This document shows, piece after piece, positions 1 through 64,000 of a DNA stretch of 64,000 nucleotides (within the stretch, counting starts at the first letter, position 1; each line of letters starts with the position of its first letter). The position numbers were made by a program, and so were the translations under genes. The stretch covers positions 256,001-320,000 of the forward strand of contig CM000431.1 in NCBI GenBank assembly GCA_000165345.1. The letters run 5' to 3'. The notes below the pieces were generated by a model. That model was given only the letters and a program-made list of their open reading frames with translations, was not told the origin of the DNA and made no database searches.

Positions 1-984
1 ACATTTAGATTCTGAGCTGCTAATAAGATTATTATTTGGAAGAGGATCAACTAGCAAATTCTTTTCTCTGAATAGAAACCAAAGGAAAATAAGTAAAAGC
101 GGATAAAATAATGTAAAAATAAAAATTAATAAACTTGGAGCTATCTTTATATGATTTTCATCGTTAAAATTGAAAAATGTATATAAACCATTTATACTTA
201 TTGGTAGCAAGGAAAGAAATGAATTTGGAAAGAGATTTATGGCGCCAATTGCCAAAAGAATTCCAATAATATATGCATATAAATAAAGGCCATGCAATAA
301 AAAGAATGGTTGATAAGTAGAGTAACAATCCCAAAAAACTAGAATACTTGCAATTGCATGTTTGGCTATTGCTAAAATTAGAGTTACACTTGTATTTGGG
401 TGAGAAACCATCCAATATCCAATATTTACTATAAGTCCTGTAGGAAGTAGAAAACTTTGAATCATCCATGCATACCAACATGTCCAATTCAGATAACTTG
501 CTTTTCCAATTATATCTTCAATTTCTGCAATATTTTTCCCATAAATATTGTCATCGATGCTTGAGCTCACTAAATTCTGCGCCTGGATTGAAACAATACT
601 TAAAACAAGAAAATATCCTATTGTTGCAATACTGCACCAATTTGTAGTATAGTACCTTGCTAAGTTTTCAATCCTCCAAATTTTTATTTCTGTAAAAATA
701 TCGTATAGTATAATTGTACAAAAAAATACCAGGCAAAATAGCCTGAATAAGAGTACTTTTGAATGATTAACATAAGGTAGCCAACTATTTGAGAAAATTA
801 TTCTACAATCTCCTCTAGCTAATTTGAAATATAGTCTTGAGAATTGGAATTCCCATAGGAAAGATTTCCAATAGTCACTCAAACTTTCATTGAATTGTTC
901 ATTTTCTAAAAATAAGTTATCTTTGATTAAATTATTTAAAGGTTTTGTTCCAAGAATACCCAATACATCATTATTTCCAATCAT
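1..984 (-). CDS. Partial CDS (3' end beyond window start): polytopic membrane protein, at least 328 codons in window; start ATG at 984..982
   Basis: Checked codon by codon. Plus-strand triplets in the frame of 982-984, from 1 to 984, contain no TTA/CTA/TCA, so the minus-strand frame is open down to position 1. The upstream in-frame stop is TGA at 993..991. The translation begins MIGNNDVLGILGTKPLNNLIKDNLF and contains many hydrophobic segments (LFRLFCLVFFCTIILY, GYFLVLSIVSI, HGLYLYAYIIGILLAIGAINLF, LLIFIFTLFYPLLLIFLWFLF). It is absent from the ORF track because it has no stop inside the window. Track ORF 164..487 is an out-of-frame TTG-start artefact inside it. Confidence 0.5.
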   Translation of the reverse strand, partial: MIGNNDVLGILGTKPLNNLIKDNLFLENEQFNESLSDYWKSFLWEFQFSRLYFKLARGDCRIIFSNSWLPYVNHSKVLLFRLFCLVFFCTIILYDIFTEIKIWRIENLARYYTTNWCSIATIGYFLVLSIVSIQAQNLVSSSIDDNIYGKNIAEIEDIIGKASYLNWTCWYAWMIQSFLLPTGLIVNIGYWMVSHPNTSVTLILAIAKHAIASILVFWDCYSTYQPFFLLHGLYLYAYIIGILLAIGAINLFPNSFLSLLPISINGLYTFFNFNDENHIKIAPSLLIFIFTLFYPLLLIFLWFLFREKNLLVDPLPNNNLISSSESKC

Positions 985-1379
985 TACTTTTCAATTTGAT
1001 TCAATTTACGAATAATTCTATTTTTTGGAAGAGGGAGTTGTGTGATAAGGATTTTAGGGATTACACACGAATCTTTAACTTTAATTTTATATTATTTAAC
1101 TCCGGATTAAAGTTATTTTTACGATAATCATGCCATATAAAAACCAAATTAGCTTTCAATAATAAAAAAAAACTCGAATTTATGATTATTAATTTTTAGA
1201 AATTATTTAGGCCTAAAAAAAATGAAATAAAATTTATTCATTGCTCAGTCAGGCCGGAGTTAACATTACACAAAAAATTATGGCATAACACACAATAAAA
1301 TAAATTAGAAAAAAATAAAATCAGTAAAATTTATTGAAGTCAAAAAGTATAATATTTTTAGAATAATAAATTAACACTT

Positions 1380-1964
1380 TCAATAAATATCTGAACCAAA
1401 TTTATTGATCATGCTATTACTCATTATGGAAGAATGAGACGACTGAATATACATATTCAGTGTTTCATTAGCGTCAACTAACTTTTTGAGTTGGACCTTA
1501 TACTCACTAAGCTCCCTATCTTTCTGTGAACATAGCTCATTTAGTTGTGAAAGCTTATCCAACAACGACTTAACTACCTTTTGTAGGGTGGTATGGCTGT
1601 TTTGCAAGCTCTCATACTTTTTAACAAGTTGTCCGTAGCTCTGTTGCTCTTCTGCAGATTCTAAATCTTGCAATCTTCTTCCCTCCACTTCTGTTCCAGA
1701 AACAGTTCTAGTCCCTAATACATTCTCAGATCCAACTCCAGCTTCAGTAATTTCATTTCCTGTTCCCAATGAAGCTGTAGGAGCAAGAACTGAATTCTCC
1801 TTCTCACAAATATCTCCAATAAACCCCAATACTTGTCTACCATTGTAATATTCATTCAAGTTTCGCCTTTTGTCTCCAAATCCATATATGTCAAAATTAC
1901 CACCCATCAATTGCTCATGGCAAGACACCTCAACCCCTTCTGATCGCTCCTTACGCTTATTCAT
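1380..1964 (-). CDS. Hypothetical protein, 194 aa, with a C-terminal coiled-coil (QQSYGQLVKKYESLQNSHTTLQKVVKSLLDKLSQLNELCSQKDRELSEYKVQLKKL)
   Basis: Uninterrupted ATG-initiated ORF (ATG at 1964..1962) with heptad-like hydrophobic spacing in the C-terminal half. No family was recognised. Confidence 0.5.
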   Translation of the reverse strand: MNKRKERSEGVEVSCHEQLMGGNFDIYGFGDKRRNLNEYYNGRQVLGFIGDICEKENSVLAPTASLGTGNEITEAGVGSENVLGTRTVSGTEVEGRRLQDLESAEEQQSYGQLVKKYESLQNSHTTLQKVVKSLLDKLSQLNELCSQKDRELSEYKVQLKKLVDANETLNMYIQSSHSSIMSNSMINKFGSDIY

Positions 1965-3256
1965 AATCTAACAGACGTACTTGATAGCAAGAAAATAATC
2001 TATCAGCACGTCATGACGTTTAACATGATTCTTCTTTCTTGATTCTGATGCCTTGAAGTTTATTACCACTTCCTAGTCGGACAATAATTTCTTGTTTTGA
2101 TTTGGGACTAGGCTATCAAAATCACCAAGATACTGTTAAAAATAGAAATATTTTTCAAATTTTACAGAAAATCTGAATGTATGGCTTTCTTTGGTTATTT
2201 TTTTGCTCTGTCCTCCCCCAATGTACTTACTAAAGTTGTAGTCCTTTTTTTTTTACTTTGAAACGCACTCTTTCCTTTACGAAAAAATGAATCTCTTTTC
2301 CCGCCTAAACTTAACGACAATAAGTATATTTAATATAATAAATTAAAATCAAAAAAATACATAAATATATTACAAGTAAATGAATAAATAATAAAAATGT
2401 ATATATTTATCTTTATAAATATTATTATGTAAATAAATTAGAATTAAATGAATATGGATATTTAGTAGATTGTTCAAATGGAGCATATTCACATATTTGC
2501 CAGTCTATAGGTTAAGTTTATTTGTTTGAGGAATTTAATATTTGGATTTCTTAAAATGTGATTTGGCAATGTGTGTGAATATTAACTTTAATATGTACAT
2601 CTATTTTTCGTTCATTCCAAAAACTATTTTAAATCTATTTATTTGTTTTTTTTTTGTTGAAATTTGAAATTAGTTTGAGCTACTTGGATTTGATATTTTT
2701 TAGAATAATTTACTCTTAATTCACTCCAATTGTACTGAGTTAGGTTTTCAGCTATAATTTCGTGCTTAAAGTAACAATGATTTTAGATTCGGATTGAGAG
2801 TATATACTATCTATCGAATTTTGGGTTAAGTTTATCTAAGTAGGGATACGGAGGAGATATTCTAAGAAATTTGAGTAAGTTGAATTGTAATTTGAATGTA
2901 CATTTGGTATTTGAGCATTTTGAAAAATTTGTTTATCTTAAAATTAAGACGAGTTACAACGTTGATAGAGCGTTTAGTCTTTTCGCATATTGGACTTTGT
3001 ATGAATATTTAACCTATGCATGAAAAAAGAAGTGGACAAGTTGTTTGCACACAAATACAATTTATTGAGAAATATATTGCAGATCAAACAACTATAACTT
3101 TAGAATGCTCGTTGAAATTAAAACAACATTATCAGGCAAATAAAGCAATCGTGTTAATTACTAAAAAAACAGATGAACTAGGTAAAATGAACTTGAATCT
3201 TTGTTAAAATAATTTGAATATTAAAAACACTTTTCCGCAATTATTCTATGCAAGCC

Positions 3257-3403
3257 GCATGCAAAATGAAAAGTGTTTGCACAGGAAATAATCTCTAGAA
3301 CGCCCGCCTAACCCTTTGATAGAAATAATTTAGAGAATCCATGCAATTATTGTGGGGAGGCGCCATTTTAGTCTTAAGTTTCGTAAATAGAAAGTGTGCA
3401 TGC
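3257..3403. promoter_or_regulatory. GC-rich motif island: GCATGC (3257-3262, 3398-3403), CGCCCGCC (3301-3308), GGCGCC (3359-3364)
   Basis: A cluster of E2F-like and GCATGC palindromic motifs in an otherwise AT-rich spacer, about 530 bp upstream of the gene starting at 3934. Confidence 0.35.
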
Positions 3404-3933
3404 AAATCTGGTAGTTTGCAAAGGTTGTGAATACATATTTAAATTTAAATATTGTATGTAACCTGTATTTATGCTTTAGAGCTGAACTGAATAGGGCTCA
3501 GTGGATAGCTATGTTGAAAAGTTCATACGGGATATCTATAAAATACAATACAAAAATACAGATATTCCAATCAAATGATTAAAATTAAGTAGTGTAGAAA
3601 AGGGTTAGAATAATATAATTAAAGCAAAATTAAGTTATGTTCCTTTCGTGGCCTTCAGTATTAATTTTCGCAAATAGTATTTGAATATTGATGCATGGGA
3701 AAGTATTTGTAAATTGTGTGCCGCCTAATCTCTGATAAAAATGTTTAACAAATAATAGCAAATAAAGTATGAAATTAGTTTATATAGAAGTTATTCTCAT
3801 TTTGATACAAGATTGGAATAAATAATTATACTGTGATGCTAATATTATAAGACTAAAAACTAAGAGTTATTATATAATTAATAGGGAAACAGTAGAGAAG
3901 TATTGCCGATTAAGAAAAAAAAAGAAGTTAAGA

Positions 3934-4685
3934 ATGGAGAACACTCAGGTAAATAGCGATTTATCGAGTAAGTTTGTAGTAAATTTCTCTCAAATTATGG
4001 AAAAGTTGCCTCGGAATTGGCTTATTGGAGGAGGATTGATAGAGAGAATATTGATATTTAAACCGAAAAATACTAATATATATTACCCTTATTATTAATT
4101 GATTGTTTAGATATTGAGAATTTTATAAGGCTTTCGTACAAACAACAATTGGAGCTTGTTACTGAACAAGAGAAGCAAAAGTTAAACTTATATGCTGATT
4201 ATATTTTGAATTGTATTCCTTTAAACATTAGAAAGTTGAAGATTAGAGAAATACTTGAAGACCAAGGCAAAAATTTAATATTATCAGGTAAGTCTATCTG
4301 TTTAACTCTCTAATAGATTTGTTATATTAACTTTAATAATCCTTCAGAGGATGAGAAAACTGAAATTTTAAAAAAGTTAAATGAAATTGTTAGTATGAAG
4401 TCATTCAAACCAGAATCAATGCCAGTGAACTCATCTTCGGAATCAAAGAATGTAGGACTATACAAGGACCATCTTAAAAAGTCTAGAGTGAAGCTCTTGC
4501 CAATTTCAAATACATGCTATACGATTATTAGAGAAAAGACTGAAGATTTTTTTCCAGGTGAATGTGATGAAAACGCTGATAATCACAACAGTAACGGACA
4601 AATCCAAGATAATATGAACAAAAATACCTTAGAAAATCAAATGTTAGATTCTAACATGATTAGAGATGTGATAAGTTCACTATAA
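3934..4685 (+). CDS. Hypothetical protein of about 182 aa encoded in three exons: join(3934..3967,4111..4287,4348..4685)
   Basis: ATG at 3934. Donor GTAAGT at 3968 and acceptor TTTAG at 4110. Second donor GTAAGT at 4288 and acceptor CTTCAG at 4347. Exon phases are consistent (1 nt + 2 nt at intron 1, 1 nt + 2 nt at intron 2). The third exon ends at the stop of track ORF 4395..4685. The spliced product reads MENTQVNSDLS-N-IENFIRLSYKQQLELVTEQEKQKLNLYADYILNCIPLNIRKLKIREILEDQGKNLILS-EDEKTEILKKLNEIVSMKSFKPES... Without splicing, the first exon frame stops at 4098. Confidence 0.5.
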
Positions 4686-4719
4686 AAGGAAAAAGATCTA
4701 CCATAATATTAGTGTCTAA

Positions 4720-5226
4720 TTATATATATGGATGCACTTTTTTGATATTTGAGATAACTTTACTATAAATACTATAAAATGGTTTGTCTTGAACTGAACT
4801 CTCGCTGTTGAATGAAATCATTAGTACACTAGCTGGTCTCTTAGATTTACATATAGTACCTAAAGTCTTCTTACTTCCAAGATATCCATAGTAAATATTC
4901 TTTTCCTCGCACAAAATAGGAATATGAGCAATAATATCCACTGGATGAATATCACAGGCAATTAGAACAAGCCCTGTCTGCCCTTTTCGTATGCTCTTTG
5001 TAACTTCATGTACTCCTCTGCGTATATATCTAACTTTCTTACTTCCTTTCTCTTTCCTTTCTTCCTTCTCATACTCTTGAACCTTCTTCACAAGCTTAAG
5101 ACATCTCTCTAAAAGCTTTCCTCCAAAGATTGGGTCTGCTATTGCTGATTTGTTTGTAATTGCTTCCTCTCCTTCCATTTCAATCTCGTCTTCAACATGA
5201 CTTAATTCTGTTGTATCTTCCTTCAT
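4720..5226 (-). CDS. NHP2: L7Ae-family RNA-binding protein, most like the H/ACA snoRNP subunit NHP2 (168 aa, acidic N-terminal extension)
   Basis: The core VRYIRRGVHEVTKSIRKGQTGLVLIACDIHPVDIIAHIPILCEEKNIYYGYLGSKKTLG matches the L7Ae/NHP2/SNU13 fold (RG..E..K....G......A.D..P......LP..CE...IPY.....K..LG). The roughly 60-aa N-terminal extension favours NHP2 over SNU13. Confidence 0.65.
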   Translation of the reverse strand: MKEDTTELSHVEDEIEMEGEEAITNKSAIADPIFGGKLLERCLKLVKKVQEYEKEERKEKGSKKVRYIRRGVHEVTKSIRKGQTGLVLIACDIHPVDIIAHIPILCEEKNIYYGYLGSKKTLGTICKSKRPASVLMISFNSESSVQDKPFYSIYSKVISNIKKVHPYI

Positions 5227-5917
5227 TTCTTCAACCTTTTATTCTTCCAAATTAATTGTCAAATTAACCCAATCTGTATAGTCTAAACTCTTTTATTCAC
5301 TTTTTTTTTCAAAATACTTTTCCTATTCTAAGTTTATGCAGCTTTTCCCTTTTAACTCAAATATTACAAGTCAATTCATTAATTAAAAAGTCATTTTCCG
5401 CCAATCATTTGGGCGGGGCATTGGGCGGTACACTTCAATAGTCAAAAATAATTGTAAGAAATTTAATGTGGGAATTTAAAGTGAGATAAATGAGTAAATA
5501 AAAAAGAAATAGGAAGAAGGAAAGAGTAGGAGTAGAGATATCGATTAGATTTCATAGGAGGAGGTCTTTGAAATTTATTGAATGAAAGGTCTAATAATAA
5601 TAGGTTGAGTATTTTTTCAATATTAAAATTGTTTTTATAAGAGTTATATAAAAATATTTGCACAACAAGATTCCTTGAAAATAAAAAAAAGTCTACTTTA
5701 AGATAAAGGCAAATTTTGTCATGTATACTAGTTTTGGCTAAGTTTGAAACCATTTGGATATAAATATAATTTATTTATTATGAAATTTATGTAAGCAGAA
5801 TAGAGGCAGCCAGATACTAAATATTGATATACAAAAAGGAAAGGGAGGTTTTCATACCCACCATTTCTTTTTGTAATAAAGTCCAATTCTCTGTGAGATT
5901 GCCATTCAGACTGGAAA

Positions 5918-7036
5918 ATGAGTGTAATTTCCACAAATAGTTATCTTTTAGGCCAAAAAACTATCAATTTTAATGGTATTTCTTTGGGTCTGGATAAAGC
6001 CAAAAAACAGTTAATGAATAATAGTTACTTGGACGATCTAATTCTTGACTTCTTTATGGAATTTGCTAAAGAGTTATGTGTTGGAATTAAAGAAAATTGT
6101 TCTAAAGGCAAATATTGTGTATTCAGTAGTCTATTTTACACTATTCTAAGTATGTGTGGAGACTATCAAGATTATTTAAGGCTAAGAAAATGGGTTAAGA
6201 GGGTTTCTACTCCATTATTGCTAAATGATGCAATTGTAATTCCAATGCATTGTAACCAAACTAGTCATTGGTGGTTGATTGTTATTTGCCATCCTCGTAA
6301 AATCTTTAATTTGATGAATTCCTCTAGTCCAAGAAATAACTCAACAACAAAAATTGAGAACTCGAATAGAGGTTGGATTATATGTATGGATTCTCTAGGA
6401 GGAAAGAATATTGGTCAGAATGAAAAGAAAAAAGCTATAATAAATATTTTGAAGTTTTTAGATATAGAAAGACAAAATAATGATAGCTATTTTAATCTTC
6501 TAGAGGCTGGAAACATACCTACAATGGTTTATGATTCTGTAAATACTAAAGCTCATAATACTAACACTTCAGCTACTCATGATAAATTATCTGAAACTTT
6601 TAGATCCTTGAGTAACTGGGAGATTATATATAATCCAAGGAACCTTCCTTTTCAGGAAAATAACTTTGACTGCGGAATATATATCATTGAATATGCTCAC
6701 TTGCTTTTCCACTATGGAACCACTATTTTTAACTCTATGATTAATACTAGTTCAAGCTCTGATATTTCGTATACAACTCATTTGGATCAAAACAAATTCT
6801 CGAGAAACTGGTTTCAAAATAGAAGAACTGTTTACACCAAAGTTTTGGAATTTATGAGTAATAATGAGAGTTGGAATGAGGACAATTTTCTGAGAAATAA
6901 GTTAGTGGAGATTTTTGATGACAGTATCAAGGCTTCAAATCATAATGAAAAACCTTCTCAAGAGAATATTTCATCATTACAATCCAGAAGAAGATTTGTA
7001 ATGTCATCCTTAAACAAAAGCTATTTCAATAAGTAG
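5918..7036 (+). CDS. Ulp1/SENP-family SUMO protease (peptidase C48), 372 aa
   Basis: The catalytic triad motifs appear in order: VIPMHCNQTSHWWLIVIC (His), ICMDSLGG (Asp), QENNFDCGIYIIEYA (Gln...Cys). Confidence 0.8.
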   Translation: MSVISTNSYLLGQKTINFNGISLGLDKAKKQLMNNSYLDDLILDFFMEFAKELCVGIKENCSKGKYCVFSSLFYTILSMCGDYQDYLRLRKWVKRVSTPLLLNDAIVIPMHCNQTSHWWLIVICHPRKIFNLMNSSSPRNNSTTKIENSNRGWIICMDSLGGKNIGQNEKKKAIINILKFLDIERQNNDSYFNLLEAGNIPTMVYDSVNTKAHNTNTSATHDKLSETFRSLSNWEIIYNPRNLPFQENNFDCGIYIIEYAHLLFHYGTTIFNSMINTSSSSDISYTTHLDQNKFSRNWFQNRRTVYTKVLEFMSNNESWNEDNFLRNKLVEIFDDSIKASNHNEKPSQENISSLQSRRRFVMSSLNKSYFNK

Positions 7037-7253
7037 ATACCAATTAAATAACAGTTTTTTTTTAAACTTAATTATGAACGTCAAAGCATTGCATGCATGC
7101 ATGCGTTTGTTTTGGTAAACTACTTATTTCAGGAAAATATAATCAAATTCAATATAGCCAATTTATTAATATGCAACTATAAGGAAGCAAATGATAACAG
7201 GTCTAATAAAGCAAAAAGCTAAGATTGCGATTGAATCTTACTCCAGAAACTTT

Positions 7254-8260
7254 CTAAAATAACTTCAAGCTAGAAATTTCAAGGTAAATATAAGTTATTT
7301 GAGCCCGCCAAAAAAAATTATTTAAGCTTACCTGTGGTTTTGTACAGTTTGGGATGACTTTTAAAGCACTCATAATAAGAAGCATTTCTTTGATGTTTGA
7401 TGCTGAAAACCAAATGATTCCATTTTGACCAACACAAATTTCATATGCAAAGTACTTGGAAAGAGCCTCGAGAACATAACTTTGGTCAGCAAGAAGTATT
7501 TGTGCAACAGACTGAGGCACAGTAACTGTCATGCCGTCTTTAATGCATGACTGGCTTTCTCCAGGCAATGAAGATCTATCAGATTTGGAGTAATCTTCAA
7601 TGATATTGGTATTTTTGTAGTTGGAGTTCTTTAAAACTCCTAAATAATTTTCATTATTCGACCATGTTTTCTTCTCCTCTGGTGTGATACATGTAAGTTC
7701 AATTTCCCCGCTTTCAAGGTCTACGTAGTTTATTCTTGAACATACATAATTACCTGGAACAAGATTTGGCTTATTTCTTTTAGTTGCTCCCTCAAATGCC
7801 ATATCAGGAAGGATTCCATCATGCGAGCAGTTGAGCGAAACCTTTGAAATATACAGAGTTGAGTTAATTTCCTTAAGATTAAAATCTTTTCAAGTACAAC
7901 TTACCTTATAGAATTCTCCAAGCTTGTTAATTATCGTTCCTACTACAACGTCTCCTTTTCTTGGAATGTACTAAAATTTCAAATGAAAAGAGAAAATAGA
8001 AAATAAACTTCAAACTTACACATCCTTTAAAAGGCAAAACAATTCTATCATAAGGCCAATATGGTCTCTTGCACTCAACCCCAGCTATCTTGTCTATAAT
8101 AGGATTAATCAATCAAATATTTAATAAGTTGATAAACATGTGAATATATATACTCGCATATTTAAAACTTACTTTTCTTTGATTCTTGAGAATTTATGGA
8201 TATCTCTTCTCCTGGAAGAACAATTCTGAAATCATCTGAAATTTTGTCATTAATATTCAT
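7254..8260 (-). CDS. Exosome complex RNA-binding subunit, Rrp40-like (S1 + KH domains), about 271 aa in four exons: join(7254..7841,7905..7970,8020..8093,8173..8260)
   Basis: ATG at 8260..8258 (MNINDKISDDFRIVLPGEEISINSQESKK). There are three short introns on the minus strand with GTAAGT donors at 8172, 8019 and 7904, and YAG acceptors, of 79, 49 and 63 nt. The exon phases are consistent and join track ORFs 7927..8112 and 7254..7802. The S1-like segment VVGTIINKLGEFYKVSLNCSHDGILPDMAFEGATKRNKPNLVPGNYVCSRI and the KH-like GQNGIIWF motif are typical of Rrp4/Rrp40. The length favours Rrp40. Confidence 0.55.
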
Positions 8261-8654
8261 TTTGATTTTAGTTGTGGAATATCCTCGAAAAATAGTAAAA
8301 TGATATTTAGTCTTATAATAACCAAGTATTTTATTATTTAAAATTATATTCGGATTTTTGAAAGTAGCGAAAATTATTCCTTATTTATTAATATAAAATG
8401 ACCGAGATTTTCCTCGCAATTATACTTTTAATTAGTAGTACAGAATTAAACTTTGTATCAAAATAATATTTCTTTGGGATCCAGCTTCTTAAAGTTGCTT
8501 GATCAAATGATATTGTACTTAATTCCTAGAAATACATCATGCAATTACTTCTAGAGTCAAGAATCCATTTATTCAGGTAAAACTCGATATAGGTAATAAA
8601 TTTTGACTTTATTACTATTGTTTTTTTGATTTCATTTATTAATAATATATTACG

Positions 8655-8672
8655 TGTTTAGGCGCCAATGTT
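8655..8672. promoter_or_regulatory. Palindromic E2F-like site AGGCGCCAAT (GGCGCC at 8661-8666) in the divergent spacer between the gene starts at 8260 (-) and 8787 (+)
   Basis: Motif seen directly. The same GGCGCC core recurs in most 5' spacers of the window. Confidence 0.4.
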
Positions 8673-8786
8673 GGTTATTTAGGGAAAAAGATGATCCTGG
8701 GGAAAAGTGACAAGAAAAAAAGGAAATTTGTAGATTTGCAAGAACTAGATAAGGAGCTCAATTTGGGCTAAAACAAAGAGGAGAAT

Positions 8787-10397
8787 ATGGTGGAGGTGGC
8801 TCGGAGAAAGGTTTTGGGAGGAAGAGGAAGTATGGGAATAGTGAATAGTTTACGTCGTAAGCTAATACACCTGGTAAATTGGGAATTAGGCACATCTGGG
8901 GATGAGGGCTCTATATTGAATCTTCTCAAGTTACTTTTAAACAGTGTGGGGTCTGAGCATTTTAGAAGCATGACAGCTATTGAGATTATACAGTGTCTGG
9001 ACAATGTAATGAAAGTAGTTTTAAACAAGAGAACAAGAAGTAGTTGGTTACTACTACTTAATAATATAGGTAAAAGTAATGTTATATTTAGAGATTATAT
9101 ATTATATTGCACTTTAGAAATACTAAAAGATAATGATAAAAGTGAGATATTGCAGAATCTGGATGCAAAATGCATTTACTGGAAATTGGGGAATAACTTC
9201 CTTTATACTCTATATAGTTTAATACTAAAAGATGATACGGAAAATGATGATATTAAAAGATGTATGGAAAATTGTTTAAGTGAAGGGATTTCTCCTCCAA
9301 GAGAGTTACTTGATCTTTATTTGAGAAGAAACTCTTGCCGAGACTTATCATTATTAAAAGGATTTAGATTAACATCAAATTTGTTAGGCCATTTAACGTA
9401 CAATCTGTCAAAGATAGAAAGTCTGAATGATTTGGAAATTCAGGACTATATTGAAATCCTTTTAAACCACCAGAAGAGTTTGGAAAGAAAGATGAGCTCG
9501 GAGGCTATTAGAAATCCATTTAGCAATGTATTTAGCCAAGCTTTAATAAATATAATTGAAAAGGGAGAAAATCCCGAGATTACTGACGGATTCTTTCATC
9601 ATTTAAGTTTGGTGTATTTGGTTAATAGTATTGATTCTTCTCCTTGGAATCTCAGACTTTGGAAGGAGCTTTTGAGTTATTTAAAAAAAGTACTCGCTTT
9701 CCTTTCTTTAACTTGTATTCTGGATAACTCCTTTAATACTGAAGGTGGAATATTGAGAAACCTAACAATAAGCTCAATTTCACACAAAGACTTTTTTCAA
9801 GAGCTGATCTCATTTTTTAGATTTGATTTCAATATTGAATCAAATGGTAATCCTGATTTAGTGCAACTTCACAAAGTAGAGACTTTAATCAAGTCCATTC
9901 TTGCTATAAGGAAAACGTTGACAAATTTAGATTTCTACTGGAGATATTTTAACTTTAAAGATTCTAAGAATATTCAATCAGAAATGCAAATAGTTAGATT
10001 TCAGGTCTATTCACTATTGGTCTTGATAAATCATTCCAATTTATACCTGAACGACCATTTAAGAAAGACAAGCAATTCACTAAATTCAATAGTTTATAAT
10101 AATAGCTCTGAATCAAGCTTGGATATGAGTTTTGTCCTAAAACTATCAGAATATAATGATCTTGAAAATTATTCTACTTCTATTACTCTGAAAAAAATCA
10201 ATTTATCTCTTTTAATTCTACCAGTTTCTCTTTTGAGCCTATTGGAAAGTGAAGAGGACGCCAAATCAGCTTTTGAAGCCATTCAAAATAGCAATGCGTT
10301 TGGGTGCATACAAAATGAAAGCTTCTCAAGTCTCTTTGACATTTGGAACGAATTGGAAAAAAAATATCTGAACAAGAATGGAGAATCAGAACAATGA
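8787..10397 (+). CDS. Hypothetical leucine-rich, probably alpha-helical-repeat protein, 536 aa
   Basis: Long uninterrupted ATG ORF with ordinary codon usage. No family was recognised. Confidence 0.55.
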   Translation: MVEVARRKVLGGRGSMGIVNSLRRKLIHLVNWELGTSGDEGSILNLLKLLLNSVGSEHFRSMTAIEIIQCLDNVMKVVLNKRTRSSWLLLLNNIGKSNVIFRDYILYCTLEILKDNDKSEILQNLDAKCIYWKLGNNFLYTLYSLILKDDTENDDIKRCMENCLSEGISPPRELLDLYLRRNSCRDLSLLKGFRLTSNLLGHLTYNLSKIESLNDLEIQDYIEILLNHQKSLERKMSSEAIRNPFSNVFSQALINIIEKGENPEITDGFFHHLSLVYLVNSIDSSPWNLRLWKELLSYLKKVLAFLSLTCILDNSFNTEGGILRNLTISSISHKDFFQELISFFRFDFNIESNGNPDLVQLHKVETLIKSILAIRKTLTNLDFYWRYFNFKDSKNIQSEMQIVRFQVYSLLVLINHSNLYLNDHLRKTSNSLNSIVYNNSSESSLDMSFVLKLSEYNDLENYSTSITLKKINLSLLILPVSLLSLLESEEDAKSAFEAIQNSNAFGCIQNESFSSLFDIWNELEKKYLNKNGESEQ

Positions 10398-10721
10398 CAA
10401 AAAATGACAGACAATAAACCAAATAAATTATTAAGACCCACAATTGGCAAAAAATAATATATTATCAATAAATCGATAAAAGCAAAGCTTTTTCAAAAAT
10501 TAATATTTTAATATATTAACATTAAATATATTAAAATAAGCAAAATCATAAATGGCGCCATAACGGGCACAAATAGGTTAAATATAACAAGTATTGTAGG
10601 TCAAGTCCTCGAATTATAGTTAACTGAAAAATATTCTGAAAATAACAAAATCTGACTTAAACAAAACAAAGTGGAATTTGACATGAGCTGTATAGAAGAT
10701 TGATTAATCCATTCATTTACG

Positions 10722-11534
10722 ATGAAGAAATCTGACTTTGAAAATGAAAGAGGTCATTCAATTTATGATATTTTTACTGATCAAGAAAAAGTAACATATT
10801 TTGGAAATGGTAACTTAAATTCTAAGACCATTTGTAGCTCTTTGAAAGATGCTGGTCTTGACTTGAAGGTTATGAGGGATGTAGAAAATTTTTTGGGGAA
10901 TTCAGGTGGAATTGACGAGTTAAAACAGTCTGGACATAGTAGCTCAAATCCAAAGCTAACAGGTATTACAACAAGTGTGATTCGAATGGATAAGGTAAAG
11001 GAGGAGAAGAAGTCTCAGGATGGCCAAGATCTGAAAAAGTTAAACCATAAAGTTTTTAAGAATGAAGGCTTTTTTGACATTGCAAGGGAAATCAAGCTTA
11101 GAAAATTAAGTTATTCTCATTTTATTCCTCTTCATCAACTTTGGAAGCAATATATCAAAGGGTTAACAGAGTCAAATTCAGTTAATAGTGGGACAAATGG
11201 AGCTATAAGAACAAGAGGAGGGATCAAACTTTCTCAATTATCCCAAAACCTTTCTCAGGCTGATTTACATGGTAGCATGATCAGCGTGATTTCGAGTAGA
11301 AACATAAGTTGTGTGAATGTCCAAGGAATCGTTGTTAAGGAAACTAAAGAAACTTTTGTTATTATTTCTGCTGATAATAAAGTGAGAACAATTCTGAAAA
11401 GCCAGAGCATTTTTGGAATTGTAATTTCTAATAACTACTTAGTAACTATTTATGGAAGCCAGCTTTGTTACCACCCTTGTGAAAGAATCAAGCACAAGTT
11501 CAGACATAGAGACTCTTTGAACATTACTCCCTGA
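10722..11534 (+). CDS. POP4: RNase P/MRP protein subunit Rpp29/POP4, 270 aa
   Basis: The C-terminal domain LHGSMISVISSRNISCVNVQGIVVKETKETFVIISADNKVRTILKSQSIFGIVISNNYLVTIYGSQLCYHPCERIKHKF matches the Rpp29 beta-barrel signature (LHGA...V..S.....G..G.VV.ET.NTF.........IPK....F.F......V.I.G..L..RP.ER..KKFK). Confidence 0.75.
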   Translation: MKKSDFENERGHSIYDIFTDQEKVTYFGNGNLNSKTICSSLKDAGLDLKVMRDVENFLGNSGGIDELKQSGHSSSNPKLTGITTSVIRMDKVKEEKKSQDGQDLKKLNHKVFKNEGFFDIAREIKLRKLSYSHFIPLHQLWKQYIKGLTESNSVNSGTNGAIRTRGGIKLSQLSQNLSQADLHGSMISVISSRNISCVNVQGIVVKETKETFVIISADNKVRTILKSQSIFGIVISNNYLVTIYGSQLCYHPCERIKHKFRHRDSLNITP

Positions 11535-11694
11535 TCATTTTATTTATTCTTTGATTTAAAACCCCCTGATAATTAATTAGGCATACACCTTGTATTATTG
11601 CTTTTTGCATGGTTCCAATTTCATTATTTAAAAATTATGTACTTAATATCGTTTTCCATTTTTTCTTTCTTTTTTTCTATTTTAACATTTAACA

Positions 11695-14655
11695 TCACTT
11701 TCGGATTATCCTTGGTTTCATTAATTCAGCCATATTTACTTTTATTCCACTACTAATTAATGACTTAAATCCCAAATTCGGCTCCTTTCTTACCTGGACC
11801 GGAGCGTGTGGTCTATTTTGATTATTTGTTAGTTTGCCGCCAAACAAATTATTGGATGCCGGCCCCCTTGTCATTTTTTCGCATGCACGCTTATTTGCAT
11901 GTTGATTAAAATTATTGTTTGTGGATGATGAATTATTGGAGTTTGAGAATGGAACAGAGCATGTATTCAATCTAGGTCTGAAACTTACGTTACTTTGACT
12001 TTTTTCATATATGTTATAGCCTTTATTTCCCTCTAAATTATTATTATTGTTATTTGTGGCCAATTTGATAGTTTTAGAATTGATTACTCTGCATTGAGAA
12101 AGCCTTGCTAAAATTTCATCATCTTTATCAATTATTTCTTTATTAAATTCGCTTCCCGCCAAATTTGCATTTTTTTGTGTGGGATTTGCATACGAAAGAG
12201 TTTTGCCCTTAATTTTCAAATCATTTTGAGGTTTCTTTAAAATATTAGACGAGGATGTTTTCTTGGGAATATCATTTGAGTTGGGAATATTAATCGTTGG
12301 AATTTTAACTTTTTGGTGATTTTTGGTTGAGTTACTTAACTCCTCGTTTTTCGTTTTTGAAACTAGGACTGTTCTAGAAATTGAGCTAGTGGCTGCCATT
12401 TTATTTTCAATATGAATAGGATTTAAAGGGAATAATTGAGTTTTTGAGTCCTTTGGGCTAGATAATCGGGAATTTTTAATAAGATTTTGTTCTTGAGTTT
12501 TAATCTCTTCAGCTTCTAATTGAAGTAAATCTTGTTTTGGAGGCTTATCTTCTTGATTATGCTCATCCTTGATTAAATCATTGTTGTATTCATCTACAAA
12601 CTTGTCAGGAATATCCAAAATATCTTCACAGTGTTTGTTAGCAACTCCATCCATAACCTCATTCTCCTTGGTTTCAATGAAGTCAGAATTAACTTCGGAA
12701 ACAGCTATAGAATCTACTGCAGATTCAGGATCAGACTCAGAAAATGCGTCCGAGTTATAGGATGAATCCTTGAATTGACTATTTAAGGAGCTCATAGCGT
12801 TTTCATAATTTCTCTCCCATCTATGAGTATTTAGTCTTGATTCGCATACGCCAAGAAGTCCCTCTCTAGCAAAGTAATCGTTAATTGCTTGAATATATCT
12901 TTGTACATGCTCCTCCCCTTGTTCGAGTTCTCCTTCTACATCTGCCAATCTTTCAGATGAGCTTTCAAAACTTCTATCCTCTACATTTTTGTAAATAATA
13001 TGGGGATTGCTGTCATAAATATCCTTGACTATTCCCAAAGCACTGCATTCAGAGACACTCTTGTCGTCTTCTAATTGGTTTTCTTCCATCTTTCCCTTAA
13101 TGCCGTCCAGACCTCGTGTTTCACTATTTAAGTTAGAGTTCAAATTCCATTTTTCACTTAAAAATGCTTCCTTAAATGATATATTCATTTGTTCCATCTT
13201 ATTTATCTTTTCCAAGAGTAAATTAAACCTTTGAATCTTTTCACTTAATTCTTCCAGGCTTTCTCTACTATTTTTGGGGCTTCCAACCTCACTTTTGATA
13301 TCTTGTACTTTTTCTTTTTTTGTTTGTATATTTTCCTCGGTTTCTTCTTTTTTATTTGTTTCTTGAAAATGATCTTTGTTATCTTTTTCTTCTTGTTCGT
13401 TTTTCTCATCTTCTAAGACCTCCACTAGTTTGGAAGTATGGTTGGATTGTGAGAAAGGTCCATTATTTACAATATAAAAACAATTATCTCCGAAACCTAA
13501 CAAATTTGGTTCAACTTGACTTTCGTAGGGGGAATAATCTCCAAAACTAAGTGATCTCACAAAATTCTCATAATAGTAAGAGTTACCATCAATTACGCAA
13601 TTGTCAATGTTCTGTTCCATGAGATTCAAAATATCTGTCCCAACATTATTCTTATACTTAATAACCAAAATTGAATCTTCTTCAATCTCAATTTCTCCTT
13701 GATTACCATTCAGAGAAACTTCTTCAAGCTCTGATTCACTTTCTAGAATCTGTTCATCTTGAATTTCACAATTATAGCATTCCTTCAAATCTACTTCTAT
13801 ACTGCGATTATTAATAGGCTCATAACCAAAGTCATTAAATTTTTGATCAAAACTACTCTCAGAGTATTTCTCTTCTTCGAAATTCCTTGTCTCATAGACA
13901 TTCACCTCAATTTCTTCACTCGTATCAGAATTCATGTTAATCTTTTTTTCACTTAAAAGCTCATCCCTAACAGTCTCAAGTTCAATATCTTTATCCCCTT
14001 TCTTGATCTCAACCTCAACTTCCATTTCCTGATATCTAGAGCTCTTGTTCTTACTGAGATCTACATGTGATACATCTCTTACTGTTACAGTATTATCACG
14101 CTTTGGTATAATTAAAATCTCATATGGTTCTAAGACTTCAAGTTCTCGTTGATCATTTGAATAACAAATCTCGGAATACATATTTTCAGCTTTTCCAAAT
14201 GTTTGAGGATCCGGTAATGTTGTTACTGGTCCATTCATAATTGTTGGCTGGTTTTGAATATGAGAGTTTCGCTGTATATTAAATCGATTCTGATTTAATT
14301 GTTGCTGCAACTGATATTGGTATTGAAGTTGTAAACTATATTCATATTGCTGTTGAGTAAACAGAAGTTGTTGTTGCTGTTGCTGAAGTTGGACTTGCTG
14401 ATATTTAATTACCTGTTCCAAGTAATTTTGATGATTTACAAATCCAACTCCATTGTTATAACCTACTGTTCCACTCATTTCGTTTCTGGGTACTAGTTGA
14501 CCTCTATTTCCACCTCCACTGTATGAGTATAATTGATCATTATTAAATGAATATCTCATTGTGAGTTGATTACGAAGTACATTCTGAGGCTTTATATTAT
14601 TATTATTATTATTATTCTTATTATTATTATTGTTAATATTATTAAGCTTAAACAT
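11695..14655 (-). CDS. Large low-complexity protein, 986 aa, with poly-N/Q N-terminus, acidic and Lys-rich segments
   Basis: Uninterrupted ORF with ATG at 14655. It carries poly-Asn and (Q)n tracts, so homology cannot be read by eye. Confidence 0.55.
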   Translation of the reverse strand: MFKLNNINNNNNKNNNNNNNIKPQNVLRNQLTMRYSFNNDQLYSYSGGGNRGQLVPRNEMSGTVGYNNGVGFVNHQNYLEQVIKYQQVQLQQQQQQLLFTQQQYEYSLQLQYQYQLQQQLNQNRFNIQRNSHIQNQPTIMNGPVTTLPDPQTFGKAENMYSEICYSNDQRELEVLEPYEILIIPKRDNTVTVRDVSHVDLSKNKSSRYQEMEVEVEIKKGDKDIELETVRDELLSEKKINMNSDTSEEIEVNVYETRNFEEEKYSESSFDQKFNDFGYEPINNRSIEVDLKECYNCEIQDEQILESESELEEVSLNGNQGEIEIEEDSILVIKYKNNVGTDILNLMEQNIDNCVIDGNSYYYENFVRSLSFGDYSPYESQVEPNLLGFGDNCFYIVNNGPFSQSNHTSKLVEVLEDEKNEQEEKDNKDHFQETNKKEETEENIQTKKEKVQDIKSEVGSPKNSRESLEELSEKIQRFNLLLEKINKMEQMNISFKEAFLSEKWNLNSNLNSETRGLDGIKGKMEENQLEDDKSVSECSALGIVKDIYDSNPHIIYKNVEDRSFESSSERLADVEGELEQGEEHVQRYIQAINDYFAREGLLGVCESRLNTHRWERNYENAMSSLNSQFKDSSYNSDAFSESDPESAVDSIAVSEVNSDFIETKENEVMDGVANKHCEDILDIPDKFVDEYNNDLIKDEHNQEDKPPKQDLLQLEAEEIKTQEQNLIKNSRLSSPKDSKTQLFPLNPIHIENKMAATSSISRTVLVSKTKNEELSNSTKNHQKVKIPTINIPNSNDIPKKTSSSNILKKPQNDLKIKGKTLSYANPTQKNANLAGSEFNKEIIDKDDEILARLSQCRVINSKTIKLATNNNNNNLEGNKGYNIYEKSQSNVSFRPRLNTCSVPFSNSNNSSSTNNNFNQHANKRACEKMTRGPASNNLFGGKLTNNQNRPHAPVQVRKEPNLGFKSLISSGIKVNMAELMKPRIIRK

Positions 14656-14850
14656 AACCTAGCTTCAACCTCCACAATCTTTTCTACCTGTTTTTTTATC
14701 AAATGTCTATTCTTAAAATAACTTTGCTTTCCATACAACCTTTCAATTCTCTATGAATATCTTTGCGTTTTCAATTTTTTCCTCTTTAAATTTATATGAT
14801 CTCTAATCTTTTTTTTTCACATTTTTTATTAGTAACGGTACTTACAAATT

Positions 14851-14940
14851 GCATGAAGGCGCCACTTTTGGGCGCCAATATTTTGCTTTTATGTCATTTT
14901 AAAATAGACCAGACAATATACATTAGGAATGCCGCATGCA
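14851..14940. promoter_or_regulatory. Double GGCGCC (14858-14863, 14871-14876) plus GCATGC (14934-14939), 200 bp upstream of the gene start at 14655 (-)
   Basis: Motifs seen directly: gcatgaaggcgccacttttgggcgccaatatt. Confidence 0.4.
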
Positions 14941-15494
14941 AAAGTAATTATTTATAAATAGTAATTGACAGAAAAAAAAAATTGCAAGGAAAAAAGGAAC
15001 ATAGACTTTGCTCAATTTATTCTAGATAATTTTTAAAAAGATCTATGATAAAGAATGATGAATTTCATCCATTTTAAAATGCAAAGAAAGTTGAATAATG
15101 ATATATACAATTAACATGCTAATAATAAAGGCAAGTTTCTCTTGGGATTTTCCGAGGGAAAAAGGGACTTTTATATGCATACATGCAAATTCGTCATTTT
15201 TTTTTTATTTTTAATTAAACAAAATGTGTGCAGAGATAAAACTGATTAAAAAAAATAAAAAAAAAGAAAACACAAAAAATTAAACAAGCTTAAAAGAAAT
15301 TCGATAGCATTTTTTGACTTTTCCTTCCTTTTGAACCTATAACGATCATGTTCTATTAAATCTCAAGTTTAATATTTAACTAACCCATTAGATAATAGGA
15401 TCCTATATTCCCTCACTGTTTTTTTTTAACTTTAAAGACTTTACTAATACACAATATTTAGATAGAACTTGTGCATTGCTCAAACTCCTTTTAT

Positions 15495-15923
15495 TTAGCA
15501 ACAACAACAGAGCTTGCAAATACAGAGACAGTGAATAATTCCTGCAATAATAATAATTGCAACAACTACAATAGCAATGATAATACCAGCCTTCGCTCCA
15601 CTACTTAAAGAATCCCATGTATTCTTTGCTTGTTCTTGAGCATGATCGGCTAACTCTTTATAAAGATTATTCATATTATCTTGAACAATATCGCCAATTG
15701 AATTGCTTGAACCTTGATTGGTTCCCGAATTACTACTGCTACCAGCCTCTTGAAGTGCTCTATCATTTTTCTCCTGAATACAGTTTTCATTACAAGAGCT
15801 CTGATCTTTTGAATCAGCTAATTCAAGAGCAGTAGATCTAAATGGATGATAAGCATCTTGAGAATTAACTTGATAGTAACTGATAAAAAGCACCAACAAA
15901 GATAAGAAAAAACTTCGCTTCAT
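15495..15923 (-). CDS. Small type-I membrane protein, 142 aa: signal peptide, Ser/Asn-rich ectodomain, one TM segment and a polycysteine tail (CLCICKLCCCC)
   Basis: N-terminal MKRSFFLSLLVLFISYYQVNS is signal-like. The C-terminal GIIIAIVVVAIIIIAGII is a TM helix followed by eight Cys in the last 11 residues. Confidence 0.5.
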   Translation of the reverse strand: MKRSFFLSLLVLFISYYQVNSQDAYHPFRSTALELADSKDQSSCNENCIQEKNDRALQEAGSSSNSGTNQGSSNSIGDIVQDNMNNLYKELADHAQEQAKNTWDSLSSGAKAGIIIAIVVVAIIIIAGIIHCLCICKLCCCC

Positions 15924-17294
15924 TTTCTTAGTAGAATATGTAACTTAAATATCTTAACTAATGAATTTTCTTAGTTTTAGTGATAGACTTTTTTTTTTGT
16001 GGACCTTTATACATTTTTTGTACGTATTCACACTTATTAAGTTAAAGTCTAAAAGGCGCCAACAGTTTGACAATTTTTTTAAATGTGCATGCAGATTAAT
16101 TTTGGCAATATTCCTCAAGTATATTATTTATACAAGCTAAACTAACTGTGAGATATGTAATTCAATTTGTTAATTCTTTACTTGGATAAAATACTTTCCT
16201 TTAAGTTAATTTAAAAATAACTAAAATATACAGGTTTACCTATATTTCTATTAACAATGAATGTTAATATACGTAATTAAGTTTCTCCCCACACATTAAT
16301 CATTATTAAATAAATTTCATGCACCTCCAAAAATTAATTTTTATCATTAATTCACTAATTCAACATAACAAGAATATTTTTCTAGTCTTTATTTCATAAT
16401 AGCACAGTTTGGCTTCCAATAGAATGCGAATCTTCTTGATGGAAAGAGTTGAGGTTGACGGGTTGTTTTTCTTTCTTTTGAACCTATACTAAAATTTAAA
16501 ATATGCACTAAATATTACATGCTAGGCGCCAATAATCAACAAATTGATGACTTTGTTGCATGTTTTTTTTTAATTAAAAAAACACACCTTTGGCTCTTTT
16601 TGTTAAAGTATATTGATCTTTAACTCTCCCTACTTTTGTTTCCCCATATATTTTTCTCCATAATTGACTCATTTGTATAACCAAATTCTTTTTTTCATTT
16701 AAATAAACATTTATTATATATATTCTGTTTACATGTGAGTTAATTAAATATAATCTGGGTGCTTCTAAACAAGAATTCAAAAAAAAAGCGTTGCTAAGAC
16801 ATGAATATGAAAAGAAAATCAAGTCCAAAGAATTTGAATAAAATGGATGTAAATTTAAGTATTTCTTTAATATGATCTTTATTGTGGGAGTAGTTTAATG
16901 AACATCAAGTTAGAGTATTTGTAGTGGGGTTGATATTACTAAATCATTTATAATAAAAAACTCAGGATAATTCAAAGTTAAGACACAAAGTTTTCAAATC
17001 ATTTAATTTTGCTAATTGCAGCTAGTAATTCAGATTTTGAAATAAAAATAAAGTTTGTAAATAATTACTATTAAACCCATTTTTATAGTCGAGGCATGCT
17101 AATTTCTCTAATTTTATTTAAGAACCTTAAGTATTTGAATATTTGATTGTTCTCTTTCTTGAGAGATATTTGTAATTGTTCTAGTTCTATATTTTAGGTG
17201 AGTTTTTTTATAATAAGTAAATTCGATCAATTTTTTTATTCAAAAAAAAAGGATGAAACAAGGACAAGTATTTTCTATAAGGTCAAAATATATT

Positions 17295-17340
17295 GCTGGC
17301 GCCTATTAATGCATGCAACATGCATGCATTGCCGGTATAT
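17295..17340. promoter_or_regulatory. Composite motif block: GGCGCC (17298-17303), inverted GCATGC dyad aatgcatgcaacatgcatgcatt (17309-17330), CCGGTA (17332-17337)
   Basis: Seen directly. It lies in the long ORF-free spacer upstream of RPL35. The 10-bp arms AATGCATGCA and TGCATGCATT are exact inverted repeats around a 3-nt spacer. Confidence 0.4.
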
Positions 17341-18209
17341 AATATCAATATCTACTATATTAAAGTATAAGTAGGCAAATTTCCCTAGATTTATTGTCTA
17401 TATAACTACAATTTATATAATAAGGGACGATTTTACTAGGATAAAAAGTAAACAAAAAAGATATTAGATATATTTAAATTAGTAAATTGACGATTGGAGT
17501 TATCAGTATAAGTGGGAAAAGCTGTCTCAGTATGATACCCGTTAGTAGCCTTAAAATTAGTGGGTTCAAGTAGGTTTCTCCTATTTAATAAACTTATAAA
17601 AAATATTTATCTGGAAAATTCAGATATTTGAATGAAGGCATGCTTTAGGAATTTGCATCAAGCTTATAGTAAAGAAAGAGTAATTGTTAAATATTAGAAA
17701 AAAAATGATTACGACAAAAAAGAAATTCCAATGAATAACACAATTAGTTGTGATAATTATTGCTTATTAGAATTTTTAAAGATTCATCTATGTTGAAAAA
17801 ACAAAAATTTCCCCCCAAAAATTCCTTGTTATTAAATTTATTTCAATACGTAATATAAAACTTGACATTCAATAATTTATTTATTAATATATATTTTGCA
17901 AAATTTATTATTTTATTTATTAAAGATGGTTTGGCGCCCTGAGACAGAAATGAGTCTAATACCGGTATAGGTCTTAAAAAAATAATAATAATGTTAATAA
18001 TAAATAGTAAAGACGAATATTGAATAATAAAACGAATATTAACAATTAATTTAAATTAATTACCAATATTTTAAATTGCGCTTAGACCAGGAATTTAGCA
18101 AAATTAATTAGAAACTAATTTAAAGGGTGAAAATTCTTTAGTTGGTTTAATTTCTCTAAGGCTTATTTAAAGGGAACATCCACTATAAGGTTATTAAAAC
18201 AAATAAAAA

Positions 18210-18590
18210 ATGAACAAAAACTCAGGATTACAGATTAAGCAGTTGATTTCACTCTCTGAGGAAGAACTTACCGTTAAGATTGACGAACTCAAGAAGGAAT
18301 TAGCAAGCTTGAGAGTTATTCAATCTACTGGTACTGCTCCAAACAAGCTTTCTAGAATTAATGTTGTCAGAAAGGGAATTGCTCGTATCTTGACAATCTT
18401 GTCTCAAAGGAACATTAAGAGCTTAAGAGAGAAACACGCAGGTTCTAAATTTATGCCTTTAGACTTACGTAAGAAGTTGACTAGAGCTAAGAGAAGAGCT
18501 TTAACTCCACAACAAGCTAAGAAGATGACCGTTAAGGCCAGCAAGAAGGCTTTGAATTTCCCAAAGAGAAAGTTTGCCATCATTGCATGA
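18210..18590 (+). CDS. RPL35: 60S ribosomal protein L35 (uL29), 126 aa
   Basis: MNKNSGLQIKQLISLSEEELTVKIDELKKELASLRVIQSTGTAPNKLSRINVVRKGIARILTIL...KKALNFPKRKFAIIA is an unmistakable uL29/L35 sequence. Confidence 0.9.
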   Translation: MNKNSGLQIKQLISLSEEELTVKIDELKKELASLRVIQSTGTAPNKLSRINVVRKGIARILTILSQRNIKSLREKHAGSKFMPLDLRKKLTRAKRRALTPQQAKKMTVKASKKALNFPKRKFAIIA

Positions 18591-18805
18591 GCAGCTTAAC
18601 GTTGGTGGTTTATAGGAGTTAGAAAAAAAATAGTATGGGCTTAATATTAGTACAATTGGCGTGCATACACCTTGTTTTAGTATTATATGCCTGTTTAGCA
18701 TCTTTAGTACTAGGAAAGTAAGCTACTATAAAAGAATTAAAGTCATAAAGCGTCTACCTTATCCTAATTACTATGAATCTTCTTAATACCTCAAATGATC
18801 AAGGA

Positions 18806-20119
18806 TTATTGTTGATTTGGATGACTCTGTATCCTCTGATCTTGCCCAAATCCACTACGTCTCCTGATCTTTTCACATGCAGAGACTGATGCTACAGTCT
18901 TATTCACTCTTTCTTCAAAGTTCTTGTTCTTACATGACAAATACTTTTCTATTGCTCTAGGTACCCATGGCTGTCTATAGTATTCTGCATACTTATCAGC
19001 AATCTGGTATTCATAAATAGCATTAGGATCTGATAATATGTTATTAATTGAGTTATTTCCATATAATTGAAAGTGCTTTGTAGTTAATAGTGAGTGAATG
19101 AAATCCACAGGATCATTCGCAAATCCTTGATAAAAGTTTATCTTATTACAAGAGCTATATATCTTTGACAATATACTCTGATTCTTATGATAAAGCTCCT
19201 CTAAAGCTTTATTAATGTTAGAAAATTCACCACTTTCTTGGATTCTGGTTGACATATTTGGAAGCCACAATGTGATGTCTCCTGGAACATTCTCAGTAAG
19301 ATCTATAGTAAAATCATAGGTTGATTCATTGTCAATCCAATCTCCTTTCAAAGCTAATCTATGTCTGATCTTTATTGGTTTTGGAGGTAATAAATGCTGT
19401 TTTAAAAGATCTGGAACATCTTTAAGTAGAACATGTTCAGTATCTACTGATAACAATTTGCCAAGATATTCATCTATCATAATACTATCATGAGAAGCTT
19501 TTGAGTTTTGAAGCCCTTTCATTTCCACATATTGCCAAATTCTTTTCACAATACTCGGAAGGTTGGCCAAACTTGTTCCCATAAACTCTTCTAACTGAGG
19601 AGATAAGCTATAGTGAGGAGTTCTATAATCTAAAAAAAACAGTATATCTATATCTCTTTCCTCATCTCCAATACGATGTATTTCCAAACCATCACATTCT
19701 GGAGTTGGACTTGTCTTCTTATCCCATATAATAGTTTCTGTTTCTGACAACTGAATAATAATTTTAGAAAAGATTGAAGTAAATCTAGGCTGATAAGCAT
19801 CTCCTTGAATAATGGATCCAAGTATCTTAAGAGTCCAAGATGGAGGAACTTTTCTAGTCCAATCATTATCAAAGCTAAAAGATTCCAACTCAGCATCAGT
19901 TGGTTTCTGACTCTCATATGTGTTGAAAATATGTACTCTTAGCTTCTTCCTATAACATCGAATGCTCTTATCATCCATTAGAGTTAGCCATACATCGCTT
20001 AAGCTATACCTCTGTTGGAGTATTGATTCATCTAAAAGTCTCTCATATTCTAATAAATTTTCGTACTGGTTATACTGCTCCTGAGAAAATTCTTTAATAC
20101 ATTCTGGTATTCTGGCCAT
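18806..20119 (-). CDS. SWI/SNF-type chromatin remodelling subunit with a SWIB/MDM2 domain (BAF60/Snf12/Rsc6-like), 437 aa
   Basis: The SWIB domain LSPQLEEFMGTSLANLPSIVKRIWQYVEMKGLQNSKASHDSIMIDEYLGKLLSVDTEHVLLKDVPDLLKQHLLP sits in the position and context typical of BAF60. Confidence 0.7.
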   Translation of the reverse strand: MARIPECIKEFSQEQYNQYENLLEYERLLDESILQQRYSLSDVWLTLMDDKSIRCYRKKLRVHIFNTYESQKPTDAELESFSFDNDWTRKVPPSWTLKILGSIIQGDAYQPRFTSIFSKIIIQLSETETIIWDKKTSPTPECDGLEIHRIGDEERDIDILFFLDYRTPHYSLSPQLEEFMGTSLANLPSIVKRIWQYVEMKGLQNSKASHDSIMIDEYLGKLLSVDTEHVLLKDVPDLLKQHLLPPKPIKIRHRLALKGDWIDNESTYDFTIDLTENVPGDITLWLPNMSTRIQESGEFSNINKALEELYHKNQSILSKIYSSCNKINFYQGFANDPVDFIHSLLTTKHFQLYGNNSINNILSDPNAIYEYQIADKYAEYYRQPWVPRAIEKYLSCKNKNFEERVNKTVASVSACEKIRRRSGFGQDQRIQSHPNQQ

Positions 20120-20610
20120 TTCTAATTAGAGTATTCTCCCAGTTTTTTGTTGTATTCACACAAGAAACCTAATTACTGAAATGACTTTCTGTCCACCAAT
20201 TTTACTCTTTATAGAATTTCACTATTTTTGTATATTTCCGTGATGCTTAAATAGTCAATTGCTTCCCAATCTCTTAATCTTAAACGTAACTAGAGAATAG
20301 GAAGCTCAGTATTTAGTTTCCTCCCTCTCTCAATTACGTATTACTGTTGGAGTACCCTAAGCGTTATTCCTCTTCAAACCATTAAATTCTTTCTTTCTTA
20401 GGCTCGCCCTTAATTTACCTTGAATTTTTTTCCCGGCTTAGAATGATTTATTGCCTGCAGACCAAATGAATAATATTGGAGAGCCCGCCAATAGCCACAT
20501 ATGGCGCCAAATATTGTGAAGTGGGGAGAATAAGTAATGAACATGGAATAAAAGGTGAAGAAATAAAAGAATAGTGATTTAATTAGGTCTAGTAACATCT
20601 ATAGAGCTAG

Positions 20611-21325
20611 CTAGTTACTTGTTGAGAATTCCATGACAAGTTTCTCATATTCGGTTAATGGAGCAGCTTTAGAGACATTTTCCTGGTGAAGCTTACATTC
20701 TTCAGGAGTCATCTTCAGAATTGTTTGAATACCAATTTTCTCAACGCTTTTTGCTGTAAATTTGTTGTTATTGAGAAGCAAGGCTTTCATTAAGGATTGA
20801 AAGTAGTTTTTCTCAAGTTCTCTTTTGTAGTCTTGCCGATTAATAAGATTGAGCGCAGCTAAATCTTGTTTATATAGTTTATCAGCCTAAGTATGACATT
20901 ATTAGGAGTATGTAATTGAAATAAGGAAATTAGTAGGAAGAATCGATCAAAATGGATTAAATGAATATAGATGAGTATTTGATAGTAAACAATAGTAAAT
21001 GAATGAATACTTTTAAGCTTACCTTAATTAATAATGCTTTATGTAGAGATAATGCTCTATTGTCAATGGAAGACCAGGAGTCTTGAATTACTTTTGTTTT
21101 AGTAATTTCTAAGTCTTCTCCTTCATCTGACCTAGACAACATTAATAAATGCTCGACATAATCAAGGAAACCCCAATCCATGGTGTGGCTAATTACATCA
21201 CTTTCTTCATCACTGGACTCTTCAGGAGGAGGTGTTGATCCTGTCTCACTTAAAGTTTTCTCTGTATTCTCGGAAGCACTTGCATTTGCTACTTCTCCGA
21301 CATATTTATTGATAAAGTCAAACAT
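20611..21325 (-). CDS. Hypothetical acidic protein of about 192 aa encoded in two exons: join(20611..20886,21023..21325)
   Basis: Exon 1 ends ...LSLHKALLIK in phase 0 at 21023. The donor GTAAGC is at 21022 and the acceptor CTTAG at 20887. Exon 2 reads ADKLYKQDLAALNLINRQDYKRELEKNYFQSLMKALLLNNNKFTAKSVEKIGIQTILKMTPEECKLHQENVSKAAPLTEYEKLVMEFSTSN*. The frame was checked triplet by triplet from 20614 to 20886 with no stop. The unspliced ORF stops 21 codons into the intron. Confidence 0.5.
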
Positions 21326-21499
21326 TTGAGAGATCTTTACTATAAAGGTTTAAAAACGGAATGATTTAATTCAAGAATTTAGGCAGAAAACTAAGTTTGA
21401 ATAGTTTAATTTTCATCCCTTTTAAATAAATCCTTTATTATTCGTTTTCCTCTTTTTAAGTATTATTTCTCAAAATCTTTGTCATTTATTACATTTATG

Positions 21500-21545
21500 T
21501 ATGCATACACAACAGTTGGCGCCGGAACACTCAGGCGGGAACTGT
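21500..21545. promoter_or_regulatory. Divergent-promoter motif block TTGGCGCCGG (GGCGCC 21518-21523) plus GGCGGGAAC (21534-21542), between gene starts 21325 (-) and 21973 (+, ARF1)
   Basis: Seen directly. It resembles a palindromic E2F site adjacent to the reverse complement of a TTCCCGCC-type half site. Confidence 0.4.
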
Positions 21546-21954
21546 GGCAACATAAAATAAAGGAGGCTAGGCTAAGAAGGAATGGGGATAGTGGGGAAAG
21601 AGGATAAGGAAGAATATAACTCAAGGAAGATAAGATTTTAAGCGTACTTCGGGCTATTGCTTTAGAGTTTGAGATTGTATAATTAAAGCAAACTGGTATT
21701 TGTGGAAGAAAAAAATGATTGGTGTAAAATATAGTGGTTTAATGAAAATTAACAATTCGGCAAAGGAACCGGCAAAATGTATACTGGGATAAATAAAGCG
21801 CCTGTGGGGCAAATGCCAAGATCAAGGCATAAAAACAAATTATTTTCAAGGGAATAAAACTGAGTCTTGAGGAGAAAAGAATATCAAATATTGGATAGTG
21901 ATCTTTAAAAATTAGTTTTTTAAAGAAAATCTAGCATAGGATTAATAAAGGTAA

Positions 21955-22524
<570 letters not shown>

Positions 22525-22954
22525 TCTCTTAGATAATTCTACTTTTAAGTATAATGCCTAATTTAAGGCCTAGGAATCTAAAATTGAGTGTATTGAGAGC
22601 TATTTTCTCTCAATATGTACTACCAAAAGTAGTGAAATCTCTAATAAAGAATAGATTAAAATGTTTCCAATAAGTTACTTTTATTCACATGCTTTTATTT
22701 ACTCTTAAGTTTTCATCAAATATTCATATTAAACATATTTTTTTGGTCACCAGTTTCCCGCCTTAAAGTAGTTGTAGAAATAGGGGGAAAAATTACTGGT
22801 ATAATTATTCGAGCCAAAGAATAATGAACTATTAGAATTGACAATATTTTATTTATTTAAAATCTAATCTTACAATTTTATTAAATAACGCATTTTGCGG
22901 GTAATTGAATTTCTTTTAATGATATAACTACAAAATGTGAGCCTCCATATGTAA

Positions 22955-23026
22955 TCCCACGTAGTCTAGGGGCTAGGATACTCGGCTTTCACCCGGGCGA
23001 CCCGGGTTCGATTCCCGGCGTGGGAG
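22955..23026 (+). tRNA. tRNA-Glu (anticodon UUC), 72 nt
   Basis: TCCCACG/CGTGGGA forms the acceptor stem. TAGTCTAGGGGCTAGGATA is the D arm. CTCGG-CTTTCAC-CCGGG forms the anticodon stem-loop with TTC at positions 34-36. GGGTTCGATTCCCGG is the T arm. The ORF track entry 22973..23212 (-) is the reverse complement of this RNA gene. Confidence 0.8.
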
Positions 23027-23165
23027 TGTTTTATCCGTGAAGGAGGATTGCACCGCTGCCTGACTCCGATCGCACTGTTTAGCCCGCAGTGCGAGCTGTA
23101 GGAGTTCGGGCCTCGGTTTGGTCTGGGGAGAGGAGGTTCCACCGCGGATAGTTTTTTTAATGTAT
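23027..23165 (+). ncRNA. GC-rich (about 60% G+C) structured element of about 135 nt directly 3' of tRNA-Glu, ending in a T7 run: candidate Pol III-transcribed small RNA or processed tRNA trailer
   Basis: A perfect 8-bp hairpin TCGCACTG-tttagccc-CAGTGCGA is present. The GC-rich blocks (ccaccgcgg, gggcctcgg, ggggagaggagg) stand out sharply against a background of about 25% G+C. The element terminates at TTTTTTT (23152-23158). No conserved snRNA or snoRNA boxes were recognised by eye. Confidence 0.3.
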
Positions 23166-23293
23166 TTTTTGTGTCTTGAACTTTTATAGTTTAGATGAGT
23201 GTTTTCTAGCAATTTTTTATTTATATGAGAGAATAGTTGTTTTTTTGTTAAAACATAATAAGTGTTAATTAGTATGCTGATAGGAAAGATAGA

Positions 23294-24141
23294 ATGAAAA
23301 AAAGAAACGTCTTAATTGGAGTAACGGGGAGCGTTGCAGCAATAAAAATTCATGAATTTATAAAGAAATTAAAAGAAAAAGTTATAAGTAACAATATTGA
23401 AATAGAGATCAAAGTTGTTGCAACTGACTCAGCAAAAAACTTCCTCAATGGTTTAGCTTTAGATTTATTAGTAGATTGTCAAGATGAATTTGGTAATTGG
23501 AAGAGTATGGGGGACGATATTCCTCATATAAGCCTCAGGCAATGGGCTGATTTATATATTATTCTTCCTTTGTCGGCAAATACGTTGGCAAAACTATCTA
23601 ATGGGCTTTGTGACAATGTTTTGGTAAGTTAGCAAAAGTTGTGATTTATGGAGAGGTTGATAAGGTATGAAAATACAAGTTAATGAATACAACGAGTTAT
23701 ATTGTTTTGATATGGAAAATTCTATAAATTTACGAATATGAATAACTTTAACATTTCATAACAATATAAAGTTGTAATGGCAACACCTAAATATGCTAGA
23801 ATATTGCTATTTCGAAGCTTTTTAAACAAACATGTTTAAAGAGTGCATATAGTTCTTCTCCAATTAAAAATCTTGTTCATAACTAATTAACTGACTTAAT
23901 TCAGACTAATATTGCAAGAGCTTGGGATTTCAAGAAACCCATTATAGTTTGTCCCGCAATGAACAGTTTCATGTGGGAGCACCCAATTACTTTAACTCAA
24001 ATTAACATTCTTATCTCTTTTGGTTACAAAGTGGTATTCCCAATTGAAAAAAAGTTGGCATGTGGCGAATATGGGATGGGTGGAATGCAAGAAATTGAAA
24101 AAATTGTTGAACAAATTCTTCTTGAACTAAACTCATCCTAA
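23294..24141 (+). CDS. PPCDC: Phosphopantothenoylcysteine decarboxylase (PPCDC/Hal3-type flavoprotein), 188 aa in two exons: join(23294..23623,23905..24141)
   Basis: Exon 1 reads ...VLIGVTGSVAAIK...HISLRQWADLYIILPLSANTLAKLSNGLCDNVL, followed by the donor GTAAGT at 23624. The acceptor TTCAG is at 23904. Exon 2 reads TNIARAWDFKKPIIVCPAMNSFMWEHPITLTQ...KKLACGEYGMGGMQEIEKIV. The junction reproduces the conserved GICDNLLT..ARAWD block of PPCDC without a gap. Track ORFs 23294..23632 and 23959..24141 are the two exons. Confidence 0.88.
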
Positions 24142-24482
24142 ACAATTTTAGCTTATGGATAATATAAATTTATTTTCAGTCATTTCATGTTAACTACATG
24201 TCATCATTGCATGCAAATCTGCATGCACTACTACGTGTATTATTTAATGGAAAAACAAGAAAAAAAAATTATAGGCTTAAATAATATTTAGAGACTCCAT
24301 TTTAAGTAACTCAAGAGTGTAAAGGTAGATAACATATCTAGATTTGGAAGATAATTTAGAAATAGATGCAACAAATCTAGTTTTAATACAGTTATTCTAT
24401 CTATTTCTTTGTAAAATCAGACGGATAATTAAGAAATAGTACAGAACTGAATAACAGTTCCATCATAGTCTTTAATGACAAT

Positions 24483-24893
24483 TCATCCCATACATCCCAA
24501 AGGACGTGATGGTTGAGTTTCACTCCAATATTTCCCAAAATTTTCTTCTCCTTTTTCAAATTGTAAACCTCTATTTCTACCAGAATTTCTTTGGAATACA
24601 TTCCTTCTTTGATCAATACTAATGTCTAATTGCTGGAAGAAACTTGGAACTCCCAAATTTGACATATAGTGTACTACATATGGTGGAGAAGATACAAATG
24701 GATAACTACAAGTTACTTCTGGATACTTATATCTTGGGGAATATGGATAGTAATCAAATGGGACAGCAGAAACCGGTGGTAATATAACAGAGTCAGGATG
24801 AAATACTTGTTCTTCTTGCATTTCTTCCTCTACTGGATTCATGCATTGTGCCAAAACTGATAAATCTTTTCTTGGCGAATTTATGTTAACCAT
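24483..24893 (-). CDS. Hypothetical Pro/Tyr-rich protein, 136 aa
   Basis: ATG ORF (ATG at 24893..24891). No recognisable domain. Moderate confidence that it is a real gene. Confidence 0.4.
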   Translation of the reverse strand: MVNINSPRKDLSVLAQCMNPVEEEMQEEQVFHPDSVILPPVSAVPFDYYPYSPRYKYPEVTCSYPFVSSPPYVVHYMSNLGVPSFFQQLDISIDQRRNVFQRNSGRNRGLQFEKGEENFGKYWSETQPSRPLGCMG

Positions 24894-25274
24894 TATTAAC
24901 TTTTTTTTTTAACTTAAATGAAATTCTAAACTTTGCTCACAATTACTGAAAATTTATTCTTTTTATTTAATTTTTATCTTTTTACTACTTTTGTCTTCGT
25001 GACTAATTTAATGATTTACTATTTCCTGATTTACATGAGGCGCCTTGTCTCCAACATGCGCATTTCGGTACTCAAAGTAGATTAGTTGATAAACATTGGT
25101 AATTCAAAAAAAAAAAAAAAAAGATTTTATATTTGGAAATAATAGGGTTATAGCCAAATTTGTAATAGCTTGTATATTGAGTATGCTTATATTTATATTT
25201 GAGTGTTCCAGCTTCAACTTTTAAATAATTTAATAATTTTTAATAATTTTATGAAATATCAAATAAATCAAACA

Positions 25275-25300
25275 TACGGCGCCAAATTTCGGCGCCATTG
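25275..25300. promoter_or_regulatory. Tandem GGCGCC pair (25279-25284, 25291-25296) in the divergent spacer between gene starts 24893 (-) and 25655 (+). A further GGCGCC lies at 25039-25044.
   Basis: Seen directly: acggcgccaaatttcggcgccattg. Confidence 0.4.
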
Positions 25301-25654
25301 ATATTAATTGATTAAAACCGTAAACATAGAAAAGAAAATTATCGCAATTAAAATTACAAGAAAAGTAGGGAGAATATCGCAAAATTTAGTATATTAGGAG
25401 TGGATCTTAATATATTTTTGATTCTGTTTTAAGATTAGATCCTCACTTGTAGTAATGATTCTTTTTGCAAAACATTTTGAATGCAAATAGAATTTCATGC
25501 TTAAATTAATATAATACACAAGCCTCGTGAATAATTTTTAATGGTTCTTCTCTCATAACAGATACCTCTTTACTTCGTTCAGATTTATTAGATTGATTTA
25601 CAAAATAAGAAAAAAATATTAAACTTAAAAATTTATAATAGTATTGTATTACAA

Positions 25655-26482
25655 ATGGGTAAATTAAGTAGAGATCGCAGGGATATTTACTATAGAAGGG
25701 CAAAACAAGAGGGATTTCGTGCAAGATCAGCATATAAACTAATCCAGATAGATGAAAAATATAATATATTTGATAAAGTGACAAGGGCAGTGGATTTATG
25801 TGCAGCTCCTGGAAGTTGGAGTCAGGTTTTGAGCACAAAGTTGCTCAATAATTCAGAGTATAATGAAGGTCAGCCCAAAGAAACTGATCAAATAGATTCA
25901 AATAATGGGGAGGCTCCGTTAATTGTAGCTGTTGATCTACAAGAAATGGCTCCAATTTATGGTGTTAATATTATTAAGGGAGATATCACTTCACAATTGA
26001 CTGTCAGCAGAATTTTGGAATATTTTCAAGGAAAAAAGGCAGATTTAGTATTATGCGATGGATCACCAGATGTGACTGGATTACATGATATTGATGAATA
26101 TATACAAAATCAGCTTTTAGTTTCTTCGCTTAGTATTACAAGCAAGATCATGCGGAAAGGTGGGACATTTGTTGCAAAAATATTTCGAGGGGAAAATATA
26201 TCAAGGATTTACCAACAAATGTTTTGTTACTTTGAACTAGTTGATTGTTGTAAGCCTGAAAGTTCTAGAAATTCAAGCCTTGAGGCTTTTATTGTATGTA
26301 GATATTTCAAATTTGATGACCAAGATTCAACTAATGTTAATTTTGAGATTCCAGATCCATTGACTGTTCCCTTTATTTCTTGTGGAGATCTTTCTGAATA
26401 TGATCCTGATAAAACATATGAGACAGAATATACCAGTTCACTTGAACCTATACAACCTCCAATAAATGCACCTTATCATTAG
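25655..26482 (+). CDS. TRM7: FtsJ-family tRNA 2'-O-ribose methyltransferase (TRM7/FTSJ1-like), 275 aa
   Basis: The N-terminus MGKLSRDRRDIYYRRAKQEGFRARSAYKLIQIDEKYNIFDKVTRAVDLCAAPGSWSQVL and the later DLVLCDGSPDVTGLHDIDEY and FVAKIFRG segments are canonical FtsJ/RrmJ motifs. The length matches Trm7 rather than Spb1. Confidence 0.85.
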   Translation: MGKLSRDRRDIYYRRAKQEGFRARSAYKLIQIDEKYNIFDKVTRAVDLCAAPGSWSQVLSTKLLNNSEYNEGQPKETDQIDSNNGEAPLIVAVDLQEMAPIYGVNIIKGDITSQLTVSRILEYFQGKKADLVLCDGSPDVTGLHDIDEYIQNQLLVSSLSITSKIMRKGGTFVAKIFRGENISRIYQQMFCYFELVDCCKPESSRNSSLEAFIVCRYFKFDDQDSTNVNFEIPDPLTVPFISCGDLSEYDPDKTYETEYTSSLEPIQPPINAPYH

Positions 26483-26500
26483 AAATTGTACATTTTTATT

Positions 26501-27145
26501 TCATTTAATCCAATTACACTCAAATGGGACCTTAACTTCCAATTGTTCTTCATCTTCAATTCCTATTTCTTTAATTTCCATCTCCATATTTACACAATCC
26601 CCATCAAAGTAAACCTTTATGTCTTCCAAATATTTTTCTGGTTTAGGATTCAAGTTTTTTGAAATATATGTTACTAATTTTTTAACAAGATCATTTCTAT
26701 ACAAAGCTACAACTAAAGTTTTAATTACTATTATATCTGATTCTTTTCTTTTATATACTTTAACATTTAATTTGATTACACTTTTTTCTCTTTCTTCATC
26801 CTCAATTGTGATAACTTGTGAAACTTGCTCATTTTTTGTTCCAACCTTTTTTTGGGTCTTTTCTATAGTTAAAACTGTGTCTTCTTTTCTGGATATTTTC
26901 TTTCTAACAGCTGGTCTAAACTCTTCATAGTCAGAATCTTCTTCTATATGATTGTTGTCATTACTACTAATTTTTTCTCTGGTTTCATTTTGTTGTGATT
27001 CCTTGTTAATACACACTTTTTTTGCTAATCTATTCCTTTTCTGAACTTTTCCTAACCTCCTGTTTACACTCTCTTGACTAAAAGCGATATCTTCTCCAAA
27101 CAAATCGTCATCTTCATTATTTTCTTCTATATTTCTCTCTTCCAT
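26501..27145 (-). CDS. Hypothetical acidic/basic protein, 214 aa, with a C-terminal ubiquitin/SUMO-like fold (possibly a Rad60/Esc2-type SUMO-like domain)
   Basis: The C-terminal VIKLNVKVYKRKESDIIVIKTLVVALYRNDLVKKLVTYISKN...IKVYFDGDCVNMEMEIKEIGIEDEEQLEV resembles SUMO-like domains (FDGD.L....T.....EDED.IEV). The assignment is tentative. Confidence 0.45.
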   Translation of the reverse strand: MEERNIEENNEDDDLFGEDIAFSQESVNRRLGKVQKRNRLAKKVCINKESQQNETREKISSNDNNHIEEDSDYEEFRPAVRKKISRKEDTVLTIEKTQKKVGTKNEQVSQVITIEDEEREKSVIKLNVKVYKRKESDIIVIKTLVVALYRNDLVKKLVTYISKNLNPKPEKYLEDIKVYFDGDCVNMEMEIKEIGIEDEEQLEVKVPFECNWIK

Positions 27146-27643
27146 GATGATTTTAACATTTATTTACATAAATGCCAATATTTAATCGCAATTAATCTAT
27201 TTTTTTACAAAGATAAATTCCAATTTTGATTAAAATAAACCACACACAGTATTACTATATTATTTGCTTCCCACAATTTTATCCACAATATATAAAAAAT
27301 TCACAAATAAACTCAGATCTACAAGTTCTGACATGTATGAAAAAAAATACAAGAGTTTTTAAGAGGAAGACTGTACGAGAATTAACACTTTCTCTTTATA
27401 TACTCCAGTAACTCAACTATTTAACAACCCTGTATTGTTTTTCTCCCCTTTAATAATTTCAAACAGGCACAATTATGACACGTGGCAGAAATTCCCGCCA
27501 ATCGATTTCATAATTATCAACTAATTGCTAATAAAAATGAAAATTTGCATGCGTAAGATGGCGCTAAAATATAATAATATTAAAATAGTAATGTACAAAA
27601 AATAAATCAAAAAAGAAAAAAAAAAAAAATCTACATTTTCAGT

Positions 27644-28686
27644 CTAGCATGTCTTATACTTTGAGAATTCGATAAGGTCTGTGTCTGGTAGTGTTGAATT
27701 ATAAGGATATAGCGCAACTTTTAAAGTTTCAAGATCACTGGAAATTAAGTGATCAACGGAAGGTAATTTACAACTATGTTTATGAATGATTTCTGAAGGA
27801 GGCATCAAGCAAAACTCTTTGATATCTTTCCATTGACAAATCTTTCTCATCCTGGGACTTTTGTGTTTGAAAAACTCCTCCCAATCTTTTTCAATACTGA
27901 ATTCTTTTTTAACCATATCAGAAATGACATTTCCACTATAACCTGTTACCATTCTTAGTAATGCTTCTTCTACTTTAGAATCTGGAATATGGTCAATATT
28001 TAGCTTTTCATTACTAATTTTAATAGTTTCACCATCGATTTTAATCGTTTTTGAATCTATAGCGGAAATATCATAATCCGGAACTATTGTTAAATGTTCT
28101 ATACACGTATTTAATAGATTTAGGTCATAAAAGTAAACTGGTGACAAAGATTTATAAAGCCAGTTAATCTTATTCAAGTCATCCAATATATTCACATGAT
28201 TCATTCTTGACCTTATTATCACTTTTCTCCAATTTATTCTTACATCTACTAATGTTTGGTTTCCTCTTGTATACTTATTTACATCCCAATCTCCATATCC
28301 TATAATTTGTCTTGAATAATTCTCAAGTTCACATCCACTTGTGGAATTATACTCATATCTCATAAATTCTACCTTTTTTTTTGGAGAAACCTTGTATGTC
28401 CTACTTTCTCTAATATGAACTCTATTATAACCTAGCCATTGACATCCAGAAACTGGGGTCCTAAGCTCAGAACCTGTCATTAACTCGGAATTTATTTTTT
28501 CCTTCGTTTCCCATTTCCCACATATACCTGCACTTGCAATATATTCATCAGATTTTACTTGTATTGTTAAAATACCTATTCAGGTAAATTTAATTACTTT
28601 AATAAAAATATTAAAATTTATATTAATTTAAACTTACCAATAAGTAATAAAGACTGCTTTACAATGAATAAATATTTTCTTAACAT
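27644..28686 (-). CDS. Secreted protein of unknown function, about 326 aa, in two exons: join(27644..28575,28638..28686). The signal peptide is on a 49-nt first exon.
   Basis: ATG at 28686..28684. Exon 1 reads MLRKYLFIVKQSLLLI+G, followed by the donor GTAAGT at 28637. The intron is 62 nt. The acceptor AATAG is at 28576. Exon 2 continues ILTIQVKSDEYIASAGICGKWETKEKINSELMTGSELRTPVSGCQW... in frame with track ORF 27644..28480. Confidence 0.55.
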
Positions 28687-29973
28687 TTTTTTTTTTTTCT
28701 AACCTTTAATTCAATCCACTAACATTCTAGGATTTATTTTGTTCTGGAATAATTAACTTGTCAGCTATAATAACTTTAATTTACTATTTCTCTGAGTATA
28801 CAAAATTTATATCTTATTAATTTCAAAAATTGCCTATTAAATTCCTATATCTTCTATTACTCAACTTAAAACTAAACTTTTATTATTCCTAATTTATTTT
28901 GTGGGCAAATTAATACACACATTTCATTTTTTTCCTAATGCACACACAAAATCGCACACAATTGGGTCAAATCGGACTAGATATATTAAATTTTTAATTT
29001 AAATCACTCTAACCAAAAAAAAGAGAAGCTAATGACTGTATAAGAAGATAATGTTAACAAATCTACTATGTTATTTTAGAAATACATATATATTTTCTTA
29101 TCTCGCCCTCTTCTCATTTATTCTTTCTGTTAGCTTTTATTTCTATCAATTCCCTTTTCCAAATTTATATTCATTGTTTTATTATTTACTTAACACGTAT
29201 GGCGGCAAAGACACCATACATGTGCCAAATCTAAATTGCATGCATTAGTACCGGCATCAAACAATTCTAATTACATGTAAAAGAATTTGAAAAATTAATT
29301 AAATTTTTAACAAAATTTTATACTTTTATAAACCAAAGTTATTTTAAATTTCTTGGTTGACTTAGTTATACTTTGAAGAAGAATATATACATAAATACAT
29401 TTATCTATTCTTTAAACAATTTTTTATTATTATTTTTTCTCAAAGTAGTTTTGACAACTAATACTGATTAGGTATAAGAAAATTTTATTGCAGGGACATG
29501 CATGCAACTCTTACTACTGCAATTAATTTTCTGAAATTTCAATTGAATACCAGTCGACGTTTTCCACTAAATTCTACACAAAATCACAGAATTTAAAAAG
29601 GAATGTTAATTCAGTTAAAATGAATATATTTAAGAATATCAGATTCTACTTTAAGATGATATTAAATTAAAAAATCACATTTAAAGAAGATTATCCAGTA
29701 TAGATATTTTATTTGATTCAATCTTGCAATATACATTGTATGTATCGTATACATATACTTTAAGTATTCAGTGTACATATATAGAATAGACATAATACGG
29801 AAATCAAAATAACAGTAACATTTAATTAAAATATGACAGATAACTGGAGTCGTAATAATAGTGTAAATTCGAGGGAGAAACAATTACAAAGTATTTTTCA
29901 GATTAACCTCACTGAATTAAAAAATTTTAGTTCAGGAATAATCCAAACAACTCACAATTAAGGCTTGTTATAA

Positions 29974-31590
29974 ATGGGAAATACTGCAGTAGGGAATACA
30001 GGAACAAGGCTTAGAGCACCAGTAGATGCCGTAGTAAACACTACTAATAAGAAAGCACCTGTAAGTGAAAAGCCATCTCAACCACAAATACCAAACAAAA
30101 CTTCTGATGTTAAAAAGGGAGGAACTATGGGAGGAGAGAGAGGAAGTGTAACAACTGGTATGTTTGTTCAGAGTGGTAGCGGGACCTTTGCAGAAAGGTA
30201 CAATATTGTATGTATGCTTGGCAAAGGTTCTTTTGGAGAAGTTTTGAAATGTAAAGACAGAATCACTCAACAAGAATATGCTGTCAAGGTTATTAACAAA
30301 GCTAGTGCAAAGAACAAGGATACTAGTACAATTTTGAGAGAAGTTGAGCTTTTAAAGAAGCTTGATCATCCAAATATTATGAAGCTATTCGAGATTTTGG
30401 AAGATTCATCTAGCTTCTACATTGTAGGAGAGCTTTACACAGGAGGAGAACTCTTTGATGAAATTATTAAGAGAAAAAGATTTAGTGAGCATGATGCTGC
30501 TAGAATTATTAAACAAGTATTTTCAGGAATTACTTACATGCATAAACATAACATTGTACATAGAGATTTAAAGCCAGAAAACATACTTTTAGAGTCTAAA
30601 GAAAAAGACTGTGATATTAAAATTATAGATTTTGGATTATCAACATGCTTCCAGCAAAATACCAAGATGAAGGATAGAATAGGAACAGCCTACTATATAG
30701 CTCCAGAAGTTTTGAGAGGTACTTATGATGAGAAATGTGATGTATGGTCAGCTGGAGTAATTCTATATATTCTCTTATCTGGAACACCTCCATTCTATGG
30801 AAAAAATGAATATGATATTTTGAAGAGAGTCGAGACAGGAAAGTATGCTTTTGACCTTCCACAATGGAGAACTATTTCTGATGATGCCAAGGATTTAATA
30901 AGAAAGATGTTAACTTTCCATCCTTCTTTGAGAATTACTGCAACACAATGTTTAGAACATCCATGGATTCAAAAATATTCAAGTGAGACTCCAACAATTA
31001 GTGACTTACCTTCATTAGAATCTGCTATGACAAATATTCGTCAATTCCAAGCAGAAAAGAAACTTGCTCAAGCAGCTCTACTATATATGGCAAGTAAATT
31101 GACAACATTGGACGAAACAAAGCAACTTACAGAGATCTTTAGGAAGTTAGATACTAATAATGATGGTATGTTAGATAGAGATGAGCTCGTTCGTGGTTAT
31201 CATGAATTTATGAGATTGAAAGGAGTAGATTCTAATTCTTTAATTCAGAATGAAGGATCAACAATAGAGGATCAAATTGATAGCTTAATGCCATTGTTAG
31301 ATATGGATGGATCGGGTTCTATAGAATATTCAGAATTTATTGCATCTGCAATAGATAGAACAATTTTGTTGAGTAGAGAAAGAATGGAAAGAGCTTTTAA
31401 AATGTTTGATAAAGATGGTTCTGGTAAGATTTCTACAAAGGAACTTTTTAAACTCTTTTCCCAGGCAGATAGCAGTATTCAGATGGAGGAGTTGGAATCA
31501 ATAATTGAACAAGTTGACAACAATAAGGATGGGGAAGTAGACTTTAATGAGTTTGTAGAAATGCTTCAGAATTTTGTCAGGAATGAATAA
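29974..31590 (+). CDS. CDPK1: Calcium-dependent protein kinase (CDPK1-type): N-terminal MGN myristoylation motif, Ser/Thr kinase domain, junction, four EF hands; 538 aa
   Basis: Kinase motifs [12 protein letters not shown]-like [18 protein letters not shown] and APE are present. After the kinase domain come the junction domain and four EF-hand loops ([52 protein letters not shown]). The sequence matches what I recall of Cryptosporidium CDPK1. Confidence 0.95.
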
Positions 31591-31984
31591 TAATAATAAT
31601 AGAATTGAAATATATAGAGTTCACTACTATTTGAGAGTAGGCCGAGTTCTAAATTATTGTTATTTTCAATAGGGAGGCAATAGTCTTGTTAAGCATACAA
31701 TAGAAAGTAATAGGGGAAAAATAGGAGGAAAGTACGAAATAATTATTGAAAGCTGTAACTGACATAATTTCTTTTTTTTTTTTTTTTGAATAATTCAGTC
31801 GTACCCCTATAATATTGGTTCGAGTAAAATCCAAGGGGTTAATATATGATTTAGAAGTTCCACTATTGTACTAGAATGCAAATTAACAATCAAATAATAA
31901 CATATATCAATACAAAATAGTGTTCTTGGATTTTTTTTTGGGAGAGAACTCCCCCTTTTTTACTGATTACAGGGATATTCTTTA

Positions 31985-32740
31985 TTATTGCATAGGTTCT
32001 GTGCTTTGGCTATCATTTGGTTTTTGTTCTTGCTCTGATTCTTTCACAACTTGGTCGTTATCTTCCTTATATCCTCTTTTCTTTTCACTATAGAAATAAA
32101 ACTATTCATATTAAGACTAAATAATACGTAGACTTACGCTAATTTCTTAATGTTATCAGCTCCTTCTTGAGAACACATTCCTGGAATTTGCACCATTTCT
32201 GGCATTTGGTATCTGAAATTGAGAATTAAGAAAATAAAGTAAAAAAGTTAATTATTAGTTTAATTCAGTGCTTAAAGGTGATAGGTAACTAATTACTTAC
32301 ATGTCATTTACTTCCTGTATTGGTTTCTCAATGGTTGTTCCTTGCCCTTCGAAAGTCTGAGAAAAAAAATGTTAACTAAATTCATAAAATAAAACAAATA
32401 AACTTACATCCTCAGCCTTGTTTTTTGTCTTGGCTCTAAAATAAAAATATGTTTTATTGAAGATTATGTTTAGCTTTAATCTATAAATGCAATAATACTT
32501 ACCTCGCTGCTGCCTCATGCACTAATGGTAAGGGTACTCCTCTGAAAGATAATTAATAGAGGGAAATAAGAAGCAAAATAGTTAAGTTCTAGCTCAATCT
32601 AATGGTCTTTTGCTAAAAAGATCCTTTCCTCATATTAATATTTCTATAATCCTTTTTATTGTGGAAGAATTTTGCCTTGACGATTTGAAAAGAATCTTAA
32701 TTTAGAATTGAGACCAAAGATGAACTTACTTTAAATACAT
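31985..32740 (-). CDS. Small intron-rich gene, absent from the ORF track. Exons on the minus strand are 32740..32730, 32541..32503, 32435..32408, 32356..32301 and 32212..32134 (stop TAA at 32136..32134). Alternatively the last exon ends at 32138 and a sixth exon 32087..31985 follows. The protein is 71 or 103 aa.
   Basis: Four consecutive GTAAGT donors on the minus strand (at 32729, 32502, 32407, 32300) are each followed 51-190 nt later by TTTCAG, TTTTAG, TCTCAG or ATTTCAG acceptors, with exon phases that all match. The product reads MYLK-GVPLPLVHEAAAR-AKTKNKAED-TFEGQGTTIEKPIQEVNDI-YQMPEMVQIPGMCSQEGADNIKKLA(*). The stop codon overlaps a fifth GTAAGT (GCG|TAAGTC), and a TTTCTATAG acceptor 50 nt downstream gives an in-frame Lys/Glu-rich extension ending PMQ*. 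No family was recognised. Confidence 0.4.
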
Positions 32741-33072
32741 TCTTAAAGAATTTAATTGTGAAATTCACTGTTGATAAATAAAACGTTGTATTTCTTTAAA
32801 TTGGAATAATTTCTTTGTGATGAATCGCGTTACATGTTAATTTTTTATATCTATAAAAGAGATTTTCCCGCCAAAAGTCCGGCGCTGATTATTGTTGAAG
32901 TTAAAAAGTGGAATAAGTTGATGAATAGAGGAAAGAGCTTGTATGGTAATATTGTGAGGTTTGAAAGGGAACCTTTTGGAACTTTTGTGACTTGAAATAG
33001 GGTCCTTTTTTGAATGAGGAGAATTAGGTGATGGTAGTTTTTTTTTTTGAATAATTTGTACAAAGATTGGAA

Positions 33073-33567
33073 ATGGCAAGTAATTGGGAAGATAGTTTGA
33101 ATCCATATTCATTGCTTGGGGTAAAGAGGGATGCATCTGAGCGTGATATTAGGCTTGCATTCTTGAGGTTAGTTAGAAAATTTCATCCTGATAAGAATAT
33201 TTCTGAGCTGAACCAAGAAAAAGATACGCAAATAGCGAATAATGGAGAACAAGGAGATCACAACAGTCGTATAACTGTGAAATATCATGCATTATATGAT
33301 GCTTATTGCATTTTAAAAGACCCAGAAAAAAGGAAGGAATATGATTTGTCTGCTTTTAATGAATCTCTGAGTAATTATAATAGTATGATTTGGCATAAAT
33401 CTGTGAATCTTGAGGAACTTGAATATATGGATGAAGATGGGAAGGAGGTTTTTGCTTATTTTTGTAGATGCGGAGGGTTGATCTTTTTAGAGAAGAAGCA
33501 TATTGAAGAGGGTTACAATTTGTTTTCTTGCGATGGTTGTTCCTCGAAGATAATGATAACTTTTTAA
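33073..33567 (+). CDS. DPH4: DnaJ (J-domain) plus CSL-type zinc finger protein, diphthamide biosynthesis protein 4 (DPH4/DNAJC24-like), 164 aa
   Basis: J domain YSLLGVKRDASERDIRLAFLRLVRKFHPDKN. C-terminal DPH-type metal-binding domain FAYFCRCGGLIFLEKKHIEEGYNLFSCDGCSSKI. The track starts the ORF at a TTG (33067). The first ATG is 33073. Confidence 0.75.
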   Translation: MASNWEDSLNPYSLLGVKRDASERDIRLAFLRLVRKFHPDKNISELNQEKDTQIANNGEQGDHNSRITVKYHALYDAYCILKDPEKRKEYDLSAFNESLSNYNSMIWHKSVNLEELEYMDEDGKEVFAYFCRCGGLIFLEKKHIEEGYNLFSCDGCSSKIMITF

Positions 33568-33617
33568 TATTAGATTTCTTAGTATTTAGAATTTTAATTT
33601 CCTTGGATTATTGATAA

Positions 33618-34244
33618 TTATTCTTGTTTGGTTAAAGCTTGGTTTAAAACTGTATCTGCGTCACTATTAGATTCTAAATTGTTATTCATTGATTTGGCTT
33701 GAGTCAAAGTGAGTTCTATCCAATAATCAACTAGACTTTCTTTGATTTGATTAATCTCAGTAATCATATTTGAGATTTCTTTAGAAGAAGATTCTCTGGA
33801 CTCATTCATTTCTATACTAACCATTAATATTTTTTGATATATATTTTGTATGCTTTCAATAGAATGATTTTTTCCAATTTGTAATAACTCTTCCTTAGTT
33901 TTTTGTTGAGTATTATTAGTTTCTTCTATATTATCATTTTTTGGGGAATAATGATTTTTTTCTGTGACAATCTCCTTTTTTTTTAATACATCAACACATT
34001 TTTTCTTTGAAATACTTGACCCAAGTTGAAAAATGATAGTATTTTCATTATTAACATTTTGAGGAAGAGTATCTCTTGGCTTTTTTTTTTTACATTTTGG
34101 ATGACTTTCTTTATATTCAGGCTTCTCACATTCTTCAGAGTGTTTTTCTAAAGAAATATTCAAATTTAAACTGGTTAATCTTGGGAATTGTGGCAATTTT
34201 TTTAATTTAAATAAGCTCAAATCATTTTCATTATTTTCATGCAT
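33618..34244 (-). CDS. Hypothetical Lys/Glu/Asn-rich protein, 208 aa
   Basis: ATG ORF (ATG at 34244..34242). No family was recognised. Confidence 0.45.
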   Translation of the reverse strand: MHENNENDLSLFKLKKLPQFPRLTSLNLNISLEKHSEECEKPEYKESHPKCKKKKPRDTLPQNVNNENTIIFQLGSSISKKKCVDVLKKKEIVTEKNHYSPKNDNIEETNNTQQKTKEELLQIGKNHSIESIQNIYQKILMVSIEMNESRESSSKEISNMITEINQIKESLVDYWIELTLTQAKSMNNNLESNSDADTVLNQALTKQE

Positions 34245-34982
34245 CCTTGATTAACCAACATGAAGGAAATGATTTGAGTGTAAAAATTATTAAATTAATA
34301 TATTTAAAATTTTTATTTAATTATATTAAATCAATTATTGAAATTTAATGAAATAATAATTTTTTTTTGCATCTGCTCACATTTTTTTTTTGCATGCAAA
34401 TGCAATAGAATTGGCCACGTAATTGCATGGTTTTTAATACCGGTGCAAATTTATTGCCTGAGTTCTTTATTGCCACTAAGGTATGCTAAAAAAATAAATA
34501 TTTATCCACATGCAAATAAAAGAAAAAATTAGGTAAATTAATAATTGAAAATAATATTAAGGATTTTAATTTATTTTTTATTTTCAATTTAAAAATGTGG
34601 TATTATCGATTCAAAAACAAGTAAATTCAGAAAAACTGGTTTCATGAATAAGCTGAATTAGGGAGAGTTTGTTTTGAAAATTTAAGAATTCTACAAATCA
34701 CTGGTTGATTAGAAGCTCTTACCCACAATTCTATTTTATAAAACATCAAAATTGAAAAAAATAAGGCATAAAAACAAAAAAAAAAATGAATACAAATCAT
34801 GTAAATAATTAGTCGCGCCTAAAGGAAATATTTATTCACAAGATAATAAACGTACACCCCACTAAGAGTAATTAATATTAGCTAACTTTCAAGTTAAAAA
34901 ACAAGTTGAATAGGAGTAAAATATCTTAATAGTTCTGCAGTTTGAGATTACATGATTAATTATATATTTTTATTACATTAAA

Positions 34983-37103
34983 ATGGAGAATATTCCATTA
35001 CTTAAATCAGTTGAAAACAAGGATCCATCATTAAATTGGAATATTGATGTTTCAGCTGAGCTTGAAAAGTATTTATCAGCAATAGAGCTACTAGATGAGG
35101 ATATGAATTATAGTCAAAGTACAGAAGCTAATGGTTATGGATATAATAATGAAAATATTACTAGCAATAATGGGAGTTATATGCAAATGTTTAATTTTGT
35201 TGAAGCTGCTTTAATTATTCAAAACTCAACAAGCCTATATTCAAAGAAAATAGAGCATCTACATTCATTGGTATTTGACGCATTTCATTTATTATCTACA
35301 GGAAAATCTCAATTAAATGATGGAAAAATTGGACATGACGAACATACAAATTCTTCAAATCAGCTTGCAAATAAGAATAACATAGCAGAAAAAAATACAG
35401 CATTCTTAATGTCTAATATGGTTTCAGTACCTATCAATTTACTTCAGCCAGGGAGAAATATAAATTTGCAATTTGAACAGTTTGGAAATAACAGTTTGAA
35501 TGACGATATTTCAGCAAAGTATTCTTCTTACTCTTCTTATATAGGAGTTTCCAGTTTGGGAAACAGCATTTCTTTGCCTCAATATAGAATAGATACATCT
35601 TCAAATACCCTTTTTTTGGATGAAGCTGATTTGGGCTACTTTACTTCAAATGATTCAGTTGTAGAGCATGAATATTTGGGTGATATGTTTGCAGAAAATG
35701 GCATGGACTATGACAGTTTCCAGAAAGAAGATCAAGACCATGAACTACGGCAAAATGATGAAGTTTACGATGATGATATGGTAGTGAATGAAGATAATGG
35801 ACCTCTTGGGGCCGAGCTTGATGAGATTGAAATAGAAAGCCAGGATTACATTGAAAATTTTGACAATAAAGAAAACGAGTTATTAGATAATATGGATGAA
35901 AAGGGAAAGAAGGATGTTAAGAGCTCTGCTGGAGGACGTAGGAATAAAAACAAGGAAGACTATTGGGTGTTTATGGATGAACATATGAAACTTGGTAAAG
36001 ATAAACCATTGAAGCCTGGCAGAACTTATAAGATCCCATCTAGAAACTATACAATCTCTTTAGAAAACTTATCTCAAAAGGAAGATATATTGGATTTTAT
36101 TGATATTTATAGTTTAAGTTCCTATTTTATGGGTTTAACTAAAATTGAGGGGGAAAAATATAAGCTTGGTAGTCAAAAATTACCATTTTTCTCAGATTTG
36201 AAACCTCCAAAGCTAAGTGTTGAAAGACTTTTGACATTTGATGACCCTGATTATGACTATTTGAGATTATTAGAACCAGAACTTAACAAAAGTGCCTCCA
36301 GTTGGAAAAAATATCATTCCAAGGTATTCTTTGAAAGTATGGATAAGAAAAGGAGAGAATTATTAAATTCTGGTTCAGGCAATGATAATGACCAGGAAAC
36401 TTCAGAATTTAATGATCTTGGGATGGGCGAAATTTCTGAATACTATCTTGAACAAACTCAAGATGTTCTTTCGGATCCTGAATTGCCTTTGGATCCTATA
36501 GAAGATCATATCCAAGACGATGAAAACTTGATTGAAGGAACACAAAATCAAGAGGAGCAGATAATTAGTGACTCAAATTTGGTAGATATTATAGATTTTG
36601 AACAGAACTTGTCGGAGTTACACACCAGAATTAATACATGGACTGGCTATGTAGAGCCATTATTACAAGCTCAAAACTCTAGACCTGAATTCAACATTCA
36701 TGAAGAAGGGAAAATGATTATTGAAAGGATGAAAAAGTTCAACATTATGGAACAGCCCATAAGGTTTGAAGAAGTGACTAATGGGTTTTCTAAGTGGCAA
36801 GTATGCAGATCATTTCTGGCAACTTTAATGCTTTCAAATAATAGAGAAATAGATATTCTTCAGGAAAACCAAAACGCTATTGAAGAGGAAGCCGACTTCT
36901 TCTCCATAAAGTTGTTAGATGAGGATGAACAGAATCAAGCATTGAATACAAATATTAACAATACTGAGAAAGTTAGTGTAGTAAATCTTGATTTTCCAAA
37001 AAAGAAAAAGACAAAGAAAGACTTTGAAGAAGAAAGCAACGAATTGGAGAACAAATTAGATAAAGGTCAAAGAACATCTAGAAAAAGAGGGAACAAAACC
37101 TAA
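34983..37103 (+). CDS. NCAPH2: Condensin II kleisin subunit CAP-H2 (NCAPH2-like), 706 aa
   Basis: The N-terminal block DPSLNWNIDVSAELEKYLSAIE...MFNFVEAALIIQNSTSLYSKKIEHLHSLVFDAFHLLSTGK aligns with the conserved CAP-H2 N-terminus ([21 protein letters not shown]...[38 protein letters not shown], recalled from human NCAPH2). The C-terminal winged-helix segment VCRSFLATLMLSNNREIDILQ matches VCRSMLASLQLANDYTVEITQ. Confidence 0.8.
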   Translation: MENIPLLKSVENKDPSLNWNIDVSAELEKYLSAIELLDEDMNYSQSTEANGYGYNNENITSNNGSYMQMFNFVEAALIIQNSTSLYSKKIEHLHSLVFDAFHLLSTGKSQLNDGKIGHDEHTNSSNQLANKNNIAEKNTAFLMSNMVSVPINLLQPGRNINLQFEQFGNNSLNDDISAKYSSYSSYIGVSSLGNSISLPQYRIDTSSNTLFLDEADLGYFTSNDSVVEHEYLGDMFAENGMDYDSFQKEDQDHELRQNDEVYDDDMVVNEDNGPLGAELDEIEIESQDYIENFDNKENELLDNMDEKGKKDVKSSAGGRRNKNKEDYWVFMDEHMKLGKDKPLKPGRTYKIPSRNYTISLENLSQKEDILDFIDIYSLSSYFMGLTKIEGEKYKLGSQKLPFFSDLKPPKLSVERLLTFDDPDYDYLRLLEPELNKSASSWKKYHSKVFFESMDKKRRELLNSGSGNDNDQETSEFNDLGMGEISEYYLEQTQDVLSDPELPLDPIEDHIQDDENLIEGTQNQEEQIISDSNLVDIIDFEQNLSELHTRINTWTGYVEPLLQAQNSRPEFNIHEEGKMIIERMKKFNIMEQPIRFEEVTNGFSKWQVCRSFLATLMLSNNREIDILQENQNAIEEEADFFSIKLLDEDEQNQALNTNINNTEKVSVVNLDFPKKKKTKKDFEEESNELENKLDKGQRTSRKRGNKT

Positions 37104-37123
37104 ACAAAAATTATTCATATAAA

Positions 37124-37684
37124 TTATTTTAGACTTGAACTTGAATAGTATTGTTGATTTGAGCTGTAATAGTTCCCAAATTGTGAAAATTGAGGATGGT
37201 GACAGTGATTGTAATTATTTGGATTTGGATAATTCAAAGTACTAACAAATTTGCCTTGAAGTTTATTAAGGCGTTTAATTTCTTCTTCAGGACTTTCAAG
37301 CGGATCATAAAAGTACTCATTGGATTCTAATTCAGCCAGTTTATCCTCGCTATGCTTTAAATTTCCACCAAAGTTTGCAATCATGAAAATCCCTATTCCA
37401 AAAATAAACGCAGCTAAACAAACACCGAAAAGTATTATCCATAATGTTGAGTCTTGCGATTTCAATATTAAAGGAGTACCATATAGACCATTCGATTCAA
37501 GATAACCAGTTGATGGATATTTACCTGTATTTCTAAAGAAATCAATTTTATAATCAGCATTATCTTCCAATTGTGATCTTTTTCCACATAATACTAAAGT
37601 ACATACATTATCAATAAAAAATATCAAGAATTGAAACAGCAATTTCGCATATTTACAATGAATTACTGATGGGTTCCAACTCAT
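37124..37684 (-). CDS. Hypothetical single-pass membrane protein, 186 aa (signal-like N-terminus, one internal TM, Tyr/Ser/Asn-rich tail)
   Basis: The hydrophobic N-terminus LLFQFLIFFIDNVCTLVLC and the TM helix LWIILFGVCLAAFIFGIGIFMIANF are present. It ends 20 bp from the CAP-H2 stop on the opposite strand. Confidence 0.45.
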   Translation of the reverse strand: MSWNPSVIHCKYAKLLFQFLIFFIDNVCTLVLCGKRSQLEDNADYKIDFFRNTGKYPSTGYLESNGLYGTPLILKSQDSTLWIILFGVCLAAFIFGIGIFMIANFGGNLKHSEDKLAELESNEYFYDPLESPEEEIKRLNKLQGKFVSTLNYPNPNNYNHCHHPQFSQFGNYYSSNQQYYSSSSLK

Positions 37685-37929
37685 TTATAACACTTTATTT
37701 TATACGGAAAATATTTTATTACTCCTTAATACTTTAAATATTATAATCAAGGCCATTCAAACAATTATTCTAATAGTTGTTCAGCTGAAGATGAATGTTT
37801 GGAAAGACGATCTACACGTTATTGATACATTTACTGAGCCATGTACCTTATAATTATTGTTTACATATATATGCACGCATATACAACAACTCTTATTAAT
37901 GGAATATACTTTCCCTTATTCCAATCAGT

Positions 37930-37962
37930 TTGTCATGCATGTTTTGGCGCCAACATGCAATT
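37930..37962. promoter_or_regulatory. TCATGCATG plus TTTTGGCGCCAACATGCAA (GGCGCC at 37946-37951) in the divergent spacer between gene starts 37684 (-) and 38291 (+)
   Basis: Seen directly. Confidence 0.4.
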
Positions 37963-38290
37963 CATAAATGTTTATTTAAATTGAAGATCTTAATATTGGC
38001 ATGAGACAAAATTTTTAAAAATTTTTCAAAGTTTTCTTTAACAATTAATAGGATAATATGAGGAACTGAAGAATAATTCCTTTTTCTCTTTTTTTTTTTG
38101 AGGATATAATAACTTTGGATTCTTTTCCTCAGTTAAATTTCACATTAATAGTTTAAATTGTGGGATTAAATTAATGATATAAAGCTTTAATTATATATGG
38201 AATTATAGAAAAAAGGATCTAAAAGAGTTTCCAAATTTTGAAATAAAATATATCGGCAGGTTACGAGAACTAATTGTAAAGCTATAAAAG

Positions 38291-38764
38291 ATGAGCTCAA
38301 CTTATTCAACGTTTGTGAGCTCAATTGGAGCAATTGAGACGGGAGTAATGGGAACCTTAGCAGGAGGACCTTCATATTTTATTCCATTTGCAATTTTTGG
38401 ATACTATAAGACGCGAGCAGATGTTAATGCAGCAACAAACAGAATGATGGAAATAGCAGATTCTTCAAGAAATCCAAGAAAGAATTTTACTAGGAGTATA
38501 AAAATGAGAAATACTCAAGAATTTTCAGGACAACAAAATAGCTATTTTTGGATATTGACAATAGTAGCAGTCGCATTAGGGGTTATTGCTATTAGTCTCC
38601 TTTCATGTTTGGTTGGAATAACTCCTGATGATGATTATAGAGAATCAAAAAAAAGAAGAAGAAAGTTAATGGAAAATCCTAAAATTACACCAGAGGAATT
38701 TGCAGTCACAATGGCTAATTACACTCCCAATGAATATAGATATAGAGAATGGAACCGAATATAA
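38291..38764 (+). CDS. Hypothetical membrane protein, 157 aa (two predicted TM segments, basic C-terminal region)
   Basis: ATG ORF. The hydrophobic stretches are GPSYFIPFAIFGYY and YFWILTIVAVALGVIAISLLSCLVGI. Confidence 0.45.
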   Translation: MSSTYSTFVSSIGAIETGVMGTLAGGPSYFIPFAIFGYYKTRADVNAATNRMMEIADSSRNPRKNFTRSIKMRNTQEFSGQQNSYFWILTIVAVALGVIAISLLSCLVGITPDDDYRESKKRRRKLMENPKITPEEFAVTMANYTPNEYRYREWNRI

Positions 38765-38998
38765 AGTACGAAAGAAAGACAAGAAAAATAGCGTAATGAA
38801 TAAATTAAATTTATATCTCTTTTTATCTTGGGCCAATTAAGAATATTATTTGATTCCTTTAAACATAATTAATTCAAAAGGTTAATAACGACTACTTGAA
38901 TGGGGATGAAGAAGTAAAATTCATTAACGCGAAGGCTCTTAAGAATAAATATTGTCATTGAGCCTTTGAAATAATATAAATATACAGTACAAATTTTC

Positions 38999-39928
38999 TC
39001 AAGGATTCATAAGTTTCTCTGGAAAAACTACACAAGGAGCAAGTTCAAACGCCCATATTCTGATAATAGGACCAATCAAAGTAGATGAAATTAAAGCAAT
39101 AGAAACTCCAAAAGCAGCCTTATACCATTTTGGCTTTAAATCTGACTTAAAATTGCATATAATTCCAAGACAAGTACCAGAAACGAATCCTCCAATATGA
39201 CCCCAGTGATCAATAGCTGATGATGGGTTTCCCCAAGTAATCAAAATCATAAGTATTCCAAAAAGGAGTATATTAATAACCACTTGTTCTTTGTTTTGTA
39301 AAGTATGCCAAAATAAGATTAGTTCTGCAAGTTGTGCTCCAATTAATCCAAAACCTGAGGTGGATGCACCAACTGCTACAACGCAGCTACTTCTAATGGC
39401 AACTGAAAAGAGATTTCCAAGAAGTCCTGAAATAAAGTAAATTGTGAAATTAAGAATTCTTCCATATTTTACTTCGCATGATAAAGAAAGTCTTATCTGA
39501 AATATTATATTAAAAACAATATGCCAAATTGATGCATGTAAAAAAAGACTAACAAGAAGTCTCCATACTTGACCCTCCTTAACTAATGAGGGAACACTGG
39601 CTTGGAATTTTATTAAAGTCGTCCTAAAAGGTTAAAAAAGGAAACCGAGTTACAATAATTCAAAATTTAATGATTGTTTGTTTTAAACTTACACAAATGG
39701 AGATAATGCATAAGACCCAACAATACAAGTAGCTATGTATACAATAAATTGAACAAGGCTTATCCAAATAATACTATGTTTCCAAGTGATTCCAGGGAAA
39801 AACAAATCAACAAATCTTAAGCTAGGCCCTGGATCATTGTTATTAAAGCTTCTACCACTTTGGCTTCTGCTATCTCTTTGGGGAGGTAAATCAGAAAGTC
39901 TGTGTATATTTGACATCTTAAGATTCAA
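38999..39928 (-). CDS. Rhomboid-family intramembrane serine protease, about 286 aa in two exons: join(38999..39623,39693..39928)
   Basis: Exon 1 (ATG at 39928) ends ...GSYALSPFV in phase 2, followed by the donor GTAAGT at 39692. The acceptor CCTTTTAG is at 39624. Exon 2 was checked triplet by triplet from 39284 to 39623 with no stop. It encodes the rhomboid signatures EGQVWRLLVSLFLHASIWHIVFN (TM2 WR..T..F.H motif), AVGASTSGFGLIGA (catalytic GxSxG serine) and AIDHWGHIGGFVSG (TM6 His). Track ORFs 39689..39928 and 38999..39283 are fragments of this gene. Confidence 0.8.
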
Positions 39929-40436
39929 TATTTATTTTCCTTTTTTTTTGTTGAATTGCTGTTGTAATTGTTTATTTTGAATTAATTATATATCCATTAA
40001 TAGATAATATTAGTTTTGAAGTTTAATATATTTTTGTATGATAAACTCTCCAAGTACCTGTTGCTATAAAAAAATGATTTTAAGTTCCAATTACTTTAAT
40101 TAGTTTGTAATTGTTGCATTTGAGAGCTTAAAAGAAGATTGGGTTGTCTCTTATAGTGTAACGTATTTATTTAAATTTAATATCTGTGTATATATAATTT
40201 GGCCACTAAAGGTAGCAATTAAAGTTACTTCCTAAGTAATAGTTACAGAATTATAAATCTGCAATAACTTTACACTACAAAGCCCTCAAAATACCTTAAT
40301 CTCCTATTTAAATTCAGGAGAATAAAAGGGATTCACCAGATTTATTTTTATACGCTTCTAATAAGTAGTAATCAAATTTTTTCTTTAAAATCCTTTTCTG
40401 TTTTTACAATGATTTGCCTTTAATATTATTATTTCT

Positions 40437-40470
40437 ACCGCCGTTGGCGCCAAAAGCCTGGCGCCTTACG
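40437..40470. promoter_or_regulatory. Two palindromic E2F-like sites 8 bp apart: TTGGCGCCAAAA (GGCGCC 40446-40451) and CTGGCGCCTTA (40460-40465), upstream of the rhomboid gene
   Basis: Seen directly: ccgccgttggcgccaaaagcctggcgccttacgg. A third E2F-like site, CCGCC, lies immediately 5'. Confidence 0.45.
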
Positions 40471-40652
40471 GCTGGGTATCGAGTTTTTGTAAAACAGTAA
40501 AAATGAAATCAGAAACAAAAAAAAAAGAAGAGGGGTTTATGTTGTGAGGATAATGTGGGACACAATATAAAGATTAAGAACATAATATTTGCTTTATTAG
40601 GGGAGATTAGGTTGTTCGCACGCTTGTGTTATGAATATATAATTTATGTAAA

Positions 40653-41582
40653 TCAGTTGCAAGTCTTTACAAATCTGAAAGTTAGGCTCGTTCTAAATCC
40701 TCTTTTAATGGTAGAGTTAGGGCTTAAATGAGGAAAATCTTTAATATTAATAACGTTATGGTTTTCTAGATCGTCTTGGTGCCTGAAATTCGAGATTTGA
40801 GTAGAATTATAAATATTAGAAATAGAACTGGTAAATAGGTAAAGCTTACCTGGATGAAATTCCATGTAGAAGTTGAGTATAGCATAGATCTTGAAAGACT
40901 AGTAGGCTGAGTTTGGGGACAATAAGTGAGAATAGAGGGAATTTGTTTTCTTGAGTATCAAGAGAGGGATTCCAAAAATCGAATAAAGTGTCAGATTCTA
41001 ATGAGATGATTGCGACTCTTGGGTAATAAAGAGGGCCATCCTTGTGAGGAAGAATCCCTTTGTATTGTTCATATTGATTGATTAGTACATGGTTTGGAGT
41101 TTCTTCTTTTGAAAATATATTGTAATCTACTAAAGATTGAGAAATAGATTCTAACCATTCAGGTAAATCTTTCTGATTAACAATTCCTGATTCAGAGACT
41201 GTTCCTCCCCATACTTGAGTTTGTCTTCCGTTCAATTTTACATTTAGAAATGAGGATCTTGAGATATTCTCTAGTAATGTCTTTTCCTGTTCTGGAGTAA
41301 TCCAATCTAAACATTCAAAATAATATAAATAAATGATAAGTTTATGAACTCTAAATAACAAAAAAATAGGATAAATGGGTAGATTTACTTACTTTGAATA
41401 CAGTATACACTGGGGAATTGGGATGGAATTGGCTTGATTTCCTTACATATATTTGGCCTAATGGTACCGAGTTTAATGTACTCTATAGGCTTAGAGTGAA
41501 CAATAGAAACACTTCTTTCGATATTCTGACCAAGTTCCTCCTTTCCACTATCCTTAATCTTTTTAATAAGATCCTTAATCAT
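40653..41582 (-). CDS. ALKBH6: AlkB-family 2OG/Fe(II) dioxygenase, ALKBH6-like, about 258 aa in three exons: join(40653..40782,40850..41306,41393..41582)
   Basis: Exon 2 holds the conserved NHVLINQYEQYKGILPHKDGPLYYPRVAIISL (HxD iron ligands) and LVFQDLCYTQLLHGISS. Exon 3 holds R-HQDDLENH...RGFRTSLTFRFV (the second His and the 2OG-binding Arg). Donor GTAAGC at 40849 and acceptor TTTCAG at 40783. Exon 1 (track ORF 41385..41582) ends ...PSVYCIQ plus 1 nt. Donor GTAAGT at 41392 and acceptor GTTTAG at 41307 give ...VYCIQ-N-WITPEQEKTLLENI, which aligns with the ALKBH6 N-terminus (VIYYVPDFISKEEEEYLL). Confidence 0.72.
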
Positions 41583-41682
41583 CCATTAGTCTAAGTAAAA
41601 GCAGAAATTTGAACAAAAACAAATATTGAAAGATTAGGAGAAAGGCGGGAAAATTTTGAAAGACTTAATTCTAGGAGAAAAT

Positions 41683-42210
41683 CTACAAAACCCTTTGGTG
41701 GGTAAGAGAAACTAAAAGTTTGCTATATATAAATGATGTATAAATTACAGAGAACGAAAAGAAGGCAGTCATTCCAAATAGAGTATTATACATCCATCTT
41801 GAAAATATAAAGTAATAGTACATTTTTGTACCAGCAAGGTATCTTGACATGAATACCTTGTAAGAAATCCAGCATCCCCATAGAATGGCTCCATATTGAA
41901 CTAGATTAATAATAAGTATTAAAATTAATCGGTTGGACCATTCTGAATCACTACAGTATCTGAGAGATCCAAGCTTTGAAAAGAAGATCGAATTTACACT
42001 TCCAATGAGAAATACAATGAAAAAGTATGTTGAGATTTCAGATCCAAAGTTTGCATTTGTAAATTTACTATACAAAATTGAAGATATACTCCAAATAGCA
42101 ATGAAAATATTTAAAAACATGAGGCTGTAGCATTGCCTCACAATTTGGTTCTTTAATAATGGAGCTGGACCTCCTCCCAAAGGAGTTAATTTTAAGACGT
42201 TCAAAAACAT
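41683..42210 (-). CDS. Small polytopic membrane protein, 175 aa, about four TM helices
   Basis: ATG ORF (ATG at 42210..42208) with four long hydrophobic segments. No family was recognised. Confidence 0.5.
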   Translation of the reverse strand: MFLNVLKLTPLGGGPAPLLKNQIVRQCYSLMFLNIFIAIWSISSILYSKFTNANFGSEISTYFFIVFLIGSVNSIFFSKLGSLRYCSDSEWSNRLILILIINLVQYGAILWGCWISYKVFMSRYLAGTKMYYYFIFSRWMYNTLFGMTAFFSFSVIYTSFIYSKLLVSLTHQRVL

Positions 42211-42334
42211 GGAGTTAAGTGAGTTCTCTGGCTATTCTTCAAGTATTTTTGTACAACAGATATTCATTATTTATTATTAAATCAATTTGTTTTTACCTTT
42301 ATTTCCTATTTATTATTAAAATTAAAAATACTAG

Positions 42335-42372
42335 TGGCATTTTGGCGCCATACTTTGTTTCTATACCGGCGT
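42335..42372. promoter_or_regulatory. TTTTGGCGCCATAC (GGCGCC 42344-42349) plus ACCGGC (42365-42370) in the 200-bp divergent spacer between gene starts 42210 (-) and 42411 (+)
   Basis: Seen directly. Confidence 0.4.
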
Positions 42373-42410
42373 TAAATTGAGAGTGTAGAAATTAATATAT
42401 AAAGTCGATA

Positions 42411-43166
42411 ATGAATGATGAAGTAGAGAAACTTAGGAGACAGGCGGAAATAAGAAAGAGAAGATTGCTTGAGAGGAGCAGTGATAGACTAAAACTCATT
42501 TATCCAAATTATGAAGAGTCTGAGAATAATGAGAGCTTGGAGTCAATAGCAGACGTTAGATATGGGGAATCATCAAAATCAAAGCCAATAAGTGAATACG
42601 AAAGTAGTATTAATGAGACAAATTCAAGAAAAATAAGCAAAAATGATACATTTTCAGATTTTTCTCAAGAAGAAATTGGTAATCAGAGAGAGAAACAAGA
42701 TTCAAGATCAGGTTTTAAACTAGTTTCTTATATTGAATACTGGAACCAAAGAGAATTTGAGAAATTTAGGAAGGTTGGTTCATGTATATTGGGAATATTT
42801 TTATTTATGATTCACAATTTTGTCCCAGATTCTTGCTTATATCAGTTTTTCTCAGCAAAAATCAGGATCAATTCAATATCTGGAATTGTTTCTTTCATTG
42901 TATATCAGTTTTTGGTTTCCCAAGTTTACCTTTACAGTTATTTCAGTATTTTTCTTAACTACTCAGGTTCAAATGATAATGAGAATAAAAAGTGGTATAA
43001 ATCAATTTTTGGCTGTAATAACACTCAAAAAGTTGACTATTTAGTCATTATGAATAATATTATCCAATTTGCCATTGCAACAAGAAACTTTATTTCAGAG
43101 TGGTTTCTTCTTGTCACATTTTACTCTTTTTTTAGTTTTATTCATATCTGTTTCCTTGTTAACTAA
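42411..43166 (+). CDS. Hypothetical membrane protein, 251 aa (charged N-terminal region, hydrophobic C-terminal half)
   Basis: ATG ORF. The C-terminal 130 residues hold about four hydrophobic helices. Confidence 0.5.
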   Translation: MNDEVEKLRRQAEIRKRRLLERSSDRLKLIYPNYEESENNESLESIADVRYGESSKSKPISEYESSINETNSRKISKNDTFSDFSQEEIGNQREKQDSRSGFKLVSYIEYWNQREFEKFRKVGSCILGIFLFMIHNFVPDSCLYQFFSAKIRINSISGIVSFIVYQFLVSQVYLYSYFSIFLNYSGSNDNENKKWYKSIFGCNNTQKVDYLVIMNNIIQFAIATRNFISEWFLLVTFYSFFSFIHICFLVN

Positions 43167-43320
43167 TTACTTTATTAATTTTCAGTACCGCTTTGCATGC
43201 ATGCAGTTTTGTATTAAAAATTGCATGCACAAGGATGCGCATCAATTAGATAATAGAGAAAAATAAGATGATAATTTAATATAGAAATTTAATACTTAAA
43301 GAAAAAAATTGTTTTTAGAT

Positions 43321-46300
43321 CTATCTAGAACAAGATGTTAGTAATAATTCACCGGAAATGTCTTCATCAAGTTTGGACATGGTCTTCAAAGCATCATCGT
43401 TAGATATGAATTCTTCTTCCTTCACCATAGTATTAGTATGGTTAATTGAAATAAGAGGATACAAAGCGTTCATGATCGAGGAGTAAATAGTAGGATTATG
43501 TGACTCTTCTTGGCTAAGAAGTTGTTTCATATGCCTTCTTTCTTTAGGCTGAGAAAAGCAAGCAGGGCAATTTTCAGTTATGATTGGAAGTTGAGCTTTT
43601 AGAGCAAAGTTTGCAAGATCTTTTTCTCTACAATAAATCATTGGCCTTACTACTCGGACATTATATTCAGGAACAAAATAATTTGCTTTCATTGTATTTA
43701 GCTTTCCATTATTCATCAAAGAAAGCAAAAAGCTTTCACAAATATCATCTACATGTTGTCCTAAAGAAAGTACGTTATATCCATTTTTCTTCATACAAGA
43801 ATATAAAAGTCCCCTCTTCATTCTGGAACAGAAAGCGCAGTAAGATATTTTCTTTTGCTTTTCCTTGACTTTTGCAGCAATATCTACAATTGGGTATGAA
43901 ATAAAATGGTATTTTACTCCTAATGATTCCATATAAGGTATTAATTTTGATGCATCCATTTCGCTTGTTTGAGGATCTACAGTTGCTGCAGATACTTCAA
44001 ATTTTACTGGAGCTACTCTTTGCAAAAATAACAAAATGTGAAGCATTGTTAAGGAATCTTTTCCTCCAGATACTGCAACAAGTACTTTATCTCCTTCTCG
44101 TATCATATCAAATTTCTTTATTGCTTGTCCAACCTGTTTTCTAATTACTCCAAAGTCATTCGGCTTTGGAAATAATCTCACATTTTCTAATGCATTATTC
44201 TTCTTACAACTCTGCTTCTCAAAATCTTCTATTTCCTGCTTTTGTTTCTGCCTAGTTGATTCCTTGGTATTGCCGCCAAATTCAAAAGATTCAGAGTTTG
44301 CATGCATGCAATTTAATGTGGACAGTGTATCCGGTATAGAAATATTATTATTATTATTTTTACGTAATAAATGAATAATGTTTTGAATGTATTTTGGTGT
44401 AATGAACCATCTTAGATTTGATTCAGAAAGGAGTTCAAAGTCATTGATATTGGACAAATCACTTGAGTTTATTGAATTATTGAAGTGTTGGTTATTTTGA
44501 TATATGATTTCTTTAAATGCAGAATCGAGTTTGAATTCTTTTTCATAAGCTTGGTTTGAATGGCTTTTAGAGTTTACAATAATATCTTCTAAATTTCTCA
44601 CGATTTCATTAGCCATTTCAAAATTTCTTTCAAAGATTGGCTCACTATTTGACAATAATTTTGATTCATTATTTAAGGAACTTTTAGAGCCTAATTGGTC
44701 AAACTTATCAAAATAGAATTTTCCAATAGAATCTCCTAACCATCTTCTATGTATTTTATCTAGAGATTTCCATTCTGATCTATGCCTCCAAGTTCCTAGT
44801 GATTCTTCAAAAATATATAAAGGAAGGAATTTCCATCCATGTTTTGCAATCCAAATAACTGATTTTATTATATAATCCACGGTCTCTAAATTGTCGGACC
44901 AATGTAATGAAATTCTAGTGAATCCTGGTCTAACAGATTCTATACCTCTTACAACTAGATCTTGATAAAGCTGTCTAGTTTTTTCTTTGTCAAATCCCAG
45001 TAGCCTTTGTGAATAAGGGCCAGCACAAGAACAACCTCCTCTAGACTGTATGCCAAATAAATCATTCAATAAAGAGCATACAAAGTTATAGTGGAGATAA
45101 AAGTCATTTCCTTCATTATCTAAAATAGTAACTATCTTTGAGTTATTTTCAGAAACAAAGTCTAATTTCACTTGGTTATTTTCAAAATTAAATGGCTTAA
45201 TTAGAAATGAAATTATTGGAAGACTCGTAAGATATTGTCCATTCTTAAGTTCTTGATTTTCAATTATTAATTCTTCAAATCCTAAAATATCAATTTTTGG
45301 TCCATTTTTTTGATTAAATTGACTCCATTCAAAAATTACCCTTTCAAATAATACTCTTTCTTTCGATTGTTTAAGATATTGTGGAACTTTCATATCCAGT
45401 TTCATAACCATTCCTAGACGAGAAATTCCAAGAATATCTGAAGTCCCAGATTCCTCTCTTTCTTCCTTATTTAGTATATATTCGTGGTCATCCATGGACA
45501 CAAAAAAGACACTGTTTCCTCCAGGATCAGATGGTTTCTCAGATAATAGTAATTCTCTCTTAATAATTAAGACTCCAGGAGTAGATGGGCCTCCTAGAAG
45601 TTTATGGGAAGAAAATACACCGACATCTACATATCCTTGAGGATTTAAAGGTGGAGACATATTTGGTCTTGTATGAGGAGCCGTTGCAGCAAAGTCTACA
45701 ATAGTAATTCCTCCATACTGATGTGAAATTGTTGATATTTTTGTATAGTCATTAAGCCTTCCTGAAATATTAGATCCAGCAGAAATTAACAATATTGGAA
45801 TATTTAAAATATTGTTGTTTTTTAACTTGATGAGCTCATCCTTTAGGTTAGGGATATCCACTTCTCCTCTTTTGTTTAAATTCAGATATACTAAACTAAA
45901 TGATAACTTGTACTTTAAATCATTATGTAAGGCTTTAAAACCTTGCGAATATCTCTTAGAATATTCAATAAAAGGTAAGAATAAAGAATGATGAGATGAA
46001 GGATCAACCATAAAAGTGATTCTATAATGATCCATATTGTCTTCATTCTGTGTAGAATCAGATTTACTTTGGAAATCCTTTTCTCTGTGATTTTTATTAA
46101 AATGTCTTCTAAATGCAGCTTCAGTATCATACTGAGTTTCACAACTGACACATTTAAATGACTTCCATCTATCCTGAATAACATTAACAGAAATATCTTT
46201 AAATAAATTCTGGTTAATATAACTTGTTTTAAACTTTTTAATAATGCTAATCCAGTAAGATGCATCCATTATTTTAAGAAACTTGGAAACTGCTCCTGTT

Positions 46301-46638
46301 GAACCTTGTCCAACGAATATGATAGCATCCTCAGGATTTCCACCAATAAACTGCCTTACAGATTCTCTTGCCTCATAAATAAACCAAGTGCTTTGTCTTG
46401 CATTATTAGATGCAATACTATGAGTATTACCATAATATGGAGCAACATCTTCTTTCAATGAATCTTCAATAAATCTCAAACTTCTTCCTGATGCAGTCCA
46501 ATCAGAATATACCATATTTCTAAGACCAAATGGAGTCTTTATTGGACAAAGTTCCCCAATGATGTTTTCCCTAATAAACTCGCAGTACTTTTCAAATTCA
46601 TCGTTTTGTTGATCAACCTGCATAAAGTGATTCTCCAT
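43321..46638 (-). CDS. Fusion protein, 1105 aa: N-terminal class-V aminotransferase / group-II cysteine desulfurase-like domain (NifS/SufS/CsdA-like) joined by a low-complexity linker to a C-terminal TtcA-type PP-loop ATPase (tRNA thiolation) domain
   Basis: The N-terminal domain has the PLP-fold motifs: DWTASGRSLRFIED...YYGNTHS...ARESVRQFIGGNPEDAIIFVGQGSTGAV; the PLP-lysine block VGVFSSHKLLGGPSTPGVLIIK; and the desulfurase active-site loop QSRGGCSCAGPY (compare SufS RxGHHCAxP). The C-terminal domain, near 43321..44200, has the PP-loop VLVAVSGGKDSLTML and the TtcA-specific Cys motifs SYCAFCSRMKRGLLY and PIITENCPACFSQPKERRHMKQLL (compare TtcA CSLCSRLRRGxLY and PIIPCNLCGSQENLQR). It is a single uninterrupted ORF on the minus strand. 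Confidence 0.75.
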   Translation of the reverse strand: MENHFMQVDQQNDEFEKYCEFIRENIIGELCPIKTPFGLRNMVYSDWTASGRSLRFIEDSLKEDVAPYYGNTHSIASNNARQSTWFIYEARESVRQFIGGNPEDAIIFVGQGSTGAVSKFLKIMDASYWISIIKKFKTSYINQNLFKDISVNVIQDRWKSFKCVSCETQYDTEAAFRRHFNKNHREKDFQSKSDSTQNEDNMDHYRITFMVDPSSHHSLFLPFIEYSKRYSQGFKALHNDLKYKLSFSLVYLNLNKRGEVDIPNLKDELIKLKNNNILNIPILLISAGSNISGRLNDYTKISTISHQYGGITIVDFAATAPHTRPNMSPPLNPQGYVDVGVFSSHKLLGGPSTPGVLIIKRELLLSEKPSDPGGNSVFFVSMDDHEYILNKEEREESGTSDILGISRLGMVMKLDMKVPQYLKQSKERVLFERVIFEWSQFNQKNGPKIDILGFEELIIENQELKNGQYLTSLPIISFLIKPFNFENNQVKLDFVSENNSKIVTILDNEGNDFYLHYNFVCSLLNDLFGIQSRGGCSCAGPYSQRLLGFDKEKTRQLYQDLVVRGIESVRPGFTRISLHWSDNLETVDYIIKSVIWIAKHGWKFLPLYIFEESLGTWRHRSEWKSLDKIHRRWLGDSIGKFYFDKFDQLGSKSSLNNESKLLSNSEPIFERNFEMANEIVRNLEDIIVNSKSHSNQAYEKEFKLDSAFKEIIYQNNQHFNNSINSSDLSNINDFELLSESNLRWFITPKYIQNIIHLLRKNNNNNISIPDTLSTLNCMHANSESFEFGGNTKESTRQKQKQEIEDFEKQSCKKNNALENVRLFPKPNDFGVIRKQVGQAIKKFDMIREGDKVLVAVSGGKDSLTMLHILLFLQRVAPVKFEVSAATVDPQTSEMDASKLIPYMESLGVKYHFISYPIVDIAAKVKEKQKKISYCAFCSRMKRGLLYSCMKKNGYNVLSLGQHVDDICESFLLSLMNNGKLNTMKANYFVPEYNVRVVRPMIYCREKDLANFALKAQLPIITENCPACFSQPKERRHMKQLLSQEESHNPTIYSSIMNALYPLISINHTNTMVKEEEFISNDDALKTMSKLDEDISGELLLTSCSR

Positions 46639-46821
46639 TTAGATTCGGAATTTTAGACTATTTTAGTTTAAAAAAGCTACGTTACATGACAAAAAAACTT
46701 GAATTTTTTTAAAGAAATTCACCACCTTTTCCACCCTTATTCTTTTTATTGTCCCTCCAATATTTCAAATTTTGACTATTAATTAGTCAATTTTCTCATA
46801 TTTTAATTTACCTATACTGTA

Positions 46822-46856
46822 GTGGGCGGGCAAAATGGGCACAATTTGGCGCCATA
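46822..46856. promoter_or_regulatory. GGGCGGGCAAAATGGGC plus TTTGGCGCCATAT (GGCGCC 46848-46853), 130 bp upstream of the gene starting at 46991 and 190 bp upstream of the minus-strand gene starting at 46638
   Basis: Seen directly. Confidence 0.4.
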
Positions 46857-46990
46857 TAGATTTGTATTATTTTATTAAATCAAGTATAGATAAATTGATT
46901 GGAGTATAAAATTGGTTAATAATAAGGAGGGTTCAAAGGAAAATAGTAGTATAACAGGTGATTGTAGTTGTATGTGCTAAATAGTTGAAT

Positions 46991-48388
46991 ATGTCAGAGG
47001 AATTGAAGTTTAATGGTCAGGATGCACCAAATGAGGAGATCCACGAAAAGAAGGATGAAGACCAAGTGGGGATGACTTTCAGTGAGAGAGAGGCTAATAT
47101 GAATCAAACAGCGGAGTGTGAAGAATATTTGGAGGATGAGGAGTATTACGAGGAGGATGAAGATGAACTGAATGCAAGTTTAGACCCGGAATTATTATTA
47201 GAGGAGGGTAGAAAGTTAAGAAAAAAGAAGAAGTTTGATGAAGCCATTGTAAAGTTATATTGGGCCATGACTAATAGGATGAATCTTTTGAACATAACTG
47301 AAGAAAGTGGGATAGACCCAAGACTTTCAGAATACTACTTGATTTATGCGGATGTATTATTTGAGAAAGAGGAGAATTCAACCAATTTTTTCTCAAAGAG
47401 AAATGAGCAGGATACAATGAATTCATTTTCATCATCTTCATCATCTTCATCATCTTCGTCATCTTCGTCATCTTCGTCATCTTCGTCATCTTCGTCATCT
47501 TCGTCATCATCTTCGTCATCATCTTCGTCATCATCGTCTTCATCTTCAGACCCAACGTTTATAGAGTCAACCGTAATGAATATGGCAAACAACAGCGTAG
47601 CCGAGGCTACAGACGAGGAAGTAGCATGGGAGAACTTTGAAGCTGCAAAGTTAGCTTATATTAAGTTGATATATTTGAAGAAGAGGGGAGATTACGATGC
47701 ATATTGCCAAGGAATAATTCCTGAGTATTTAGCTAACTTGTTTTCATCTAATGAGTTGAACGATGGAAAGTTTGAGGAGCTTTTGAGAGAAGTTTGTAGT
47801 TGCAATTCCGAGGAAAGATCGAGAATTCCAGATAAAGATATCACAGATTTATCGTATGTTTTTATAAGACTAGGAGACATTTTACAGCTAGCTGAAAAGT
47901 ATTACGAAGCATCAATAGAATACAAAAATTCTCTATTTATCTTGGAAACATTCAAGTTGCCAGAAGATACGACTGAATCTTCATTAATATGTTTGGCACA
48001 AAGTACTTTATTTTCGGGCAAAATTAAAGACTCAAAATATTTATTCGAGAGAGCTTTAAATTTAGTTAGAAATCACTTTGAAGGGAAGAACGGAATGACT
48101 GCGCCTACAGATCCCCAACAAATTGAAGCTTATAAACTAACCTTGGAAGATTTACAACTTACTTTGGATGATATTAATCGTAAATTGGCTGTGAACCAAG
48201 AGGATCAGAAACCTGCTACTGCTATTCCTAAATTAGAAGAGATAAAGAAAGAAAATTCTTTTAATAAAGCTCAACTTCCTGAGAATGAACCTGTTAAAGT
48301 TATTAATACGGTTGATATAAATGGAAGCCCTTGTGAAAATACTGTAGATAATAAGAAGAAAAGAAGAATTGATTTATCTAAGGTATAA
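46991..48388 (+). CDS. Poly-serine-containing protein with TPR-like helices, possibly a NASP/Hif1/Sim3-type (SHNi-TPR) histone chaperone; 465 aa from the first ATG
   Basis: An acidic N-terminus, then TPR-like segments (AIVKLYWAMTNRMNLL..., EYYLIYADVLFEKEE..., AWENFEAAKLAYIKLIYL, LSYVFIRLGDILQLAEKYYEASIEYKNSLFI), are interrupted by a tract of about 42 Ser. The C-terminal NLS-like KKKRRIDLSK is present. The track ORF starts at a TTG (46985). The first ATG is 46991. The family assignment is tentative. Confidence 0.5.
   Translation: MSEELKFNGQDAPNEEIHEKKDEDQVGMTFSEREANMNQTAECEEYLEDEEYYEEDEDELNASLDPELLLEEGRKLRKKKKFDEAIVKLYWAMTNRMNLLNITEESGIDPRLSEYYLIYADVLFEKEENSTNFFSKRNEQDTMNSFSSSSSSSSSSSSSSSSSSSSSSSSSSSSSSSSSSSSSSSSDPTFIESTVMNMANNSVAEATDEEVAWENFEAAKLAYIKLIYLKKRGDYDAYCQGIIPEYLANLFSSNELNDGKFEELLREVCSCNSEERSRIPDKDITDLSYVFIRLGDILQLAEKYYEASIEYKNSLFILETFKLPEDTTESSLICLAQSTLFSGKIKDSKYLFERALNLVRNHFEGKNGMTAPTDPQQIEAYKLTLEDLQLTLDDINRKLAVNQEDQKPATAIPKLEEIKKENSFNKAQLPENEPVKVINTVDINGSPCENTVDNKKKRRIDLSKV
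47428..47548 (+). repeat. Coding nonanucleotide repeat (TCATCTTCG/TCATCTTCA)n of about 120 bp, encoding poly-Ser
   Basis: Seen directly as tcatcttcatcatcttcatcatcttcgtcatcttcgtcatcttcg... The antisense strand gives the spurious poly-Asp/Glu track ORF 47344..47592. Confidence 0.85.
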
Positions 48389-48793
48389 GAATTAAAACTG
48401 AATTATGGCACATTCTAGATTATTGTTATCTAAGAATAAAATTGTTATATCATAATTTATACTATTTAAGAATTAACAATCAATTTATCATTTTTTAATT
48501 CATTCATTTAATATTATCTCCCTTCTAGTATTAGTTTAAATCCTTAATAAATAAAATACATTGATGAATTAAATAAAAATTTAGATAATATATTATTAAA
48601 ATGCTTTTTCTTATTAATATGAAATTTTTTTTGTTTGGTTGATTAATTATGAATTACGTAATAATACGTGGCAATAATATATAGTTTTTTAGTATACCGG
48701 TCTATTATCCACAAAAAAATACTACGATTAAAAATTTGAATATATTGCATGCATAAATACATGCAAATAAATATGTTAATATATAAAGTTTGT

Positions 48794-49392
48794 TTAGAAA
48801 GAGAAATCTTTGCTCATTTGGTTGACTAAATTAATTATTGATCTTTTAAATTGAATGGTTTCACTTTGAGTTAGTCCATAGTTATTTTTTTCAAAGGATT
48901 GTTGGCAATAATTATTTGAGGAGCTAACTTTATTAAATAATAACGAGGCGAGTTTATCATTTAAGAGGCTTAAATCTTGGAAGTTTATTTGGGAAGTATT
49001 AGAGGATATTTCTTTTTTAATTGTTGAGTTATCTTTAATTTGTTCGTTTTGGTATATTTGAAATGTATGTATTTCATCAGAATTTTGATAATTTGTTGCC
49101 TTGTTATTATTAATTACAATTTCTAGCTTATTACACATTTTGTCAATAAAGCCATTGACTACCTAAAAATTAATAAGAGATAAAATAAAATTATTAAATT
49201 CAAATATAAAACAAAGTTGTTGAGTTTTAAACTTACAGTGAAGGCTTTATCTATTTTCTCAAAAGCAATACGAGTTATTCCTTGATCACTAAAATTCTCA
49301 TTTTTATTAAACTTTACTAGTTTGTTATCTTTACCACGGAATTGACTTTTTCTGAGTATTTTAATATATTCAGGTTCATAAATCATTCTCAT
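48794..49392 (-). CDS. Hypothetical protein of about 174 aa in two exons: join(48794..49162,49237..49392)
   Basis: Exon 1 (ATG at 49392) reads MRMIYEPEYIKILRKSQFRGKDNKLVKFNKNENFSDQGITRIAFEKIDKAFT and ends in phase 0 at 49237. The donor GTAAGT is at 49236. The intron is 74 nt. The acceptor TTTTTAG is at 49163. Exon 2 reads VVNGFIDKMCNKLEIVINNNKATNYQ...MSKDFSF* in frame with track ORF 48794..49138. Confidence 0.5.
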
Positions 49393-49837
49393 TTCATACG
49401 ATTAATTTTTTTTTTAATTCCAATATTGGAGTGAAAACATGTGTACAGTTATACAATATTACTATTTTTTTTTTTTTAAATAAGTTATGCAATTATTTAT
49501 CTATTAATATCAGTTAATTTATAAAGTAAATGCGATTTATATTAATGATTAAAATTTAAATCTTATTGAAAAAATATTTTTTGCTTCAATTATAAATTTG
49601 TGATTGTACAATTTTACATAGCAAAATAAAATGCACCCTTTTTATTAGTTGCACCAGATCAAAAAATTTAATGAAATAAAAAAAAGATCATGCAAATAAA
49701 CTATAAATTCCTTTATTGAAATAACTTAACATTTAATATAAAAGCCATGAGAGGCTGGAAATAAAAATGATTTACATAAGGGATTCTACTTAAATTTCAA
49801 TAATGGCAAATTTTAAATTTACACGTAATAAAATGCA

Positions 49838-49890
49838 TGACATTGGCGCCTGCGGCATGCACTTTTGTATTGATAATAGCACCGGTATAG
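49838..49890. promoter_or_regulatory. CATTGGCGCCTGCGGCATGCAC (GGCGCC 49845-49850, GCATGC 49855-49860) plus ACCGGT (49881-49886) in the divergent spacer between gene starts 49392 (-) and 50079 (+)
   Basis: Seen directly. Confidence 0.4.
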
Positions 49891-50078
49891 GAAAAATTGA
49901 GGGGTGTGTAGATAATTTGTGTTAGGAAAAAAACTTCGAATAATTTGACCAATTAAATTATATAATCATAGTAATAATAATAATAATAATTATTATAATT
50001 ATTATTGTTATTATCAACATTTTATATATCATATAAAAGTTTGGTACTGAATGCAAAATTGAACTAAATATTGGCTGA

Positions 50079-53000
50079 ATGAGGAGGTTTGATGTGGTTC
50101 CAATAACCTCTGAATTTAGCGAGAACCCCAATATAACAATAACCTCATTATGTTATGTGCCAGTTATTGGTTACATTTATGCAGGGACTAACTTTGGAGA
50201 TATTTTACTTTATAAATATGAGGATTTTCATGGAATTCAAAAGAACGATGGAAGCGATGTATTAGGATTCGATTTAAACAAGGATAGAATAGTTGGAAAA
50301 GAAAGATGCGTTCGGATTAAGAATATTTCTCAGAAATGCAAAAGAATAGATAAGATATTTCCCATTATATGCTACGATACAGTGGTAAATGATGAAATGG
50401 AAAATAGAGTACTTATTGGGGGTGTAATTTTATGCATATGCGATGGAAACTTATTGTATTTGGATTTTAGATTAATAGGAAAAATTAATTTGCTTTGTAA
50501 AGGAGTTTCTTCAGTATCAATTTGGAAAGACAGCTTTAATATTAACACTTTTCAAACTAAATTTTGTATTGCAACAAAAAAAAAGATCATTTTTTATAAT
50601 ACATGTCTTTTAGGCGATTTATTGGATATACAAGATATTTTGGAATATGATAATGAGGTTAATAATAATCCTTCAATTCATAATAAAAAGAGATCAAGTC
50701 TTGAAAGCCGATCCTCAGTCGTCAAAAATGGAAAAGAATCCACAATTCAGAATGAAGACGCCTCCAAGGGTTATACCTCTGGAGTAAATTCTTGGTTTGG
50801 ATTTTCTACAAACAATTCCCATTCAAATAATAATAGCAATGGGAACAATAATAATGTTGATAATTCTCATAAAACTTCAGCAAAAGATGAAGTGGGTTAC
50901 AATGAAGATTATTTATCAAGCATAGAATTTATTAAAGTTGATGAAATCCAGATCCCAAGCAGACTTGCTTCATTTACTGAAAGTATATGTAATATAGAAT
51001 GGTGTGATAACTGGGTTTGCTTTGTTATTGCAAACACTTACTTTATTATGAACATTGACGATCAGAGTATAAATGATATATTGAATTTGGACCAGTTGGG
51101 AAACAATTTTCAGCCCCAAATAATTATTCTACCAGAACAAGAGTTTATGTTGACTTGTCAGGATAATTTAGGAGCATTCTTTAGCTTTAGTACTTTGGAG
51201 CCATCTCCAAAATCAATGATTCAGTGGCCATCTGAAGGTCTTACAGGGGTAGTACTTTCATCTCCTTATCTTCTTGGAGGAACTAAGAGTGGGATTATTC
51301 AAATCTATTCACTGGCAAATTATGATGCCAACCCATTGATTAAAGAAAGTAAGACTAGTAATAATAGTTCAAGCCTTAGATCTACAAATGAATTATCATC
51401 AGTTGGAGGTAACAACAGAGGATTTTCGAATAATAATAGTCACAACAGCGTCCAAACATTGCAACTTGATGATGAAATTACCTGTATTTCAACTGGAGGA
51501 ACTTGTGAAGGCATATTTTTCGGTCCCTCATCAGTCATAACAGCTCCTTTGGGCCCTATGGTAGTGGTTTCAACCAAAACAAAGATATACGCTCTTACTC
51601 CAATTCCAATTGAGGAGTCCATCTTTGGACTTGTGAATAGAAGTCAAGGAAAGCAAGCATTAAATGTGTTGAGAACTTATTGTAATAGTAATGATTTATT
51701 ATACAATAGTTTATTATATAAGACTCAATGTTTAATTGGGTGGTTTGAGTTCAAGAATTTACAATTTGAAAAGGCTTTTCAATCTTTCAAACAGGCACAT
51801 ATTGATCCAAGAGTTTTAATAATATTATTCTGGAAGGATCTTATTCCAATAGAGTGGGACCTCAAGTACTCAAATGGTTCATTGTCAGATTTGTATGAAT
51901 ATGCAAAGCTACCATGGATGAATTCAAAAGGAAATCTTTCTGAAGATTTATCACCAGATGTTAAGTTTCACGAATCCTTGCTAAAGTCTGTCTTAAGGAA
52001 GAAGGGTCTTAACAAGCTGCCTCCAAGTATTGACTTATTTGTTCGGAGCTTATTACTGAATAAATCTGAATTCAATAGTAATTTACAGATAAACATAGAA
52101 GGAGATGTGGAAAAGATTGACGAGTATATTTATTTTGCCAATAAGTCATTTAAGATGTTTCTATTGTCTGAGAGAGGAAAATATACTTCTAACATAGAGA
52201 ATTCGAAAGATAATTTTCACCAAATTGGAAAGCAAAGCGAAATTCAGAAAAGTTATTCAACTGGAAAGATTATGGACATTGCTATTATTAAGTTAATAAT
52301 TAATGAATTCAATTGCAAGTACAAGAGAAGCCAAGATATTTCCTTGAGTAATAGAATCATTTTAAATTTACTAGAAATAGATTCTGAACAAAAGTTTAAT
52401 GATAAGGGCAATAAAGATTATTATTTAAAACAAGAAGAGATAATGGAAAGCGAGATTGAAGATGAAGATGAGTTAATGAACAAAAAAGTTTTTAGGAATG
52501 TGTTTACAGAATTCACTGTTGATGAGTACGAAGAATTTCTTTTAAGTAGTGGAAGATACGATATATTGGCAATTCTACTAGCTTATAATTCTTCTTACTT
52601 GAGATCTCTAGAGATTTTAGAAAATATGGTAAACTCTTCAGACAAGAGTTCTTTGGAGGCATATTCAAGCAATAATTCGAATTTTATTAATACTTATTTG
52701 ATAATTTTTCAAGTATTATTGCATTTATGTAACTCAGAGATTACTCCAATACATATTCAAGCTAACTTATTAAAACGATATTCAAGATTTATTCTTGATA
52801 AGTTTGACATTTGTCCAATAGATCGTTTATTTACTTTAAAACCCGTTGATAAGTTTCCACTTACAATAGATGAGATACTTGGATTATTTAATTTATTACC
52901 AACAATGGCTTCAAATCGCCTAACTAAATCTTATTTGGAGACGATAATAGCAACTCAAGGTGATAATATAGAATTGAAACATAAAATAAATTTGATTGAG

Positions 53001-54209
53001 ATTTATATTAATGATATATCAACAAGTATTGAAACTGGCATTCATAATTTAATTGGAGATGGATCAAATTATATTAATCTTTTTAATGATAATTTTAGGC
53101 CTTCCAAGCTGGCCATTATGCTTGAAGATCTAGAAGATTTTGATACTGAGATTCTAGTAAAACACATTTCTTTTAACAGTCATTTTAAATATAAAGTTCA
53201 TGATAACATTATTATTGAGTACATAATAATTTTATTCAGAAGTAACAGACATAATCAAGCTTTAAATTATATAATTAATGTTTTAGAGAATATTGAATTG
53301 GCAGAAATTTATACTTTGGCTCAGATTTATCATAATAAATATGCTATTCAATCCGATAATATGAATTTAAAAGTTAATGTAATAGAAAAATCAGAATTTG
53401 AGATATCCTTTCAAAATTACCAGCAAAACAATTTAATTAAAGATAGTAAACAAGCATATCGTAAATTAAAATTTTTTACAGAATTTAAACTTTGGAAGAT
53501 TTTCAAGGACGAGTACTCCAACATTTCGAGTCCAATACAACAAAACAATACGGGAGATTTAGAAATGAATTCTTGGCTTGAAATTCTGGATATTTCTCAT
53601 AATGAGTTATCACTAATTTCAGAAGAATATAATAAAGTTAAAGATATTAACGAGCAGAGTAATTATATGAAATTGATAAATAAGTTAACATCTTTAAATG
53701 GAGATAGGAATCTTCAAAACATTTATAGTTATGGTTCAATGGATTCTAATGGAGAAATAATAGCTTTAGTGAAAATCTTGATAGAGTCTTGGAGGTCTTG
53801 TATACAAGACAGGTCTATCGAAAAGGCAGAAAAACTTCAAAATTCAACAATTAATATCTTAAACAAATATTCATTTCATCCCGATATATCCATTGGAAAT
53901 ATTCTTCAAGTTATTCCAAAAGAATGGCCTTTATTAAAGATGATAAATTTCTTAAAGAATAGTCTTGTATCATCAATACATAATCAAACAAGTAAGTCAA
54001 TTTCAACAAATTTATCTGCAATTTCCTTTCTAAGATTATACGAAAAATGGTCAAATACTCGATCTAACCATGTCACAATTACTCAAGATATGATTTGCCA
54101 TGTGTGCTCACTAAAATTGGGTAATAAACCCTGTGCTCTATATCCAAACGGTTCATGCGTTCATACTCATTGTTTATCTAACGAGTATTATTCATTCAAC
54201 TCTTATTAA
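50079..54209 (+). CDS. VPS39: Vps39/Vam6-like (HOPS/CORVET-type) tethering subunit, 1376 aa
   Basis: A large protein whose C-terminus CHVCSLKLGNKPCALYPNGSCVHTHCLSNE closely matches the conserved C-terminal zinc-finger-like tail of Vps39/TGFBRAP1 (C.VC.K.LGNS.F..YPNG.VVH..C). The N-terminal region is beta-propeller/CNH-like. Confidence 0.65.
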   Translation: MRRFDVVPITSEFSENPNITITSLCYVPVIGYIYAGTNFGDILLYKYEDFHGIQKNDGSDVLGFDLNKDRIVGKERCVRIKNISQKCKRIDKIFPIICYDTVVNDEMENRVLIGGVILCICDGNLLYLDFRLIGKINLLCKGVSSVSIWKDSFNINTFQTKFCIATKKKIIFYNTCLLGDLLDIQDILEYDNEVNNNPSIHNKKRSSLESRSSVVKNGKESTIQNEDASKGYTSGVNSWFGFSTNNSHSNNNSNGNNNNVDNSHKTSAKDEVGYNEDYLSSIEFIKVDEIQIPSRLASFTESICNIEWCDNWVCFVIANTYFIMNIDDQSINDILNLDQLGNNFQPQIIILPEQEFMLTCQDNLGAFFSFSTLEPSPKSMIQWPSEGLTGVVLSSPYLLGGTKSGIIQIYSLANYDANPLIKESKTSNNSSSLRSTNELSSVGGNNRGFSNNNSHNSVQTLQLDDEITCISTGGTCEGIFFGPSSVITAPLGPMVVVSTKTKIYALTPIPIEESIFGLVNRSQGKQALNVLRTYCNSNDLLYNSLLYKTQCLIGWFEFKNLQFEKAFQSFKQAHIDPRVLIILFWKDLIPIEWDLKYSNGSLSDLYEYAKLPWMNSKGNLSEDLSPDVKFHESLLKSVLRKKGLNKLPPSIDLFVRSLLLNKSEFNSNLQINIEGDVEKIDEYIYFANKSFKMFLLSERGKYTSNIENSKDNFHQIGKQSEIQKSYSTGKIMDIAIIKLIINEFNCKYKRSQDISLSNRIILNLLEIDSEQKFNDKGNKDYYLKQEEIMESEIEDEDELMNKKVFRNVFTEFTVDEYEEFLLSSGRYDILAILLAYNSSYLRSLEILENMVNSSDKSSLEAYSSNNSNFINTYLIIFQVLLHLCNSEITPIHIQANLLKRYSRFILDKFDICPIDRLFTLKPVDKFPLTIDEILGLFNLLPTMASNRLTKSYLETIIATQGDNIELKHKINLIEIYINDISTSIETGIHNLIGDGSNYINLFNDNFRPSKLAIMLEDLEDFDTEILVKHISFNSHFKYKVHDNIIIEYIIILFRSNRHNQALNYIINVLENIELAEIYTLAQIYHNKYAIQSDNMNLKVNVIEKSEFEISFQNYQQNNLIKDSKQAYRKLKFFTEFKLWKIFKDEYSNISSPIQQNNTGDLEMNSWLEILDISHNELSLISEEYNKVKDINEQSNYMKLINKLTSLNGDRNLQNIYSYGSMDSNGEIIALVKILIESWRSCIQDRSIEKAEKLQNSTINILNKYSFHPDISIGNILQVIPKEWPLLKMINFLKNSLVSSIHNQTSKSISTNLSAISFLRLYEKWSNTRSNHVTITQDMICHVCSLKLGNKPCALYPNGSCVHTHCLSNEYYSFNSY

Positions 54210-54321
54210 TTCCAAAAAAAAAGAAACCCCCCTTCCTCTACAGTGAATAATTCTCGAAAGTAAAACTTCCACAAATATATTAATTCAAATAATTTTTATT
54301 ATATTACGTGTTTCCACATAA

Positions 54322-54388
54322 TTATGCATGTATGCATGCAGATAATAAAAGGTATTATTTTTTTTTTATTCAGGGTTTGGCGCCATTG
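54322..54388. promoter_or_regulatory. ATGCATGTATGCATGCAG (54325-54342) plus GGTTTGGCGCCATTG (GGCGCC 54379-54384), 220 bp upstream of the SNU23-like gene
   Basis: Seen directly. Confidence 0.4.
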
Positions 54389-54604
54389 AAATATTGAGCA
54401 AATCTGGATTATTAAATATGGAATATGTATTGGAAGAAAGAGGGAAAATAAATAAAGCAAGACAAAGAAAAAGAGGATGGAGATGATAATAAAGTTCTGT
54501 ATTCAGATTATTTATTAAAGTTTTCTGTTATTATATAGTTTTTGCCAAATTAATCTGAAACAAGATATATCTGCTATTATTTATTTTCAGGAAGGAAGAG
54601 TAAA

Positions 54605-55201
54605 ATGAGTGGCGTAAATAGTTTGGGAAGAAAGGTGTGGGACAAGGAGTTTTATAGCAAGAGTAAAGAGGAGAGGGATCGGATAAGGAGCCTTGAGAAT
54701 GCGGAGCACGAAAAAAAGCTTGAAAAAAAGGAGGAAATTTCTGAAGAGGATGCAAAGAAAATGAGGGAAATGTACTTGGATATATCAAAAAATGTTGGAT
54801 TATCGAAGAGTCATACGTCTGGTGATGATGTAAGAAAAAATATTTCAGGATATTGGTGTGAAGTTTGTAATCTAGGTTTTAACGATTCCCATTCCTGGAT
54901 ACGTCATTTAAATAGTCAAAGTCATAATCAGAAGATGGGAACTTCCTTATATGTAGAGAAGAAATCACTTGAGTCTGTAAAAAGGCGACTTTCTGAGTTA
55001 ATTCATGATTATGATCATGGATTAGGAATATTTAGTAAACATAATAAAAACGAAAGTAAAAATGGAGTTTACGGACAAGGAATAAAAGGAGGAAATAAGG
55101 TAAAGGATAAAGATAGGGTATCATCAGAAGAGGAAAATATGTCGGAAGATGAAACTAAGAATCAAATGCTCCAATACAACTTCCCATCAAGCTTCTCATA
55201 A
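54605..55201 (+). CDS. SNU23: U1-type (matrin-type) C2H2 zinc-finger protein, SNU23/ZMAT2-like tri-snRNP component, 198 aa
   Basis: GRKVWDKEFY matches the N-terminal FRRKWDKDEY of ZMAT2. The zinc finger SGYWCEVCNLGFNDSHSWIRHLNSQSHNQKMGTSLYVEKKSLESVKRRL matches [49 protein letters not shown] (recalled from human ZMAT2). Confidence 0.8.
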   Translation: MSGVNSLGRKVWDKEFYSKSKEERDRIRSLENAEHEKKLEKKEEISEEDAKKMREMYLDISKNVGLSKSHTSGDDVRKNISGYWCEVCNLGFNDSHSWIRHLNSQSHNQKMGTSLYVEKKSLESVKRRLSELIHDYDHGLGIFSKHNKNESKNGVYGQGIKGGNKVKDKDRVSSEEENMSEDETKNQMLQYNFPSSFS

Positions 55202-55228
55202 GAGTTTATGTTCCTATTTTTTGAAATA

Positions 55229-55912
55229 TTATAAGGCAAGAACAATGTTATTATTATTGTTATTGCTGCCACTATAGCTTTTGCTTGCAATTGAATTGCT
55301 TTTTAATAAGTTCAAAAGATTTATTCCATTTCCGAATATAGTGTTAAATAAGTTAGCAAAAGCTATAATAAAAATTAATGAAACCAAGCAACCAAGGATA
55401 AGTGTATATTTAATATTTTTCCACCAAAACTTATTCTTAACTTTGATAGAATCTTGTAAGAATGATTCTGTCTCGTCTTCAAGAACTTCAGCTTGTCCAT
55501 CTAATGCTTGAAGAATTCCCTTTAAAACATTACACAATTTTTAAGTTATAATAAAAAGAAAGAATATTTAACTTACTTTGTTGTTTAACAGAATTTGGAT
55601 GTTATTTTGTATTGTACCCGCAATTTCTTTTGCTGAATCTTCTAACTGAACAATCTTGTCAAAGTTCTCAAAGTCATCATATTGTGAAACAAGACTTTTA
55701 ATATCTTCCTTAAAGTTTTTAATCCCATTCAGCTCGTTTATTTTATTAGGCATATTTTCATTTATTCTTTCAATTCTCAAAGTAGATTTGTTTAATTCTC
55801 TTAAATATGAGTAAATTAACCTTTCCGGATATTTCTCATTCTTACAGCATACTGAATATGCAATTTTTCCCTTATCTAAAGGAGGTATCCATATATAAAG
55901 TTTCCACTCCAT
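55229..55912 (-). CDS. Longin-domain R-SNARE with C-terminal TM anchor (Sec22/VAMP7-like), about 208 aa in two exons: join(55229..55519,55577..55912)
   Basis: Exon 1 (ATG at 55912) reads MEWKLYIWIPPLDKGKIAYSVCCKNEKYPERLIYSYLRELNK...NIQILLNNK and ends in phase 0. The donor GTAAGT is at 55576. The intron is 57 nt. The acceptor TTTTAAAG is at 55520. Exon 2 reads GILQALDGQAEVLEDETESFLQDSIKVKNKFWWKNIKYTLILGCLVSLIFIIAF... The SNARE heptads end in the KNKFWWKN juxtamembrane motif and a TM helix. Confidence 0.6.
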
Positions 55913-56846
55913 TTCTTCAAATTTTATATTCCTTTCAATTCTTGGATTTAATATCTGAATATTATTATTTTTATTTAATTCATCTATAAAAATCTCGTTA
56001 ATCTTTATTTTAAATAAAGTTTTTCATCCTTTTCCCTAGTCCCAAATATACCAAACATAAAATTAATTATTTATGTTTTCTTCTCTTTTTTTTCCTCCTT
56101 TTATTTTTGAATAATATAATTCAATATATTACTAAACTTACCTTATCTTTAAGTGAACTTGAGACTCTATCAAACCAGGAAAAAATAATAATACTTTTAT
56201 TAATGGATCCAATTCCTGTAAAGATTAGGTTCTTGTTTCGTGTTGGGAAAGTCTTTAAACCAAGCATTCTTTTATTTTTTTTTACTTTAAATATTATTTA
56301 TTTTGTTATTTTATATCAAAAACATATTTTTTTTCAATAATTGATGTATTAATAAGCAATAATTATCCCACATCATTTTGCATGCAAAAGTCCCTTTTCA
56401 ATAATATATTTATATATACGTAATATATATATATATATATATTGCAAATCTTGCTTCAAATTTATTCAATTTTTCTAAAATAAATATATTTTAACAATTT
56501 ATTTCCTAATCTAGAAATTCAACAATTCTAAAACCAAGTCAAAATCAGACTCACAATAACTCACATAAAAAGAAAAAATGTTAAATTCTTACCGCCTAAA
56601 TATTATATCATTCATTTTATAATAATCCCACATTCTTATTTCAGATTATTTTTTAAATACATGTAAAAGGAAAAGGCGGGCATTCCATGCATTTAATTTA
56701 ATTAAAATAATAATTTTTATAACAATTAATAATTACGTGGGAAAAAAAAAATTAGGAAATAAATATATACAAATAAAATAATAAATTAAAAAGTAAAATA
56801 ATTAGTAAATAATATAAGAACAAAAGATCAAGTAAAATAAATATTA

Positions 56847-57123
56847 ATGGTAGAGAAAGAAGTGAAAAAAGAAACAAGGTCTAAAGAGGAGATTATAGAA
56901 AGCATATTAAAATTACAGAATGAAATATCAGGTAGGTTTTAAAAATATACAACAGAAATAATATACAAACAAATAAGTAATTTAATATATAAAAACAAAT
57001 TTAATAACTAAATATTTTTTCTTTTCTTTTATAGAATTAAAATCAAATTTAGACAAATTAGAATCTGATAATAAGTTGTTAAATGAAGAAAATGCTATAT
57101 TAGAAAACCAGTTAAAGACTTAA
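56847..57123 (+). CDS. Small leucine-zipper coiled-coil protein, 57 aa, in two exons: join(56847..56931,57035..57123). Not in the ORF track.
   Basis: ATG GTA GAG AAA GAA GTG AAA AAA... ends TCA G with the donor GTAGGT at 56932. A 103-nt intron carries a TTTTCTTTTCTTTTATAG polypyrimidine acceptor at 57034. Exon 2 reads ELKSNLDKLESDNKLLNEENAILENQLKT*. The leucines L4, L11, L18, L25, L32 of ILKLQNEISELKSNLDKLESDNKLLNEENAILENQL are spaced exactly 7 apart. Confidence 0.35.
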
Positions 57124-57232
57124 TTTAAACTAATTGATTAAAGTATAATTATTATAAGTAGAATATTGGAAACTAAAGATATAAAAAGAAAATCATCAAA
57201 CTATTTTTTTTTTTTTTTCTTTCAATTTAATT

Positions 57233-58603
57233 TTAATTATTGTAGGAAATAGGTACAACTAATAGTCCATTTTTTGACTCTTTAATAGAATTCCATCTGC
57301 CAAGTCTATGTTCTTGTCCAATAGCAGCAACAATAAGCTTATCAGAAACAGAAATATCATTAACAAATCCAGAGATTTTGATAGAATTTATAAGAGAGAT
57401 ATTATTATTTTGATTTGACCATTTCCAAGCTTTAATTTCTTGATCATCACTACCAGTGAAAAATAAATCAGTAAAAGGAATACTTTTAATAGAATAAATA
57501 CCTCCTTTATGTAGATCATTACTAGTAAATAAAGGCTTCTTTTTAAATTGTGACCATATATGTATAGTACCATCTTGTTGACCAGTTATATAATTAACAT
57601 TATTTAAACAAGATACAGAATCAATAGGAGATTCAATATTTTTGGATAAATCATTGTTGTTATTATTATTACTTGGATAAAATATTAAATGTGAATCAGC
57701 AGATAATTTCCATAACCTAGATGTATTATCTTCAGAACCAGTAAAAGGTCTATCTTTCAGAATTATATCACAAGATGTAATTTTATTAGTATGGCCATAA
57801 TAAGTATTCATATGTGATCTTGATTTTAAACTCCAAACTTTGAGAGATTTATCAAAAGAAACTGAAATAATTTGATCAATATCAGAATTTGGTTCAGAAA
57901 CTATACCAGTAATTGTATTAGTATGACCATGAAATTTTTCTATACATTTTTGTACTCTATGATCCCATATTCTTATAACTTTATCTTCACCACCACTACA
58001 AATAAGATTAGTTTCTTTATGATAACATATTGTTTTAACTTGTTCAAAATGTCCACCACATTCAAAATCTTTTCTACTACCTGGAAAAATAATTTTTTTA
58101 CCAGTTTCTAAATCCCATTTAATTATAGCACAATCTTTACCACCAGTATATGCAGTTCTTCCATCTTTATCTAAAGTTACACATGTTGGGCTTAATTTGT
58201 GACCTTTGTAAAATGTAGAGTCACTTGTAATATTAAAACTATCAGCAATATCTCTTTGTGAGATTTTACCTTCTAATATATTTAAACTTTTTTTAATATC
58301 ATCATCATCTAAAGCATCAATTTTTTTTAAATATTTTTTTGCTAATGAAACTCTTCTTTCATCATCATTTTCAAAAAAAGTATCTTCTTCATCATCATCA
58401 TCTTCTTCTTCTCCATTTTCATAATCAGATTCTACATTTGAACCTAAAGTTCTTCCAATAAAATGTGAATTTTTATGATCTTGGTAATCCACACTTTTTT
58501 TATTATTTAAAAATGATTCATCATCTGAAGATGATACAATTTCTTCATTTTCATTTTTTTTCTTTCCTTGATTTTTTTTAATTTGTTGAAATTTTCTCTT
58601 CAT
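57233..58603 (-). CDS. RRP9: U3 snoRNP WD40 protein RRP9/U3-55K, 456 aa
   Basis: RRVSLAKKYLKKI, GHKLSPTCVTLDKDGRTAYTGGKDCAIIKWDLETGKKI and the C-terminal VAAIGQEHRLGRWNSIKESKNGLLVVPI align with the conserved RRP9 blocks (LRLAKLYLEQL; GHQLSITCLVVTPDDSAIFSAAKDCSIIKWSVESGRKL; VAGVGQEHRLGRWWRIKEARNSVCIIPL, recalled from human RRP9). Confidence 0.88.
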   Translation of the reverse strand: MKRKFQQIKKNQGKKKNENEEIVSSSDDESFLNNKKSVDYQDHKNSHFIGRTLGSNVESDYENGEEEDDDDEEDTFFENDDERRVSLAKKYLKKIDALDDDDIKKSLNILEGKISQRDIADSFNITSDSTFYKGHKLSPTCVTLDKDGRTAYTGGKDCAIIKWDLETGKKIIFPGSRKDFECGGHFEQVKTICYHKETNLICSGGEDKVIRIWDHRVQKCIEKFHGHTNTITGIVSEPNSDIDQIISVSFDKSLKVWSLKSRSHMNTYYGHTNKITSCDIILKDRPFTGSEDNTSRLWKLSADSHLIFYPSNNNNNNDLSKNIESPIDSVSCLNNVNYITGQQDGTIHIWSQFKKKPLFTSNDLHKGGIYSIKSIPFTDLFFTGSDDQEIKAWKWSNQNNNISLINSIKISGFVNDISVSDKLIVAAIGQEHRLGRWNSIKESKNGLLVVPISYNN

Positions 58604-59210
58604 TATTTATTTTAATTATTGTTTAAAATTACACTTATTCTTATTATATATGATTAATCAAAATGAATTTTATTAAACTTTATTTATTTATATCTTTATT
58701 ATTATTAACTTTTTTTTCCTTTTTTTTAATACTCTAGTTTTTTTTTGACATTTCAGATTCTTTAGTCATTTAATATATTGACAAGAACCCGCCTTTTTTT
58801 CAAAAAATATATGGGAATTAAAAAAAAAATTTTTTTTTTTTTTTTTTGGGTACCTTTATATACCGGTATATATAAACTAAAAACTATAATAATTGTAGCG
58901 CGATATGCCGCCTAAAGTTACTATTAGAAAATATTAAGATGAATATTTTTGATCAAGAAGAAGAAAAAAAAAAAAAATAATAATAATAATAATAAAGAGA
59001 TAAATAAAAAGATTAAAATGAAATGTATTTTAATTAGAAATTTAAATATTTTAAGAAACCCCACACTATTTTGTATTGATCTTCTTTTATTTATTATTAA
59101 TAATCTCTTTTTCTTTTCTTTTCTTTTTTTAATTCCTCTCTAAATATATATAAATATTCTTATTGTTATCTTTTTAATTGAATTTAAATAAATTCAAAGT
59201 TATTTATTAG

Positions 59211-60602
59211 ATGAAAAGTAATAAGTATCAAGAATTTGAATCTTTACCAAATTCTTTATTGTTTGAGAAGAAAAGTAAAAGTCAAGTATTAAGACAAAAT
59301 GATTTAATAACAAATATTGTACGAGATAATTTAGATAATGGGAACAAATTATTCAACGATGAACATGATGTTAATAATTTTGATGATTTACCTTTTGTAA
59401 TACCTTCAAAGAGAATTATTATTGAATGGCCTTTACATCTTTTGAAGAATTTAAAAGCTTTAGATTTTGAGAATAATGATTTTTCCAAATATGAATTAGA
59501 GAATATCGAGATTTGTAAGATAGTGTCAAACAATGTGAGGGAAAAGGGTGCTCAGGAATGGGAGCAGGCCCAGAAGTGTGAGGAAGAGCCGGTTCAGGAG
59601 CAAAAGAAAGAGCTGATCCAAGAACTTGAGGAAGAGCCGGTTCAGGAGCAAAAGAAAGAGCCGGTTCAGGAATACAATAAAGAACCGATTCAGGAACAAA
59701 AGAAAGAGCTGATCCAAGAACTTGAGGAAGAGCCGATTCAGGAATACAATAAAGAGCCGGTTCAGGAACAAAAGAAAGAGTTGGTCCAAGAACACAATAA
59801 AGAAGAGCTGTTCCAGGAGCATGAGCTAGAACAAACCCAGAACCGGAACCGGAACCAAAACCAAAACCAGAGCCAAAAACAACAACTTACCATCCAAAAA
59901 CAACTTAACATCCAAAAACCCCAACTAAACGTCCAAAAACACCAACTTGAACAAACTAAATTCCCAACAAACTTGAGACTCAAATACATGCAGATCTACA
60001 TTATGGGAGGATATGCAAAAAAACATTTTCATAATAAAGAACAAAATTCATATAATATCAGAGTTGAAATCAAAAAAAATCAGGAAATTCAAGCAATTAA
60101 AGTTATTAATATATTAGAGAAAGATGATATGCACTTTTTTCACCATGGCAATAACATTCTCTCATCATTTCAAAGCAATAATTCTGAGTATCATCGTAAA
60201 TTTATATCATCACAAATTCAAGCAAATAAAAGGATGTTCAGACTCAATTCTCACCAATATAAACTTCAAATCTTTAAATTCTTAAATATCAAAATCCCAA
60301 TTAAATGTGATGATCAAATATATCTTTATCTCGGAAATTCTCAGTCAAAACATGAATTTAATGATGTTCAAAAAGATCACCAAATTCACAGAAGAAATGC
60401 TATATTACCCATTACAAAACAAAATCTTCTTAAATTAACAAAAGATGGGGGATTTCAGACACTTCTGGAACTTCATGATCATTTTTATACTTTTCAAACT
60501 AATATTACCCAACAAAATTCCACTCATTCTTTTTTATCTCAAAATTTCAATCATCCAGATACCTTTATTGGATACATTCTACTATCCATCCAAAAGGCAT
60601 GA
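59211..60602 (+). CDS. Hypothetical repeat-containing protein, 463 aa (EEEPVQEQKKELIQELE-type tandem repeats, NRNRNQNQNQ, IQKQLN repeats)
   Basis: ATG ORF. The central third is built of imperfect tandem repeats. No family was recognised. Confidence 0.55.
   Translation: MKSNKYQEFESLPNSLLFEKKSKSQVLRQNDLITNIVRDNLDNGNKLFNDEHDVNNFDDLPFVIPSKRIIIEWPLHLLKNLKALDFENNDFSKYELENIEICKIVSNNVREKGAQEWEQAQKCEEEPVQEQKKELIQELEEEPVQEQKKEPVQEYNKEPIQEQKKELIQELEEEPIQEYNKEPVQEQKKELVQEHNKEELFQEHELEQTQNRNRNQNQNQSQKQQLTIQKQLNIQKPQLNVQKHQLEQTKFPTNLRLKYMQIYIMGGYAKKHFHNKEQNSYNIRVEIKKNQEIQAIKVINILEKDDMHFFHHGNNILSSFQSNNSEYHRKFISSQIQANKRMFRLNSHQYKLQIFKFLNIKIPIKCDDQIYLYLGNSQSKHEFNDVQKDHQIHRRNAILPITKQNLLKLTKDGGFQTLLELHDHFYTFQTNITQQNSTHSFLSQNFNHPDTFIGYILLSIQKA
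59575..59960 (+). repeat. Intragenic tandem repeat region: about nine imperfect copies of a 24-36-nt unit (GAGCCGGTTCAGGAGCAAAAGAAA...), an (AACCGG)2(AACCAA)2-type hexanucleotide run and three 21-nt CCATCCAAAAACAACTTAA-like units. It is locally GC-rich.
   Basis: Seen directly. The repeats are in frame and encode EPVQEQKK, EPIQEYNK, NRNRNQNQNQ and IQKQLN peptide repeats. Confidence 0.75.
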
Positions 60603-60606
60603 GATG

Positions 60607-60641
<35 letters not shown>

Positions 60642-60697
60642 ACCACCAAATATTCATCCTAAAAGAAAGAAAAGAAAAAAAAATCTTTTCTTTTTAT

Positions 60698-63600
60698 TTA
60701 ATTCTCCATATGTTTTTCATTATTATATATTATATTCCGTCTAATCAAATTTGACATGTTCTCAGAATTTGAAACCTTGTTAATCTTAAGTTGTACATTC
60801 TTCCTAATTCTTGTCTTATACATATCAATCTGTTGTTTTCTAACTGATACTTTACCAACATAACTGAATTTGAAAAGATGATTAAAGTTCTTTGATAAAA
60901 CTTCGTGTAATTGACCTGAAATTGTTATATTTCCAGGAGTTCCACAGGATTCCATTCTATTTCCTATTATTACATCATGTCCCCAAACCTCATATCTTAA
61001 CCTAGAACTTCCTACAATACCTCCTATACATCCTCCATAATGTAATCCAATCCTCATACTCAATTCAGGAAGTGATAACTTTTCCCTAACAAATGCAATC
61101 TTCTCTAACATATCATGTGCCATTGCAATACTTCTTCTAGCTCCTTCTGCTGGAGTGTAACCTTCCATCTGTGAAATATTCAAATTATAGATTTGTCGAT
61201 TCTTTGTATTGTAACTATTATTGCTACCATTAGAAGATGATGATTGTTTACTTGAAATTGGATTACTTAAAATACTTGGAGAAGAACTTCTTAGAGAAGA
61301 ATTATGGGAAAGATAGCTATTAACTGAGTTAAGATAATTTATTCCAAGTCCAAAATTCATTCCTAAACTACCAATCCCTCCACCTACTGTTCCAAAGCTT
61401 ATATTTGCTTGATTGTCTTTGTTCTTCTTCTTTATCTTTTGAGAAGAAACATTTAAAGATTTCTGCTCATAAGGATCAATTTCTGGCTCACTCATTGCTA
61501 CATAAGCATCTCCAATAGTAAAAAGTTTGAATAATCCAAATTTAGAAAGTGAATCATCAAATTGAGCATATAAACTACTTAACATATAAACCACACTCTC
61601 TGCTTCCACTGTCATAGCCCATTGAGTAAAACCACATATATCTGAAAACAAAAATGTGACATTTTTATGAATATATGCTAATTTTAACTTATCTTCCTGA
61701 AAATCAACCAAAACTTTTCTAGGAAGCATTGCAACCAATAACTCTTCTGCTTTCTTTTCACAATTACCTGCTACCAAAGTACCATAAAAAATTGCTCTTC
61801 CTGTTCTTTCTCTTGAATAAGCTGCAATAATATTCACTAATAATGCAACACAATATACCACAATACCTTCCAAATTAACATTAATACCAACAGAAAAGAT
61901 AGTTAATATAAGAAACATAATCAATAAATCAAATAAAACAATGTACTTGAAAAGTAAACCAGCATTATGATGTACTGTTGCCAATAATAAAAGCTCAAGA
62001 ATCTCCTCATCACACCATAATGATATAGAATTATCTACCATAGTAAATTGCCATAATATTGTCAACATTAACATTGATGCTCCTCCTGCTAGAACTGCAT
62101 TCAAAAATAAGATTGGACCTCCAACATGCTTAGTATTCTCCAAGCTTAATTGTCCTTTCCATTTATCTCCAGATAATTGTCTTGCTTCTTCACCAACTCC
62201 ACCACCTCTTATTAATCCTGATTCAGATATACCAGGTATCACAGATCCTGATATTTCTGTTGAACTTTGAATTTGATAATTAGTATATGTACTAAATAAT
62301 ACAAGCCATGAAAGAAAAACTGATGATATATATATAATTCTAACAGTCCATAGTATCCTAAATCCTGGAATACCATCTTCATGATTTTGTCCACATGGTA
62401 ATATTGTATATATTAGAGTTTGTAATACAAGTGTAACAATAACAATAACAAGACTTTCTTCAATAGTTTTAAGAGTAGTTAAATCAGAGTAGTAGGTGAT
62501 TAAATACTTTTGTTCAATTTCATTATCCTTAAATCCAAGAGTTAGACTCATTAGATCTGAAATCTTTTCTTTCTTTCGTCGATCAATAATATTACTTTTT
62601 TGATAATTAGAATCTTTTCTAACAGAGTAAGCAAATTGATCAGAATTACTTCTCTCGATTTTTTGATGATAATCAAAAGAATTGCGAGAAATGGATATAA
62701 AAGAGTGTTCTGTAGATTTTCTGAATCTCGTTTTCATTCTTTTTCGATTTGATTTTGCAACAGTTTCATGTTCAGAAGCCACTAAAAAAGCTGAGTTAAG
62801 TTCTTTCTTTTTGAAAAATCCAATTGAACTAGAATCTTGACTTTTTAAATGAAGCTCTATGTCTCCACCAATATTTTCATTAAGGGAAAAAGAATCTTGA
62901 CGTCCAATTTCCTTTAACAGCCCATCTTGAAGAGGAGTATCTTCAGTATTATCCTCCTTATCATACTCAGCCTCCTCTCTACAGTCATCAATACCTTTTC
63001 CTAGCTCTTGAATGGGTTTAAAGGTTTCTGGAGGAAATTCCTGTGAAAAACGACTTTCTTTTCTCTCATCTTCGTTTTGAACCGATGTTGAAAGAGGAGG
63101 CAGTAATGGTGGTAGTGGTGGTTGTGGTAGTTGAATAGAGGATATGAACGGTGAAGAAGTTCTTTCTTGCTCTTTAGTGAGCTTCTTGGAATAAGAAACA
63201 GAATTCGAGTCTTTTTGTGAGACTTTTTTATCATCATTACTTTTTGCAAGGTATTTGAGCAAAATGTCATCTAAAACCAAAATATCAAAATCAGAGGTAT
63301 TTTTAACGTAGTAATTACCAATCTGTATAGCTCCAACCCCTTTACCACGTATCTCTTGTTTTCTGATATGTGTATAATTTGGATATGCTGATCCAGAAAC
63401 ACTTTCTAAAGTAAAGGTATCCATCATTCCTTTGCCTTTAACAAAAGATCTCTTTTCTTTCCATTTCAAAATAGAGATATCTTTAACTAAATCATGTGTC
63501 ATTGAAGAAACTTGAATCTTTCCTGTTTCACAAGAAGACTTCATCCTACTTGCAGTATTAACAGTATCACCAAAAAGTGCATATTGTGGCTTATTAGTAC

Positions 63601-64000
63601 CAACAACTCCTGAAATAACTCTTCCAGAGTGAATTCCAATTTTAAGCTTAAGCTGTTTAAGAGCCATTTCTTGTCCAGTGAAAATAAAAGAATTATTTTT
63701 ATTACCCTTTCTATCTTTTGAAGAGCAAGGTAATGAAGCAAGGGGACTAACTCCAATCATTTGATTATCTGTCTCAGCCTGTGAAAGATCCATATTCTTG
63801 GTATTTGGGATTTCATAAAAGAAAGAAGATCCAATCTTGTGGATCTGGAGAGCAAATCTGAGTAAATTAATAATATCCTTTAAAGATTTTTTAACCGTAA
63901 CTTTTCTAGGTTTCTGACGATATGAACTTTTGTTACTCTTTTTTGATTTGAAATTCTCGAAATTAGCTGAAGCTTCATCATATGGATCCAAACAAGAAGC
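60698..64000 (-). CDS. Class III nucleotidyl cyclase (adenylyl/guanylyl), partial: the 5' end lies beyond the window end. The window holds the C-terminal half of catalytic domain C1, a six-helix TM block and catalytic domain C2; at least 1100 aa.
   Basis: The stop is at 60698. The frame is open to 64000; the first residue in the track is an artefactual TTG read as M. Cyclase signatures: ...[36 protein letters not shown] (end of C1) and later [15 protein letters not shown]...[13 protein letters not shown]...[36 protein letters not shown] (C2). Between them are six long hydrophobic helices ([57 protein letters not shown], and others). Confidence 0.85.
   Translation of the reverse strand, partial: [1100 protein letters not shown]

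Follow-up and report, generated by a model that had tools for sequence, protein, structure and literature searches.

Pol III dicistrons in which a tRNA is coupled to a second RNA are uncommon. [quoted passage not shown] The tRNA-Trp-RUF70 genes of Yarrowia lipolytica were found by a missing-terminator criterion, co-transcription was demonstrated, and the second RNA, with a mature form of ~70 nt, was confirmed by northern blotting, tRNase Z being expected to cut between the two (Acker et al., 2008, PMC2566860). Spacers of only 4–7 nt are found in the tRNA-5S fusions of the same organism (PMC2566860). Transcription of the plant tRNA-Gly-snoR43 gene by Pol III proceeds from the tRNA promoter, and RNase Z cleavage of its product was demonstrated experimentally (Kruszka et al., 2003, as summarized in PMC2566860).

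A GC-rich hairpin element lies directly behind the tRNA-Glu gene of Cryptosporidium. Judged by its layout, the closest analogue of this tRNA-Glu-hairpin unit is the tRNA-Trp-RUF70 gene of Yarrowia. As in both kinds of Yarrowia fusion, the leading tRNA carries the promoter, the spacer is a few nucleotides long, and a T tract closes the unit behind the second RNA; as in RUF70, the putative second RNA lacks a conserved internal promoter, places a stem beside the tRNA 3' end, and has undergone compensatory changes. The two also differ in important respects. RUF70 is ~70 nt long and occurs in 13 dispersed copies, behind every tRNA-Trp gene, whereas the Cryptosporidium element is found at one locus (181 kb searched), measures 66–170 nt, and is a predicted RNA. 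It is fixed in position throughout the genus yet changes rapidly in sequence, and it has no sequence relationship to RUF70. The likeness to plant tRNA-snoRNA genes extends to Pol III transcription from the tRNA promoter and to a cut by RNase Z between the cistrons, both of which are predicted here. The second cistron of the plant genes, in contrast, is a C/D box snoRNA with an antisense element to rRNA, and the Cryptosporidium element lacks such boxes.

The literature searched held no description of an apicomplexan tRNA-ncRNA dicistron. The RUF6 genes of Plasmodium falciparum form a multi-copy family; they carry A and B boxes themselves, lie within clusters of var genes and are not linked to tRNA genes. 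Like the Cryptosporidium element, a putative Pol III RNA, RUF6 is a GC-rich Pol III small RNA of a very AT-rich apicomplexan genome (PMC5175341, PMC6974570, PMC11208047). Unlike RUF6, the element is tRNA-linked, and it matches no Rfam family at E ≤ 10, RUF6 included if present in the library. The one small RNA sequencing and comparative study of C. parvum, on sporozoites, lists 79 novel intermediate-size ncRNAs, of which 43 are intergenic and almost all occur in a single copy, and its text makes no mention of a tRNA-linked RNA or a Pol III dicistron (Li et al., 2022, PMC9465071). One of these 79 RNAs may already be the element, listed without classification. Its dicistronic reading, its constant position throughout the genus and the hypervariability of its sequence appear not to have been described previously.

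The tRNA-Glu locus of C. parvum

The window, by which is meant the whole 64-kb stretch of C. parvum chromosome 3 that was analysed, contains a single tRNA gene, one of 45 in C. parvum, identified by ARAGORN and Rfam as tRNA-Glu(UUC). A 136-aa ORF at 24483–24893 matches a hypothetical protein of C. parvum Iowa II / IOWA-ATCC without a difference. Positions 22940–23170 correspond to ~280,406–280,609 of CM109963.1, and the element to ~282,061–282,192 of CP044420.1. Its A and B boxes are intact, and the B box has the canonical sequence GGTTCGATTCC. No further tRNA gene occurs in the 10 kb to the left of the window, and the 10 kb to the right are taken up by one giant gene. The features of the locus, in window coordinates, are as follows.

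21973–22524: ARF gene, the upstream neighbour of tRNA-Glu
22895–22906, plus strand: upstream motif TTGCGGGTAATT, ~-60 from the tRNA 5' end; possible promoter element
22919–22928, plus strand: TATA-like box ATGATATAAC, ~-36 to -27 from the tRNA 5' end; position conserved in most lineages
22937–22946: short GC-rich block GTGAGCCTCC, between the TATA-like box and the tRNA start
22955–23026, plus strand: tRNA-Glu(UUC), putative first cistron, with internal A and B boxes (ARAGORN; Rfam tRNA, 57.8 bits)
23027–23032, plus strand: U-rich spacer TGTTTT of 6 nt, read from the sequence and beginning at the expected RNase Z cut site
23033–23149, plus strand: long GC-rich hairpin, putative second cistron (MFE and centroid folds, RNAalifold consensus)
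23125–23136, plus strand: purine-rich block GGGGAGAGGAGG, mostly unpaired, on the 3' side near the hairpin base (parvum-clade conservation)
23152–23158, plus strand: T7 run, preceded by AG; the first run of T5 or more after the tRNA and predicted Pol III terminator of the whole unit
23165–23170, plus strand: back-up T6 run downstream of the T7 run
23294–23632 and onward: PPCDC-like flavoprotein gene (Pfam Flavoprotein), just 3' of the terminator

The flavoprotein gene appears in the window as an ORF of 112 aa and in annotated assemblies as a 188-aa product encoded over ~850 nt, which implies an intron. On the other side of the ARF gene, a small patch of ~50% G+C contains the E2F-like sites TTGGCGCC and GGCGGGAA (21516–21541); lying between a divergent gene that ends at 21325 and the ARF gene, it is probably their shared Pol II promoter.

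An earlier, sequence-only reading of this DNA had noted that G+C content jumps immediately after tRNA-Glu, and the composition of the locus bears this out. G+C content is 59% over the 125 nt that lead from 23027 up to the T run, 24% over the 100 nt upstream and 21% over the 100 nt past the terminator. The element is the most GC-rich island of the window, which averages 30%. Segments of 80 nt that reach 60% G+C account for 0.17% of the 64 kb and are all located at the tRNA-Glu locus, where the peak segment reaches 64%, ~5 SD above the mean. The only other region approaching 50% G+C, at 59512–59800, consists of imperfect tandem repeats with EEPVQEQKKE-like units inside a 463-aa ORF (59211–60602).

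The perfect 8-bp hairpin described in the same reading is also present, with TCGCACTG at 23070–23077 pairing with CAGTGCGA at 23087–23094 (9 bp if a U-G pair is included), though this apical stem-loop (23070–23094) is only the tip of one long irregular hairpin that spans the whole element. The hairpin is closed by a terminal stem formed by ATCCGTG (23033–23039) and CGCGGAT (23143–23149). The C. parvum element has an MFE of -53 kcal/mol, with z = -2.3 relative to dinucleotide shuffles. When the putative primary transcript is folded as a whole, the centroid structure retains the acceptor and T arms of the tRNA and the hairpin forms a separate domain. The element had been described as ending in a T7 run at 23165; the run itself is found at 23152–23158, and the end coordinate overshoots it by 7 nt, reaching the second run, T6.

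Conservation of position and RNA fold

Syntenic loci were fetched by using neighbouring proteins, including an identical ARF protein, as handles. They represent 17 Cryptosporidium lineages: C. parvum, C. meleagridis, chipmunk genotype I, C. ubiquitum, C. canis (two assemblies), C. felis, C. bovis, C. ryanae, the gastric species C. muris, C. andersoni and C. serpentis, and lineages designated L006, L008, L009, L010 and L016. The tRNA-Glu gene is identical at 72 of 72 positions in every one of them, and a GC-rich hairpin element occupies the same place behind it in all 17. The element has 52–67% G+C in a genome of ~30%, shows compensatory changes among orthologues, and is a real, non-random and evolutionarily maintained feature. 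A putative RNA is fixed in position, beside an invariant and essential tRNA, across a genus of medically important parasites.

The length of the element, measured to the T run, varies widely among lineages. It is 66–67 nt in C. bovis and C. ryanae, 70 nt in L006, 85–89 nt in L016 and C. canis, 119–129 nt in the parvum, ubiquitum, felis and L009 lineages, and 167–170 nt in the three gastric species, in which it forms two hairpins. Across the genus, the only constants at the level of sequence are a loosely kept terminal stem and the T run. Among members of the parvum clade, conservation is highest in the terminal stem and in the unpaired GGGGAGAGGAGG block, the latter being wholly or almost invariant there as well as in C. 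meleagridis, L006 and L016. The block has been kept in L006 despite the loss of 57 apical nucleotides, after which the remainder of the element refolded; it is not conserved throughout the genus. A covariance model built from the parvum clade and run on the 181 kb of fetched loci recovered its own clade and L006 (E = 7e-10), and detected no distant orthologue and no paralogue. The model is blind to distant orthologues, so homology beyond the clade is a matter of synteny alone. The possibility that the element is a GC island shared by many loci is excluded within this scope, as neither the window nor the 181 kb contains a second copy. Metagenome contigs scanned for the 3' half of the tRNA gave no matches.

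Four independent tests show that the element is an RNA structure maintained by selection. For the parvum clade, RNAalifold was run on an alignment of six species and predicted 42 base pairs, 13 of which have compensatory double changes. In this consensus, 85% of the cells are paired, compared with 34–48% when the partners are slid by 1–3 columns, and none of 500 shuffles matched the observed pairing, the number of double changes or the covariation score. The three gastric species support a two-hairpin consensus of 46 pairs, 11 of them with double changes. An alignment-free arm-swap permutation involving 10 lineages revealed that cognate 5' and 3' halves outperform all 20,000 permutations (p < 5e-5). 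This half-arm version was decisive; a mix-and-match test of the terminal 22 nt was weak because the sequence of the terminal stem is itself semi-conserved. MFE z-scores were negative in 11 of 11 lineages tested, ranging from -0.5 to -5.1 with a mean of ~-2.4. Finally, the tRNA-sense strand folds more stably than its reverse complement in all 17 lineages, by 12.6 kcal/mol on average, an advantage attributable to the 4–11 G-U pairs that each molecule contains. A strand-specific fold fixes the strand that is transcribed.

Two alternative readings do without a functional RNA. In the first, the feature would act or arise at the level of DNA. It might be a GC island, a promoter or insulator of the flavoprotein gene, or a further TFIIIC site; or it might be a product of mutation, for instance through biased gene conversion at a site of heavy transcription or through template switching within an inverted repeat. 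An apparently high mutation rate, and B-box-like GTTCG strings seen by eye in some lineages, can be cited for this idea. A strand-specific fold with many G-U pairs in 17 of 17 lineages argues against it, since neither a DNA element nor a cruciform is expected to show one, as do the compensatory double changes and the persistence of high G+C through rapid turnover in an AT-rich genome. In addition, the B-box-like strings are missing from at least five lineages, and the gap between the terminator and the flavoprotein gene ranges from ~130 nt in C. parvum to ~690 nt in C. bovis. A DNA-level feature or a mutational by-product is very improbable.

The second of these readings concerns two minus-strand ORFs, at 22966–23142 (58 aa) and 22973–23212 (79 aa), which are present in C. 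parvum and might encode a small protein. Both extend across the tRNA gene in antisense orientation, a collection of 15 billion proteins contains neither exact sequence, and no gene is called there in any fetched locus. The element sequences cannot be aligned between clades and their lengths differ by non-multiples of three, so these ORFs cannot be conserved. A coding role is scarcely credible, and the earlier view of the minus-strand ORF as an artefact was well founded.

The element diverges 1.5–5 times faster than its flanks and than the 4-fold sites of the ARF gene, as seen in three pairs.

C. muris and C. andersoni: element 30%, 300 nt upstream 6%, 130 nt downstream 5%, ARF 4-fold sites 5.6%
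Two C. canis assemblies: element 28%, 300 nt upstream 7%, 130 nt downstream 17%, ARF 4-fold sites 11%
C. parvum and L010: element 11.5%, 430 nt upstream 4.4%, 130 nt downstream 0.8%, ARF 4-fold sites 4.2%

The ARF sample comprises only ~70 synonymous sites, so evolution of the element faster than neutral is suggestive and not proven. High G+C and the hairpin nevertheless persist through this turnover against a background of 30% G+C. The best explanation is selection on the fold and on high G+C, strongest at the base of the hairpin and hardly acting on the remaining sequence. A sequence that changes faster than nearby synonymous sites while its fold and G+C are kept offers a clean, naturally occurring test of how selection acts on RNA shape alone. 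In the two C. canis assemblies (L004, 4032–4125; L007, 4035–4126), the elements are 72% identical, the DNA upstream is 93–94% identical, and a neighbouring protein of 135 aa is identical. With identity as low as 72% within C. canis, the element might be useful as a subtype marker, and a hypervariable hairpin lying between invariant priming sites might likewise distinguish species.

Predicted termination, processing and promoter elements

The position of T runs relative to the tRNA and the hairpin is informative with regard to termination. Pol III stops at T4 in vertebrates and requires T5 or more in yeasts, and the threshold may differ in Cryptosporidium. In all 17 lineages, a run of T5–T8 is found 0–11 nt (usually 0–6 nt) past the hairpin and is the first run of at least T5 after the tRNA. 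The spacer between the tRNA and the hairpin base is only 5–8 nt long. Its orthologous versions read TATTTT, TGTTTC, TATTTC, TATTTA, TAATTA or TGGTCT, and all but the first of these lack T4, which leaves at least seven lineages without a T4 at this place. In 7 of 14 lineages scanned, no T4 or longer run interrupts the stretch from the tRNA to the element's end, and Pol III transcribing this essential tRNA gene would meet its first possible terminator behind the element. Among the loci fetched later, those of C. ryanae and C. serpentis also lack an internal run of T4 or more, and that of C. andersoni has an internal T4 near the 3' end of the element. In C. parvum and six relatives, a T4 does follow the tRNA, within TGTTTT or TATTTT. 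The sequence-only reading placed the Pol III stop at T7 rather than directly behind the tRNA. T7 is the first run of five or more, and the reading had overlooked the T4 in TGTTTT, which in C. parvum may be a weak terminator or the relic of one.

The GC-rich stretch, which folds into a long structure and runs up to the first strong stop signal for Pol III, is most likely part of a two-in-one gene. On balance, we lean toward a dicistronic Pol III gene that would comprise tRNA-Glu and a hairpin RNA, the latter being released by RNase Z as a stable small RNA that acts through its shape. We infer co-transcription by Pol III and release by RNase Z from a layout that follows the arrangement documented for dicistronic Pol III genes. 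In such a gene, TFIIIC would bind the A and B boxes within tRNA-Glu(UUC), possibly aided by the TATA-like box at ~-30 and the TTGCGG motif at ~-60, and Pol III would initiate a few nucleotides 5' of the tRNA. The polymerase would then pass the weak or absent T run after the tRNA, copy the GC-rich segment and terminate at T5–T8. RNase P and RNase Z would excise the tRNA, and the RNase Z cut after G73 would create the 5' end of the hairpin RNA, with a 5'-monophosphate and the sequence UGUUUU... in C. parvum. The released RNA would be ~125 nt long in C. parvum and 66–170 nt elsewhere, and its 3' oligo-U tail would be expected to bind La. The T4 after the tRNA in C. parvum and its close relatives counts against this reading, as it could stop part of the transcription. 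The sequence-only reading had proposed either a dicistronic tRNA-small RNA unit or an unusually long structured 3' trailer, a pair of options that synteny, T-run placement, compensatory changes and the strand-specific fold support, with expression and processing as predictions.

The same T4, together with an upstream arrangement of TTGCGG at -60 and a TATA-like box at -30 that resembles a type-3-like promoter layout, could also be accommodated by two independent transcripts. The tRNA transcript would then end in the short T run behind it, and the hairpin RNA would be transcribed from a start of its own, with the tRNA or the upstream motifs as promoter, or by Pol II. The distances involved speak against this arrangement. 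The tRNA and the hairpin base are separated by just 5–8 nt, no conserved promoter-like motif is present inside or just 5' of the element, and the upstream motifs are positioned by the start of the tRNA and not by the hairpin. At least seven lineages, moreover, have no T4 at which the tRNA transcript could end. Separate transcription is accordingly quite improbable, and the dicistronic gene remains the preferred reading.

The upstream motifs merit attention in their own right. TTGCGG is found at -56 to -64 across the intestinal-clade lineages, embedded in variable sequence, and is absent from C. muris, C. andersoni, C. serpentis and C. ryanae. The composite TTGCGG-N(15–30)-ATATAA occurs once in the window. 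The combination of TTGCGG at ~-60 with a TATA-like box at ~-30 recalls upstream promoters composed of a PSE and a TATA box, an arrangement that would be unusual for a tRNA gene. Some Pol III genes are TATA-dependent, and on this basis the TATA-like box may serve as a site for TFIIIB. In several species, the -60 motif reads GCGGGAAA, which is E2F-like.

A GC-rich block is present in the leader at the same place in every lineage, and its sequence is different each time. Pairing of this block (22937–22946 in C. parvum) with the purine-rich part of the trailer was considered and rejected upon comparison of cognate and non-cognate duplex energies, in which only L009 stands out. In L009, the leader sequence CACCACCCACCC (~3990–4013) is a nearly perfect complement of GGGUGGGGUGGUG, an arm of its own hairpin (element 4087–4216), and the duplex has an energy of -28.9 kcal/mol versus -16 for non-cognate leaders. 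A gene for the RNase P/MRP subunit p29 is located ~10 kb from tRNA-Glu in several of the fetched loci (L011, 13880–14614; L012, 15772–16557; L018, 432–1244), a linkage that is probably coincidental.

Identity and possible role of the putative hairpin RNA

Permissive searches of Rfam 15 (E ≤ 10) with the C. parvum, C. muris and C. felis loci returned only the tRNA and no family for the element, over which scattered matches to different families were at chance level (10–17 bits). None of the Rfam families for Y RNA, vault RNA, 7SK, SRP, RNase P, MRP or the snRNAs matched it. The analogy to tRNA-snoRNA dicistrons drawn in the sequence-only reading is not sustained, given that C/D and H/ACA boxes are lacking and that the Rfam search gave no snoRNA match. 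A C/D box snoRNA was rejected because the C. parvum element has GUGAAGG on its 5' side and neither CUGA nor GA before the 3' strand of the stem, and because the other lineages have neither a C box (RUGAUGA, expected near the 5' end) nor a D box (CUGA, expected near the 3' end). An H/ACA snoRNA, which would carry an ACA or AGA box 3 nt from its 3' end, an H box in the hinge and a pseudouridylation pocket 14–16 nt further upstream, was rejected because the 3' ends read AUAG, AUGA, ACAGCC, AAAC, CCAC, UUCC, GCGGG and CUUCC, with no consistent ANA box; an ANANNA-like hinge occurs only in C. muris. A second tRNA, or a tandem tRNA pair, was rejected because ARAGORN finds one tRNA per locus. With the telomere repeat of Cryptosporidium taken to be TTTAGG, a telomerase RNA of the small Pol III type found in ciliates was likewise rejected, as inspection by eye revealed no permutation of CCUAAA in the C. 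parvum element and none common to the lineages. Inspection of the orthologues by eye also revealed no conserved A or B box inside the element. The C/D, H/ACA, k-turn, B-box and telomerase-template readings were thus all dropped for want of a motif that is consistent across lineages.

The main question of function is whether the hairpin acts in cis, on the transcript that contains it, or in trans. As a structured 3' trailer, it might aid termination or La loading, block 3' exonucleases or time the maturation of tRNA-Glu, and would then be degraded. Such a role would account for a genus-wide conservation that is limited to fold, G+C and adjacency to the T run, for the placement of the hairpin base 0–11 nt (usually 0–6 nt) from that run in every lineage, for lengths of 66–170 nt, for the refolding of L006 after the loss of 57 apical nucleotides, and for very fast sequence turnover. 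The lack of a genus-wide motif, the wide range of lengths and the presence of one or two hairpins, which are unusual for an RNA with a specific partner, also fit a pure cis role. Nevertheless, a T run directly behind the tRNA would suffice for termination without 66–170 nt of costly GC-rich RNA, an unpaired purine-rich block is conserved in the parvum clade, and the second cistron of the analogous RUF70 gene accumulates as a mature RNA. A purely cis-acting trailer is therefore plausible but rather unlikely, and a shape-dependent RNP acting in trans is preferred.

Selection on fold and G+C, with little selection on sequence, leads us to guess that the product is a stable, protein-bound RNA acting by shape; the best guess, by analogy, is that it may do so in the manner of Y or vault RNAs or of Yarrowia RUF70. 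Y and vault RNAs are Pol III transcripts of 70–140 nt with a terminal stem and an oligo-U tail, a conserved stem base, a variable centre and their own promoters. The element similarly has paired ends followed by a T run, a better-kept stem base and a variable centre. Unlike these RNAs, it has no conserved promoter motifs of its own, and it matches neither Y_RNA nor Vault in Rfam. A literature search found no paper linking Ro60, TROVE or the major vault protein to Cryptosporidium. If abundant, the RNA would add an uncharacterised RNP to a very reduced genome.

Viral systems offer a further comparison. The TMERs of murine gammaherpesvirus 68 consist of a tRNA-like promoter, one or two GC-rich hairpins and a T run, and RNase Z cleavage yields a hairpin with a 5'-monophosphate. 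A pre-miRNA of the TMER type is a hairpin of ~60–70 nt from which Dicer generates 22-nt RNAs that are loaded on Argonaute. The element resembles TMERs, adenovirus VA RNA and EBV EBER in its fast evolution, and the gastric species even have a tRNA with two hairpins. In contrast to TMERs, most of the Cryptosporidium hairpins are far longer than a pre-miRNA, and C. parvum, according to the small RNA study, has no RNAi machinery, lacking Dicer and Argonaute as well as canonical miRNAs (PMC9465071). By analogy to these viral RNAs, the hairpin RNA might conceivably be a host-directed or immune-evasive effector, a highly improbable role for which fast evolution and architecture are the only support. 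If it did have this role, the 5'-monophosphate left by RNase Z would replace the 5'-triphosphate that host sensors detect, and the fast substitution and the differences between parasites of different hosts would represent an arms race with host factors.

Apart from its natural function, the tRNA-Glu unit might provide a compact Pol III cassette for the expression of guide RNAs in Cryptosporidium, with built-in processing by RNase Z.

Follow-up and report, generated by a model that had tools for sequence, protein, structure and literature searches.

The minus strand of Cryptosporidium parvum chromosome 3 carries a bona fide spliced protein-coding gene of six exons, CPATCC_0031890 / CPHLJ_3g925, whose product is 103 aa long; we place the probability of this reading at about 0.95. 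The gene occupies positions 31985-32740 of the window, by which we mean the whole 64,000-nt stretch that was analysed, an AT-rich sequence of about 30% GC. Splicing takes out five GTAAGT...YAG introns of 50-188 nt and leaves a 312-nt CDS, which encodes an acidic protein of 103 aa. The exon-intron architecture, micro-exons included, is kept genus-wide, and a 70-aa form would be the outcome if intron 5 were retained. An earlier inspection of the same DNA, hereafter the sequence-only reading, had described a five-exon gene with a possible Lys/Glu-rich extension. Its model is essentially right once that "extension" is taken as the true last exon.

Reading the minus strand from 33100 to 31700, together with scripted location of the exons, gave five GTAAGT donors that start at 32729, 32502, 32407, 32300 and 32137. 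Each is paired with a downstream YAG acceptor, and each acceptor follows a pyrimidine-rich tract (tctttcag, ttattttag, ttttctcag, caatttcag and tttctatag for introns 1-5). Every coordinate that the sequence-only reading had given for this series of donors and polypyrimidine-YAG acceptors was reproduced by the re-reading and the script. Joined, the six exons form a single 312-nt ORF that encodes 103 aa, MYLKGVPLPLVHEAAARAKTKNKAEDTFEGQGTTIEKPIQEVNDIYQMPEMVQIPGMCSQEGADNIKKLAEKKRGYKEDNDQVVKESEQEQKPNDSQSTEPMQ. This is the peptide reported earlier plus its extension, and the consistent phase that had been claimed for the exons holds.

All of the following features lie on the minus strand. The coding part of exon 1 (32730-32740, 11 nt, ATGTATTTAAA) encodes M-Y-L-K[2/3] and is joined to exon 2 in an intron-less C. 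hominis transcript contig, here called L005. Intron 1 (32542-32729, 188 nt, phase 2, GTAAGT...TTTCAG) is followed by exon 2 (32503-32541, 39 nt), intron 2 (32436-32502, 67 nt, phase 2, GTAAGT...TTTTAG), exon 3 (32408-32435, 28 nt), intron 3 (32357-32407, 51 nt, phase 0, GTAAGT...TCTCAG) and exon 4 (32301-32356, 56 nt), which encodes the invariant TFEGxG motif. Downstream of exon 4 lie intron 4 (32213-32300, 88 nt, phase 2, GTAAGT...TTTCAG), exon 5 (32138-32212, 75 nt), which encodes the conserved MP..V.IPGM...IKKLA stretch, intron 5 (32088-32137, 50 nt, phase 2, GTAAGT...CTATAG) and the coding part of exon 6 (31985-32087, 103 nt including the stop TAA at 31987-31985), which encodes a poorly conserved tail rich in Lys and Glu. 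All five introns and exon 2 are supported by sequence, L005 and orthologues, and exons 4 and 6 by sequence and L005; exons 3 and 5 each have the same length in 7/7 species examined. The micro-exons of 11, 28 and 39 nt that had been picked out by eye are real, being present in L005 and conserved across the genus.

L005 (ENA ERZ21852397 NODE_17133) is 631 nt long and encodes the C. hominis orthologue: its 103 codons are contiguous, and direct translation yields the orthologous protein. It aligns to the window in six blocks (32768-32730, 32541-32503, 32435-32408, 32356-32301, 32212-32138 and 32087-31713). These blocks end precisely where the predicted exons do, except that the first also takes in 28 nt of 5' UTR and the last about 270 nt of 3' UTR. 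Two BLAST edge effects were seen, with the third block running 2 nt into intron 2 by chance and the fourth ending at 32303, two mismatched bases before the end of exon 4. When L005 is compared to the C. hominis genome, the coding exons are 100% identical and the junctions are the same. All five junctions lie at the predicted bases in this orthologue contig. Because L005 is intron-less and colinear with the gene and its UTRs, we conclude that it originated in spliced RNA and that all five introns, the fifth included, were removed in at least one transcript, the transcript basis being one low-coverage (7.3x) contig from the sister species C. hominis. Every intron of the CpIA annotation has been reported to be backed by RNA-seq (Baptista et al. 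2022, PMC8744675). The six-exon, 103-aa form is the product found in cDNA, as represented by the C. hominis contig.

The same contig sets minimal limits for the untranslated regions on the minus strand. Bases 1-28 of L005, contiguous with exon 1, define a minimal 5' UTR at 32741-32768, which places the 5' end of the transcript at 32768 or upstream of it; no upstream ATG occurs within 32741-32768. Bases 341-609 are colinear with the window down to 31713, giving a 3' UTR of at least about 270 nt (31713-31984) that is convergent with the 3' end of a calcium-dependent protein kinase (CDPK) gene (31590, plus strand). The junction of exons 5 and 6 encodes the peptide LAEK, and AEDTFEGQGTTIEKPIQEVNDIYQMPEMVQIPGMCSQEGADNIK is another stretch of the 103-aa product.

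The six-exon gene is already known, having been annotated in C. parvum and its relatives. An exact-sequence look-up returned the identical 103-aa sequence under four C. parvum GenBank accessions, QOY42442.1 (CPATCC_0031890, IOWA-ATCC), KAL5369442.1 (CPHLJ_3g925), WKS76835.1 and WRK31327.1. The annotated span in the C. parvum chromosome-3 records CP044420.1 and CM109963.1 is 756 nt and corresponds to 31985-32740. Since both the exact protein and the 756-nt span are in GenBank, the six-exon form was annotated before this work, and the annotated gene is the same as that of the window with no difference. Public annotation dates at least from the C. hominis UdeA01 record and the 2022 C. parvum T2T annotation. 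All database records label the protein hypothetical or "Uncharacterized protein". A literature search for cgd3_925 and CPATCC_0031890 found neither identifier in any searchable paper, cgd3_925 is missing from the supplementary table of Isaza et al. 2015 (PMC4637869), and a JGI metagenome scan with a 30-mer spanning the junction of exons 5 and 6 gave no matches.

The sequence-only reading had stated that no six-frame ORF finder could detect the gene, and no ORF of at least 100 aa is present in 31600-33060 on either strand. A prokaryote-style gene caller also missed the gene in a Logan assembly of the same locus. The description of the gene as absent from the ORF track is accurate for the six-frame track but not for public annotations, which include it in at least nine Cryptosporidium species or genotypes.

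For comparison, the window was aligned to the orthologous loci of four relatives, namely C. hominis, C. meleagridis, chipmunk genotype I and C. canis. Five GTAAGT donors and five YAG acceptors are conserved in the 5 species. Identity to the window is 97.8% in exons and 96.2% in introns for C. hominis, 93.3% and 85.2% for C. meleagridis, 82.4% and 68.9% for chipmunk genotype I, and 71.1% and 48.1% for C. canis. The introns of the aligned loci differ in length by non-multiples of three, whereas the conserved exons 1-5 show a single indel, the loss of 3 nt from exon 4 in C. canis. When the six-exon model is applied to each species, an intact ORF results with the shared N-terminus MY[LM]KGVPLPLVHEAAA[RK]AK, and the reading frame is intact under one model in seven species. 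Over the whole CDS, the Nei-Gojobori estimate of dN/dS relative to the window came to 0.10 in C. meleagridis and 0.16 in chipmunk genotype I; with codons 1-78 alone, both species gave 0.06. These data show strong purifying selection on the coding sequence.

All five intron positions are shared by C. hominis, C. meleagridis, chipmunk genotype I, C. canis, C. ryanae and C. andersoni. The first five of these species also keep the ATG and the 11-nt length of exon 1; its coding part is 8 nt in C. andersoni. Reconstructed exon sizes are 11/39/28/53/75/124 nt in C. ryanae and 8/36/28/56/75/325 nt in C. andersoni, with the positions and phases of the five introns as in C. parvum. Because the same five introns occur in both C. 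andersoni and C. ryanae, the architecture is older than the split between the gastric and intestinal clades. Synteny is likewise maintained, and the order CAP-H2, 200-aa ORF, DnaJ/CSL, small gene, CDPK is the same in the six species with fetched loci.

The sequence-only reading had proposed a database search with the 103-aa product. The search returned only Cryptosporidium matches, of which the best was a 103-aa C. hominis protein with 95% identity. The orthologues of C. hominis (CUV04934.1), C. meleagridis (POM82470.1) and C. tyzzeri (TRY52524.1) are each 103 aa long. Two profile searches extended the set. HMMER, run in full against 1.84 billion representatives, recovered the proteins of C. 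andersoni (cand_038320, 175 aa) and C. ryanae (FG386_002323, 109 aa), while those of C. muris (CMU_042620) and C. serpentis (ACR3K2_28580), along with a garbled model from C. felis, emerged from a word-indexed search; neither search gave a true match outside Cryptosporidium. Protein identity ranges from 94-96% (C. hominis, C. meleagridis, C. tyzzeri) to 41-45% (C. andersoni, C. ryanae). The invariant motifs of the C. parvum protein are common to all of the orthologues. Unlike C. parvum, the gastric species have a C-terminal extension of ~100 residues that is rich in Asn, Asp and Glu, together with an 8-nt first coding exon.

Several deposited orthologue models proved to be faulty. In those of chipmunk genotype I (140 aa) and C. 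canis (102 and 88 aa), translation begins within intron 1 or in a different frame, or some of intron 2 is left in. Truncation or intron retention affects the GenBank models of chipmunk genotype I, C. canis, C. felis and C. hominis 30976. For chipmunk genotype I and C. canis, the two cases in which the locus was checked, the six-exon structure repairs the model. The models shown here to be wrong are chipmunk genotype I ELE39_003505, C. canis OIY81_3239 and OJ252_2432, C. felis HWI79_3360 and C. hominis GY17_00002616.

A chance array of splice-like signals, or a non-coding transcript whose annotation propagates a prediction, would be in keeping with a protein that has neither a domain nor a homologue outside Cryptosporidium and that is hypothetical in all records. 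Such an account would have to produce five GTAAGT within 600 nt, an event with a Poisson probability of about 2e-6 for any 600-nt interval and about 2e-4 for the whole window. On the minus strand, the 64 kb contain 26 GTAAGT against about 21 expected from composition, and the plus strand contains 7, the expectation being about 21-23 per strand. It would also have to produce the intron-less cDNA contig, a frame that is intact in seven species with dN/dS of 0.06-0.16, exons that are far better conserved than introns, and intron positions common to the gastric and intestinal clades. Given the comparative and cDNA data, this explanation is effectively refuted and we regard it as extremely improbable.

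A different question is whether the gene makes two functional products, a 70-aa core and a 103-aa form with a Lys/Glu tail, through regulated retention of intron 5 or use of an alternative donor. The 70-aa product is formally possible, as a transcript that retains intron 5 meets an in-frame TAA at once; the sequence-only reading had given its length as 71 aa, which is one residue too long. That reading had also taken the overlap of this stop codon with the fifth GTAAGT as a hint of alternative splicing. The overlap and the in-frame acceptor are both there, but the hint does not survive, because a phase-2 intron that begins with GTAAGT always reads xxG TAA. The same TAA follows at intron 1 (AAG TAA), intron 2 (AGG TAA) and intron 4 (ATG TAA) as well as at intron 5 (GCG TAA), and a donor-overlapping stop is therefore no evidence of alternative splicing. 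No part of the protein is less conserved than the tail that exon 6 encodes, which ranges from 33 to about 105 residues in length, and a few putative cases of alternative splicing are known in C. parvum (Baptista et al. 2022, PMC8744675), both of which would suit two products. However, the start of exon 6, EKKRGYKE, is strongly conserved, with K72, K73 and R74 invariant across the genus; residues that rank among the best conserved in the protein thus lie at this point, which argues for normal translation of exon 6. No coding-like conservation is seen in intron 5, whose length varies from 38 to 111 nt, and the sole transcript seen lacks this intron. We therefore consider two functional products very unlikely. 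The five-exon product is not the form found in cDNA, and exon 6, the supposed extension, is annotated, supported by cDNA and conserved across the genus.

The six-exon gene is unusual for its genome in the density of its introns. Isaza et al. 2015 (PMC4637869) reported 3,865 C. parvum genes with a mean CDS of 1,783 bp, of which 10.8% have introns. Genes with introns have 2-10 exons (mean 2.6), and the 688 introns have a mean length of 99 bp and 22% GC. From these figures we compute about 0.1 introns per kb genome-wide, compared to about 16 per kb for the small gene (5 in a 312-nt CDS), in agreement with the sequence-only reading that such a density is exceptional for this genome. The gene shares short AT-rich introns and canonical GTAAGT donors with other intron-containing C. 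parvum genes, and within their range of 2-10 exons it lies at the extreme of the distribution rather than being different in kind. The window had also been described as otherwise intron-poor, whereas the GenBank annotation includes two other genes with introns, an RRP40-like gene (7219-8260, minus strand, 1,042 nt for 262 aa) and a gene for a 182-aa protein (3934-4685, plus strand, 752 nt). GTAAGT clusters are also found inside these two genes.

The 103-aa protein has a mass of 11.6 kDa, an acidic pI of 4.9 and a GRAVY of -1.09, making it very hydrophilic. AlphaFold2, run with a six-sequence alignment, gave a mean pLDDT of 61 and a pTM of 0.24; it modelled residues 8-22 and 60-73 as helices and the remainder as coil. 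This prediction suggests that the protein is largely disordered, with two short helices at about residues 8-22 and 60-73. Three segments are invariant across the genus. The first is L8-x-L10-[VI]-x-E13, followed by A18, K21, K23 and E25; the second is T27-F28-E29-G30-x-G32; and the third is P49...P55-G56-M57...I66-K67-x-L69-A70-x-K72-K73-R74. The C-terminal tail varies, with gastric species having about 100 additional residues.

Family searches gave no assignment. In Pfam, the C. parvum protein matched no family (the best was RecX_HTH3 at E = 0.24, with 12 bits against a cutoff of 26), and the C. andersoni and C. ryanae proteins had no hits. A PDB profile search with E up to 10 returned noise only, with RNF168 and eL14 at E 0.28-0.6. 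One non-Cryptosporidium profile match, P0011 at E = 9.5e-4, was rejected as a spurious repeat protein. We also considered a likeness to the C-terminal region of NAC-beta (BTF3; GADS..L..LAE), the VIM motif (Rx5AAx2R), SxIP and RVxF, as well as ENSA/ARPP19, Sem1/DSS1 and small APC/C subunits, and in each case the invariant residues do not fit. At the RNA level, an Rfam search of 31400-33200 gave two hits at chance level only. A SNORD2-like snoRNA in intron 4 was rejected as a chance match (20.8 bits against a gathering threshold of 37, E = 0.71); it runs across the donor site, and among the five introns conservation is lowest in intron 4 (58% identity to chipmunk genotype I, 43% to C. canis).

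We propose that the product may be a small binding or adaptor protein that acts via its LxL[VI]xE, TFEGxG and PGM...IKxLAxKK segments. Most likely, it would serve such a role through short segments rather than through an enzyme or structural fold, an idea built on conservation and on a low-confidence structure prediction. A more specific version would make it a Cryptosporidium-specific cofactor, in which a SHP-box-like TFEGxG binds the N-domain of Cdc48/p97 or LxL[VI]xE binds PP2A-B56. The PP2A-B56 motif has the consensus [LMFI]xx[ILV]xE, which the invariant L8, [VI]11 and E13 fit. However, we estimate that about one in three proteins of similar size would contain an LxxIxE-type match by chance alone, and AlphaFold2 predicts the start of a helix at residues 8-13. 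The SHP box has the consensus h(x)1-2F/W(x)0-1GxGx2L (PMC7403338); its two glycines are strictly conserved, and three hydrophobic residues, Phe among them, make key contacts (PMC5042407). F28, G30 and G32 are invariant in 8 Cryptosporidium orthologues and fit the core FxGxG, the +7 position is hydrophobic (I, V or A) in the intestinal clade, and the regions that carry both motifs are predicted by AlphaFold2 to be non-globular. Against this, the upstream hydrophobic anchor is missing, its place being taken by an invariant E25 followed by D/N/Q26 and T27, and at +7 an E is found in C. ryanae and a P in each of C. andersoni, C. muris and C. serpentis. With no anchor upstream and a variable +7 position, two of the three SHP hydrophobic contacts are not conserved. 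Many motif classes were considered, so that some match is unsurprising, and a cofactor of either kind is quite unlikely.

The established SHP-box cofactors (p47/Shp1, Ufd1, p37 and Derlin-1) bind the N-domain of p97, as a rule with the help of a second module (UBX, UBL or VIM). The likeness to them is an invariant F-x-G-x-G core in a disordered region. The C. parvum protein differs from them in having no UBX, UBA, SEP or UT3 domain and in that its flanking hydrophobic anchors are not conserved, leaving a likeness of five residues only. Such a short resemblance is no evidence for membership of the SHP-box family. The SHP-box and B56 resemblances are leads only. Five tiny introns are kept genus-wide, and four of them are in phase 2 and would give an instant TAA on retention, which might make expression depend on splicing. 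Combined with the motifs, this would make the product a genus-restricted disordered adaptor that docks on Cdc48/p97 or PP2A-B56 through TFEGxG and/or LxL[VI]xE, with splicing-dependent expression across life-cycle stages, a scenario that we see as speculative and quite unlikely.

What is new here is the independent confirmation from cDNA and comparative data, the genus-wide architecture, the trivial account of the donor-overlapping stop and the correction of several orthologue models. The correct six-exon model, with exons of 11, 28 and 39 nt, could be recovered from raw sequence by eye. Though extreme, the gene is an ordinary small intron-rich one; it matters little to wider biology, and its practical value is modest. 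As a strongly constrained, genus-restricted small protein encoded beside a CDPK gene, the product could be a cheap target for CRISPR tagging or knock-out.

The small gene sits between the gene for this CDPK, a 538-aa protein with Pkinase and four EF-hands (29974-31590, plus strand), and a DnaJ + CSL zinc-finger (DPH4-like) gene (about 33073-33567, plus strand), and the condensin-II CAP-H2 subunit is encoded at 34983-37103 on the plus strand. The small gene and the divergently oriented DnaJ/CSL gene have an intergenic region in common, in which an exact match to an E2F-like site, TTGGCGGGAAA, is present at 32864-32874 on the minus strand and may serve as a promoter element. The C. hominis and C. 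meleagridis loci also carry exact matches at the corresponding position. When one mismatch is allowed, the window contains 7 matches to this site, compared to 0.47 expected.

Several deposited models of the small gene's orthologues are faulty, being truncated, N-terminally frame-shifted or intron-retaining (proteins P0002, P0003, P0004, P0008 and P0014). These are ELE39_003505 in chipmunk genotype I, OIY81_3239 and OJ252_2432 in C. canis, HWI79_3360 in C. felis and the 65-aa GY17_00002616 in C. hominis 30976. When the conserved six-exon model was applied to the chipmunk genotype I and C. canis loci (L006 1501-2149 and L007 1501-2065, respectively), the full-length conserved protein was regained in both of the two loci checked.

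The last exon also encodes a difference between clades. In C. andersoni, C. muris and C. serpentis, the orthologues carry a C-terminal extension of ~100 residues rich in Asn, Asp, Glu and Ser, encoded within 3106-3430 of the C. andersoni locus (L010) and seen also in proteins P0012 and P0013. Unlike these gastric-clade proteins, the orthologues of intestinal species lack the extension.

Upstream, the small gene shares a divergent intergenic region of ~300 nt with the DnaJ/CSL gene. This region contains a canonical E2F-like site, TTTTGGCGGGAAAA, found by sequence match at 32864-32874 on the minus strand, ~96 nt upstream of the 5' end of the small gene's cDNA. The C. hominis and C. meleagridis loci each contain the site without mismatch, and the window has seven one-mismatch variants of it where 0.47 would be expected. 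On its other side, the small gene is convergent with a plus-strand gene at 29974-31590, whose 538-aa product is a calcium-dependent protein kinase by its domain matches (Pkinase and four EF-hands) and which, from its position and length, is probably CpCDPK1 (cgd3_920). The kinase stop codon ends at 31590 and the small gene's cDNA extends to at least 31713, with a gap between the 3' ends of about 120 nt or less.

The sequence-only reading described the rest of the window as intron-poor. This is not wholly so, because two further genes carry introns in the GenBank annotation: an RRP40-like protein gene (262 aa; 7219-8260, minus strand, spanning 1,042 nt), with GTAAGT at 7904, 8019 and 8172, and a 182-aa protein gene (3934-4685, plus strand, spanning 752 nt), with GTAAGT at 3968 and 4288.

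We also considered a SNORD2-like box C/D snoRNA inside intron 4 of the small gene, where a weak full-length match lies at 32237-32298 on the minus strand (E = 0.71). At 20.8 bits, the match falls below the family's gathering score of 37, and we judged it to be chance because it overlaps the donor site and intron 4 is poorly conserved. The only tRNA gene in the window is a tRNA-Glu (TTC) at 22955-23026 on the plus strand.

Follow-up and report, generated by a model that had tools for sequence, protein, structure and literature searches.

A single-exon gene of Cryptosporidium parvum encodes one polypeptide of 1105 residues in which a SufS/CsdA-like PLP domain precedes a TtcA-type PP-loop domain. 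Both folds are present, their catalytic residues are conserved, the order of the domains is fixed and the architecture is widely distributed among eukaryotes. We consider it rather probable that the protein is a bifunctional enzyme, probably cytosolic and possibly also nuclear, that mobilizes the sulfur of cysteine into tRNA as 2-thiocytidine at position 32 (s2C32). The kind of enzyme is not new, being already present in the literature (Toxoplasma, a sea slug) and in database annotation. The initial annotation of this DNA had not recognized the architecture as a described one, but it was preceded by TgTtcA (PMC9420914, 2022), by a preprint on the 'IscS-TtcA' of Aplysia (bioRxiv 10.64898/2026.09.27.754811) and by databases that label the C. 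hominis and Symbiodinium copies 'TtcA'.

The gene occupies positions 43321–46638 on the minus strand of the window, the 64,000-nucleotide stretch analyzed here; all features described below lie on the same strand. The ORF listing holds exactly one ORF at this place, which starts with ATG and runs uninterrupted through 1105 codons to the stop. No earlier in-frame start codon was found between the upstream stop and this ATG. The translation is identical to EAZ51426.1 / QOY42452.1, and several C. parvum assemblies give the same 1105-residue protein (four accessions, five contigs). In a homologue search, the fused protein was present in every Cryptosporidium species matched, with colinear orthologues of 1104–1230 residues in C. 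hominis, C. tyzzeri, C. meleagridis, C. ubiquitum, C. canis, C. felis, C. ryanae, C. xiaoi, and C. andersoni. The architecture also recurs in ORFs from transcript data: in Selenidium, in a diatom, and in further transcriptome assemblies. These observations all speak against an artefact of assembly, sequencing or gene modeling that merged two genes, an explanation for which we found no support and which we regard as extremely improbable. Independent assemblies agree on the protein, all Cryptosporidium species matched have it, and other taxa have homologues as single transcripts; as far as sequence data can exclude an artefact, the fusion is genuine. The one-chain fusion proposed in the initial annotation is thus borne out, as is every structural point of that proposal that we tested: the desulfurase-like domain with its SufS-type cysteine loop, the TtcA-type PP-loop and both cysteine clusters. 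All five motifs that it cited are present, with coordinates confirmed by translation, and Pfam returns both expected domains.

Neighboring genes in the window are ordinary eukaryotic genes, encoding a CDPK, condensin CAP-H2, an SHNi-TPR protein, a Vps39-like protein, and a WD40 protein, and none of them has a link to sulfur metabolism. Literature searches under the candidate identifiers cgd3_980-1020 and CPATCC_001089 returned nothing on the C. parvum gene.

The N-terminal domain (residues 8–640; positions 44719–46617) has the class-V aminotransferase fold of type II desulfurases and is matched by Aminotran_5 with an E-value of 4.7e-27. Conservation of its residues was counted over 80 fused proteins from a family gathered with the C. 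parvum protein as query. The PLP Schiff-base lysine is K346 in SSHK (residues 343–346; 45601–45612), aligned with E. coli SufS K226 and invariant (80/80). H216-H217 (45988–45993), conserved in 78 of the 80 proteins, align with SufS H123-H124, the PLP-stacking and acid–base histidines. In VDFAAT (314–319; 45682–45699), D315 occupies the position of SufS D200, the ligand of the PLP ring nitrogen, and R575 of TRISL (574–578; 44905–44919; 80/80) aligns with R379, which binds the substrate carboxylate. RGGCSCAGP (533–541; 45016–45042) places R533 at SufS R359 and C538 at the catalytic C364, the persulfide carrier. The SufS active-site set His123/His124, Asp200, Arg359, and Arg379 is therefore matched by H216/H217, D315, R533, and R575, each conserved in 78–80 of 80 proteins.

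The loop follows the type II consensus RxGHHCA (R533-G-G-C-S-C538-A versus R359-T-G-H-H-C364-A in SufS), with its two histidines replaced by Cys and by Ser/Ala. The first replacement creates an extra invariant cysteine, C536, two residues ahead of the catalytic one and aligned with SufS H362; R533, C536, and C538 are each found in 80/80 fused proteins. On the basis of this alignment, we assign the catalytic cysteine to C538, the second of the two cysteines in RGGCxCAGP, an assignment added by the present work. Other features set the domain apart from SufS and CsdA. The equivalent of SufS Gln203, which forms a hydrogen bond to PLP O3', is A318, and this position is Ala in 42, Thr in 24, Ser in 8, and Gly in 3 of the 80 proteins. 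There are insertions at 130–200 and 440–515, and a conserved C-terminal extension of ~60 residues (about 584–640) that is absent from SufS. The score against the NCBIfam SufS subfamily TIGR01979 is 75.6 bits, against a cut-off of 475, and the domain falls in a separate 'RGGCxCAG' subfamily, which also includes stand-alone proteins of bacteria (~500 aa) and of eukaryotes. No characterized member of this subfamily was found in the literature.

These residues lead us to predict cysteine desulfurase activity for the N-terminal domain. It is very unlikely that the domain is instead another PLP enzyme, such as a cysteine/cystine C–S lyase or a selenocysteine lyase, that forms no persulfide. C-DES-type lyases have no catalytic cysteine at the SufS C364 position, whereas here the cysteine lies exactly at this position and is invariant in the 80 fused proteins and in all 37 family members examined, and the equivalents of R359, R379, K226, and the His-His pair are likewise conserved.

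Within the PLP domain, residues 156–184 (46087–46173) form an insertion with the C2H2 zinc-finger pattern C163-x2-C166-x12-H179-x4-H184, identified by direct reading and modeled by AF2 as a beta-hairpin and a helix. The finger is present in 27–30 of 119 fused proteins, which form one clade in a neighbor-joining tree, and is absent from stand-alone relatives. In the sequences gathered, it is limited to an alveolate-type clade of the fused family, an observation added by this work. A small set in which 15/15 proteins carried the finger had made it a candidate hallmark of all fused proteins, a view rejected on the counts from the wider set.

Between the two domains lies a linker of residues 641–825 (44164–44718), mostly of low confidence in the AF2 model. 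Asn and Ser make up 27% of it, compared with 13–16% in the two domains, and its identity between Cryptosporidium and dinoflagellate-type homologues is 9–14%; no DNA tandem repeat was detected in it. Its description as a low-complexity, Asn/Ser-rich segment in the initial annotation holds for the composition, but the linker is not featureless. It contains LRWFITP (742–748; 44395–44415), conserved in the fused proteins as LxWFxxP (W744 in 76/80, F745 in 71/80, P748 in 73/80) and followed by a helix at 748–762, with pLDDT values of 77–83 at the motif and helix. In the alignments, this conserved linker motif is a further addition of the present work. At the other end of the protein, residues 1069–1105 (43324–43434) form an acidic, low-confidence tail, in which no hydrophobic anchor was found.

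The poorly conserved, predictedly disordered linker is compatible with the polypeptide being merely a precursor, cleaved in the linker into separate enzymes that then operate like the bacterial IscS and TtcA. Such cleavage may underlie the several smaller bands seen besides the full-length one for C-terminally tagged TgTtcA (PMC9420914), and was also raised by the authors of the Aplysia study (bioRxiv 10.64898/2026.09.27.754811). Against this stand the band of the expected full-length size in Toxoplasma (PMC9420914), the linker motif conserved in 76/80 proteins, and the persistence of the fusion in distant eukaryotes (at least 119 clusters), which would be difficult to account for were the covalent linkage of no importance. 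We hold the precursor explanation to be distinctly unlikely.

The C-terminal domain (residues 826–1068; 43435–44163) is a PP-loop ATP pyrophosphatase domain of the TtcA type, matched by ATP_bind_3 in Pfam (E 6.5e-16) and by TtcA in NCBIfam (E 1.3e-63 over residues 832–1065), with 37% identity to E. coli TtcA. Its SGGKDS motif (857–862; 44053–44070), the PP-loop for ATP binding and adenylation, aligns with E. coli SGGKDS and is found in 80/80 fused proteins. In CAFCSRMKRG (934–943; 43810–43839; 78/80), C934-A-F-C937 aligns with C122-S-L-C125 of E. coli TtcA, whose C122 and C125 are two of the [4Fe-4S] ligands (PMC4081106). In NCPACFSQP (1023–1031; 43546–43572), C1024-P-A-C1027 aligns with E. 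coli C210-N-L-C213; judging by the order of cysteines, C1024 and C1027 would correspond to the 'Cys219/Cys222' of PMC4081106. C1027, about 90 residues downstream of the first CxxC, is the predicted third cluster ligand.

Among the NCBIfam models, TtcA scores best by far, with 215.1 bits versus 64 for TtuA and 32 for NcsA, although the TtcA equivalog cut-off (NF007972) is 272 bits. Scores below the TtcA (215 vs 272) and SufS (76 vs 475) cut-offs make the protein a strict equivalog of neither family, and by its best family match the C-terminal domain is classed here as a 'TtcA-like domain'. Proteins of the TtuA/Ncs6 group carry terminal zinc fingers, while two central CxxC motifs are the TtcA pattern. 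By direct reading, no CxxC zinc fingers of the TtuA/Ncs6 kind are present in residues 800–856 and 1032–1105.

By analogy, the C. parvum domain may bind a [4Fe-4S] cluster and form s2C32, as supported indirectly by the detection of s2C32 in Aplysia tRNA, where it was linked to 'IscS-TtcA' (bioRxiv 10.64898/2026.09.27.754811). The same ATP- and Fe-S-dependent chemistry could instead act on another nucleoside, for instance a uridine or another position, or on an RNA other than tRNA. Compatible with a different target are the sub-cut-off score and the modest identity to E. coli TtcA, as well as the alveolate C2H2 finger and the Toxoplasma signal, since TgTtcA was located in the nucleus as well as the cytosol (PMC9420914) and both could point to other RNA substrates. 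In addition, the Aplysia substrate tRNA-Lys(UUU) is outside the E. coli TtcA substrates (bioRxiv 10.64898/2026.09.27.754811). The preference for TtcA over TtuA and NcsA, the central CxxC motifs and lack of terminal fingers, and the finding of s2C at position 32 in the single eukaryote studied with mass spectrometry (bioRxiv 10.64898/2026.09.27.754811) argue the other way. A different target is unlikely.

The fused architecture was found in at least 119 distinct clusters, and in 119/119 proteins carrying both motifs the PLP domain comes first, then the variable linker, then the TtcA domain. Family members range from about 0.9 to 1.7 kaa, a layout that the C. parvum protein fits. All fused clusters of identifiable source are eukaryotic, several of them transcript-derived, with taxonomy taken from 20 cluster look-ups together with the TgTtcA and Aplysia papers. 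Profile searches of word-indexed candidates from a named protein database yielded further stand-alone PLP relatives but no additional named fused protein. Many eukaryotes and bacteria have a paralogue of this PLP family that stands alone. The gene neighborhoods of three such bacterial relatives contain no PP-loop or TtcA neighbor, and therefore offer no independent Rosetta-stone support for the pairing; one of the three adjoins a DsrC/TusE-like gene.

The stand-alone paralogues indicate that the PLP domain can work without TtcA, and the neighboring DsrC/TusE-type sulfur carrier would also suit a desulfurase half that is no donor of the tRNA sulfur. Such a half would feed the building or repair of the protein's own [4Fe-4S] cluster, or a general cytosolic persulfide pool, with the fusion securing co-expression only. 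TtcA activity is absolutely dependent on its oxygen-labile cluster, but E. coli TtcA takes sulfur in vitro from a cysteine/desulfurase system (PMC4081106), and the strict domain order and the cysteine invariant in 80/80 proteins fit a dedicated donor–acceptor pair. The non-donor role, which is not mutually exclusive with the donor role, seems to us improbable.

For the bifunctional thiolase that we favor, we propose the following mechanism. The N-terminal domain would bind L-cysteine on K346-PLP and strip its sulfur, giving alanine and a persulfide on C538, in the manner of type II desulfurases (SufS/CsdA). The TtcA domain would carry a [4Fe-4S] cluster on C934, C937, and C1027, with one iron left free. 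Tethered by the flexible linker, donor and acceptor could meet within one chain or across a homodimer, and no separate IscS or carrier would be needed to bring the C538 sulfur to the free iron, which it would reach directly or by way of C1024. [quoted passage not shown] To our knowledge, no SufE/SufU/CsdE partner of the fused family is known. Type II desulfurases are usually slow unless a dedicated acceptor is present, which counts against a self-sufficient enzyme, and no such acceptor was identified for the C. parvum desulfurase half. The sub-cut-off NCBIfam scores, the replacement of Q203, the smaller C-terminal bands of TgTtcA and the bacterial neighborhoods lacking a PP-loop also weigh against our best explanation.

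More tentatively, we regard it as possible, rather than probable, that Cryptosporidium and many other eukaryotes possess a self-contained cytosolic s2C32 thiolase with its own type II-like donor and, in alveolates, a finger module. The sulfur would then come from a second, cytosolic and organelle-independent source instead of the mitosomal/mitochondrial Nfs1 pathway, and the alveolate finger would be an added RNA-binding or docking module. s2C32 was long thought absent from eukaryotes. If the predicted activity is real, Cryptosporidium has a desulfurase outside its mitosome that is wired directly to a tRNA-modifying enzyme. This would bear on the sulfur source for eukaryotic cytosolic thiolation, and on whether eukaryotes widely carry s2C32, as opposed to its being a bacterial and archaeal modification. 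The enzyme would also be a parasite-selective target, provided that mammals lack the gene. The residue assignments amount to an immediate mutagenesis plan (K346, C538, C536, C934, C937, C1027, and LxWFxxP). Because published work and database annotations already contain the architecture, the practical value is limited.

TgTtcA (TGGT1_294380), assigned by its authors to the TtcA/TtuA family, resembles the C. parvum protein in that its C-terminal PP-loop domain is preceded by stretches of class-V aminotransferase; donor–acceptor logic, catalytic residues and function are outside the scope of that study (PMC9420914). The coccidian proteins are about 1650 residues or longer, with large low-complexity insertions, whereas the intron-less C. 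parvum version has only 1105 and is probably the family member best suited to expression and biochemical work. Protein P0099 of the closely related coccidian Besnoitia can be aligned with that of C. parvum along both domains, with 55% identity in the TtcA part, and shares the C2H2 finger, RGGCxCA loop and WF motif. By their identical domain layouts, and for TGGT1_294380 also through this Besnoitia protein, TGGT1_294380 and LOC101861551, the Aplysia gene, are putative orthologues. The initial annotation had set the fusion against the Urm1/Ncs6 route; this contrast was misplaced, as that route makes s2U34 and the fusion most likely s2C32, and Ncs6 coexists with TgTtcA in Toxoplasma.

The Aplysia 'IscS-TtcA', described together with fusions of other animals, has 1177 residues, in which a TtcA-like domain comes after one of the CsdA/COG0520 type (bioRxiv 10.64898/2026.09.27.754811). 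Although an animal protein, it shares with that of C. parvum the PLP lysine, the PP-loop, the C-CxxC-CxxC pattern and a long linker of low conservation. With type I IscS as the reference, its authors were unable to locate the catalytic cysteine (bioRxiv 10.64898/2026.09.27.754811); since the domain is SufS/CsdA-like, the name 'IscS' is misleading for fusions of this type.

The E. coli pair IscS and TtcA has the same predicted chemistry, with a PLP-derived persulfide, a [4Fe-4S] cluster on three cysteines, a PP-loop and s2C32 as the product (Bouvier et al. 2014, PMC4081106). C. parvum retains the PP-loop of E. coli TtcA and its cluster-ligand cysteines. In E. coli, however, donor and acceptor are two proteins from unlinked genes and the donor is the type I IscS, whereas C. 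parvum has a type II-like donor in the same chain. In Bacillus subtilis, YrvO and MnmA form an 'abbreviated' s2U34 pathway in which a desulfurase is paired directly with its user, without a multi-protein relay; they are encoded by adjacent genes, not as one chain, and differ from the C. parvum fusion in partners and product, that of MnmA being s2U34. The eukaryotic MOCOS/ABA3 likewise joins a NifS-like domain to an acceptor domain, here MOSC, to sulfurate the molybdenum cofactor.

The window is AT-rich, with a G+C content of ~30%. Our ORF listing agrees exactly with the initial annotation in placing an uninterrupted ORF of 1105 codons, with an ATG start, at window positions 43321-46638 of the minus strand, and all motifs quoted there were found, with their coordinates checked by translation. 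The expected pair of Pfam domains is also recovered, Aminotran_5 in two stretches (E 4.7e-27) and the PP-loop domain ATP_bind_3 at residues 851-1020 (E 6.5e-16). The top NCBIfam match is the SufS subfamily model for the N-terminal part and the TtcA equivalog for the C-terminal part (215 bits, E 1.3e-63; residues 832-1065, model positions 24-254 of 295). The linker, residues 641-825, is rich in Asn and Ser as described, these two residues making up 27% of it versus 13-16% of both domains; its DNA was checked for tandem repeats and none was found.

The fused protein is 100% identical to a hypothetical protein of C. parvum Iowa II, and four accessions and five contigs share the sequence. Colinear orthologues of 1104-1230 residues are present in C. 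hominis, C. tyzzeri, C. meleagridis, C. ubiquitum, C. canis, C. felis, C. ryanae, C. xiaoi, and C. andersoni. Together, the identical records and these orthologues exclude a frameshift in the linker or an assembly artefact as far as sequence data allow, and it is extremely improbable that the long ORF is anything but a true fusion.

Exhaustive scanning of 1.84 billion cluster representatives with HMMER yielded 924 matches at E <1e-30. Both the PP-loop and the Cys-loop motif of the desulfurase are present in 119 of the 169 proteins examined, always in the order desulfurase to TtcA; with clustering at 50% identity, these represent at least 119 fused clusters. Every such member with an identifiable source is eukaryotic, including Vitrella, Chromera (two copies), Amoebophrya, Rhodelphis, Perkinsus, Symbiodinium, the archigregarine Selenidium, the coccidian Besnoitia, and the diatom Thalassionema. 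Two further members come from metagenome contigs of eukaryotic character, one of them 1.38 Mb long and the other with FAN1 and RCC1 as neighbours. Several homologues are complete transcriptome-derived ORFs, showing that one mRNA encodes the whole chain in their source organisms. Neighbour joining of 80 full-length fused sequences placed Cryptosporidium and the other alveolates in one clade, which fits vertical inheritance and not recent transfer. We conclude that this is a real, well-conserved Rosetta-stone fusion.

A single fused copy was obtained from each Cryptosporidium species matched; the two Chromera velia genes, P0059 and P0069, are paralogous and encode 1413 and 1105 residues. Eight of the 119 fused homologues, of dinoflagellate type or unidentified, carry at the C-terminus a hydrophobic stretch followed by basic residues (among them P0012, P0013, P0016, P0017, P0126, and P0139). 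Such ends, absent from the Cryptosporidium proteins, resemble tail anchors, suggesting that some relatives may be membrane-tethered.

The AlphaFold2 model, calculated from a 37-sequence alignment, has a pTM of 0.66 and a mean pLDDT of 77.8. Values are mostly 85-95 at residues ~8-620 and 826-1068, and confidence is low at residues 641-657, 692-737, 766-820, and 1070-1105. The N-terminal half superposes in Foldseek on whole SufS/CsdA-type desulfurases (E 4e-21, target-normalised TM 0.80-0.87). Profile-profile alignment with E. coli K-12 SufS, the sequence of which was taken from the annotated genome and its residue numbering checked, covers 375 columns and SufS residues 22-401 with a probability of 99.8. 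It places H216/H217 on SufS H123/H124, N290 on N175, D315 on D200, K346 on the PLP lysine K226, R533 on R359, C538 on the persulfide-forming C364, and R575 on R379. A separate profile-to-PDB alignment sets the family sequence RGGCaCAGPy on RSGHHCAQPL of a SufS structure. Only one active-site residue of SufS is lost, Q203, which is replaced by Ala, Thr, or Ser in the fused family. Judged from these alignments, the donor domain is SufS/CsdA-like (type II) and not IscS-like, and in the invariant RGGCxCAGP loop the second Cys is its predicted catalytic cysteine; PLP chemistry of another kind is very improbable.

The score against the SufS subfamily model, 76 bits, is far under the cut-off of 475 bits (NCBIfam), and the domain falls in a separate RGGCxCAG subfamily, which includes stand-alone members as well, both bacterial (~500 residues) and longer eukaryotic ones (Balamuthia, mango). 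For these reasons we describe the domain as probably working like a type II desulfurase and do not file it as a SufS. It differs from SufS by insertions at residues ~130-200 and ~440-515 and by a conserved extension of ~60 residues (584-640). On a metagenome contig, the gene for P0047, a bacterial stand-alone RGGCxCAG PLP protein, is directly followed by a DsrC/TusE-family gene, and a second class-V aminotransferase lies on the opposite strand. This neighbourhood may be a sign that a sulfur relay is supplied by the stand-alone enzymes, too.

The first insertion, midway through the PLP domain, holds a classical C2H2 finger, C163-x2-C166-x12-H179-x4-H184 (residues 156-184, window 46087-46173, minus strand), modelled by AlphaFold2 as a β-hairpin and a helix. 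Only 27-30 of the 119 fused proteins have it; they make up essentially one clade of alveolate type, comprising Cryptosporidium, Besnoitia, Selenidium, Chromera, Vitrella, Perkinsus, Amoebophrya, and Symbiodinium, and the finger is absent from Rhodelphis and all stand-alone relatives. By its distribution, the insertion is a marker of the alveolate clade; tRNA binding and domain docking are possible roles. The linker contains a conserved element, L742-x-W744-F745-x-x-P748 (residues 742-748, window 44395-44415, minus strand). This LxWFxxP motif is kept in 76 of the 80 diverse fused proteins and is directly followed by a helix modelled with moderate confidence. At least one stand-alone eukaryotic relative, P0021 from Balamuthia, has the motif as well, close to its C-terminus.

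Residues 831-1070 share 37% identity with E. coli K-12 TtcA over 234 aligned positions (E 1e-48). The SGGKDS PP-loops coincide, and C934/C937 and C1024/C1027 correspond to C122/C125 and C210/C213. E. coli TtcA requires a [4Fe-4S] cluster on three cysteines, numbered 122, 125, and 222, and with TtcA present, s2C32 is made in vitro from cysteine with IscS, ATP, and DTT, no more being needed (Bouvier et al., PMC4081106). The cysteines numbered in that 2014 paper are Cys46, 122, 125, 200, 219, and 222; those of RefSeq E. coli TtcA (L002:7014-7949) are at 45, 122, 125, 191, 210, 213, 255, and 290. The published numbering thus disagrees with the 311-residue sequence for the C-terminal cysteines. Its Cys219/Cys222 can only be the RefSeq C210/C213 pair, which makes C1027 the predicted third ligand.

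Residue conservation was counted in the 80 diverse full-length fused proteins. K346, R533, C536, C538, R575, and every PP-loop residue are invariant (80/80), D315 is kept in 79, and H216/H217 and C934/C937 in 78; C1024 and C1027 are present in 73 and 71, the remainder being mostly gaps. This pattern suggests that both halves have been kept enzymatically active. The identity of Cryptosporidium to dinoflagellate-type proteins is 53-58% in the TtcA domain, 35-42% in the PLP domain, and 9-14% in the linker.

The most economical reading, which we favour with moderate confidence, is a bifunctional s2C32 enzyme. The PLP domain would convert L-cysteine to alanine, leaving a persulfide on C538, and the PP-loop of the tethered TtcA domain would adenylate C32 of tRNA substrates. 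The free iron in the [4Fe-4S] cluster would accept the sulfur, after which AMP would be displaced to give s2C32. The chemistry of the SufS half is established for the bacterial enzyme. The same holds for the TtcA half (PMC4081106). For the C. parvum fused protein, the presence of the cluster, the direct transfer of sulfur, the tRNA position modified, and the cellular location are all inferred. The Aplysia system supports s2C32 as the product: tRNA-Lys(UUU) carries s2C32 there, and a genome search with E. coli TtcA retrieved the fusion (10.64898/2026.09.27.754811). An RNA target other than the proposed one is rather unlikely, and it is quite unlikely that the desulfurase mostly supplies cluster assembly or other pathways.

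The Toxoplasma protein of the same architecture, TgTtcA, was endogenously tagged and found in the cytosol and nucleus (PMC9420914). This location, the net charge of -4 over the first 40 residues, and the helix at residues 8-24, already part of the fold in the AlphaFold2 model, support a cytosolic location in C. parvum. The tagged protein gave the expected full-length band and smaller bands (PMC9420914). The latter are compatible with post-translational cleavage of the chain into two proteins; however, the full-length band is also there, and we consider cleavage improbable. We regard the fusion as a good candidate for a cytosolic, self-sufficient s2C32 synthase.

The sole tRNA gene in the window, tRNA-Glu(UUC) at 22955-23026 (plus strand), has C at position 32 and U at position 34; it is a classical s2U34 substrate that could in principle carry s2C32 too. 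A 9-bp tandem repeat, TCATCTTCA, is present in 14 copies at 47423-47548 within the plus-strand ORF 46985-48388, where it encodes a poly-serine run of ~40 residues in a neighbouring gene weakly matching SHNi-TPR (NASP-like). The repeat could serve as a length-polymorphic marker. A calcium-dependent protein kinase of 538 residues (Pkinase and four EF hands; 29974-31590, plus strand) is presumably CpCDPK1, a known drug target, as suggested by its size and position on chromosome 3. Other genes encode a condensin II CAP-H2 homologue (34983-37103), a Vps39-like protein (50079-54209), and a WD40 protein (57233-58603).

The architecture, initially taken to be undescribed, is preceded by papers on Toxoplasma and Aplysia and by database labels. 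Copies from C. hominis and Symbiodinium are labelled "tRNA 2-thiocytidine biosynthesis protein TtcA" or "Aminotransferase class-V". Yang et al. 2022 (PMC9420914) listed TGGT1_294380 as having a PP-loop domain and two stretches of Aminotran_5, named it TgTtcA, and suggested a role in s2C32. Both domains of the C. parvum protein align with the Besnoitia protein, the TtcA part at 55% identity, and the finger, Cys loop, and WF motif are common to the two; by way of the Besnoitia protein, the C. parvum gene is probably orthologous to TGGT1_294380. A bioRxiv preprint of 2026-09-28 describes an Aplysia "IscS-TtcA" fusion of 1177 residues, reports its occurrence across 28 species of mollusc and also, from data not shown, in birds and insects, and gives the first mass-spectrometric evidence of eukaryotic s2C, with the catalytic cysteine left unidentified (10.64898/2026.09.27.754811). 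Our literature search found no paper on the Cryptosporidium fused gene. Fusions of this kind were already on record in the literature, and the architecture ranges over at least alveolates, a diatom, Rhodelphis, and animals. New here are the assignment of a type II donor with its candidate catalytic cysteine, the alveolate C2H2 marker, the LxWFxxP linker motif, and the taxonomic span of the fusion in constant domain order.
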